NCBI GenBank assembly: GCA_001642005.1
Contig: LWCA01000134.1
Location: forward strand, 1-48,945
DNA: 48,945 bases
Direction: 5' to 3'
From: Intoshia linei
Taxonomy: Eukaryota; Animalia; Orthonectida
Numbering within the stretch: the stretch's first letter is position 1; every line of letters begins with the position of its first letter. The position numbers and the translations under genes are program-made. Positions 1-48,945 of the stretch are shown here, piece after piece. Under the pieces are notes generated by a model, which worked only from the letters and a program-made list of their open reading frames with translations, searched no databases and was not told where the DNA came from.

Positions 1-268
1 ACAAGCCGACAACAATTGAACAGCTGAAGGATGAGATAATAAGGCATATTGGTGAGATCGAGGAGCAATTATGCAGAGATGTCATAAAAAATTTGGACCA
101 TCGAGTGGAGGTGTGCCGCCGAAGCTTTGGTGAACATTTGGGCGATATTATTTTTCACACATAATTGCCATGTGCCAAATAACAATTCCATAAAAAAATC
201 AATAAAATTTACCCATTAACATTGTTTTATTTACTGTTTATATCGATCCGTCTTATTGAAATACCCTT
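1..268 (+). mobile_element. 3' end of a Tc1/mariner-superfamily (DD41D/rosa-like) DNA transposon, in an RBM28 intron
   Basis: Frame 3..164 reads KPTTIEQLKDEIIRHIGEIEEQLCRDVIKNLDHRVEVCRRSFGEHLGDIIFHT*, a typical transposase C-terminus of this group. It ends in TIR-like TTGAAATACCCTT followed by TA (269-270). Visibly more GC-rich than the flanks. Confidence 0.8.
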
Positions 269-332
269 TACAATTGTTGTATATTACTTTATTTTAAATA
301 TACTTGTATATATTTATGTACATTTTTTGTAG

Positions 333-2001
333 ATAGAAATGAATAACAGACGAAAATTAAAAAATCCAGAAATATTCGTATCCCAAAAACGTATATGTAT
401 TCACAACATACCTAACAGTATCACTGAGCCTATTCTTAGAACAATGATACTAAATTGTTTAAATACATTTGAAAATATTATGTTGGAGGTTCGATTAATC
501 ATTATGTCAGGGCTTTGCAAACTGTATTCAAGTGTACAAGTTTTGCGAACTATGATGAATTTTATGCTCAAATCAGATATTAACCTTTTCAAGATTTGGA
601 ACTTTGAAATTTTTAGTTACTCATGGAAAAATTTTTAACTCGGTAAAATCCATTCCCGTATGACAATATTTATAATTTTTTTTATTTTTCCTTTTAAAAT
701 TTCGGGCTAGCGGGACTGACGTACTTTGACTCGGACTTATCCGCACTAGTTGCATTGTATCGTAAAAGCAATTGAAGTATATATAAAATAAGCGTATGTT
801 GACTAACTTTTCGCTGAAAATATGGTAGCAATGAAAAAACACAAAGGAATTATTGGAAATGTGTAGAAGTTCAATTGATACTTTTTTTTGAAAATGTAGG
901 ATGATTATTTTCATTTTTAATTTTAATCCAACATTTGAAAAGTATTGATTGATAATATATTAAAAATTATTTTTCACCTGGAATGCGTAAATTTCTGGGG
1001 TTGAAATTTTATATTTATATCAACTGGAATAAGCTGTATCAGAATAATCTTCTTATTTTAATTGTCGGACTGTTAATTATTTAAAATTTTTTGTTTAAGT
1101 AAAATAGTTTCGAAATAAAAATAAATTAATACTAAAGTGCTTTTTTGACCGTGAATGTTGTCACTTTGTTAGATTGAAATTTTTTTAAATTCTGGCACGT
1201 TTCATTTTTAAAATAAGGTAACCTTGGTTTTGATCGTGAAAATTCACATTGTTGAGGTGGCCATTTATGTTAATGCTTTTTATTTTAAAAACTATCCCAG
1301 AATATATGTTTTATTAAATTTTTGGGCTGATTTTATTTTTAAAAAAAGAGAAATTGGGTTTTTGACCCTATAGGACTCAAATACTGAAACTGAAAAATAG
1401 ATAAAACACGTCCTTGGAAAACCTATAATAAATTGGATTTTTAAATTCTGCAACTGTCAATTTTAAATATACGGTAACACCCGCAGACATTCAGTTTTAT
1501 ATAAGTAAAGGATGAGAAAAATTTCATAATTTTTATTTTGACGTGATTGTTTTTTTGAACACTATTATATTGATGGGACGGGACGTATTATTTTGATTGC
1601 AATTTGTGTCGCCAAGTTAAAGATTGGAAAGCCCTGGTCTATTTGATAGATTTATAAAAATTATCTCAAATGTAATAAAAAAAACGTTTATAATGACTTA
1701 TATTTAATTATTTGCTTCATATTTTATATAGTGCAGAATTATAAAAGAAAAGCTGGGATACAAGAATAAAAAGGTTTGTCTAGGGAAATCTCTTGGATTT
1801 GCCTTTGTCAATTTTAAAAACCATCAAGATGCTTTAACTATTCTTCAACATTTTAATAACCGAGATATTTTCGATTCTGAAAAGGTTTGAATTACATGAA
1901 TTTTCTATTGTTTTAATTATACATTTTAGAAACCGGTTGTTGAATTTTCGCTTGAAAATAGACGAGCATTAATAACTAAAGAAAATAAAATTGAAAAAAA
2001 G
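333..2001 (+). CDS. RBM28: RNA-binding protein 28 / Nop4, last RRM (partial; exons 333-488, 1732-1884, 1930-2001; 5' exons outside window, final exon unresolved)
   Basis: Spliced: KLKNPEIFVSQKRICIHNIP...|CRIIKE...GKSLGFAFVNFKNHQDAL...|KPVVEFSLENRRAL, matching the RBM28 RRM4 signature (IFVSxTRLCxHNLP, SLGYAFxEF, PIVEFSLEDRR). GT-AG junctions are in phase. Confidence 0.9.
508..1636. mobile_element. hAT-type non-autonomous element in the RBM28 intron, interrupted by a Helitron-like insert
   Basis: TIRs CAGGGCTTTGCAA / TTGGAAAGCCCTG (12/13) and subterminal GGGAC motifs. The TSD is degenerate. Confidence 0.6.
746..1512 (-). mobile_element. Helitron-like non-autonomous dispersed repeat
   Basis: On the minus strand it starts TC (TCCTTTACTTATAT), ends CTAG, and sits between A and T with no TSD. 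Internal blocks (GAATGCGTAxATTTCTGG, TATCAACTGGAATAAGCT) recur near 10160, 11260, 22500 and 34800. Confidence 0.6.
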
Positions 2002-3689
2002 GTATATTATATGGACCGTTTATATTCAATATTTTTGATTAATAATTATTGACATTGCAACTTCTCGCAAACTCGAATCAAAACTAAGTCCTTATATAGA
2101 GTTTTGGGTTCCTCTATCCATTGTTTAATACAATGATTGTCAAACTTTTTTTCAGCGTTACTCGCGGAGTAAAAAAATGTGTCCCACCATACGAAATGGA
2201 GTTCTGAAATCACTTATTAATTTAGAATAAAATGTCGCAATGATCGGCCCTACTTCTGCGTCATCGTTTTTTAAATAGGTTTCTGGTTACCTTTTTTGGT
2301 TTAAGCTTATATCGAAAAATTAATATTTATATTTTTCTTCTATTAAATGTCAACTTTAGAGATAATTTTCACGTTTTTTCATATTTTATTTGAATCTCAC
2401 AAACCCAGACATATAGTTTTGGACTCCTAAGGGGTCCAGGGATCCAATCGAGAACCACTGCATTAGTATGACATTAAAAATAATTTTCATAAACATCAAT
2501 GATTAGTGCAAGATAATACACATAAAAATGTTTTTGTTAGAGAAAGTTATATAATTTTTAATAAAGAATTGTCAATACAGAGTCAAATCACTTACAAAAA
2601 ATTCATAGTTTTTCATAGATTTTTTCATAAAACCAAAACCTTTGTCAAATATAGAAAATTGTTTATTTGATACAAAAAATGTACCTACTGATTCAAAGTT
2701 CCTGACCTGTTTTAAACATTTGATTTGATATCTATATATAAATAAATGTATTGAAAATATATTTTGTTTTCTGATAAAAAATAAGTACAACAAAATTTCC
2801 CAAAAAAGATTTTTTTTATTTATTAATTTTTATATTTTGTGGCCCGATTTGATCTTGATGTTTTATGATATTTTTGGTATTAATTAATATTATTAGAAAA
2901 GTACATTTATTGAAAAATATATTGGTAAAAACAAACTCAAATTAAATGAAAAGAATAGACACAGAAGAATATTTTCAAAAAAAATTGGTCCAAAAATTCG
3001 ACACAAAAAATAAATGTAAATTTTTGTACATAATTACAGAATAAATTTATTATTTCAATTGACACAATTATTTTGATCAATTCAAGATTCAAGCTAATTA
3101 AGGGATAAATTAAAACTGTCTGTGCGATGGTTATTTTCTCCATAAAATGCATTCTTATCAGTGTTTTTTAACCTTTTTTCACTGAGGACCATATTTTATT
3201 TTAAAAATTTCTGTGGACCACCAGAAAGTCTCTGCATCACGTTGCGAATCACTGTACTAAATTACTGATTTAGACAAAATTTTAGTTCAAATAAGAATAC
3301 AATTATTGATACATCAAACTATCAATTTAATAGATTTATTTATTTTTTAATACTACTATTTTGATTAATAGTAGTTTTGACATAAAATAGTGCACGTTGG
3401 TCTAATTAAATTATATTTTTTATAATTAAAAAATTTTATGTAAGTTAAAAAATGATAAAAATTAAATATTTTTATATCTCAGTTGATATCAAAACACTGC
3501 GCATATTTATTGATTATATGTGTATTATATTAAAAATTTACTAATTGTATTAATAAAATTAAAAAAAAAATAATATATTTAAACTAAATAAGTAGTTTTC
3601 ATTACCTAATTAAGTAAACATTTGTGTAAAATTGATTTTTACATAAATAGCTCCAATTACTATTTATATATTACTTATTACAATTGAGT

Positions 3690-5577
3690 ATGATGTTAAT
3701 AGTGTATTTAAATTTTTTGTTCGTCTTTGCATCTCTAAATCAAAGTTCATGCAATAGAAAAATATATTTATTGCAAAATGTAATAATAAACACTAAAAAG
3801 GTGCAAATTTTATCAAACTCAGTTTATGTCAACCCTATTATAGGATGGAAATCTTGTCTAACAGAATGCTGCAATAATGGTATATTTAATGAATAATATA
3901 ATACGTATTAGAATAATGGAGCACTGTCGGAAGTTCACACGATTCAAAGTTTGTGCTCGGGTTTAATTTTGATAGAAATTTACTGAATAATAAGTACATT
4001 ACAATGCATTGTATTGTTGAAAATATAACGGGTGCTTCGAATCGCGTTTCAGACTCTTCGCATAATGTAAATATTTAGATAAATGTGACACTACAATGTT
4101 TTTGTTTGAAAATGAAGGCTATACTTGCACAACTTTGAAATGTAAGGTTTGTGAATTTACACAAATACAAGATGCTATATTGATACTATCGGGTAAATTT
4201 AATGAAAGAAAATATAGTGATTTATCGGACGAAAATTTTATTTTAAGTAAAGGAAATTTTGACAAAATGGAAAAATTTATGAATAAGACCAAGTATATTA
4301 AAAACTACGTTGAGAAACTAAAAAAATTAGACATTGGTTTGGTGAAAACAAATACGACAAAGTCAATTTCACCACAAACTACTACCACTACGAACATGAC
4401 AACTATAACTAAAAAATTCACCAGTGAAATGAGTTCCACAGTTACAAAATCGCCTTACATTATAAAGAATTTAACAAATCATTTTATGACAACAAAAATT
4501 TTATTACTTACAACAAAAAACCTGAAAAAATTAGATGCCAATACCAGTACCACGAGTACAAAAATCCCTTTCAAAGCTCCAAGAATTTTGACAAATACTC
4601 CTTTTTCTACAATTCAGTCTACCTCAGAGACAATAAAAATCCCTAAAAGTTCAACAAATACAAATTTCTCCACTACAACTCAAAAAAATCATCCAATTAC
4701 CAAAAATATGACAAATACTCCTTTTTCTACAATTCAGTTCACCTCAGAGACAACAAAAACCCCTAAAAGTTCAACAACTAAAAATTTATCTGTTACAACT
4801 CAAAAAGATCATCCAATTAACAAAAATATGACAAATACTCCTTTTATTGAAGCCAGCATCAGCACAACAAAAACGTATAGAAGTGAAATGCCTCTAAAAA
4901 GTACTCCAATCTCTACTTTGACAACCCAAAATAGGAAATTAAGTACTAAAGAGCCAATTAACTCTTTAAATTCTTCTGTGTCATCAATAACAAAAGATGG
5001 AGTGACTACAGAATTTTCATTAAATGTTGTTAATAAGTCTACAACGACTTATATACCGGTTACATCTCGTGTAACAAACATTAGTACTCAAAGATTACCT
5101 AAGAATAATGATACAGTTGACCGCTCCGATGTAAACGTTAGTACATTTTTTACTCGATCAACACGTTTACAGTTAATACACGGGAAAATAAATTCAAATA
5201 AAACAAAAGACGGTATATCTACCCCTGCACATTTATTAACTACAATTAATACTACCAAAAAGATAATAAATAGTTCTATATTGACCACACATACAATTCC
5301 ATCTTTTACTAACATTTTTACTAAAGATATGAATACAACACTGAATAATTCCACTTTAAAACCTCACATAACTTCAAATAGAACCACCCAAATGAGACCA
5401 TTGGTAAATATGACAGTTTCATTTAACAGTACATCAATATATACCCTGAATACAACCGTCGATTTTAAAGCCAGGTCTGAAACCATTCACACATATATAA
5501 TTTCAGCGTTTACAATTAGTTTATATGTTGTTAGTATTGTTGCGGTAATAATTGTGGTATATCTGGCTCACAACTAA
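3690..5577 (+). CDS. MANSC/MANEC-like mucin-type membrane protein, paralog 1 (exons 3690-3879, 4079-5577)
   Basis: Signal peptide; 8-Cys domain C..WKSCLTECCNN|DKC..MF..YTC..KC.VC; long Thr/Ser-rich stalk with many NxS/T sites; C-terminal hydrophobic segment. A phase-1 intron joins the two ORFs. Confidence 0.8.
4588..4846 (+). repeat. 120-bp (40-aa) coding tandem repeat, about 2.2 copies, in the mucin stalk
   Basis: ACAAATACTCCTTTT recurs at 4591, 4711 and 4831; peptide unit TNTPFSTIQ.TSET.K.PKSST..N.S.TTQK.HPI.KNM. Confidence 0.9.
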
Positions 5578-5708
5578 ACTGCCCAGTTAACCGTTCCAAT
5601 GTAGTTAATAAACATTTACCAATAGTGTTAGTTTATTCACATTAATAAATAAATAGCACATGTATAATATTGAACACTGTATTGGACTTAGTTAATAAAT
5701 AACAAAAT

Positions 5709-8101
5709 ATGAATATTTGGTTTTATTTTTCTATATTTTTTTTGAATCTTATATACAAGACGATTTCGGGTAATTTGCAATGTGATGGTAATATATACTT
5801 AATTAAACATCTTGGACCGGGTATACTTGGTAATAGCACCATTATTAATCAGAAAGATTTTGATAATCCCGTCACTGGTTGGAAATATTGTTTCGCAAAT
5901 TGTTGCAATGATGGTAATTTTTATTGATAGAAAAATTGTATAGAGTAGAATCTACTCCAGTATTTTCTAGTCTAGAGGGCTAGGGAAATTACACGAATTT
6001 ATTGGAATTATAAATAATTTAGATTAATTTAACCTTCATTTTGTACAATACTAGCATTATTGTTATGTAATTCGAACAAACAGCAGGTAGCTCTGCCGAT
6101 GAACGACTTTTTAATTTTTAGAGTTGTAATTTATGATAATACTTATGATTTTAAAAAATAATCCAGAATTTATATTTTATAAATGCTGTAATTTTTTACA
6201 AAAAAAGGGGATTTGGTGGTTTGACCATTAAAATGTGTAAGTAAAAGATTCTCATGTGTCATACCTAATATTAATAAAACCGGTAAGAATCAGTGATATC
6301 ATTATTTCTATAAAATATATATTATAATTAGCTCAAGTTTCGACAATAAAAGCTTTCGATAAGTAATTTATTAGAAAATTATAATTTTTAGTAAATAATA
6401 GTCACTGAATTAATAATAATTCGTTTTTGATTCAACTGTCATATCATCCCCAAAAATTTGGCCGTTAGGTCATTTTTTGAAGTGGGATTATCATAAAAAA
6501 GGTTGGGAAACAAAATCTACTCAGTAGATAGCTACTATGTCATTTCGTTATTAAAACAGTTTTGTTGTTTGCATCTGAAACAAATGAGGAATTTTTCTAA
6601 TAACCTGGATACACTTGTAATTTTTTTAATCTGACCGATTTGAGAAATAATGTCCCTCTGATGGATTTATAACTTTAATAAAATGATAAAATATTTAGAA
6701 AAATGTGATAGCATGACATTTACGAAATCTGGGAATAATTATACTTGCACAAATATCCAATGTACAAATTGCAAATTAAAATTTGTACCGGAAAGTACAC
6801 TTATTCTGTTATACGGCATTGGAAAAAACTATACAAATTTAAACATACACCAACTGCATATAAAATTTCAAAAATTAACATATGAAAAGTTGACAAATTT
6901 GATGAACCGACGCAATATTATTAAAAATTATATTAAAAAAATGGTTAAAACAGAAAAAGCAATTGTACTAGAAACGACAACAGAAAAAATGAATATTAAA
7001 TCAACAAAAATGACTACTACAAAACAATTAATAAGGATAAATCAAACGGTAGAAAATAGCCTTAAAAATGTATTAAATGTTACGTTGGTTCAAATAGTTA
7101 CTACGCCCAAGACCATCCCAATACAAAATAGCACAACCACAATAAAATTGAATGAACAAGAAACGCAAATAAGTAATGAGGATAATAAAGTCATTGATAT
7201 CATGGAAAATGTTTTAAAAGATGATGAAATGATGTCATCAAATTTAATGAATATGTTAGAAAAAAATACGACACAATTAGATGTGGGAATCAATCAAACA
7301 CTGGATGCGTTAAAGGAATTAGAAAATGGTGTAGAAATGAAACGAAACGAATCAATAAATATATTGACCGATGAAAGTGATAAACAAAAACAAGTTGAAA
7401 TAGATAATGAAATGGCTTTAATCAAAATTGAAAACCAAGAAAAAATAAAAAAAGCTGAATTGTCCATAAACGAAGCTGCAAGAGGCATTATAATTGCTGC
7501 AGCTCATGAAGCTGAGAATATTATAGAACATGCAAAATCTGTTGCCAAAAATTATAAGGAATCAATGCAACACCAATTTGAGGAATGGTTAAACGATAAG
7601 AAACAAGTTGAAGTCGAGTTAATGAAATCCATGATTGACCAAAAATTGATTATTAAGACTGTAGCCATTGCAAAAATGAACAATCAGTTGGATTATGAAT
7701 ATAAAAATCAACAAGAAAATTTTAAAGATCGAATGAATATATTAATTCAAAATCATAATGAAACCGAGTCCCAAAATTTATCAAATTATAAAAAAATTCT
7801 TGCAATGCTTGTAAATTCTTATATAAATGGTTTAATCATTAATGAAACAAATAAAAATCATGGGATAGGGAATAATCCAACATACAATGTACTCAATCGT
7901 ACCAATAAAGTAAATCAAACTAATAATGCCATAATATACAAAGATCCAAATCCTTATCCATATGTGTATCTCTATTTAGTTCCTTCCGTTGTCATTTGTG
8001 TCGTAATTGTGAGTCTGTTCTTTATTTATAGTGTAAGGGATTATGTAAACAAGCATGTTGAAGTACTAACAATATCAAAGATTAAAAAGGAGAAGAAATA
8101 A
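5709..8101 (+). CDS. MANSC/MANEC-like type I membrane protein with coiled-coil stalk, paralog 2 (exons 5709-5913, 6699-8101)
   Basis: Signal peptide; C..NPVTGWKYCFANCCND|EKCDSMTF..YTC..QC.NC; the same phase-1 intron as paralog 1; E/K/Q/N-rich helical stalk; TM VYLYLVPSVVICVVIVSLFFIY; short basic tail. Confidence 0.8.
5958..6514. mobile_element. hAT-type MITE in the intron of paralog 2
   Basis: Perfect 8-bp TSD ATCTACTC (5950-5957, 6515-6522); degenerate CAGT.../...GGTTGGGAAAC ends. Confidence 0.65.
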
Positions 8102-8344
8102 TTTTGAATAAATAATTACACCTTTCATATTACATTGCTATGTACTTCGTCATCGATTCGTTACACAAAATGGGTAACGCCAAATTTATTAATTTTTTGT
8201 GGTCATTTTTAACGGGTAATGCAATAAATTATGATTATTTAAACATTTTTTATTTACGACATTTGTATTTTAAATTTGTTGTAATTTAAATTGTTTTAAT
8301 GTTAACGTGGTACGTTCACAAAACATATACGTCACTAGCTAAAC

Positions 8345-8851
8345 CAGTGGTCCCGATTCAAATACAATACGGACCCCATTTCAAAATATTTATACTTTTG
8401 GATCCCAAAGGAAACATAAAATATAAAACGTTTATGAAAAAATTGAAGGTTTTTTCTCATAAGATTTGGTAAAATCGTTTTTTTCAAAAAAATATTTCCC
8501 TTAAGCGTTGTTAAAATTGGATTTTTATTTTGGGATTCGAATAAGGTTTCTCTGATAAGATTTGATAAAATAGTGTTTTTTAAAAAAATATTGGAAAAAG
8601 TCGATTTTCCCCTGAGGGTTTAAAATTGTATTTTTTATTAAATTTTATTAATGTTGGGATAAAAGTGGGTTTTTTGAAATAATAATGTACCGGTCGTCTA
8701 GGCTTTGGGATAAATTCATAACATTTGGCAAAACTGCAAAAATATTAAAAATAAACAAAAATTGATAAATTTTTTTTTATATTTCATTTAAATCTCAAAT
8801 TTAACTTAAGACTCCAGGAATATAGTTTTGTAGCCTAATCGGGAACCACTA
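8345..8851. mobile_element. hAT-type MITE (same family as 25805-26906 and the right end near 2400-2460)
   Basis: Ends CAGTGGTCCCGATT / AATCGGGAACCACTA; body similar to 26410-26906; TSD 5/8. Confidence 0.7.
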
Positions 8852-9156
8852 GGTTAGACTGTTATACACTTTGTACGAACAGTACCTAGCTGCGCCAAGG
8901 GCGAACTTTTTTAATTCTACCAAAAAAATACATGTCAATAATAGAATCTTACATAAAAATGCTAAAAATTACATAATTTTGGGAACTATTGCTTTAAAGG
9001 TGACAGTAAATTGTGACATTCTTACTCTCTGTTTTTTTAATCATTTGTACACAATTTTTCATTTTCAAAAAGTTTAAAATTAAAGCAATAAAAATAATGC
9101 GAAGGAATCAATTATATAGATTTCCACACATAATTCTTTATTGGAAATGTGTAGAC

Positions 9157-10050
9157 CAGTGCTTTTCAAACTTTTTTAAACATTCACCCCCTGTGACGCA
9201 TATTTTTGTTCTATTCACCCCCAATAAAACAATTATTATGATATGTCATAATTGTGTAGGAATACACAATTTGCACTTATAAAATGTACTGAATTAATTA
9301 AATTTGAGTACACATGACGTCTTCACGTGATCACATCATTTTAAATTTTCATTGTTTGTTTTAAGCATCGTAAATAATGCATATTATTTTCAATATTTTC
9401 ATGAGAGTAAACATGTTTAAATCTACGTTATAGATGTCACTATAATTCAGAAGTAAAAAAATATAGTAATTGTGATTACCATAATTTATTTATTAATAAG
9501 AATATCAATTAGATAAGCAACTTTTAAAAAAAATTTGGTTAAACTGAATGTATGAAAGGGTTAAGTCAATTTTGTACACGAAACATCTAAATTTGGTAAT
9601 TTCTTTTAGAATCAGATGGAGATTTCTATATAAAATTTTGATAAAATTGGATTTTTCAAAAAAATATTTGTAAAAGGGGATTATTTCCTTAAGGGTTGGT
9701 AAAATATTGGTTTTTTGACATACAGTCAGACTTGTTGATAGTGAACTAATAGTGAACTTAACTAATATTAACTTGACTTATATAGAAAATAAACTTAGAT
9801 TCATGATAAATAATGTTTCATTTAACTGTCATTTTCATTGTTCATTATTTTTTTATAGTGAACATTAAAATAATTCGGAACCAAATGTTCACTATTCACA
9901 AGTCTGACTGTATTTGACTAAATTAAATAAAATATGTTAAAAATTTATTATTTACCCCTATTCACCATCAATCATCTAAAATTTTAGTATTCACCCCCTC
10001 ATAAAACTATTCACCCTTGGGGTGCACAGTCACCCCCATGAGAAGCACTG
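9157..10050. mobile_element. hAT (Charlie/Buster-type) MITE
   Basis: TIR CAGTGCTTTTCA / TGAGAAGCACTG; perfect 8-bp TSD GTGTAGAC (9149-9156, 10051-10058); subterminal TCACCCCC repeats. Confidence 0.9.
9723..9910. mobile_element. Tc1/pogo-type MITE nested in the hAT MITE
   Basis: 24-bp TIR CAGTCAGACTTGTTGATAGTGAAC / GTTCACTATTCACAAGTCTGACTG (22/24), flanked by TA on both sides. Confidence 0.9.
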
Positions 10051-12147
10051 GTGTAGACGTTCAATCCATATTTTTTTGAGTTGTAAGATCAATATTTACT
10101 TTTTCATTTTAAATTAAAATTTAATTTAATGATAATATATTATAAATTATTTTTCACCGTGAATGCGTAGATTTCTGGAATTAAAATTTTGTATATATAT
10201 CAACTGGAATAAGCTGTATCAGGATTAATTTTTTAAAATTCTAGGGCTGTTTTCATTTTTAAAAAGGGTAATCTGAGTTTTTGATCGTGAAAATTTCCTT
10301 TTTCAAGGTTTTCATTTATGATAATGTTTATGATTTTCAAAAGTATCTCAGAATTTATGTTATATAAAATTCTAAGACTTTCTTAATTAATACAAAAAAG
10401 GGTTATTTGTGGTTTTGACCGTGAGGATATAAGATTTTGAAATTGAAAATTATCATAATATTAATGAATTTAAAACTTTTTATTAGAATGTGTATTTTTT
10501 ATAATTCTAGGACGGGTTTGAATTTAAAGCAAAGGACAATTGGGGTTTTTAACCATGAACGACTCAATTTCTGAAATTGAAATTTGCGATAAAACATAAT
10601 TCTAAAAAAACTGTTATAGAAATATGGAATTTGTAAAACGACCCCTCTTACTTTCTTAAATAAACTGGATCAAACAAACATACATTTTTAACCATTTCAC
10701 TAAACCATTTTAACCACCATTAATAATTTTTAATATAATATTAGTAACAAGATACAATTGTACCATCTGTAAAATTTTTTAAATTCTAGTGCTGTTTTCA
10801 TAAAAAAAGAAGGGTCATTTGTGATTTTGGCCCTGGAGATATAATTTTTTTAAATTCTCTAACTGGTTTGATTTTCAAAAAAAATCAATTGGGGTTTCTG
10901 ACCCGTACGATTTGAGTTTGGTAGGTTGAAATTTAGTTTGCGAACACCCCCGGAAAAAACTGTAATTGAAATGTGGACTTTATAAAATTCTAAGACTGGT
11001 AGTTATTTCAATAAACGATAACACAAACAAATATTGCATAGTATATTATAATATGCTATGATTATATAAGTAATAACACACACACAAACAAAAATCGCGT
11101 AGCATTTTATATAAGGATGATTCAGACTAAAACTAGTACATAAATAGTAGTAGATTAGTTCATTACTCATTACATTCATAAGATCATTACTAATGATATA
11201 TTAAAAATTATTTTCCACCGCGTATTTATGGATTTCTGAGGTATAAATTTTTTATATATATCAACTGGAATAAGCTGGAAATTGAAAAATTCCATATTTA
11301 CTAAACATGCCATTAATTAAACCCATTTCAAATTTACCAATTGACATATATTGTAAATGAGTGTACCAAAAAATAAATATAAAAAATTTACACATAGCTA
11401 CAAAATTATACTAATCACTGATTAGTATTCATTAATTTGGCACTGAAAAATAACTTCAACCAACAAAAAAATAACACATGTTGTATAATATAATAGCTCG
11501 GGAACAATCCCATTATGACGATTGAATTTAATAAATACATGATAAATGATAATGTATTGATTATTTAATATTTGAACAGAAATCAAAATCCGTGATCATT
11601 TCAAATTAAAAATATAATACCATTATAAATGAAGTTTTTAATTCCATTTAATAAACCATATCTTTCCCACATAATAAATAACTGATTAAATGAAATTATA
11701 TGTGTTGCATATTTTATAATTTTCAATATTTACATTTAACGTTAATATTTTCAAAAACAAAAAATATATAACAATAGAACGCTACATAACAGTATAATTA
11801 TAATGAGAGCCTTGAACCTTAATCAAATGAATAAGATAGTAAAAAAATAGAAACTTCCACATAGATGAATGAAAATTTGTCGATTATAATGTTACAAAAA
11901 TAAATCAAATTAAATGAATTTCCAGCTCAGAAAACGACACAACACAAGTTCGAACAATTACACAGAATAATAATGCATGTTGCAATACTTCTAGCCGTAT
12001 CCTCAAGTTAAAAATAGTGAGAAGTAAACATTACGTTTCATACATATGGGATCAATTGATTTATTTAATTTTTCAAAATTTTGATCAATACTCGAAAATT
12101 CACATTTAGTTTTAAATAATTGGTAAAATTTTACATTCATTTTTAAA

Positions 12148-13087
12148 ATGTACAAGATAATTAATGTCAACATAATTATTGCGTGTATATTTTTAAAATT
12201 TGTCCTACACGCTAAAGCAAGATCCTGTACGGAAAATTTGACCTATGTGCCAAATAACACAATTTACGACGATGACAGTGGATCAATACTATTTTCAAAA
12301 TTATATAATAATTTTGAAAATAATTGGAAAAATTGCTCTATGGAGTGTTGCCTTGATGGTGATTTCAAAATTTAATGTATATTTTTGAAAAATATATTTA
12401 GATTCCTGTAATGTTGTTTCAATCACCTTATTTCCTGGTACAGATTATTTTGAATGCAATGGGCTTTCCTGTTCAACTTGTACGTTTCAAGAAGGAAATG
12501 GGTTTTCAATATTTTTTAATGCAACATATGATAATGCCGGCTTTTCAGAGTTGTCTCAAAATTATATAAATATTAATCAAAATACTTTGAATTCATTGGT
12601 AGGTTCCGAATTATTAGACGTATTTTCACGTTCAAATGTTAAGACAACGACAAGTACGACACGCCATACAACTGAACAAAATCAAGAAACGACGATAAGC
12701 AATATATTTTTATTTCAAGACAAAGAAAACTCTTCAAATGAAACCATACCGTTCTTTAAACAATACAATATCAACACAAACCCCATTCTGCCTCTGATTA
12801 TCATTTCAATCGTATTTTTGAGTGTAAGCATCATTACACTTGCAATGTTTCTCATACGCAAATTTCTAAATAGTATGGACAAAGATGTCCGATACCAAAA
12901 TCTAAAAAGCACTTTTGATTTACACGAATCAATAAATGATTCAGATATTGAAGAATCACCAATTAAAAAAAAGATCAATTTTAGACACAATGAAGAAAAT
13001 GTACAATCAGAAGAAAACGTTAATTTATTAGATGAAGAAATTACAAAATATGAATCAAAAATGTTTGATAAAGAGGAAAATGCTTAA
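12148..13087 (+). CDS. MANSC/MANEC-like type I membrane protein, paralog 3 with short stalk (exons 12148-12358, 12402-13087)
   Basis: Signal peptide; C..WKNCSMECCLD|DSCNVVSI..FECNGLSCSTC; 43-nt phase-1 intron at the same position; TM LPLIIISIVFLSVSIITLAMFLI; acidic tail with YQNL and ENVNLL motifs. Confidence 0.82.
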
Positions 13088-13110
13088 TTAAAAGTTTATA
13101 CAGTTATTAA

Positions 13111-16100
13111 TTAAATATAATCATAAAGGTAATTAAATATATCGACTCCAATTTTGCTATAAACAGGTATAACATTTTTTAAATCTACATTACTTTCCCA
13201 AAACGTTTGCCAATTCCAGAGAAATGTTGCATTTATAACTCAAATTGGTTAACCAATGTTTCGAACTGGAGTAACTTTTATTGGTACTTAAATATCCATC
13301 CCGAACGCACGCAGAAATCTAATTTTTAAATTACAAAATTTTTAAATATATTGTATACCAACGGTTTAATACCAAAAAATTGGTAACTCTTGTCGGTATA
13401 AATTGAAACAATAATCGTCATTAATCGATCTAAAGAAAATGATTTTCCTGAACACTGATAATCTTCCTAAAAATATTTTATATAAATTTTTGACCAATTT
13501 ATCAACCAATATTTTTCAAATTTTTGAAATAAAATTAGAAATGAAAATATAAATTTTCATCATACAATTTCGAAAAAAATGATAATTGACTTTATACACA
13601 TTTTAAATACAGAAATATGGGTTTCAATCTCATAAATTGATTCTTCTGTTTTTTATCATTACTATTAGTATTTTAATACAATTTTACAAAAATTTCGTTG
13701 AGCTTTTACCGAAGTGGTGTCTCAGGGTAAAAATACATTTTTAAAAATTTACAACAATTTTTTCTTTTTCCTTATTCTTCAACATGTTTCTTTTTTGTTT
13801 ATCAGAATGCTTTAAAAACAAATGCCTGTCCAAGGAAGTCGGGTTATGAGATGCAATATAACTTGAAACTAATATAACACACCAATGTTTCGTATAACTA
13901 TCAATTACGTTCTTTTGTACTATAAAATAATTAACAAGTACAAATAAATAAGGTACATTTTTTTATCGTAGAAATCTTGTCTTTAAAAAAACTAAACAAG
14001 TTGTATTAATAAAAACTGGAATATAAAGGTCACAAGTCAACTTTAAATATTTCAAATTTTAATACAGTCCAAGTCCTTATTGACGGAATTTTTGTTATCG
14101 GTAATTCATCTTTTAACGTAATTTTGTAATATTCATTTTTTCTTAGCGAATTTGTATAAACCAAAAATTCCGTTAATAAAAATTTTATCTCTAACACTCT
14201 AGAATCTATTTTTAATGACTATCATAAATATAATCTAATTTTTTAAAAATTAAGTCAATTTATTATATTTTTTATCAAATTTTTGATAGATATTAAATTA
14301 GATGGCGTTAATTAGAAATAATTACTATGATTGCGTGAATATTATTTTTAACTTTATTTTATTTCTGTAAATAATTTAAAAATTTTCATAGACCCAAAAA
14401 AACTGCTGTGGACTCCAGGAGTCCACATGGACCCGTTGATAATATTTTGTGTATATTACTTCGTCGTGTATTATTCAAAAACTCATAACAAGAAATATAA
14501 CCATTTAATAGTTTTTATTTAAAAAAATTAAATTCCGTAAACAAGGTCGTTACTATATGGAAAATTCCGTTAATAAGGACTTAGATTAAGCAATATCACC
14601 ACCGATAGTACAATTATTTATAAAAATTTTTCACCACCAGAAAGAAAATTAAAACTAAGGACCTTGAACATTTTTTTAATTTTTTATAAAAATTTCCAAG
14701 CATCACAAAATCACAAAGAAAATTACTCTGTAGATCCATGTAGATACAAATTTTCGGTAGTATATTCTTTCAATTTATTAGAAATAATTGGCCATACTCT
14801 ACAATTTCCTACATATAAAAATATTTTTAAATGGTGTCAAATACAGTTAATACAAAAGCGGTACCGTAAAGTATACCAATTAGTATATTTATTGTGTATT
14901 AATTAAAAATCAACAGCGTAACCTGGCACAAGTAAATAAAATTTACAAATGAGTAATACGAAACTGAGTGTTTTAGTGCAAAAATGCGAAGAATTGAAGA
15001 AAAAAATGGTTTTGATGGGTGATATTATAACGAGTATAAATTAATTTTCGTTAGAGGGAGACAGAAAGGCATTTTACGAAAATTCTGAATGGGAACAAAA
15101 GAAGAACAAAGACACTATATCGAAATTAAGAATGAAATACAAAGAAATTTATCATAATAGAGCGGATAAAATGAAAGTTTCATAAACTAAAATATATTAA
15201 TAAAATTATGATATAGGCTGACGCAGAGTTAATATCAAATTCACTGGCAGATGCACCAGAAGAAAAAAAATGTTTTAAGAATAAACCTGGATTGGTATGT
15301 AGATTATACTAAAAATTTAACCGAAAAATAGATAGCTCTAGATTTAATAAATAATAAACACAAAGACTATGTAAATCAATTAAATTATTTACGATACACA
15401 ACAGAAAATTACAAAAAAACTTTGTCAGCCACAGAGACAAAATATGATGAAATGGTGAAAGACGTCTCAGAGTCGAAAGCAACAGACCAAGGAGAATCTG
15501 ATGTAGCAAAGGTTTTTATAGTTGGTAGAAATTTTATATTATAAACACAGGAAACACGAAATTTGGAAAATAAACTGGAAAAAAGTAAACTCAAATGTCG
15601 TGAAGCAATACACATACATCAAACGTATGATAGTATTAAATACACAATGTTGCAGGAATGTCAAACCTTTAGTCAAAAACTTGACATGGTGGAATCTGAA
15701 ATTCAATTGTAATTTTAGATTTATAGAAAAATTTTAAAATTTCATCTTAGAAGTAACGCCGAACATGAAAATCAAAAGAAAATAAACGAACAGGCAACTT
15801 TGAGTAGAGACACATCACGAGTTATATTAGAAAAACAAGAAAAAGAAATTTATGCTTCTAGAAAAAAAAGAGAAGTTGATTTATCTAACGTTCGAAAACA
15901 AGCAGAAGAAAAAAGATTACAATATGATCGAAGAATGGTATATTTTAAGTAACTTATTAATTTTTAAAATATTCAGGCGGCTACATCATTGAAAGACGAA
16001 GAAGGTTCAAATATAGAAAAATATGAAAAAATGAATGAAACTGATCAAAATAAAATTACAACATATGAACAAGCCACCATAAAAATAAAAGAAGCCACCG

Positions 16101-19100
16101 GTGTAACTGATACACAGGTAAGTATATATTTTTTAAATCTTTCAATCTATCAATATTGACAAAATAAATTTCAATTACCATTGATCGAAAAAAGATATTA
16201 TATATTACTAAATTGACTGTCATGTACTACGTACAAACAGGATACAACTGTATAACCTGTAAATTTTTTGAAATTCTAGGGCTGTTTTCATTAAAAAAGA
16301 ATGGTAATTTTGGGTTTTGGCCATGAAGATATAATTTTTTTAATTCTCCAACTCGTTTGATTTTCAAAAAGAGAAACAATTGGGGTTTTTAACCCGTAAA
16401 ATGTGAGTTTGGAAGGTTGAAATTATGTTTGCGAACACCCCCGCAAAAAACTGTAATTGAAATGTGGACTTTATAAAATTCTAAGATGGGTAGCTATTTA
16501 AATAAAGCTGAAAACACTGTCACAGAAACAAAAATCGCGTAGCATATTATAAGTTATGACTATCTTGAATGTTTTGTAGTTAGTACAAACAGCACCTAGC
16601 TCTACCGAGGGTGGACTTTTCTAATTATCAAAAAAATAAAATCTAATATAAAAATGCCGCTACTTACTATTAAAAATCTTTTAAAAAATACTTTTATATA
16701 AGTTAGGATGAGTAATTTGTTGTTTTATTATTGAAATTTAATGATTTTAAAATATGTATCAGAATGTAGATTTTAAAAAATTGTTGGTTTCGTTTTTTTT
16801 AAAAAAAAAGAGATAATTGGTGCTTTTTACACTGAAAGACTCAATTTGTAAAATCTAATTATCGAAATACAATATTAAAAATTGGCTTTTTAAAACTCTA
16901 CATATCTTACTTTCGTAAATAAGATTGAACAAACAAAACTTAAATTAAAAAACTACAACCCTCTTTAAAATTTGCGTAAAAATCCCCTCAAATCTTGGTT
17001 AAAAGTTCCTAAAAACCCCCTTGAAATTTTTACCTTACGCGAGCCTTTTTCGGGTGACCTCAACGCAGTGTTTGTAAAATGGGCCTCATTTTTCCAAATC
17101 GATCATTTTTAAAAAATTATATTTTCGACCATTATAACCATATTGTTTACTAAACTGTCAAGGCCAGAGTTTAGCCTCCAGACACTTGAGAAGTGGCTTG
17201 GTTAAGACATTATTTTCATTATGATGTTTCCAAAAATAAAAAATAGGTATCTATTTTTTTTTTTGGGTGGATTTCGCACTTGGTAGGTTCGGCTCTGATT
17301 TCAACATTTAATCGGTTTACAATGTGTTTTTAAGCCGAGAAACTTTTGACCGATTAAAATTTTATAAGTATACATATAATTAATTTATTATAGGAAGTAG
17401 TAATACGATTTGAAAATCAAGGTGAAACAGAAAAAAGGTTACAATCCATGAAGGAAGATAACGAAAAATTATTAATCAGACAGCAAGAAGAATACGACGA
17501 ATTGAAACAGAATTTTGAAAATATGAAATATACCGGTGAAAATAAGATATCAGAGTAAGTTTAATGGCTGATAAAAAATTAACAAAATCTAGTGGTGAAC
17601 GTGTACTGGAAGAAAAGTTTGACGAGTTAAAATCTATTGAAAATACGTTACAATTAAACAATAAGAATTTGAATAATTCGACAACTCTATTATTGGCCGT
17701 AAAATCTGGAATTAATCATTTAACTGACAAACTAAAACAACTTAAAACGGTAAATAAAACTACATTATTATTAAATTATGTATTATTATAATAATACAAA
17801 ATAACATAATAAAAAATTTTTTTAAAACTCAATTTTACTAGACATCAACAGAACTACAAAAGGTAAAAATACCACCAGAATCTGATGAATATATACTGGA
17901 CCAATTATCTATATGTGAAGATAAAATGATAAAATTACTTGAAGATATGAACGGTGAAGATATTGATACAGTTTGGAACATGATGACTGAAAACGAAGTA
18001 ATAATACACGATTAATCATTAAAATTTAAAATTGTGTAGTATATCAGTATTGTTGACACCAAACAACCTCAATACAACACTCATGTAAAAATTGGCGAAG
18101 GTCACAAGGAAACTGCATTTGATGGTATATTTAAAAGAATCATTATAGATTTGAATAATTTTTAAGAAGAAGATAGCGGAGACGATCAAGAAGTATTGAC
18201 TCGTTTAATAATCAAAAAACAGTCACAAAATATACTTGAAACTAAAAATAAACGAAAAGTTGGAGGGCGTAAAAAAGAGAAAAAATAAATTAATTTACCC
18301 ATTCTATTTATTGTTATTTAATTGTACCTTTAATAAATTTTTCAAAAAAAGTTTGATCAATCAATTTTCCAATCTATAAAAACAAGTATTAAAAACAGTA
18401 AATAATAAAAATTTTAAAATCACCACATAATCAATTTCAATAACATCGGTAGTAGAATCATATAAAAGTGAAATTGTAATGGAAATAATTTTATCAAAGG
18501 TTTCATTTGGAATATTTAATTTTTTAGCATCGTTTTTATACTTGTGATCAAAAAAAGACAGCATCTCTCCTATTGATAAAACTGATTAAAAAATTTTAAA
18601 CTCAACCTTCCGTCAATGTGTCGAGTTGAATAAAAATGGGATAAAGGCATCGAGGAATGCTACTCAATTTAAAGTTGAAATTTGACCAAGAATGTCTACC
18701 AGATACAATTGTACATATTTTGCAGCTTATCTAAAAAAATTAAAAAGTTATAACATCCAAATTTACCATTGAATGCATGGTTAGAATTAAATACATCAAA
18801 TTTGCGTCCATGTTGAAAAGTTCATTTCCATTGTCAATTACCTAATGACACGGTTAGAGATGCAATTATCATAGAATAAAGTAAAAAATTACTATAAATA
18901 AATCATGGTGCATATTCTCGACTATTTTTTTAAATTTATGTATAAAATTGGAAATTTCAATTTGTTCAGCATGTTCAATTTTCAACATTTTGCATAAAGA
19001 ATCATAAATGTATTGAAAGAATAATACAGGTTCATAATATTCGTAAGCATTTACAAAAATTGATTTATACTATTATAATTATAATTAATTTGTTTAATTC

Positions 19101-19316
19101 AATTTAACCTCATAGTTTCTAGCAAAATTTCTTAAAGTCGTAGTTTTTCCACTAGATTCATCTCCTTGAATGTAAAGTACACCACTAGTTGAATATTTCT
19201 ATCAAATTTTTATACATTTTGTAAAACTGTAAAATTACTAGAATGCTGATGAGTTTATAAAAATTTTGGGTAAAATTTTCTCTTGCGTATAGTTCTTTTA
19301 TTGGCTCTAACATCAT
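13111..19316 (-). CDS. ORC5: Origin recognition complex subunit 5 (about 13 exons)
   Basis: Spliced: MMLEPIKELYARE...LYIQGDESSGKTT (Walker A)...VIDNGNELFNMDANL...FIK|GNCRVWPII...SSYIASHNPTSLDRHLFLKH...KSFSLDRLMTI...YKCNISLE...VDIFNYLYDYI*. It matches ORC5 motifs (GHTASGKT, AAYLASYNP, PFPLDRL, YKCTVSL, KYLYDF). Confidence 0.9.
14065..14588. mobile_element. pogo/Tigger-like MITE in an ORC5 intron
   Basis: TA-CAGTCCAAGTCCTTATTGACGGAATT at the left end and inverted AATTCCGTTAATAAGGACTTAGA at the right end. Confidence 0.65.
14949..18288 (+). CDS. ODAD3: Outer dynein arm docking complex subunit ODAD3/CCDC151 (about 12 exons), nested in an ORC5 intron
   Basis: MSNTKL..EELKKKMVLM|EGDRKAFYENSEWEQKKNKDTISKLR...TRNLENKLEKSKLKCREAIHI... 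matches CCDC151 ([40 protein letters not shown]). Coiled coil; exons checked are open and in phase. Confidence 0.9.
16225..16940 (-). mobile_element. Two adjacent Helitron-like repeat fragments in an ODAD3 intron
   Basis: 16255-16550 is nearly identical to 10765-11110; the terminal motif GTACAAACAGCACCTAGCTCTACCGAG lies near 16583. Confidence 0.6.
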
Positions 19317-19707
19317 TTAGTGATTTTATACATTTTCAAATATGTTTAAATTTACACGAAATGTTTTAAATAAACTTTATTGACCAGTTATAATTGAATT
19401 ACCCCAGTGCAATCAATCACTGGTCAAAAATTTTCACTCAAAACCAGTGATAATCCGGGTATTGGCATTTATTTATTGAAAATAAATATAGATACTTTCT
19501 GGTTGTAATATGCAGAATAATTAAAATATGCGTACATTACTGTCTTAAAATTGAAAACTCATCAGCCCTAAAGGTAAATTTCTTGTTTCCTAAATTTATA
19601 AATTTAAATCGGCAAAGTCTTGTATAATATTAATAACTGCTTTGATTATTTTTAGATATTCGATTAATCTGGTTGGGTGAAATATTTATATTTTTAATTT
19701 TCACAGT

Positions 19708-20050
19708 ACCAGTCTTAGAATTTTATAAATTTCACATTTATATTATAGTTTTTTCCGGGGGTGAAAGTAAGATAAATTTCAATCTCTGAAATTTACATCT
19801 TATCGTTCAAAAACCCGAATTTTCCTTTTTTTTGAAAATCAAACAATTTAAATTTAAATTTATGATTTCAAAGTCCGTATCAGCGTATATTTATTTTTAA
19901 ATTCTCCAACTCGTTTGATTTTACAAAAAGAGGGACAATTGGGGTTTTTACCCGTAAGATGTGAGTTTGGTAGGTTGAAATTTATTTTGCTAACCCCCCT
20001 AGAAAAAACTGTAATTGAAATGTTGACTTTATAAAATTCTAAGACTGGAA
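19708..20050. repeat. Inverted pair of Helitron-like fragments (fold-back)
   Basis: 19708-19844 (CCAGTCTTAGAATTTTATAAA...GAAAATCAAAC) is a diverged reverse complement of 19913-20050 (GTTTGATTTT...TTTATAAAATTCTAAGACTGG). Confidence 0.75.
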
Positions 20051-21351
20051 TTATTAAAATAAAGCTGGACACACACACAAACAAAAATCCCGTAGCATAT
20101 TATTATATAATATTACATTTTTACAGATGGTTAAACTCACATTGTATATGCGTGAAAAGTGTACATTTTGAACAAAAAAAGTGTTCTATAGAACTGTAAA
20201 TTAATATAAATATGTAAATCTGATTCTAATAAAAAATTTCGTTAATTTATGGGTGATTTTATGTTGGCTCTTTGATTATATAATGTTAATTTTATGTTTG
20301 TCGTCATAAATCATTAAAATCGATGATCATTACAATAAAATGACCATTAAAATTGGATTTTTTTTAGATAACTTAATAAAATTTGAAAGGTCTATTCATT
20401 AGCTATCTTTTACACTTAAGTGGTCGGTTGATTCACATAGCCGCCATAGAGAAATTTTCATTTTAAAATATAAAAGTTAAGAAATAATCTGAAAAAATTA
20501 AAATAATGAACAAATCGTTAGAATATTGTTAAATTTTATTAAAATTTTATATTAACCAATTAATATAAATACATATTAATGTTTAACAGATATCCACCAG
20601 AAAAAATCTGAAAATTTCATATCATATCCTTACGAGACAAAAAAGTTTAAACTAGTCATGTAAAAAGCTAGAATTTTAAAACTGGAATAACTTTTCTACA
20701 CGACCTCTAAAAAAATCTGAAAAACTACCTGCTCTCTGATCTGAGAGGATTATAATGATTATTATCATTATTAATGATATATATTTTAACATGTTAAATT
20801 TTTCAGTGTTGAACCGTGTGATGAAATAAAATACATGTAAAATGTTGCCACTAATTAAAATAAAGAAATGTACATTGTATATGTTTGGTGTTTAAAATTT
20901 AATTTTTATCAAGTATACTGCCAAAAAATTGTTTTTAACTCGAAACCTGTCTTAAAATCTGTTTTAAGAGGCTGTAAATTAGAAAACCACCAATAAATAT
21001 TTATGTAGGTCATATAAAAGGACTACTAGAACTAAGTAATTGGTACTGTGCTTATTTATAAATCCAGATTCTTGAATTTAGTTTGCACAAATTATGTATT
21101 TGATGTTCTACAAATCCTTTAATAAAATAAATTAAGAACATGGAATAACAACTAATAATTATTACATGATAATGTAAACATTTCATTTAAAGTCGTCATT
21201 CATTCTAGAAAAACGTTTTGAAATTCAACATCAAATAAAAGCTTGTACGGTAATGACTAATTACTAATCTAAAAATACTTTTTCACCATCCAATACAATA
21301 GTAATATTAAAACTTTATTGATTATTGTTTAATGACTAAATTATACATTAA

Positions 21352-21664
21352 CCCTTTCACTGCGTAGCGTTAGTGATAACACATTTCAATTTGATAGAAT
21401 CTTTATTTCCATTTACACGAGACACAAGATTATATATAAAATTAAACAGACACTTCAAAATATACTTTATTGTAAAATAAATGAACTCACACTACACACT
21501 GTCTAATACTATTTTATGATGCATCACCACATGTCTGAAATTTACGTTTTAATTCAAACATGTATTATTTTTAAATTACCTATGTGAAAATGTATGAAAA
21601 TAAAAGAATAAAATTTTTCAAAATTATGCTGTGTATACTATAGAATACACAGACAGTGTTAGGG
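21352..21664. mobile_element. piggyBac-type MITE
   Basis: TTAA TSD on both sides; termini CCCTTTCACTG / CAGTGTTAGGG. Confidence 0.75.
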
Positions 21665-21962
21665 TTAACAAGATTAAGTCATTTTTCAGAGTTCTTATCA
21701 TTTAGGTATAACAGTGCATTCCAACAATATAATTACAAAATCCCAACAATATAATGATATGATTCATCTTTTTCGTAATGTATTTGCAATGTAAATTTTG
21801 CATGATAGATAAAAACAGTAAATTTCACGTTTTCCAATCGCCGGTTCGGATAATTTTTTTTCATCTTTTAGAAATAGGTATTCAGTGAGAACTGAGTGAG
21901 TCACCCTATTCGACAGATGGGCACATTTTATAATTTTAGTAGTTTTGTCGACACCAAATGTA

Positions 21963-22930
21963 TCCTTTACGTATATAAAATTGACTGTCTGTGTGTTACC
22001 AATTAATTAAAAAATTAAACACTTATCTTCATTTAAAAAATTCAAAATTCCTAGCATTTCAAAAAAAAGTGTTTAGAAATTGAAGTCTTCAGTGTCAAAA
22101 CTTATACTCTTTGATTTTTGAATTAATGAAAAATGTCCTAGAATTTTAAGACTTACATTTCGGATAGTTTTTAAATATCTAACATATTTACATTACATCA
22201 AATAGTATTTTAAGAATACCAATGTATTGACAATATCTGCGGATACTCTTAATCGACCTTAAGTAATTAATTCTCAGTGCGGGTATATTTTGTTTACATT
22301 ATCGCTTCTCATTCCTTGTCTTCCGAAAATTTACAATTCACTTATCAAAATTTCAATCTGAATAAGTGACGACTTCACAGTCAAAAAAGCATTTTAGTAT
22401 TCATATATTTTTTTCTGAAATATTTTATTAAAACAAAAAATGTATAATTAACGGTCCGAAAATTAAAAAAAAAAAAATTATTTTGATAGAGCTTATTCCA
22501 GTTGATATAAATACAAAATTTAAACCCCAGAAATCTACGCATTTCCGGTGAAAAATAATTTTTAATATATTATCAACCAATATTTTTCAAATATTTAGAT
22601 TAAAATAAAAATTGAAAGTGTAAATATTAATCCTACAATTTAAAAAAAAGAGAAATATGGGTGAAAATCTATATAATTCATTCCTTCGGAATTTTTTTCA
22701 TTGCTACAAAATTTTTAAATCTCAAAACTACAACTACAATTGTACCAATTTTAGGATTGACTGTTTTTATTTTATTTTTAATATTATAGACACATTCTGA
22801 CTAATAAATTAAAAAAAAGAGATAAAAATTGTTTTTAAAATTATTTACGCAAATGTTAACAAAACAAAATAAAGATAAAATAATTCACTTTAAAGTTAAA
22901 ATTAATGATATGATGGTTCAACCTGAAACA
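21963..22930 (+). mobile_element. Helitron-like repeat copy in the opposite orientation
   Basis: Starts A|TCCTTTACGTATATAAAATTGACTGTCTGTGTGTTACC; contains the reverse complement of the 940-1040 block. The distal part is shared with 29900-30105 and 35200-35350. Confidence 0.6.
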
Positions 22931-23581
22931 AATTTATAAGTCATTATTAGTTATTAAACAGCTAATTCAGATAGCGAGACGAACGTAATTTGAAAAACTG
23001 GTGTAATATGAATCTACATTGTAAAAAAATTCTTTTTTTAGATGAAAATGGTTGTACCCTCCATACCTTTATAAATTATGGCTATTACACTCTAAATTGT
23101 ATCCACCTGCCTATAAATATGAAAATATCACCATGTGTGGTGTAATATCAAATGGAGGGTTAGATAAAGTCCTCTGATATTCAAGATTATAATTTTTATA
23201 ATGCTCATATGTTTAGAATTTAGAAAAATGAGGGCCCCATTTTACAAAAATTTCGTTGAAGAAAAGGTTTGCAACATACATTAAACTATACTACACCACT
23301 TTTAACTAGGTTAACTTTTCAGACTAATTGACAAAGATTTAACTTTATTTGAATAATATTCAAAAATTTATAACAAACTTATCATTCATAACTCTGACGT
23401 TACTAGAGAAATTTATGAATTTGAAATTAGCAATTGTGTGGAAATTTGTTTTGTAAAAATGAGTTCACACGTGTACTATTTAAACTTGATTTGCAATAGA
23501 ATGCAAACTATATCAATATTAGCATAACAGTTGCAATATAAAATACAAATAGCGAACCTGGATTCATTAAAATTTGCAAAT

Positions 23582-25460
23582 ATGAAAAAATACCTAAACA
23601 AAGATATTTTGCTGGGATTCGAAAAATATAAGGTTTTTAAATAAACTTAAAATTATATCATTTTTTACAACAATAAAAATTAAATGCATGAAATCACTGA
23701 CAACTTTAGTGAAACCACGCATGATATTACTTTTTAAAACGAACCAAAAATATCGTGAATGTGAACAAAATAACTTTAAATTTTAGTATTCATCAATCGA
23801 TACTAGTCCAATCAGTAAATATGTAATGCATCCTTTTTGGGATAGGGTTGTAGAGGTAATTTTATATGCACCATAAAATTGAATAATATCGATTTAGTAT
23901 GTACCAAAATGGGTTGCTCCAAATATTCTCACATTGGGTGGTTTTCTTTTTGCACTTTGTTCATTTTTACTATTTGTATATTACGATGATGATTATAATG
24001 CAATGAGCTACGCATCCACCGTGAAAATTCCTCCTTTTGTATGGATACTTTCTTCAATATTTATTTTTCTGTCGCATACTTTAGGTACGAAATTTCTCAA
24101 TTAAGTTTTTATTTAATTTAGATGGTATCGACGGAAAACAGGCCAGACGTACAAACACATCATCACCAATTGGTACTAGTTTATCAATATTCACATTAAT
24201 ATCCTATTTAGGCGAGTTGCTTGATCATGGCATCGACAGTCTAGTCATGATATTTATTGTTTCAAACTTTTACACTATATTTGGAAGAGACCCTACCTAC
24301 AGCATATCCCCTTTTTTCTTTCTTGTATTTACAATGATTATATCAACATCATTTTGCCTTTCTCATGTTGAAAAGTACATAACTGGAGTCTTGTACTTAC
24401 CATGGACATACGATCTTAGTATGGTGGTAATCTTTTCATCTTTCCAAATTAATATTATTATTGATTTTAGTTTGAGATTGTTAATTAAATTTTTAGTTTA
24501 CAACAGTCATGTATCTAATTATTGCAATTTTTGGAAACGAATTTTTGCACAACTATGTTTTAAAAGAAAGTAAATTAACTGTTGCCATCTTTTTAATTTG
24601 GGTGGTTATTTGTAAGTTTTTTCAATAATAAAGTGGATAATGATTATAATACACACAAATCTTATTTGAAAATACAATGTTCTTTGCTTTATATCATTTT
24701 TAGGTATAATTATATGCTACTCAACAGCCGTTACATTATATAATATTTACAGGTTATTACATAAATATTTCGAAATTTTTTATTCAAAATTTCACGCTTT
24801 ATTAAAATAAAAATAAACATTTAGTTCATATATCAATAAAACAATAATCAGCAAATCATTGATTGATTCTATCAGACCGATAATACCCATTATTACCCAC
24901 TACACTGTGGTTATATTATGGGTTTTGTACTCCCCCAATAACATTATAGAAAAGAAACCTAGATTGGTATATCTTGTGACTGGAATTATCTTGTCAAATA
25001 TAACGGTATATATTATTTTTATTCTCAGACTATTCTCAACGGGGTTGAGTTTAAAGAGGTATACGTCAATTTTTAAATTGTATACATTTTAATACAGTAC
25101 CTGAGGGTTGACGGTACGAAATGTTTTTGGTCGTCTAATTTAAATGCTTACAAGTAGATTCAACTAATAAATATTTTAATTTTAGATTCACATCATTGTT
25201 AGTGGAATGTCAAAAACAATTGCACCAATTTTTAACGAGTTGACCATATTTTTATCTTGTGTTGCTGCATTTTGTACATTATTCAAAGTCAATTTTGCAT
25301 CAGAAATTATCATTTCATATGCCACTTTATACATCATAATATACTACCATTTTAAATACGTTGTCGGAATCGTAATTTAATTTATTATTTTTGTAATTTA
25401 AAAAAAATTTAGATGAATGAATTGGCCGCTCATCTTAAATTGTCCTTATTTTCCATATAA
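23582..25460 (+). CDS. SELENOI: Ethanolamine phosphotransferase 1 (CDP-alcohol phosphotransferase, SELENOI ortholog without Sec)
   Basis: GFEKYK|YSSIDTSPISKYVMHPFW..|..APNILT..L|DGIDGKQARRTNTSSPI|GELLDHGID (CDP-alcohol motif); SHVEKYITGVLYLPWTYD is EPT1-like; ends HLKLSLFSI* (TAA). Confidence 0.88.
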
Positions 25461-25573
25461 TTGTGAATACATACAAATTATTTCTAATAAATTATTTATC
25501 TGTTAATTCATTTCAAAAAAAGGTGTGATTTAAGTTCTCAACCGGGCCCTGAAATATGACAACACAAAAAATA

Positions 25574-26996
25574 CAGGCTAATTCCTATTTAACGGGAAAA
25601 ATTCCTGATTGACGGACTGAATTTTTCTAAAGTACAAAGATTCCGTTAAATTTTAACAAATGACTCGCATGAAAATTATACTATAGCTTTTTCGGTTCAA
25701 ATTAAAAGTTTTAATATTACGTATTTAATACGCAAAAATTTTATAAATAAATTTTAAAAAGTTGAGTGGAATCAAAATATCTTCGTTTTTTCATTGTTTT
25801 AATGCAGTAGTTCCCGGTTGAAATACATAGGTAGTATACCGACTAGGGAATGATATCCGATTAATCGAAAACCCGGTTAATCGCTTACAATAATCGGAAT
25901 ATATTTCAAATAATCGAATTTTCAAAAATTTATATATGAATACTAAAATGCTTTTTTCACCGTAAAGTCATCACTTATTCAGATTGAAATTTTCTGTGTA
26001 TGTTAACAGGATACAACTATACCACCTGTAAATTTTTTTAAATTTAAATTTATGATAATGTTTATGATTTTAAAATCCATATCAGCGTATATATTTTTTT
26101 AAATTCTCGAACTCGTTTGATTTTCAAAAAAAAGACAATTGGGATATATATTTTTTTAAATTCTCCAACTCGTTTGATTTTCAAAAAGAGGGACAATTTT
26201 TTAAATTCTCCAACTCGTTTGATTTTCAAAAAGAGGGCAATTGGTGTTTTTGACCCGTAAGATATAAGTTTGGGAAGTTCAAATTTATCTTATATGTCCC
26301 GGAAAAAACTGCAATTGAAATGTGGACTTTATAAAATTATAAGACTGGTAGTTATTTCAATAAAGTGGAACAAACACACACACAAGTAAGGATTATTGGT
26401 TTTTCAAATTTTCGAATAATTAGGACTTCATAATACGAACCACCATTTCAAAATAGTTATTTTTTTGAACCTAAGGGAAAAATGAAATATAAAACATTTA
26501 TAAAAAAATTAAAGGCTTTTCATCATAGGATTTAATAAAATCGTGTTTTTCAAAAAATATTGAGAAATGAGTCTTTTTCCTGAGTATTAAGGATTGATAA
26601 AATTGAATTTATGTTGTCGTTTGATTCAATCAGATTTTTCATTAAAAAAATCGGTAAAAGTCAATTTTTCCCTAGGGCTTGAAATGGTATTTTTTATTAA
26701 ATTTTATTAATAATGGGATAAAAGTGGTATTTTTAAATAATAAGCCGTCGTCTAGGGGATGATTAGGGATAATCAACACCTAGAAACTCTGTAATAAATA
26801 ATAAAAATTATCTTATAAAAATAAACAAAAATTGATCAAAATTTTTCTGTCATTTGAATCTCACAAACCCAGGCATATAATTTTGGATCACAATCGTGAA
26901 TCACTGTTTTAATGTATACATTATTTATAAAAAATTTCGTTACCGAGAATGATACTTTTTTCTGGACCAATTATTCCATTAACGAGGAATTAGCCG
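25574..26996. mobile_element. pogo-like MITE expanded by nested insertions
   Basis: TA-CAGGCTAATTCCTATTTAACGG ... CCATTAACGAGGAATTAGCCG-TA inverted termini. Confidence 0.65.
25805..26906. mobile_element. hAT MITE with an internal Helitron-like fragment (about 25920-26395)
   Basis: Perfect 8-bp TSD TTTTAATG (25797-25804, 26907-26914); ends CAGTAGTTCCCGGTTG / CAATCGTGAATCACTG. Confidence 0.8.
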
Positions 26997-27452
26997 TACA
27001 TCAATTTATAAATTACACTAAAATCAAGACTAAAAGGCACTATAATGAAGAATTTCAATATGTTCATTTTTGACCACAAGTGATTAAATCTATTAGAACT
27101 CGTACTGACTATCTGGACTTCAGATTCTGAAGTATAGGTTAATTCTATTATTTGAATCCTTTTACAATAATTTTGCTAAATAAAACTGCATATTTTGTTA
27201 CATGATAGAGATAATTTGAGTATTAAATTAGGAAATATAGTTTTTGGGTCAATTTGCAGGATGTGGTAACAGATTTATAGATTGTATATCAGTATCCCTG
27301 TATCATTGTAAGTAATGAATTGCAAGATTAGCGCATCAGGCAACAAAGACTGAAATTTTGTAAAAATTTATATTTGAAAATTTATGCAAAAAATAAAGTT
27401 AAATTAAACAATTTGGTTTATCGCTCTACATTTTTAAAATTATTATTATAAT

Positions 27453-28715
27453 ATGGTATTATCTTGCCATAAATTTATATATATATATATTCAATTTTAG
27501 CACACTTACGTCTTAAAAGCTAGTGAAAGGCCAATATTAAAAGTTTTGTTTAACAATGACGGTGATTTACTTTTTACTAGCGCCAAGGATAAATTTCCAA
27601 CTTTGTGGCGTTCTTATAATGGAGAAAAATTAGGAACATTTAACGGTCATAACGGTGCTGTTGGTGACTTGAGCGTAGATTGTAATTATCATCATATATA
27701 ACGTATAATCCGAAATAGACACATCAACTCGTCTTTTGACGGCAGCAATGGACTATAATGCTAGACTTTTTGACGTTGAAACAGGTACATTCTTAAAATT
27801 CAAATTGAAATAAAATTTTAATTTTATATAGGAAAACTATTAAATACAATCTTAGCAAAGTATAGGGTGGATCAATGTGATTTTTCTTATACAGCCCAAA
27901 ATTTTATCCTATTAATTAAAGATAAAATAGAAATCTATGACACTCGAGTTTGTGGTATGACCTTTTTTTTCAATCTAAAATAATTGAAATTATTTAATAT
28001 TGCTAGGAAACTCGATTCAAACGCATGATTTTGGACAAATTATTGATAAGGTTATGTATGGAAACTTAGATTCTTTGGTTGTTGGGTTTAGTGGTGGAGA
28101 TGTAAAAGAGATTAATGTTTCATCTGGTAAAACTATTAATTCGTGTTCAACAAACCAACATAATGGTAAAATTAGCGTTTTAAAAAAATCTTACGATCAA
28201 GAGTTTTATATTAGTGGATCTGCCAGCAAAAGTGCACTGGTAATTTTTTTTAATTATTAATTATTTTTTAAATAGTTGATCGATGCAAACTCTTTTCAAC
28301 CTTTAACTGAATTTAATACTGAACTTCCCGTTACCACTGCTTGTATTTCACCTACATCACATCATGTAATTTAGTATATCAATTTTGATCAACGTGTATA
28401 GGTCATCATTTGTTGCGGTGAAGAGGCCATCAAGGTTACTACTAGTGGTAAATCTACAGAACAGTTTGGTGCCACCATTTATGATTCTATATATAATCAA
28501 CCTATTGCATCTATAAGGGAACATATAGGTGCTATAAATAGCGTTGAATATTCTCCTGATGGTTTAGGGTAATTTTTATTATTCGACATTTTCCTTTTTA
28601 TTGTCGAGGTTTAAGATTAATTTAAATTTTTAGATTTGCAACAGGTGGAGAAGACGGAATTGTTTTCTATCACAAATTTGATAGTGATTATTTAAGAATT
28701 GCAGAGGAAAATTAA
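27453..28715 (+). CDS. EIF3I: Eukaryotic translation initiation factor 3 subunit I (WD40)
   Basis: M|HTYVLKASERPILKVLFNNDGDLLFTSAKD..LWRSYNGEKLGTFNGHNGAV...KGNIGAINSVEYSPDG..FATGGEDG..HKFDSDY. The first coding exon is the ATG alone. Confidence 0.92.
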
Positions 28716-29559
28716 ATTATATTAAATAAATGTATATACAGAATAGTACGGTATCTTTACTTTGTATAGACTTGTATACACACTGATTCTAAAATTATCA
28801 TTTGAAAAACATTTTTAGTGGATCGGCATATCACAGTATAATTAAATTAAAAACGTAATAGGATAATCAATCTTTTTTATTTACAGGGTTTGCAATTCAT
28901 TTTGATAAATTCAACTCACATTTTAATCTTTTCATAAATAAATGATAAAATATCTTACATAATTATTTAATGATCCACTCATTCCGCATTATGGCTATTT
29001 TACAATGAATAATTATAATTTAGTAATTATTTATACAATACAACATTTTGGCTTCTAAATTATTATAAGCCAAAATTAATTTAGGTTTACAGTCAAGCAC
29101 CGTTAGTAGAGAATTCGATAGTAAATTATGTGCTAATTTGTAATGTTTGTAAATAATTTAGAATTGTTAGTGAATAATTTATTTAACTTTAATTAAAATT
29201 TGTTACTAAGATAGTATAGTATAATTTTGTCTTATAATAGTACACTTTCGTTTATTTTCGACTCATTTGACACTATGACCTTACAATAAAATTTTATTAA
29301 ATTTAAATAATTTACTTTCAGCTTGTTATAAAAAATCGTAATTTTGCTCTTGAACCTTTATTGTGAATTTGTATTAGTTTATCACGAAATTTTCATTGAA
29401 TTTTTTCAATTATCAAAAAATATTATTTATAATTAAGCCATTAAAACGAAACAATTTTATACTTTACAGCAGGTGTTTTGTAACCTTTTTTACCTCAGGA
29501 ACACTAATTAAGGTTAAATTTTGATAAGAAAAAACACTGAATGATGAAATCTCTAATCT

Positions 29560-30310
29560 ATATGGATGAAAATCTATATAATTCATTCTATCGGAATTTT
29601 TTTTAAACCTACGCAATTTTTAAATTTCAAATGCTCATTTTCAAAACATTTTGTTTCAAATTTAAACTACAACAACGAAATTAAAAGTAATACAACTTTG
29701 TTATTATCATTTTTATATTTATTACAATCCTTTGAAATATTGGTAAAATTCGGCTGAAATATGTTTATAAAGTAAAGATTCCGTTAATTATTGATACATA
29801 ATTGGTATTTTTAAGTATTTATTAAATTGGTACTGAATATATATTATCACATTGAAAATGACAAAATAGGTTTTTATAATTTTATTTTTTCTGGAATTTA
29901 TACTATTTATCACAATTTTTAGGATTGGAGTGTTTTCACTTTATTTTTAATATTATACACACATTCTGTCTAATAAATTAAAAAAATGGGATATCAATTG
30001 TTTTAAAAACTCTTTACGCAAATGTTAACAAACAAAAAATTAAAATGGAATAATTCACGTTAAAGTAAAAAATAATGTGATATGATAGTTCCACCTGAAA
30101 CAAATTTGGGAACCACTCCTTTAAAGGATTGATAATAGTGAATAGTAGGATTTTTAAGTTAGATTTTCAACGTGAATTTATTTTTTAAGTATAATAAAAA
30201 TGTGCTCTCGGCAGAGCTAGGTCCTGTTTGTACGTAGTAGAACATGAATTAATTTTTTTGGTAGAATAATAATGTGCCTTCTGTAGAGCTAGGTAATGTT
30301 TGTACGTAGT
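29560..30310 (+). mobile_element. Helitron-like distal fragment with two tandem 3' ends
   Basis: AGAGCTAGGT..TGTTTGTACGTAGT occurs near 30213 and 30284; hairpin GCTCT-CGGC-AGAGC at 30204-30217. Confidence 0.5.
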
Positions 30311-31291
30311 ACATAACAGTCAACCTAGTGTTTTATAAAATTTTAGGCATTTTTTATTTTTAAATCAAAAGGTAATTTGTGGTTTTGATCATGACGGTAT
30401 GCTTATAATTTTTAAGGCTGAGATTAACGACAATGTTAATGATTTTAATACGCGTCCAGAATGTATGTTTTATTACATTTTTTGGATACCTTTTTTAAAC
30501 AAAAGGTGGAATTTTTTTTTGTCTTGAAGGACTTAAATTCTGAAACTGAAAAATACTTGTTTATTAAACACGCTCTGGGAAAAACTGTTCTAGAAAATTT
30601 CTAGTAATATAATTGATTCAATATCAGATTTCGGCCCAAACGAGAATAAAATATTACAGAGAATTGTACTGTTTACAGGTTTGAGGAACTGAAGTTACAG
30701 AAAAGTAAACGTATTGAACTTGTCTAAAATATTAAAATTCACTCTAGTTGACTTAGATAACCAAATCTTTGTGAAGAGTTGAAAATAAATGTTAGGAATC
30801 GTTGATTATTACTTAATGAAATTAAACAAATTACGTAACACTAACCTTTGTTATTTATTTTTTTGTTACATGCAACCAGTTCGTCATAATTTCCTATCTC
30901 TCTTGTCATCTTATTACCATTCCCAAACTCAATTTTATATTGTCCCATTTCATCATAGTGTCAGCGCCACTAAAATTTTTTTCGATTGATTAAAATGACA
31001 CAATTTCAGTTATTTATTCAAATGTTCCCAAAACTTGTTTTATCTCCCATTAAAAGCCAGAAAGTTATTAACGCCAACTTTCCCAATGAATTCAACATTA
31101 TCATGAAACCATATTTCAAGGGTCATGTGTACTTTAAGCAATAATTAATATACATATGTCTAGATTTATGAAATTGACAAATTGTATTTTATTTTATTAT
31201 TGGAAATAACACGTAAAATATTTGGAGTCATAACGACATTTTGTTTATTTTTTTATACATAAAAAATATTGTTACATGTTTTTAAAATAGT

Positions 31292-34200
31292 ATGGCTATA
31301 ATAATTTCGATAGAAACAGTCATAGTATTTTTTGGTACATGTATTTTACTGTATATTTACGGTAATTTAACGAAGCAGCATGTAGTTGTAACATTTAGTA
31401 CCCTTCTTTCCTGGGGTTTTTCCTTTCTTATAATTTTTTACCTTCCAATAGACATTAGCGAGGTATTTTTGATAATATACCAATTTAGAAAAGTTTAGAC
31501 AACTTACAGACAATGTTTGCATTTAAAGAATTTTAGTCTAGTAGTAAACAATTCTATATCAAATGTAACAAATTCTTCATATTGCAACAAGCCATTTAGT
31601 TACGTGAACCACCAGTCCCTTGTCGTTTTATGGAGAACATTATATTGGACCATGCAGGTATTGACATGGTTGTTACTTCCTGCAATGAAATCCTATGTTT
31701 GTTCAGGAGAATTTCGAGTTTCAAAAAAAATTTTGTATAGCATCAAAAACAACATTTTGTTTTATGGAGCATACTTGTTGGCGTGCATTGCTTTTTTAAT
31801 TTACCTTGCTGTTAAATCACCTGATATGTTGAAATTGTAAGATTTTTAAATCCAATGTTAACTTTTGTATAGCAAGAACCTTATGACGTTAGCCTCTGCA
31901 GTGAGCACAACATATGGGATTTTTTTCATGTTGCCTCTACTTGGATATGGACTAGTCAATATTCCAAGACATATTTTTTTCATTGCTAATTACGAACATG
32001 TGCTGACTTCAAATTACTTTCAATTGAGTAAAATTAACGAAGAATTTGAAGAAGCTAAAATGAATATGCGGGAGATTGTTTCAGTAATTTGAATTTAACA
32101 TTTATTTTAAAATTTTCCAGGAAAGCAGAGCCATTGATAGACTTATACCTATGGACGATGTAAACAGAAAGTGTATAGAAATTGTACTACTCAACGTACG
32201 AAAAATTATGCTTGAATTCAATTTTATCAATTTAGTTACCACCGGATGTAACAGAACTGGATGATGCCAATATTGAAATTGTTGATGTCGAAGCGTTCAC
32301 AGAAAGCGTACGTTATAAATTTACATTACTTTTCAATATCATGTATTTTTATACTTAAAATTTTTAGAATTACGTGAATTTAAATCGGCGTCTTATTCAG
32401 AGGAAAAGAGAATATTTACGTACCAAAGCTAAATTTCATCAACATTTTACTATTGCCAAAAAATATAGAAAAATACACGAAACAATTACCTCATGCGATG
32501 AAAACATTAATACGAAATTATGTAACATAATATAGTATATAGTATAACATCATATAGTTAGATTTTGGCACATTGCATGCCGTCGAATAGCGTTTTATTT
32601 GATATTCGGGTGTATGCTAATCATGACTTTTGTAATAATTTGGTCTGAATGTACTTTTTTTATTTCAAAGCCAATTTTATCTATATTCACCATTTTCCAC
32701 CTTTACACTCGTCAACACTATTTATTGGCAGAGGTATTTTATCTATAGTTTTTATATAATTATTTTTAGGGGTTCTATGTTTTGATTCTTTCTTACATGT
32801 GCTACTGTACCTATTCCACCGTGTTTAATATTAAATTTCTGCATTACTACTACTTATCACCTGACCATCTTACCGATTCATATAGCTTGCTTTTTTGTGG
32901 ATCGTATCATTCGAGATTACACCAATAATACATTTATTTAGAACACTATGTCGCCTTATGCCAGCACTTTGTCTTAATTTTTTGTGTATGCTTCAATTGG
33001 ACAATTCCAAGATTATTAATAAAAATTTGGACACACAAACTGCGTTTACTGAGGTATTTACTTTGTTCAATAAGGCTACTTTCTCTAGGATTTTTATGTA
33101 TCCTTTATAATTATTTAAAAAGTAATTTATGTATTTTATGTGACCAAGTTTATCACCTTATGTTTATTCTTTAGATAATGGGTCATCTCAGTATTGTTCC
33201 ATTTATTACTAATGGTTTTAACATTTATTTTCCTATCCTTCTCATAGTTATTTGCTTCTTATTTCTCATAAAGATTGAAAATTGCTTACAACGTTGTTGC
33301 GGCATCGACGTTTTTTCTACACAACAGGATGATGATGTGGTTTTCAATCGAGTTGAAAATGGTCGATTATTAGTGGAATTGGGTAATTTTTTTTTAATTT
33401 TTACGAGTGTATCGTACCAAAGTGTTAAGTAGGTTTTGAACCTCTGAGCTATTCCCTTTCACTTAGTGGAAGTAAAATCAGATCTATTTTTTTACCTAAA
33501 CAATAATTTTTTGTTTACATTTTTCAGCTTTTCTTTGCAAAATCTTATTCAACAGTAAAGATTTTCAGTAGGCACCAAGAGAAAATTGTGTTACTTATTT
33601 ATGGTTCACGTTTGATAGAGTAAGATTTTTTTGATTTTATTAGACGTAAGTCACAAATTAGACAATAATTATTTGATTTTGTACAATAATTGTAATTCAT
33701 TTAAAAGTAGAGGTGTCAGACTCAATTTGTTTTCCGGGCCAAATGTGAAAAAAAATTATTACGCGGGCCGCACAAAAAAATCTTTACCCAAAAAATTATG
33801 TCAAAGCTAACAGATTTAATTAATTCATAATAATTTTAATTCATAAAATGAAATATGAAACAATAAAAATGGAATAAGTGTAAAAATTGTTATAAAAAAT
33901 AAAAATTTATATTATAACGCGGGCCGCAAATGGCCCGAGGGACGCATAATTGACACCCCCGTTTAAAAGTGAATCAACTTTATATACGTATTAGTTTAGT
34001 TCTATTTAACTACAGAAATGACAGTTATTAATATTTAAATATTAATTGATACTTTAACTACGAGATATATTTTTAAAATTTTTTCAAGAATGTAAAAATT
34101 ATAATTCATATTTGCATATTATTTTATTTTTAAGCAAAAATTTTTTTCAGTGTTATCCTTACTTATGTAGGATGGTTAAAAATGTATCTGATTATTTAAG

Positions 34201-35723
34201 AAAGTAAAGAAGTCGAGTTTTACAAATTCCATATTCTTATAACAGTTTTTCCAGAATGATATTTTATCGTAAATTTCAATTTCAGAAATTTGTTCCTTCA
34301 AGGTTAAAAACCTCAATTGTCGTTTATTTTTAAATTCAAGACCGTCCTAGAATTATAAAAAATACACATTATAACATAAATTTTTTAATTCATCAATATT
34401 ATGATAAGTTTCAATTTCAAAATTTTATATTTTTACGGCCAAAACCACAAATTACCCTTTTTTGTAAAAATTAAGAAAATTTTATAATTGTATACAACAT
34501 AAATTCTGGAATGGTTTTTAAATTTATAAGCATTATCATAAATGGAAATTTTCACGGTCAAAAACCCAGATTACCCATTTTTTTAAATGAAAACAACCCT
34601 ACAATTTTAAAAAAAATTAGAGATGAATCAGTTATATTCATTTAACTTACCTAAAAAAATTCAATCTGATAAAGGGACGCCTTCGTTGTCAAAAAAACAC
34701 TTTAGTATTATTTTTTTTTATATATTTAGAAACTATTTTATATATTCATACAAAACAAAAAATTTGAAAGAATTAACGGTCGAAAACTAATAACAAGATT
34801 ATTCCAGTTGATTTAAATACAAAATTTTAACTCTATATTCTATAAAATAATATAATAATATAATTCTATAAAAGAAATCTACGCATCTATATATCAATCA
34901 ATATTTTTCTAATGTTGGATTAAAATAAAAAAGTAAAATTCATCCTACAATTTAAAAAAAATTGTGGATAGAATGTCTTCACATTTCCAATAAAGAAATA
35001 TGGGTAGAAATCTATATAATTGATTCCTTTGGATTTTTTTTATTGCTTTTAATATTGGTAAAATTTATCTGAAATATGTTTCTAAAGTGCTGATTCCGTT
35101 AGTTATAATAATTATTGATACAAAATTGATAGTTTTTACTCATCGAAAGCAGATACTGATTATACACGTTTATTTTTTATGGAATTTAAGTTACATAAAC
35201 ATATTACAAATTTTATGACAGTTTTTACATTATTTTTAAGATGATACACACATTCTCTAATACATTAGAAAAATGGAATAACAATTGTAATTTGAAAATT
35301 CTTTACACAAATGTTAACAAAACAAAATTAAGATGGCATAATTCACTTTAAATTAAATATATATGCTATATAAAATTTAATAAGGTGTTAACAAATAATG
35401 TATTTTACAAAATTAAACTAATTTTTTAATTTGGCTGGTAATAAAATCAGAAATTCTGGTCACACCTTTGTTCATCGATAATCTGCTAATAAATACATGA
35501 GAAAATGAAAATTTGATTTTATTATATCACCTAGATTTGAGCTACTGAGTAGCTCTAAAAAAGTACTAATATTTTTAAAACTGTACTTATGGGTAGTTTA
35601 GTTTTTTAATTTCAAATTTTAGATATCGATTTTGTAGAAAGACAAAATAGACAGAATCGTCGCAGAAACGTTAATAAATATGATCCTATTTCTCAGAGTG
35701 AATCCCTTATTCTTAATGATTAA
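31292..35723 (+). CDS. LMBRD2: LMBR1 domain-containing protein 2 (multi-pass membrane protein)
   Basis: LPIDIS..LWRTLYWTMQVLTWLLLP.MKSY..SGEF; LLGYGLVNIPR; YYYLSPDHLTDSYSLLFCG..LCRLMPALCLNFL; TAFTE|IMGHL..GFNIYFP. The last exon 35623-35723 follows a TE-filled intron. Confidence 0.92.
33708..33961. mobile_element. hAT-Charlie (MER30-like) MITE in an LMBRD2 intron
   Basis: 8-bp TSD TTTAAAAG (33700-33707, 33962-33969); ends TAGAGGTGTCA / TGACACCCCCG; subterminal CGCGGGCCGCA motifs. Confidence 0.85.
34156..35350 (+). mobile_element. Helitron-like repeat copy in an LMBRD2 intron
   Basis: 34200-34615 is the reverse complement of about 10230-10660; starts A|TCCTTAC. Confidence 0.65.
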
Positions 35724-35949
35724 ATGTTAACTATATAAATGCATTTTCATGGCCTATTTTGTAGACGCAGAGTTGCCATTTCAATTATTAATTCAGTATT
35801 TAGTGGAGTGTTTCAATTTCGTAAATTTTTATTGGTATTGATTTATTTGAATTTTACAGGTAATTTAAAACATTTTTTATTTTTTTGAGTGTTTACACAC
35901 AAGAATATTTTATTTACCTCTTATTTCAATTTAATTGGATATTCTAACG

Positions 35950-36472
35950 CAGTGTTTTTCAACCTGGGCGATATCGCCCACTAGTGGGCCATTTGACTTT
36001 TTTACTGGGCGATGCGAAAATATATTTTTTTCAACAAATTAAATTTTCAATTTGATCAAATAAGAAAAAATTGAACAATAATTAATTTATTAAGAGTTTG
36101 ACAATATAAGTTATTTAACACCAATTATCTGTGTAGTAAGTAAAATAGGAAATAATTTGACACTGATATGCTGTAACAAAATTATCTGTGTTTATTAAAA
36201 AATTAGAAATCTTTAGTTATAATTTAGCAATAAAGGAATTATACCAATTTTCTAAATTGCATTCTATAAAAAAAGAAATAAATTGTACCGATATAAAGAG
36301 ATTTGTTGATCACATCAATGGTCACAAAAAAGACATAGAAAGTAGATTCATTGACATATTAGATCTAAAAATAAATGTATTTGTTCGTGCATACAATATA
36401 TATAACGTTACATTTTGAAATTAAAATTTTATTTTTAATGGGCGATAACGCAAAATGGGTTGGGAAACACTG
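35950..36472 (+). mobile_element. hAT (Charlie/Buster) internal-deletion derivative with a transposase remnant
   Basis: Perfect TSD TTCTAACG; TIR CAGTGTTTTTCAACC / GGTTGGGAAACACTG; ORF 36188-36418 (FIKKL..ELYQFSKL..DH..KDIESRFIDIL) resembles the Buster/ZBED5-type C-terminal region. Confidence 0.85.
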
Positions 36473-36547
36473 TTCTAACGTTTTGCCTCGGAATGTCTAT
36501 TCAATTCATGCGTTTTATTTACAATAAATTAAGTTTTAAATATAAAT

Positions 36548-37117
36548 TCATTTTTTTTTTGATTCTTCTAAACGTTGAAGCTGGAGTGCACCAAAACGAC
36601 CGGACATTCTTTCTGTCATTTTAAGATATTTATTCATATAATTTTCAGCACAAGATTTCTATATATAAAAATTAAATAAATACCATTACAAACTAAACTA
36701 AAACATGTAAAAATCAACGTATATTCGTTTATTATAATGAATTACTTGACAGTAATTGAAAATACTGTGTTTACAATAAAGTTAAATAATTAAATCATTT
36801 TTTGTTAATAAAATAATTATACAGATTAAATTGCAATTCATACTGTTTGGCAAGATACAGAAAGACCTATAAAAATATACAGCAACACTCATCTACGCGA
36901 AAACTTGTTGAATGTAAAATGAATAAAATCACCTCATTGCTATTGATGGTCCTGTTTGTAAAATCAAATACACAAGCTTTAAAGCACTTTTGTGAAATCT
37001 TGTTGTAAACTTCAAGAAACTCTTTTATCTAGCTTAAATAAAACATTATCAGCATAATTATACTTGAGAATAAGATGCTTCAGTGTTAACATCAAGTTTA
37101 ACTATATCATTTGACAT
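36548..37117 (-). CDS. TIMM9: Mitochondrial small Tim chaperone Tim9 (3 exons)
   Basis: MSND...SYSQ|IKEFLEVYNKISQKCFKACVFDFTNRTINSNE|KSCAENYMNKYLKMTERMSGRF...KKK*, matching Tim9 (KEFL..YNK..CF.DCV.DFT.R; KYLKMTQR.S.RF). Not in the ORF track. Confidence 0.9.
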
Positions 37118-37959
37118 TACAGTATTGTGTATAATTAGAAAAAATAAAAATTTAAATTGCTTCACGTTGGTATAGTAAACGTTTTGTAATTTAATTTTAT
37201 TTTACATTTCATTGACAACAGTATTTATTTACCAATATCTTGGATATTTCAATCGAGTTATTTTCATATGAAATTTTTCAATATTTATAATTCATCATTG
37301 TTTCCAATTATTGAACCGTTGAATTTATACTTAGCGCCAAACTGTAATTATTTTTTTAATGTAATTTTGTAATTTATTATTATTAATTTAATTATATTTG
37401 TCTTGAATTTTTATTAATGGATTCATTCAATAATCTAAAATTGTTTAATTTCATAATGGGATAACCATAACATTTATGAAGTTAAATAATGGGTATCAAA
37501 AAGTATGACTCTAAAATAGTGGAAATGAGTAGTAGACTAATAATAGAGATGTAAATAAGTGAGGTCGGTTTTTTTAATTACAACTCATTTATGTTTTATT
37601 TATCTAGTTTTGATTTTTGTTTAAAAATTAAGTAAATTTTTTAATACAATTATCAACATTCTACTTTTATTTACGTATATTTTAAGAAATTTTATTTTTT
37701 AAAATTTAAATGTTTATTAATTAATCTATGGAATGGTTTATATGGAAAATATAACTTTATTGTTTTCTTAAATTAAATATTTATAAATCATCTGTAATTC
37801 TATTGGAATTTTTCAGTTTTAGTAAATATTTACTTTAAAATAATTTTAATTTATGTTATTTTAGATATTGATGTGAAAAAGTATTTAATGACGTTATTTA
37901 ATTATTAGTTGACAATATCTTATATTGTTTATTTATTATCATACCTTATTTATATCAAA

Positions 37960-40477
37960 ATGGCAAAAAATGACTTGCACAGCGCATGTTATGAAAACAT
38001 TCAGTTTAACCTACCTAAACAGTCCGTCCAAACTCTTTCAAAAGTGGTGGAAAGTGATTGGAAGTTGTTGAAAAAATTGGGTCTTTTGTCTTTTAATTCA
38101 CACGACAGTAGTTCTGTAGTTATTTCAAATAGAGGATTTAACCGTTCCAGCAACGTAAATCACAGACTTTCAACATTGAAACAAAATAATTCACTCAAAT
38201 TAAAACAAAATGATAGTACACTAACCAATTATACTAATTTGGTTAATATATCCAATATGCGTGCTCCTCATGTTAAACCCACCGAAATCAAATCTGTTCC
38301 GACTACAACAATTACGCATAAATTTGTCAAGTTGGCGAGACCTCCCACTGCATCAAATTGTCATATTCCGCTAAAAAAACCTAAAATTCAAGAGAATGTA
38401 TATGAACAAAACATTCAACCTGCACATTCTCAGAATGTTAATACAAATAAAGTATACTCTAAGCTCTATTCTAATGCGAATCAAGTGGATAGTTCAGGTA
38501 TTGGTCAATCCATTGCGAAATCTTTAGTAACATCAGAAATGCCAGTAATGAAACATCCTAGTGAACCAAATAGAGTTTATGTAAATAACAGCAACATTAG
38601 CGGTTCGAAAAGTAGAGAGAGACCAGAAGTTAGCCATGTAAATAGATTAAACCAACAAATGAATGTCCGTCTCTCATCTCCACTCCTAGTTAACCTGTTG
38701 GGTAAAAAATCTAAAGAGACAAACGAACCTTTTAGCTCAAACATTGTAGGAAAACCTACCTCTATGAACTACGCTAAAAACTCCAATAACCAAAACTATC
38801 AATATTTCAATTGTGATAATAAGCAATACACTCCAAATTCTCATTTAAACATGTATCCACCAAATAACGTTTATAAGGGAAAACGTGCGACAACACCTAA
38901 CGTTCATGTTTATTCTGTTAGACCTAGAATGAACTCTATTAGAAAACAATTACCTCAACGTGAAATTAGACCTGCTACTCCTAGACCCACAGCGAAACCT
39001 AGACAAACTCCTGTACCCTCAGTAGATTCGAATGGTTCAGAAACAGTTGAAAAGGAAGTTTTTTATGAATATTCTACTCCAGTGCCTAATGCTTATATAA
39101 AAAACGGTATTTTTATCTAAGGTTGGTAAATTTTAATTGTTTATTTAGATGTGAATCAAATTCACCGCCCACATTACGTTAATGTTAGAACTCAAAACAA
39201 TCAAATGTGGAATTATGATGCCAATCATGCGACTAATATGCCATTGCAAAGACGTACACCTGACAACCAAAACTTTAGGCGCGTTTACAGGGCTGAAAAT
39301 CGAATGAAAATTCCACAAATGGATCCCAACATGTATAAATATAAAAATGTCATAAATGGCTCAGCACTGACGCAAAATGCGCACTCTAGAAGAAATATAG
39401 CTTATTCCACGACACATTTTACCAAAAATGTGAATGATTATGAATACCAAAACAGAATGCAACAAAATGCTTACAAAAATTATTACGAAGGCCAACAAAT
39501 TATGCAACAGCCAAATCAAGTATACACCAATAATGTTCAGTACCAAAATCAGAAATTTAAAGTCATGCATGATCAACGTTATCAATATAGAGGTCAGGTT
39601 CGTAACATGAATGTCAATCAACCTCGAATTGAGAAAGGTTATATTTTTTATATTTGACTTTTTTTTTAATCTCATTTTAGAAGCTCAACGAATGTATAAT
39701 GATCCAAATGTACAATATAGAGGCAATGTCATGGTTCAAAGAAATGAAAAATATGCAAATTTTCAAAATACACAAAACAAAAACATTGGATTAACACCGC
39801 GTACTCCATGTTCACCCCACAATTCAACTTCGTCAATGTCTCCTAATGTAATGCACCCTAATCGACTTACAAATGCTACCATGCGGCATGTTAAATACCG
39901 AATGAATCCTGCCCATCTCAATTCCATGCATCCTCCTTCCATGTACAAAAAAAATGAATATTTAATGCACGACCCTCAATATTCCCAAGTCAATTTAAAG
40001 TCAAATATTCAACAAACCCCCATATCGAGAACATCCACTCCTCAAGAATATAAACAACCACTTTCTGTCAAACCTAACCAGCACTTTTCTCGGCCCGTAA
40101 AATCTTTACGATATAGTACACCTCATGATAATTATAACGAACAATACTTTACCATACCAGAAAATCCTTATTCAGTTTACTCGACAATGCCGAATAATTT
40201 AAACCAGCGAATGCAATATACAAATGAACCAATAAATAATTACCCTCAACCTACCCAAGAATATGTTAATAATAAATCTATGGATTCTTACAAGAATTAT
40301 GTACCTCATACATACAAAAACAGAAAAATGGCCAAATTTACTGCAGAAAAATTAGTTCAGGATGCAAAAAATTCTTCTCAGCTACCTAATGCTGTTGATA
40401 TGGAAGTAGCTGACAAAATTGAAAGCTATGACTTTCTCGTAAGCCTTATTCAAGAAACCAGCCCCAAAAACGGATAA
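37960..40477 (+). CDS. NCOA6: Nuclear receptor coactivator 6-like protein, about 810 aa (exons 37960-39106, 39149-39637, 39681-40477; 5' end uncertain)
   Basis: N-terminal IQFNLPKQSVQTLSKVVESDWKLLKKLGLLS resembles NCOA6 VTFNIPREAAERL..L..LGILS. LSSPLLVNLL matches the NCOA6 LxxLL-1 motif (TSPLLVNLL). The remainder is N/Q/Y/P low complexity. Confidence 0.75.
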
Positions 40478-40624
40478 TCATTGTACATTAATTTTAAACT
40501 TACAGGAATCCATTTTATTTTATTTATATTGTAAATTTTTACTTATTACAATTTGTAATTTAAATATGTATCTACTTAACTAATAAAGATAAGTATAATG
40601 ATTTATCTTACAAAAACAAATAAT

Positions 40625-43600
40625 TTACATTGTTCTTCCAATGAGTTCGTCTATGGAAGCGGGAGAATATTGATCATTACCAATGCGTACAAATATAACG
40701 TTTCTATCAAAATAAATAGTGAATCGTCCAAATCTGTATAATGGAGTATTGTGATATTTTTTATCTACCAATGGAACAAAAACAATATTGTGTTCGTATC
40801 CCTTTTTTTCGACCAATTCTTTCGCGGATGTAGCAGTTATGCATGGGTTGATTTGAGCGTACTAGAAATAAAATGATGAAATATCAAAACTAACATTACG
40901 TTTGAACTGCTAGGGTAGTTTGAAGTTCTCGAGGGTTCTGGTATATTATTGTTCATAAGTTGAATTGCTCTATTGAAATTATCTAAAAAATTGCAATAAA
41001 CAATTTAAAAGGTAAAAACCTTTTACAGATTGATCCTTGGCAAGTATCTCGGGAAATTCGTTTTTCCAGAGTGAAAACCATTTAGCAATCTGTTTAATAT
41101 TTGCATTTTTCACTTTTAACCACCCACCTAGAACTAGAAGCCATTTGGGAAAAAAACATTCCACCATTATCTTACTGAGTAAGCTAATTGGCATTACATC
41201 ATTCCATATAACAACATTTTCCCATTTATCTAAAAAAGTATAATTGATCAGTTTATCATGAATGCAAATTTTGTGATAAAAGGCACTCAAGATGAGTCTT
41301 AATAAAAGAATATTTTTTTACTTGCAAATCTGAACATAGTAGTTTATAAGTTATTTCATTTTTAAATAATAATTATGTTAGAAACTTTTTTAAAAAAAAT
41401 GATATTTTTACTTTCATTATTCAGCAATTTACACGTGTAAATACGATATAAACCACTGGATCCATACGCTCAACCACCATGTAACTGGTCTAACGACATT
41501 TGAGATCCTGTTAATTTTCAAGGGTTAACGCTGATGTTCAGATTTCATAATTGAAAACATTACAATATTCAGTACAAATTAAACCTTAATTAAGACACAT
41601 TGTGGCTGCATGTTGAACATGGCATTATAAAAAAAATCTAAATTTTTTTGTGGACCCAATGGATCAAACGTACCACCCCGACAATGGATGATATAATTGA
41701 CTCATCTGCAAATTCTATTTAAATTAAACATCATCGATCAAAATCCTTAATAATAACAAAAAAATTACCCATTTTTTGATTTTGGGGGTTAATTTCAAAT
41801 CGATTCATTTCTTGATAAAGTTTAGGGAAGATATTGGTTAAAATGAAACTATACACATTTCTGGGATCAAAAATACCGATCCATGGTTTAAGTATATTTT
41901 TAGCTGAATGGTCATGTGGTCTCCAATTTTTTAGAATGTTAGCAAGTTTTTGTTGGATAAGTTCTTCAATCTGATTCATTTGCGGAGCTGAATAGTAAAA
42001 ATGAAAAAATTGTCAAAACCAGACTACCATCAAGTATATCTTTCCAAATAATGGTCCATTCATGGATAGGCACCTTATCCAAAGTAGGATTCCAATTATG
42101 AATATAGTTGAGCAATTGAGGTAAAATATAATCATTCACCATGTGGTCATATATTGGTTCAGATATTATATTTTTATAATCTCTGACAAGTATAAAAACC
42201 GGTTCCGAGTAAACAACAGGGTTCCAGGTTCTAAATGAAACATTTGCAAAAAAGACTACATTATTACCGTATTGTTTCAGTAAATTTTTTAAAAAAAATA
42301 TTCCAAACAAGTTCGTCATAACAGGTATTTAAAGGGCTTTTTTCGATTTTCCAATTTTCATATAGCTGGAAAAAAATATCATAGTACATGGTGGGTGCTT
42401 CAAGAATATTCCAATGGCATAAATGAGCGTCAATCTGGACAAAAATATTTAAATAAATAGTTTAGACAAATTAAAAATTACCAATGGATATAGTAAAATT
42501 GGTGGAATTTGTCGATAGTTTATGAATTTAAGATAACTGACATGTTCAATAAACATTTTTTTGATAAAATTGCCGCAAAAAATAATTTTAGCGTCATTGT
42601 CCGCACAATTTGATAATTCCATTTTATATCTAAAGGTTTTTAAATTCGAAATCATAAACAAATTTACTCTTTAATTGACGCAATCATTTTCTTTATATTA
42701 GAAATAGCTGTGACAGTATCATTAACATTTTCTCGTGAAAGGTCATACTCACTTTTCAATTTATTTAAATTTGCATTGAGAGAAACATCTTTTTGTTTAA
42801 AACTTTCAACTTCATTTCGCATTTTTACATACATGTTCCGAATTGCATTGAGAAGTCTATCATTTTTTCCAGTATAATCAGCAGAATGTACATTTGATTT
42901 AAAGGACAAACAGCCATATCCTAAATTCAATGTAATTAGGTTTACACTAATTTACTAAAAATTAAACACGATTCATTACCACTTATAACTTTAGCAGACT
43001 CCCCCGTCATGTCCACAACTTTGTCACCGTAAATTTCATAATTTATATTATTTTCAAAAGGTTCATTATTTTTTAGTACGTCTCCAGCATCTTTGTCATT
43101 TGGCTATTAAAATAAATAATTAAATAATCAAGAACAACTACTTTATAGTCTTTATGCCAAGGCTTGATAGTAACCACATTCTTTTTCAATACATTATCGG
43201 ATTGCATCTGTTCATCATACTTGTCAAATGTATCTTGTGTGACAATTTTATCTTCTTTGTAATAACCTAATGCGCTTTTTCCCTGGCGAGCAGAAACTTT
43301 TATAGGATTAACAATACCTTGTAAATTTTTTCCGAGTCCTCTTCCGGGAACGTGGCCCATCTAAAATATTTTGTTAAGAATCTTTAAATTAATTTATTAA
43401 CTTTTTGCAAGAGTTTCATTCCAATACCATAAGTTCGGCTGTTGTACGTAGAACTATATAAAAAGTTATAAACACCAAAATCATTTTCATTTAATTTTTT
43501 TAATTAAAAACATACGATTTCATTGTTTCAAAAGTGTCTTCAGTACATTGCATATTTTTATGTTGCTTTATATTTTCTGGTTCGCATTCGTCGTCCGAGT

Positions 43601-45305
43601 CTTTTATAGACTAGAAAAATGAAAAATAGAATAATTAGTAAAAAATCAATTACATAAACATCATCTTCAACAGGGTTGAAAACTGTTCCAGTCACAAATT
43701 CAATGTTATCAGATGACGCATCTTCAATAATTCTGGATTTCTTTGAAGAAACAAAAATACCTACATTGCATATATAATTATACACATACACGGAATTTTA
43801 CCAACATTCACTTTACATAATTAAGGATTTGATCCAGAGCCGAACCTACCAAGCTCGAAGTCATTAAAATGATCCTAAATATGTTCACAGACGATGCGTA
43901 GCGTAATATAGACTTATCCACCTCTGCAAGGCTTTTGACATTTAAAATTAAACACATATTTTTAAAAAATAGTTCAATTCACTCCTAAAGATGAACCTCG
44001 GTACGGTAGGTTCGACACTGATATTGACCATTGACACTCTTGACGCAGTTATGCGTCAAAATTATATTTTAAGAATTTAAAAATTAGTAATCTCAAAGTT
44101 AATTTATAATCATATCCAAGGATACACTGATATTACCTTTGGTTTATATCAGGGGTTCCAAAACTCATTTTGCCTACCGCCCCTTTTTTAGCAATATATT
44201 TTCTCAACGCTACCCCCCTAAAAAAATTTTCGACTAAAATATAAAAGCGATAATTAAAATTATAATTGAAGTCACCAATTGTCACTAATATTCGAAAATA
44301 AGAATTTCAAATTGGCAAAATCGCAATTTGTTTTTTAAACCGAACTAACATTGGGATTAATTTGTAATCTTTATAGTACATCCTGTATTGTTATTTTAAT
44401 TAAGTAACTAATCTAAGAAAAAAATTCCTTTTTCACATCCGGCTACACCAAATAAATAATATTTTTTTAATTATTTGTTGATACCAAGTATGCTTCATGG
44501 ATTATACCGGAACAAACATTTCATTATGTTGTACATCACAAACTTAGTAAAGAGTTCTTTATTGTGTTATCATTCATATTAAAAGTCGGCAACAATTGGA
44601 CAGAATAATTTTGGTTATCCTTTGAATAAATATGCAAATTATTTATTTTCAACTTTTAAACACCTTTTTAAATATTTTTTACTATAATTGGCTCATTATA
44701 ATAATTTTAACTGTTCATTTCATATCGTCTGGATATTATTTTGTTGAATATATTAGAACCGTTTCTCTTTAGTTAAAATTGAAATGAATCAATCAAATTT
44801 TCAAGACCCGTAGAATTTTTTAATATAAAAAAGTGGCTCACGAGACGCAAAGGATTGCGACCCCTCATTTATATTTTTATTATGGATTTTATCAAATGCA
44901 TTTACTATTCTTTCTTCTTATTCTTTATATTACTTCGGTTTAACATTTGTTTTTTTTATGCACCCGTAATAAAACCATTAATGTCAACTGGACATTATCC
45001 ACATTGACCACGTGGAGAATGTGAACCATAATAATTTCCATCACTTAATTAATTTTTTGTACCTAAAAATTATTGTTACCCATTTCGGACTCACTGGTCT
45101 GCACTTTTTTATGAAAATCAAAACTATAGATTTACTCTCTGAAAATAGCATTTGATTTTTGAAAAGTAAATGTTATTCTATATTAAAATGTATAACCATA
45201 TGTTGCTTCTTCTTTTGTTTGAACATGACTGGAACGGTTTAGATTGAATTCGTTTCTTATATCATCATCATTAATTTCGAAACTTTCGTATTCCGGAGAT
45301 GACAT
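40625..45305 (-). CDS. TFIP11: Tuftelin-interacting protein 11 / Ntr1 (G-patch spliceosome disassembly factor)
   Basis: Exon 1 (45305-45197) [32 protein letters not shown]|G; G-patch GIGMKLLQK|[20 protein letters not shown]; WNP..D.VPIHEW; C-terminus [21 protein letters not shown]. Confidence 0.92.
44150..44866. mobile_element. hAT-type MITE in TFIP11 intron 1
   Basis: Ends CAGGGGTTCCAAA / ATTGCGACCCCTC; TSD GTTTATAT / ATTTATAT (7/8). Confidence 0.65.
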
Positions 45306-46182
45306 TTTATTTATCAATTTTAAGACTATGTAAAGCTTTGGATATATCGCACATTATTTCTTTTATTTTTAAAATTGTGTAATTAAAGTTTGGATTCAAT
45401 TTATTTTATATAGTCATGTTTATTTTGTAATATATTGTTTTTCAATTTGAATAAAATTTATTATGAATTCATTATCGTTGTCAATATAAGTAATTTGATA
45501 TCATTACAACTTGTAATTTACAGAAACGCATCCTGCTTTCTGTAGTAAGAAATCTGGTCTTTCATAGAGAGATAATGTTAGAAAGGGTTGAGACATTGAT
45601 CAATTTCAAAATGTACGTTTTATTGTCATCTAAAAAATGCCGACAGACTGATGTCATATGATGAAATAATTCTTTGGTACTTAATTCTCAAAAAGTACTT
45701 AAAAAGTGCTTTAATTCAAATTTATCAAAATCAAATACTAAAAAACTTTAATCTTTTCTTAACTATGTTATTGTTATTATTAAGGTTGATAATAACATCA
45801 CTTTTTTATGTTAATGTTTTACAAAATACCTTATATAGTTATGTTTCTAATGCATTCACCTGCATTTAAAAATTTTTCGACTTTGTCTGAAACCAAAATT
45901 GAATTTTTGAAATGTTAGAAATCTAATTATCCAACAAAGAATTTTAACACAATACGCCAATATTTTAGACCTTAATGACCAAAAATATTTTGGTGTAATG
46001 TTAACAATGTTTGTCGTCAAACGCATATTTTTATAAAAGAAATTGTACTATTACAATTATAAATTTAAATATTGAACCTAGATAATACAATTAATCATTA
46101 TTTAGAATGCGTTGCAATTTAATAGTATTATTTCAATATTTAGTGACGTATATTGAAATTATATGTAAACAAATATGGTAAA

Positions 46183-47293
46183 ATGAAGAAGGTAATATTA
46201 TCAAAAACCAATATCTTCTCCTTAATAACGAGAAAGTACATTTACAGAATAGAAAAGTATTTGCAAGATTATGAGAATGACGCATTTTTAAAAATGCGAA
46301 AAGACGGCATGCCGATATTGTGTTATATAGCCAATCTTACCGATTTCGAAGAAGATTATTTGTGTTTTGTAGCACGCAAATTGATAAAGAATGGTGCGTC
46401 GGTCGCTACAAAAGACGATCAATTTAATCGAAATGCTTTGCACTACGCTTGCTACAATTTCAAACCAAAATGTAATTTTTTTCTGTTTTAAAATTTAAAT
46501 AAATAATTATAAATTGTTAGTAATTGAAATATTTTTAAATTCAATGGATTACAATATAAATGCACTGGATAATTTAAAAAATACCGCTTTGTATTATTCA
46601 TGTATCAACTACATCAATAATAGAGACGAGGGGACATTATCAGTGATAAATAGGATTATGAATTTTATGAAAAAATGCAACCCTTTGATAGAAAAAATTT
46701 TGAATAGAAAAAATGAATTGGGTATTACATGTTTTCAAGTTATGAAAAAATGCCCTGAACTTAATCAATGTATACATTTATGTAGAAATTCAATAAGAAA
46801 TAATGAAAGAAAATATACACAACATAGTTGTTACATGAAAAATAAATTATTTTCTCGAATGGGTAGTTTAAATATTTATGAAAGTAATACTCCAATATTT
46901 CCAAAAATTGACAGGTCTAATACTGCACCTCAAACGAGAAGATCATACAACACTTGTCGCAATTCATTTGATTTTATCAATGAAAAAGTCAGAAGAGATG
47001 ATTCTAACCTGAAAAAATTAAATAATTATACAGAAAAAGAAAATTTGAATTCTAGACAAAGTATAAGTTTGATGTATTATTTGTATTTACACCAGTTCAG
47101 TCCGTCTTATGTAGCTAATCATTCTTTCAGCAATCTGGCCGACAATAAATCTATTCCTACTCCAGGTAGTTCAAGAACATCTATACGTGTGGATCATCAC
47201 GTTTCTATAAAAAGTTTTAAAAGCGAATCTATATTCTTTAATTTAAAAAGCAAGGATTTGGGTGACGTTTCAAACTATATTTTAAAAATTTAA
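46183..47293 (+). CDS. Ankyrin-repeat protein (intron 46472-46520; start uncertain)
   Basis: RKLIKNGASVATKDDQFNRNALHYAC..|LIEIFL..NINALDNLKNTALYYSC..LNRKNELGIT are ankyrin consensus repeats; Ser-rich tail. Confidence 0.75.
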
Positions 47294-47530
47294 TATACGT
47301 ACTGTACTGTATTAATAAACTTTTATTTTCAATTTTTACTTTATTTTTTAAACAATATATCCGTATTACCAACTGGGTAATACCTATGTAATGTTTATTG
47401 TAACAATAATTTTTAAATAAGTTTTTATTCTGTTTCAATATTCTAAAGATACTTAAGTCGTAATATAAAATAGATTAGTTTCGAATGTAAATATAGAGAT
47501 TAATAAACTAATCTTGTCTCATAGACTACA

Positions 47531-48560
47531 TTACACCTCCCCGTCAAAATTAGTGATATATTCACTAAGGTGTGAAAGTGGTTTCCAAACACATTGAGCT
47601 ACACCTAGTCATTGGTCACAGAGTATTCTTGACGTGACATGAGAGGAGGTAACATAACTTGGTACTGGTCTCCAACTCTAACATCCGTCCGATGCAATTT
47701 GGAGCTGGATTTTGAAGAATGTGAATCAGCTTTTTGGTTATTTTTAGTCTTAGATCTTTTTTTTCGTTTCACATTATAGTCTTTCATAATAATGTCCAAA
47801 TTTGTTGAACCGTCCATTAACAAAGTTTTTTCTTCGTCCTTGACAAAAACATCGTTTTCACCCTCAATTTGAATATCGAATGTTTTCATTAAGTCGTCTT
47901 TCGTTGGATTGTATTCAGTGTCGGTAGTTTCAGAGCAACTCGTTTCGTTTTTAATGAGCATAATTGTATTTTCATTCTGATCAGTGTTGTCATTTTGTAA
48001 ATCAACCGATGTGGTCAGATTACCCTGCAAGAGATTTACTTTCATCTTGTCTTTCCAGCAAAGCTCTTCATAATGGGAAAATTTCCCACAATTTTTACAT
48101 TTATGGCTCCATGCAGGGCAATTTGTTCGGATTTTACAGAATTTTCCACACCCACGGCAATAATTTATATTTGTTTAATAATTGGATTCTTTTTCGTTAA
48201 CAAATTCATAAAGTATTGCGTGAGCTAACGCCATCTTATGTGATAGGCTAACTTGCATAAGTTAATTATTGTAAAGTTTTATCAGTTAGACCGTATAAAA
48301 ATTGATCCCGAAGTACCTCAAATTTTAATTTTGCATCGTAATTACATTTATCAACTTGTTCCCTCAACTCGGCATTAAATTCAGCAATAGATTTTTGCTG
48401 TTAAAGGATTTTCCTTAATTTAAATCTCTCAATTATTTTGTACAATCTGTATATCGATCATAATTGTTGCATCTTCCAAACTATAAAATTTGCATGCTTC
48501 ATAGCCTATAAGATTCTTACAAAGACTTGCTATATTTTGTCTGTAGCAATTCTTTCATCT
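47531..48560 (-). pseudogene. Degenerate Ty3/Gypsy-type Gag fused to an acidic linker and an ELM2 domain
   Basis: LIGYEACKFYSL..ERFKLRKIL*QQKSIAEFNAELREQVDKCNY..LRDQFLYGLTD..CRGCGKFC..CPAWSHKCKNCGKFSHYEELC, then in frame ..KRKKRSK..VRVGDQYQVMLP..[frameshift]LGVAQCVWKP. Stops at about 48402, 48267 and 48176. Confidence 0.75.
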
Positions 48561-48945
48561 GGATTATGTGAAATGTTTCGGTAAAAATACATAAAATTTA
48601 TTTATGTTAATACTAATCAATAAAATGTATTGATAAATAAAGTTAATTTTGAATAATAAATTTTGGAATGGATTATCGAAGAGTAACTCCAATTGTCAAA
48701 TGGGTTCGGAATTTATTGAGCCGTGTAGGTAGATTAATATATTTGTAAAGTTTAATGTTTCCTCAACTTGACAAATTTTCGCGTGAATTACAGTGGTTTT
48801 TCTACAATATGAATGTCAAGGGACTGATATTTAGAATATTTATAATAGAGTTGGTTGTACAATATGAATGAAATGAATATTAACAAAAATGTATAAGTAT
48901 TTATTTTTGCAATGGAAAATAGTTTGTAATTTTGTTGCTATTTTC

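What the first reader, a model, noticed from the sequence alone, without database searches (positions are those of the whole stretch)
47531..48560. Retrotransposon Gag fused in frame to a CoREST-like ELM2 (HDAC-recruiting) domain
Seen on the minus strand: Gag capsid motifs (ERFKL, SIAEF.AELR, LRDQFLYGL) and a double zinc knuckle (C-x2-C..CPA..C-x2-C-x4-H-x4-C). These run with no stop or intron (48174 to 47608) into an acidic linker, an NLS-like KRKKRSK and VRVGDQYQVMLP. The ELM2 second half (LGVAQCVWKPLSHLSEYI) follows after a 1-nt shift. Known: in Ty3/Gypsy elements protease and RT follow the knuckle, and ELM2 of RCOR/MIER/MTA binds HDAC1/2; RCOR reads RVGPQYQA..DNLGMLVWSP..EYI. Inference: an LTR element captured an intronless corepressor fragment in place of pol. 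This copy is dead (3 TAA stops, frameshifts) but may mark a family of Gag-ELM2 elements or a domesticated gene that modulates host silencing. I do not know this architecture from elsewhere.
Basis: partly seen in the sequence, partly recalled or inferred. Interest (0 to 1): 0.85.

Follow-up and report, generated by a model that had tools for sequence, protein, structure and literature searches.

The report
Retrotransposon Gag relic carrying captured corepressor cDNA
At the end of an Intoshia linei (orthonectid worm) contig, a decayed retrotransposon Gag gene runs in frame into an intron-free, truncated copy of a CoREST-like corepressor gene from the same genome; this kind of capture is already known, and the copy looks dead rather than a new Gag-ELM2 gene family.

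Summary
On the minus strand, a Ty3/Gypsy-type Gag relic (capsid motifs with three TAA stops and frameshifts, then a double zinc knuckle) runs without a stop from 48174 to 47608. That open stretch covers an acidic linker, KRKKRSK and the ELM2-specific motif.

The window is the whole contig LWCA01000134.1 of Intoshia linei, not human. Window 47976-47578 is 94.7% identical to five exon segments of a gene on another contig of the same assembly, A3Q56_04098, which has ELM2 and SANT domains and is closest to RCOR1. Four GT..AG introns of that gene (1399, 46, 272 and 45 nt) are exactly absent here, so this stretch is a processed cDNA copy.

- Homology starts exactly at an exon acceptor of the parent.
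- It ends inside an exon, with no poly(A).
- 35 nt further on lie a polypurine-like GGGGAGG and a possible 149-nt LTR (TGTAATG...CATTACA).

This fits LTR-retrotransposon-mediated retroposition, a known mechanism.

The copy lacks most of ELM2 and all of SANT, and has a net 4-nt deficit that creates the stop. dN/dS is 0.50, not distinguishable from neutral. No other Gag+ELM2 protein was found among 1.84 billion representatives.

Verdict: a chimeric retrocopy, probably dead, and a new member of a known kind.

The parts
48178..48457 (-). Gag capsid relic of a Ty3/Gypsy-type LTR retrotransposon, in three stop-free pieces (48457-48404, 48400-48269, 48261-48178). It is broken by TAA at 48403-48401, 48268-48266 and 48177-48175 and by a frame change near 48265-48261.
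   Evidence: Piece 48400-48269 hits a profile of Gag relatives at E 4.9e-5 and 7.2e-7 among all six-frame pieces of the window, at profile positions upstream of the knuckle. A read-through with X at the breaks aligns to P0022 residues 90-150 at E 0.002 in a set of 54 proteins chosen only for their knuckle match. Pfam itself gave no Gag hit on the short pieces.
48432..48554 (-). Possible more N-terminal Gag piece in a third frame. This is not supported.
   Evidence: Stop-free piece of 41 aa. It has no Pfam hit and no profile hit. It is listed only because it sits where the Gag N-terminal half would be.
48058..48159 (-). Double zinc knuckle (nucleocapsid part of Gag), with all eight Cys/His ligands present.
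   Evidence: It is 56-59% identical over 34-40 aa to Mytilus Gag proteins P0005, P0007, P0010 and P0021. Relatives carry Retrotrans_gag or Ty3_capsid, aspartyl protease and RT_RNaseH domains.
47977..48057 (-). Post-knuckle stretch up to the junction, probably still element-derived. It ends in ..ATCAG just before the captured cDNA. The ATG of the annotated 146-aa ORF is at 48045.
   Evidence: Alignments to P0023, P0019 and P0013 run on through this stretch. It has no similarity to the parent locus L001 above shuffled controls.
47578..47976 (-). Processed (intron-free) partial cDNA copy of Intoshia linei gene A3Q56_04098. Blocks 47976-47886, 47885-47815, 47814-47721, 47720-47686, 47685-47607 and 47606-47578 correspond to L001 9583-9673, 11073-11143, 11190-11283, 11556-11590, 11636-11714 and 11719-11747.
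   Evidence: 378 of 399 nt are identical. The four L001 gaps (1399, 46, 272 and 45 nt) are GT..AG introns.
47626..47682 (-). ELM2-specific motif (VRVGDQYQVMLPP...), the only part of ELM2 left in the open frame.
   Evidence: Pfam ELM2 positions 1-19 of 53, at 15.9 bits against a cut-off of 21.7. The same stretch in parent P0002 is part of an ELM2 match of 25.3 bits. The motif consensus EIRVGxxYQAxI is from PMC3710971.
47605..47607 (-). TAG stop that ends the 189-codon frame. It coincides with a net 4-nt deficit relative to the parent (L001 11715-11718 have no counterpart between 47607 and 47606), which throws the rest of ELM2 out of frame.
47543..47577 (-). 35 nt of unknown origin between the end of the cDNA homology and the polypurine-like run. 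It would be the 3' end of the element's internal region if the LTR reading is right.
   Evidence: Homology to L001 stops at 47578, inside the parental exon. There is no match elsewhere in the window or L001.
47536..47542 (-). Polypurine-tract-like GGGGAGG directly in front of TG.
   Evidence: It is the only GGGGAGG in the window on either strand. G-rich purine runs followed by TG occur at about 5 places in 2 x 48.9 kb.
47387..47535 (-). Putative 3' LTR or solo LTR remnant of 149 nt, starting TGTAATG and ending CATTACA. This is inferred and weak.
   Evidence: The termini are read. There is no second copy in the window or L001, and the contig ends before a 5' LTR could be seen.
47605..48045 (-). 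ORF called as a gene in the public annotation (146 aa, P0001). It starts after the knuckles.

Best explanation
This is a chimeric retro-copy made by an LTR retrotransposon. RNA of a Ty3/Gypsy-type element and mRNA of the host CoREST-like ELM2-SANT gene A3Q56_04098 were combined during reverse transcription. As a result, the part of the element after the Gag zinc knuckles (protease, RT, integrase) was replaced by the spliced 5' part of the host message.

Shown:
- The Gag capsid relic and the knuckle are real.
- The host-derived part lacks four introns of its parent.
- The host-derived part starts exactly at an exon acceptor of the parent.
- It stops inside an exon and has no poly(A).
- No pol and no SANT domain exist anywhere on the contig.

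Inferred:
- The 3' junction arose by a template switch of reverse transcriptase shortly upstream of the polypurine tract.
- The 5' junction arose in one of two ways. Either a chimeric read-through transcript was spliced from the element into exon 2 (the route by which retroviruses pick up oncogenes as Gag-onc fusions), or reverse transcriptase jumped at the 5' end of the message.
- The 149 nt after GGGGAGG are the 3' LTR.

The in-frame join gives a 189-codon open frame (knuckles, acidic linker, KRKKRSK, ELM2-specific motif). This frame needs no selection to explain it. The copy has lost the ELM2 helical part and the SANT domain that the family needs to hold and activate HDAC1/2, so it is most likely a dead relic that the annotation called as a 146-aa hypothetical protein.
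For: - Source: the window is I. linei contig LWCA01000134.1, and the parent lies on LWCA01000502.1 of the same assembly.
- Colinear blocks are 94.7% identical, and the four GT..AG introns are precisely absent.
- The 5' limit of homology is at L001 9583, the first base after an AG acceptor. The 3' limit is at L001 11747, inside an exon. There is no A-run.
- The parent has ELM2 (25.3 bits, above the cut-off) and SANT, and its best solved relative is RCOR1 at E 8e-13.
- The knuckle is homologous to mollusc Gag and Gag-Pol proteins. The capsid piece hits the Gag profile at E 7e-7.
- No pol or SANT remnants occur in the whole window.
- A unique GGGGAGG followed by TG...CA termini lies 35 nt after the cDNA.
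- dN/dS is 0.50, with p 0.25 against neutrality. An open frame of 189 codons has P 0.11-0.46 at this divergence.
- The mechanism and its hallmarks are described in PMC5131818: an internal element ORF replaced by a partial mRNA, 3' truncation, and no poly(A) or target-site duplication (TSD).
Against: - The 3' flank is not proven to be retrotransposon sequence. The putative LTR has no second copy in the roughly 71 kb of I. linei DNA I could read, and the contig ends before any 5' LTR or primer-binding site.
- Microsimilarity at the junctions, a hallmark of the template-switch model, cannot be scored without an intact reference copy of the element.
- The capsid part carries more damage (3 stops in 93 codons, P 0.006-0.08 at the age of the cDNA copy) than the rest. 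Gag may therefore already have been defective, or older, when the cDNA arrived.
- The annotated first exon of the parent (12 nt) is not in the copy, so the true 5' structure of the source RNA is unknown.
Confidence: 0.62

Rival explanations
1. Two unrelated events. An old Gag relic was already sitting here. A processed copy of the corepressor mRNA, made by a LINE-type or other reverse transcriptase, later landed just after the knuckles. It joined in frame by chance and then lost its 3' half and poly(A) by deletion.
For: - The capsid part looks more decayed than the cDNA part.
- An in-frame join has a 1 in 3 chance.
- No LTR pair, primer-binding site (PBS) or junction microsimilarity could be shown.
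Against: - LINE-type copies keep the 3' end and poly(A) and lose the 5' end; here it is the reverse (PMC5131818).
- The element's pol is missing exactly where the cDNA sits.
- A polypurine-like run plus TG..CA termini follow within 35 nt.
- This reading needs an extra deletion that happened to end next to those signals.
Confidence: 0.2
2. A living chimeric gene. The 146- or 189-residue product (zinc knuckles, basic NLS-like patch, ELM2-specific motif) is expressed and kept by selection. It might, for example, act as a small peptide that occupies the HDAC1/2 groove used by ELM2 proteins, or as the cargo of a still mobile non-autonomous element.
For: - A 189-codon open frame sits in 27% G+C DNA and was called as a gene in the annotation.
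- All eight knuckle ligands and the ELM2-specific motif are intact.
- That motif alone contacts a groove on HDAC1 in the MTA1 complex (PMC3710971).
- dN/dS of 0.50 is below 1.
Against: - The open frame is expected by chance at this age (P 0.11-0.46).
- dN/dS is not different from 1, and the parent lineage alone would pull it below 1.
- The frame ends at an indel inside ELM2, just before the conserved Trp, which is now out of frame. Mutation of the residue corresponding to that Trp in MIER1 weakens HDAC1 recruitment (PMC3710971).
- SANT is absent.
- No orthologue or second copy turned up in any database searched.
Confidence: 0.08
3. Assembly artefact: Gag, cDNA-like reads and intergenic DNA were wrongly joined at a contig end.
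For: The feature lies in the last 1.4 kb of a short-read contig, next to a repeat-type sequence.
Against: - The cDNA-like part differs from the parent at 21 of 399 positions plus an indel, so it is not the parent's own cDNA contaminating the library.
- An assembler cannot remove four introns.
- G+C content and the reading frame run smoothly through the Gag-to-cDNA junction (G+C 0.37 on one side, 0.36 on the other).
Confidence: 0.03
4. One reading: an ordinary RCOR/MIER-type gene whose ELM2 exon happens to lie next to an unrelated Gag insertion.
For: ELM2-SANT genes do exist in this genome.
Against: - The copy is intron-free where the real gene has four introns.
- There are no further ELM2 or SANT exons anywhere on the contig.
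- A convergent ankyrin-repeat gene ends at 47293, leaving no room downstream.
Confidence: 0.02

Closest known systems
LTR-retrotransposon-mediated retrocopies (Tan et al. 2016, Genome Res, PMC5131818). Earlier cases include yeast Ty chimeras, maize Bs1, rice retrocopies inside LTR elements and HERV-K/FAM8A1.
   Same: - A partial, spliced copy of a host mRNA sits where the element's internal ORFs should be.
- The copy is truncated at the 3' end and has no poly(A).
- Element sequence lies on the 5' side.
- It can give new chimeric ORFs.
   Different: - Only the 5' flank is proven to be element sequence.
- The LTRs, target-site duplication and junction microsimilarity could not be checked.
- The host is an orthonectid, a group not examined in that work.
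- The 5' junction falls exactly on an exon boundary, which the plain template-switch model does not predict.
Retroviral oncogene transduction giving Gag-onc fusion proteins (read-through plus splicing at the 5' side, non-homologous RT recombination at the 3' side; Swain and Coffin 1992 as cited in PMC5131818; the details are from my own knowledge).
   Same: - Gag is fused in frame to the 5' portion of a spliced host message.
- The 5' junction is at a splice acceptor, and the 3' junction is inside an exon close to the polypurine tract.
- pol is lost.
   Different: - This is a retrotransposon relic in an invertebrate, not an infectious virus.
- The captured piece is a truncated corepressor fragment with no sign of activity.
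- The route is inferred from anatomy only.
ELM2-SANT corepressors (RCOR/CoREST, MIER, MTA, RERE, MIDEAS).
   Same: The captured piece comes from a gene with ELM2 and SANT domains whose best solved relative is RCOR1. It keeps the ELM2-specific motif that lies in a groove of HDAC1 (PMC3710971).
   Different: The window copy has no SANT domain and none of the ELM2 helical part, and the frame breaks after about 26 ELM2 residues. The parent itself is short (259 aa as annotated, about 302 aa with the two exons the copy reveals), has one SANT, and has no close kin in the databases.
Domesticated Gag genes (Arc, PEG10, RTL/SIRH, PNMA).
   Same: A Ty3/Gypsy-type Gag with capsid motifs and a knuckle sits in a host genome without pol.
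   Different: Here the capsid ORF is broken by three stops and frame changes. There is no orthologue and no sign of selection.

Membership tests
LTR-mediated chimeric retrocopy | Intron-free copy of a multi-exon parent gene present elsewhere in the same genome | tested here: met
   Four GT..AG introns of L001 (1399, 46, 272 and 45 nt) are precisely absent, and the exon blocks are 94.7% identical.
LTR-mediated chimeric retrocopy | Element sequence on the 5' side, with the element's internal ORFs replaced by the copy | tested here: met
   The Gag capsid and knuckle lie directly upstream. There is no protease, RT or integrase anywhere on the contig.
LTR-mediated chimeric retrocopy | Element sequence (PPT, LTR) on the 3' side | tested here: inconclusive
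   A unique GGGGAGG is followed by TGTAATG...CATTACA over 149 nt, but no second copy exists to confirm an LTR.
LTR-mediated chimeric retrocopy | Partial mRNA, 3' truncation, no poly(A) | tested here: met
   Homology ends inside an exon at L001 11747, and the next bases are TTTCACACC, not an A-run.
LTR-mediated chimeric retrocopy | Microsimilarity between element and mRNA at the switch points | not testable with these tools
   This needs an intact copy of the element, and none was reachable. The eukaryote assembly cannot be searched as DNA here.
Ty3/Gypsy (Metaviridae) Gag | Capsid domain recognisable by family models | tested here: inconclusive
   Pfam Retrotrans_gag and Ty3_capsid gave no hit on the short broken pieces. 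A profile I built from relatives gave E 7e-7 for 48400-48269. Some of those relatives pass, or fall just short of, the Pfam Gag cut-offs.
Ty3/Gypsy (Metaviridae) Gag | CCHC-type zinc knuckle(s) after the capsid | tested here: met
   The knuckle is 56-59% identical to the double knuckle of Mytilus Gag proteins, with all ligands present. Pfam zf-CCHC itself did not report a hit.
Ty3/Gypsy (Metaviridae) Gag | Intact element with pol and two LTRs | tested here: not met
   There is no pol, and no LTR pair exists within the contig.
ELM2-SANT corepressor | Complete ELM2 domain (specific motif plus helical part) | tested here: not met
   Only Pfam positions 1-19 of 53 are in frame, at 15.9 bits against a cut-off of 21.7. 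Homology to the parent ends 9 residues after the frame break.
ELM2-SANT corepressor | SANT domain after ELM2 | tested here: not met
   tblastn of P0002 against the whole window matches only residues 3-84.
ELM2-SANT corepressor | Binding of HDAC1/2 | not testable with these tools
   This needs a pull-down or co-expression experiment.
LINE-type processed pseudogene | 3' end of the mRNA with poly(A) kept; truncation, if any, at the 5' end | tested here: not met
   The 5' part is kept, while the 3' two-thirds of the coding sequence and the poly(A) are absent.
Domesticated Gag gene (Arc/PEG10/PNMA type) | Open capsid reading frame conserved between species | tested here: not met
   There are three TAA stops and frame changes in the capsid part. 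No orthologue was found in the protein collections.

The most novel reading that the evidence does not exclude
The chimera is not dead. It is transcribed, from the element's promoter or as a non-autonomous element that still moves, and it yields a small nuclear protein with two zinc knuckles, a basic patch and the ELM2-specific motif. That protein competes with ELM2-SANT corepressors for the groove on HDAC1/2. This would be a retrotransposon-borne decoy against host silencing in one of the most reduced animal genomes.
Probability: 0.05. Interest if true: 0.7.

Novelty: new member of a known kind. Interest (0 to 1): 0.3.

Why it matters
- It is a clean example, in an orthonectid, of an LTR retrotransposon picking up a host message. 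Both junctions are readable: one at a splice acceptor and one inside an exon near a polypurine-like run. That anatomy is the same as for retroviral Gag-onc capture.
- It shows that reverse-transcriptase activity of this kind acted fairly recently (dS about 0.09) in a 43-Mb-class, strongly reduced genome.
- As a by-product, the copy records the parent's splicing. Two small exons (L001 11190-11283 and 11556-11590, 43 codons including the KRKKRSK patch) are missing from the public model of A3Q56_04098.
- It does not reveal a new Gag-ELM2 gene family.

Tried and rejected
- **Pfam on short pieces.** Pfam on the short stop-free Gag pieces and on the shifted ELM2 piece gave nothing useful.
- **First Gag profiles.** Profiles built from the closest knuckle relatives (sets A and B) did not detect the capsid pieces (E 0.45). 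Only a profile of the P0022 group did.
- **5' LTR, repeats, pol.** I looked for a 5' LTR, direct repeats, pol remnants or other copies of the putative LTR in the window and in L001. I found only AT-rich noise.
- **Source of the post-knuckle stretch.** I looked in 9.5 kb upstream of the parent gene for a source of 47977-48060. Scores were no better than shuffles.
- **Alternative genetic code.** I considered a code with TAA/TAG read as Gln to explain the TAA stops. I rejected it because TGA stops and frame changes also occur and other ORFs on the contig use the standard code.
- **Tiny intron.** I considered a 15-nt intron at the ELM2 frame break. I rejected it because removing it keeps the frame and runs straight into TAG, and the parent shows a plain 4-nt difference there.
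- **Spliced-leader trans-splicing.** I considered this to explain the junction at the acceptor. I found no literature on it for orthonectids, and no test was possible.
- **Further kin of the parent.** A search with P0002 for kin of 142-453 aa found none.
- The only read-through used X at each break, inside a script.
Full report
**What is in the sequence.**
- Stop-free pieces were listed with coordinates.
- Capsid-like pieces lie at 48457-48404 (..ERFKL..), 48400-48269 (..SIAEF.AELR....LRDQFLYGL..) and 48261-48178. They are separated by TAA at 48403-48401, 48268-48266 and 48177-48175 and by a frame change near 48265-48261.
- A single open frame of 189 codons follows (48174-47608, ending in TAG). 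It holds the double zinc knuckle (48159-48058), an Asn/Asp/Glu-rich stretch, KRKKRSK and VRVGDQYQVMLPP.
- The window has 27% G+C.

**Where it comes from.**
- The 146-aa ORF inside this frame is a called gene on contig LWCA01000134.1 of Intoshia linei, assembly GCA_001642005.1. That contig is 48,945 bases long, so the window is the whole contig.
- Intoshia linei is an orthonectid, a minute parasitic spiralian. The contig is not human.

**The Gag part is real.**
- A search of the 189-aa frame against 1.84 billion representative proteins gave 24 hits. Apart from the window's own product, one Intoshia protein and two matches to the linker region (P0003, P0004), they match the knuckle region, at E 9e-7 to 1e-3.
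- The best knuckle matches are mussel proteins (Mytilus coruscus, M. edulis), 56-59% identical over 34-40 residues with all eight ligands aligned.
- These relatives carry Retrotrans_gag or Ty3_capsid, and longer ones carry aspartyl protease and RT-RNase H. The knuckle therefore comes from a Ty3/Gypsy-type Gag-Pol.
- Pfam did not recognise the short broken capsid pieces, and neither did profiles of the closest knuckle relatives.
- A read-through of the capsid side with X at each break aligned best to P0022 residues 90-150, upstream of that protein's knuckle. The E-value was 0.002 in a set of 54 proteins chosen only for their knuckles.
- A profile of P0022 and its kin then picked piece 48400-48269 out of all 2698 six-frame pieces of the window. 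The E-values were 4.9e-5 and, with three more relatives added, 7.2e-7. The hit sits at profile positions that precede the knuckle.

**The ELM2 part is a processed copy of a gene on another contig.**
- The only non-self protein hit over the linker and ELM2 start is Intoshia linei A3Q56_04098 (P0002, 259 aa).
- P0002 passes the Pfam ELM2 cut-off (25.3 bits against 21.7) and has a SANT/Myb domain. Its best solved relatives are RCOR1 (E 8e-13), RCOR3 and MTA1. 'CoREST-like' is therefore fair.
- Its locus, L001 (LWCA01000502.1), was fetched.
- Window 47976-47578 aligns as one uninterrupted stretch to six L001 blocks: 9583-9673, 11073-11143, 11190-11283, 11556-11590, 11636-11714 and 11719-11747. Identity is 378 of 399 nt.
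- The four L001 stretches between the first five blocks are 1399, 46, 272 and 45 nt long. Each begins with GT and ends with AG.
- Four introns removed to the base can only mean that the window copy was made from spliced RNA.
- The copy also shows that the public model of the parent skips two small exons (11190-11283 and 11556-11590, 43 codons, including the KRKKRSK patch). These are open in L001 and have canonical splice sites.

**The two junctions.**
- Upstream, homology begins at L001 9583, the first base after the AG acceptor of the parent's annotated intron 1. The 12-nt annotated first exon is not in the window, and nothing in the 9.5 kb upstream of the parent resembles window 47977-48060.
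- Alignments to other Gag proteins run through that post-knuckle stretch, so it is probably still element sequence. It ends in ..CAG, the usual last bases of an exon before a donor site.
- Downstream, homology stops at L001 11747, about 28 nt before the end of that exon, with no A-run.
- After the end of homology come 35 nt of unknown origin, then GGGGAGG. This is the only such heptamer on either strand of the window, and G-rich purine runs followed by TG occur at about five places in 98 kb of strand.
- Directly after GGGGAGG comes TGTAATG, and 149 nt later CATTACA. I read this as a polypurine tract and a short LTR. That reading is an inference: there is no second copy in the window or in L001, and the contig ends before a 5' LTR could appear.
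- No protease, RT, integrase or SANT remnant exists anywhere on the contig.
- A convergent ankyrin-repeat gene ends at 47293.

**Mechanism.**
- The anatomy is Gag, then a spliced but 3'-truncated host message without poly(A) in the place of pol, then a polypurine-like run and possible LTR. This is the anatomy described for LTR-mediated retroposition in flies, mosquito, fish, birds and mammals, and earlier for yeast Ty, maize Bs1 and rice (PMC5131818).
- A LINE-type copy would keep the 3' end and poly(A) and lose the 5' end, which is the opposite of what is seen.
- A 5' junction exactly on an acceptor has roughly a 3% chance under random break points. That figure is my estimate from about eight junctions in a message of about 900 nt.
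- This junction suggests one of two routes. A read-through transcript from an element inserted upstream may have been spliced into exon 2, as in the classical model of retroviral oncogene capture that yields Gag-onc fusions (my own knowledge; Swain and Coffin 1992 is cited in PMC5131818). Alternatively, reverse transcriptase ran to the 5' end of a message that starts there and then jumped. I cannot tell these two apart.

**Is it alive?**
- The frame ends at a net 4-nt deficit relative to the parent (between 47607 and 47606). This puts the rest of the copied ELM2 (GVAQCVWKP) out of frame, and homology ends nine residues later.
- In the MTA1-HDAC1 structure, ELM2-SANT has three parts: an N-terminal specific motif (EIRVGxxYQAxI) that lies in a groove of HDAC1, a four-helix part that follows, and the SANT domain. 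Mutating the residue in MIER1 that corresponds to MTA1 Trp199, at the start of the helical part, weakens HDAC1 recruitment (PMC3710971).
- The window product keeps only the first of these three parts.
- Against the parent, Nd is 13.5 and Sd is 6.5, giving dN/dS of 0.50 and dS of 0.09. This is not different from neutral (p 0.25), and a constrained parent lineage alone would lower the ratio.
- Simulated neutral decay at 2.6-5.3% divergence leaves 189 codons open in 11-46% of trials, so the long frame needs no selection.
- Three or more stops in the 93 capsid codons arise in only 0.6-7.6% of such trials. Gag may therefore already have been damaged, or older, when the cDNA was joined to it.
- No other protein combining the knuckle and ELM2, and no orthologue, was found.

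- Right: the Gag, the knuckles, the in-frame run, the CoREST-like origin, the lack of introns, the replacement of pol, and the dead state.
- Wrong or unsupported: the stretch LSHLSEYI as part of ELM2, since it lies beyond the breakpoint and the parent reads quite differently there.
- Wrong or unsupported: the size of the shift, and the idea of a family or a domesticated gene.

**Limits.**
- I could read only about 71 kb of this genome (the window and L001). The eukaryote assembly cannot be searched as DNA with these tools.
- As a result, the element's other copies, its LTRs, the junction microsimilarity and any sister copies of the chimera are untested.

**Verdict.** This is a chimeric, most likely dead, LTR-retrotransposon-mediated retrocopy. 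It is a new member of a known kind and of modest interest.

Noticed in passing
L001:11190-11283 and L001:11556-11590 (parent gene A3Q56_04098 on LWCA01000502.1): The retrocopy shows that the parent's mRNA holds two small exons (94 and 35 nt, 43 codons, with the KRKKRSK patch) that the public gene model skips. Both are open in L001 and flanked by GT..AG.
   Followed up: partly
L001:2054-5462: A second SANT-domain gene (267 aa) lies about 4 kb upstream of the parent on the same strand. It is 44% identical to the parent in the SANT region and 34% in the stretch before it, so it is a tandem paralogue.
   Followed up: no
window 4096-5577 and 6683-8101 (+): Two neighbouring long ORFs (493 and 472 aa) have similar Cys-containing N-terminal parts and a C-terminal hydrophobic segment. 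The first has a long Thr/Ser-rich, mucin-like middle. They look like tandem paralogues of a membrane protein.
   Followed up: no
window 47349-47397: A 22-nt-arm inverted repeat (82% complementary, 5-nt loop) lies in the short space between the putative LTR end (47387) and the 3' end of the convergent ankyrin-repeat gene (pair I4).
   Followed up: no
window 37909-40477 (+): Three consecutive long ORFs are rich in Asn, Gln and Pro. They overlap the span that the public annotation assigns to an 810-aa gene without Pfam hits, which it places on the window's plus strand.
   Followed up: no
window 48058-48159 (-): The first 11 residues of the knuckle (CRGCGKFCKIR) are identical between this orthonectid relic and Gag proteins of Mytilus mussels. 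This is a strikingly conserved unusual first 'knuckle' in which Cys replaces the usual His.
   Followed up: partly
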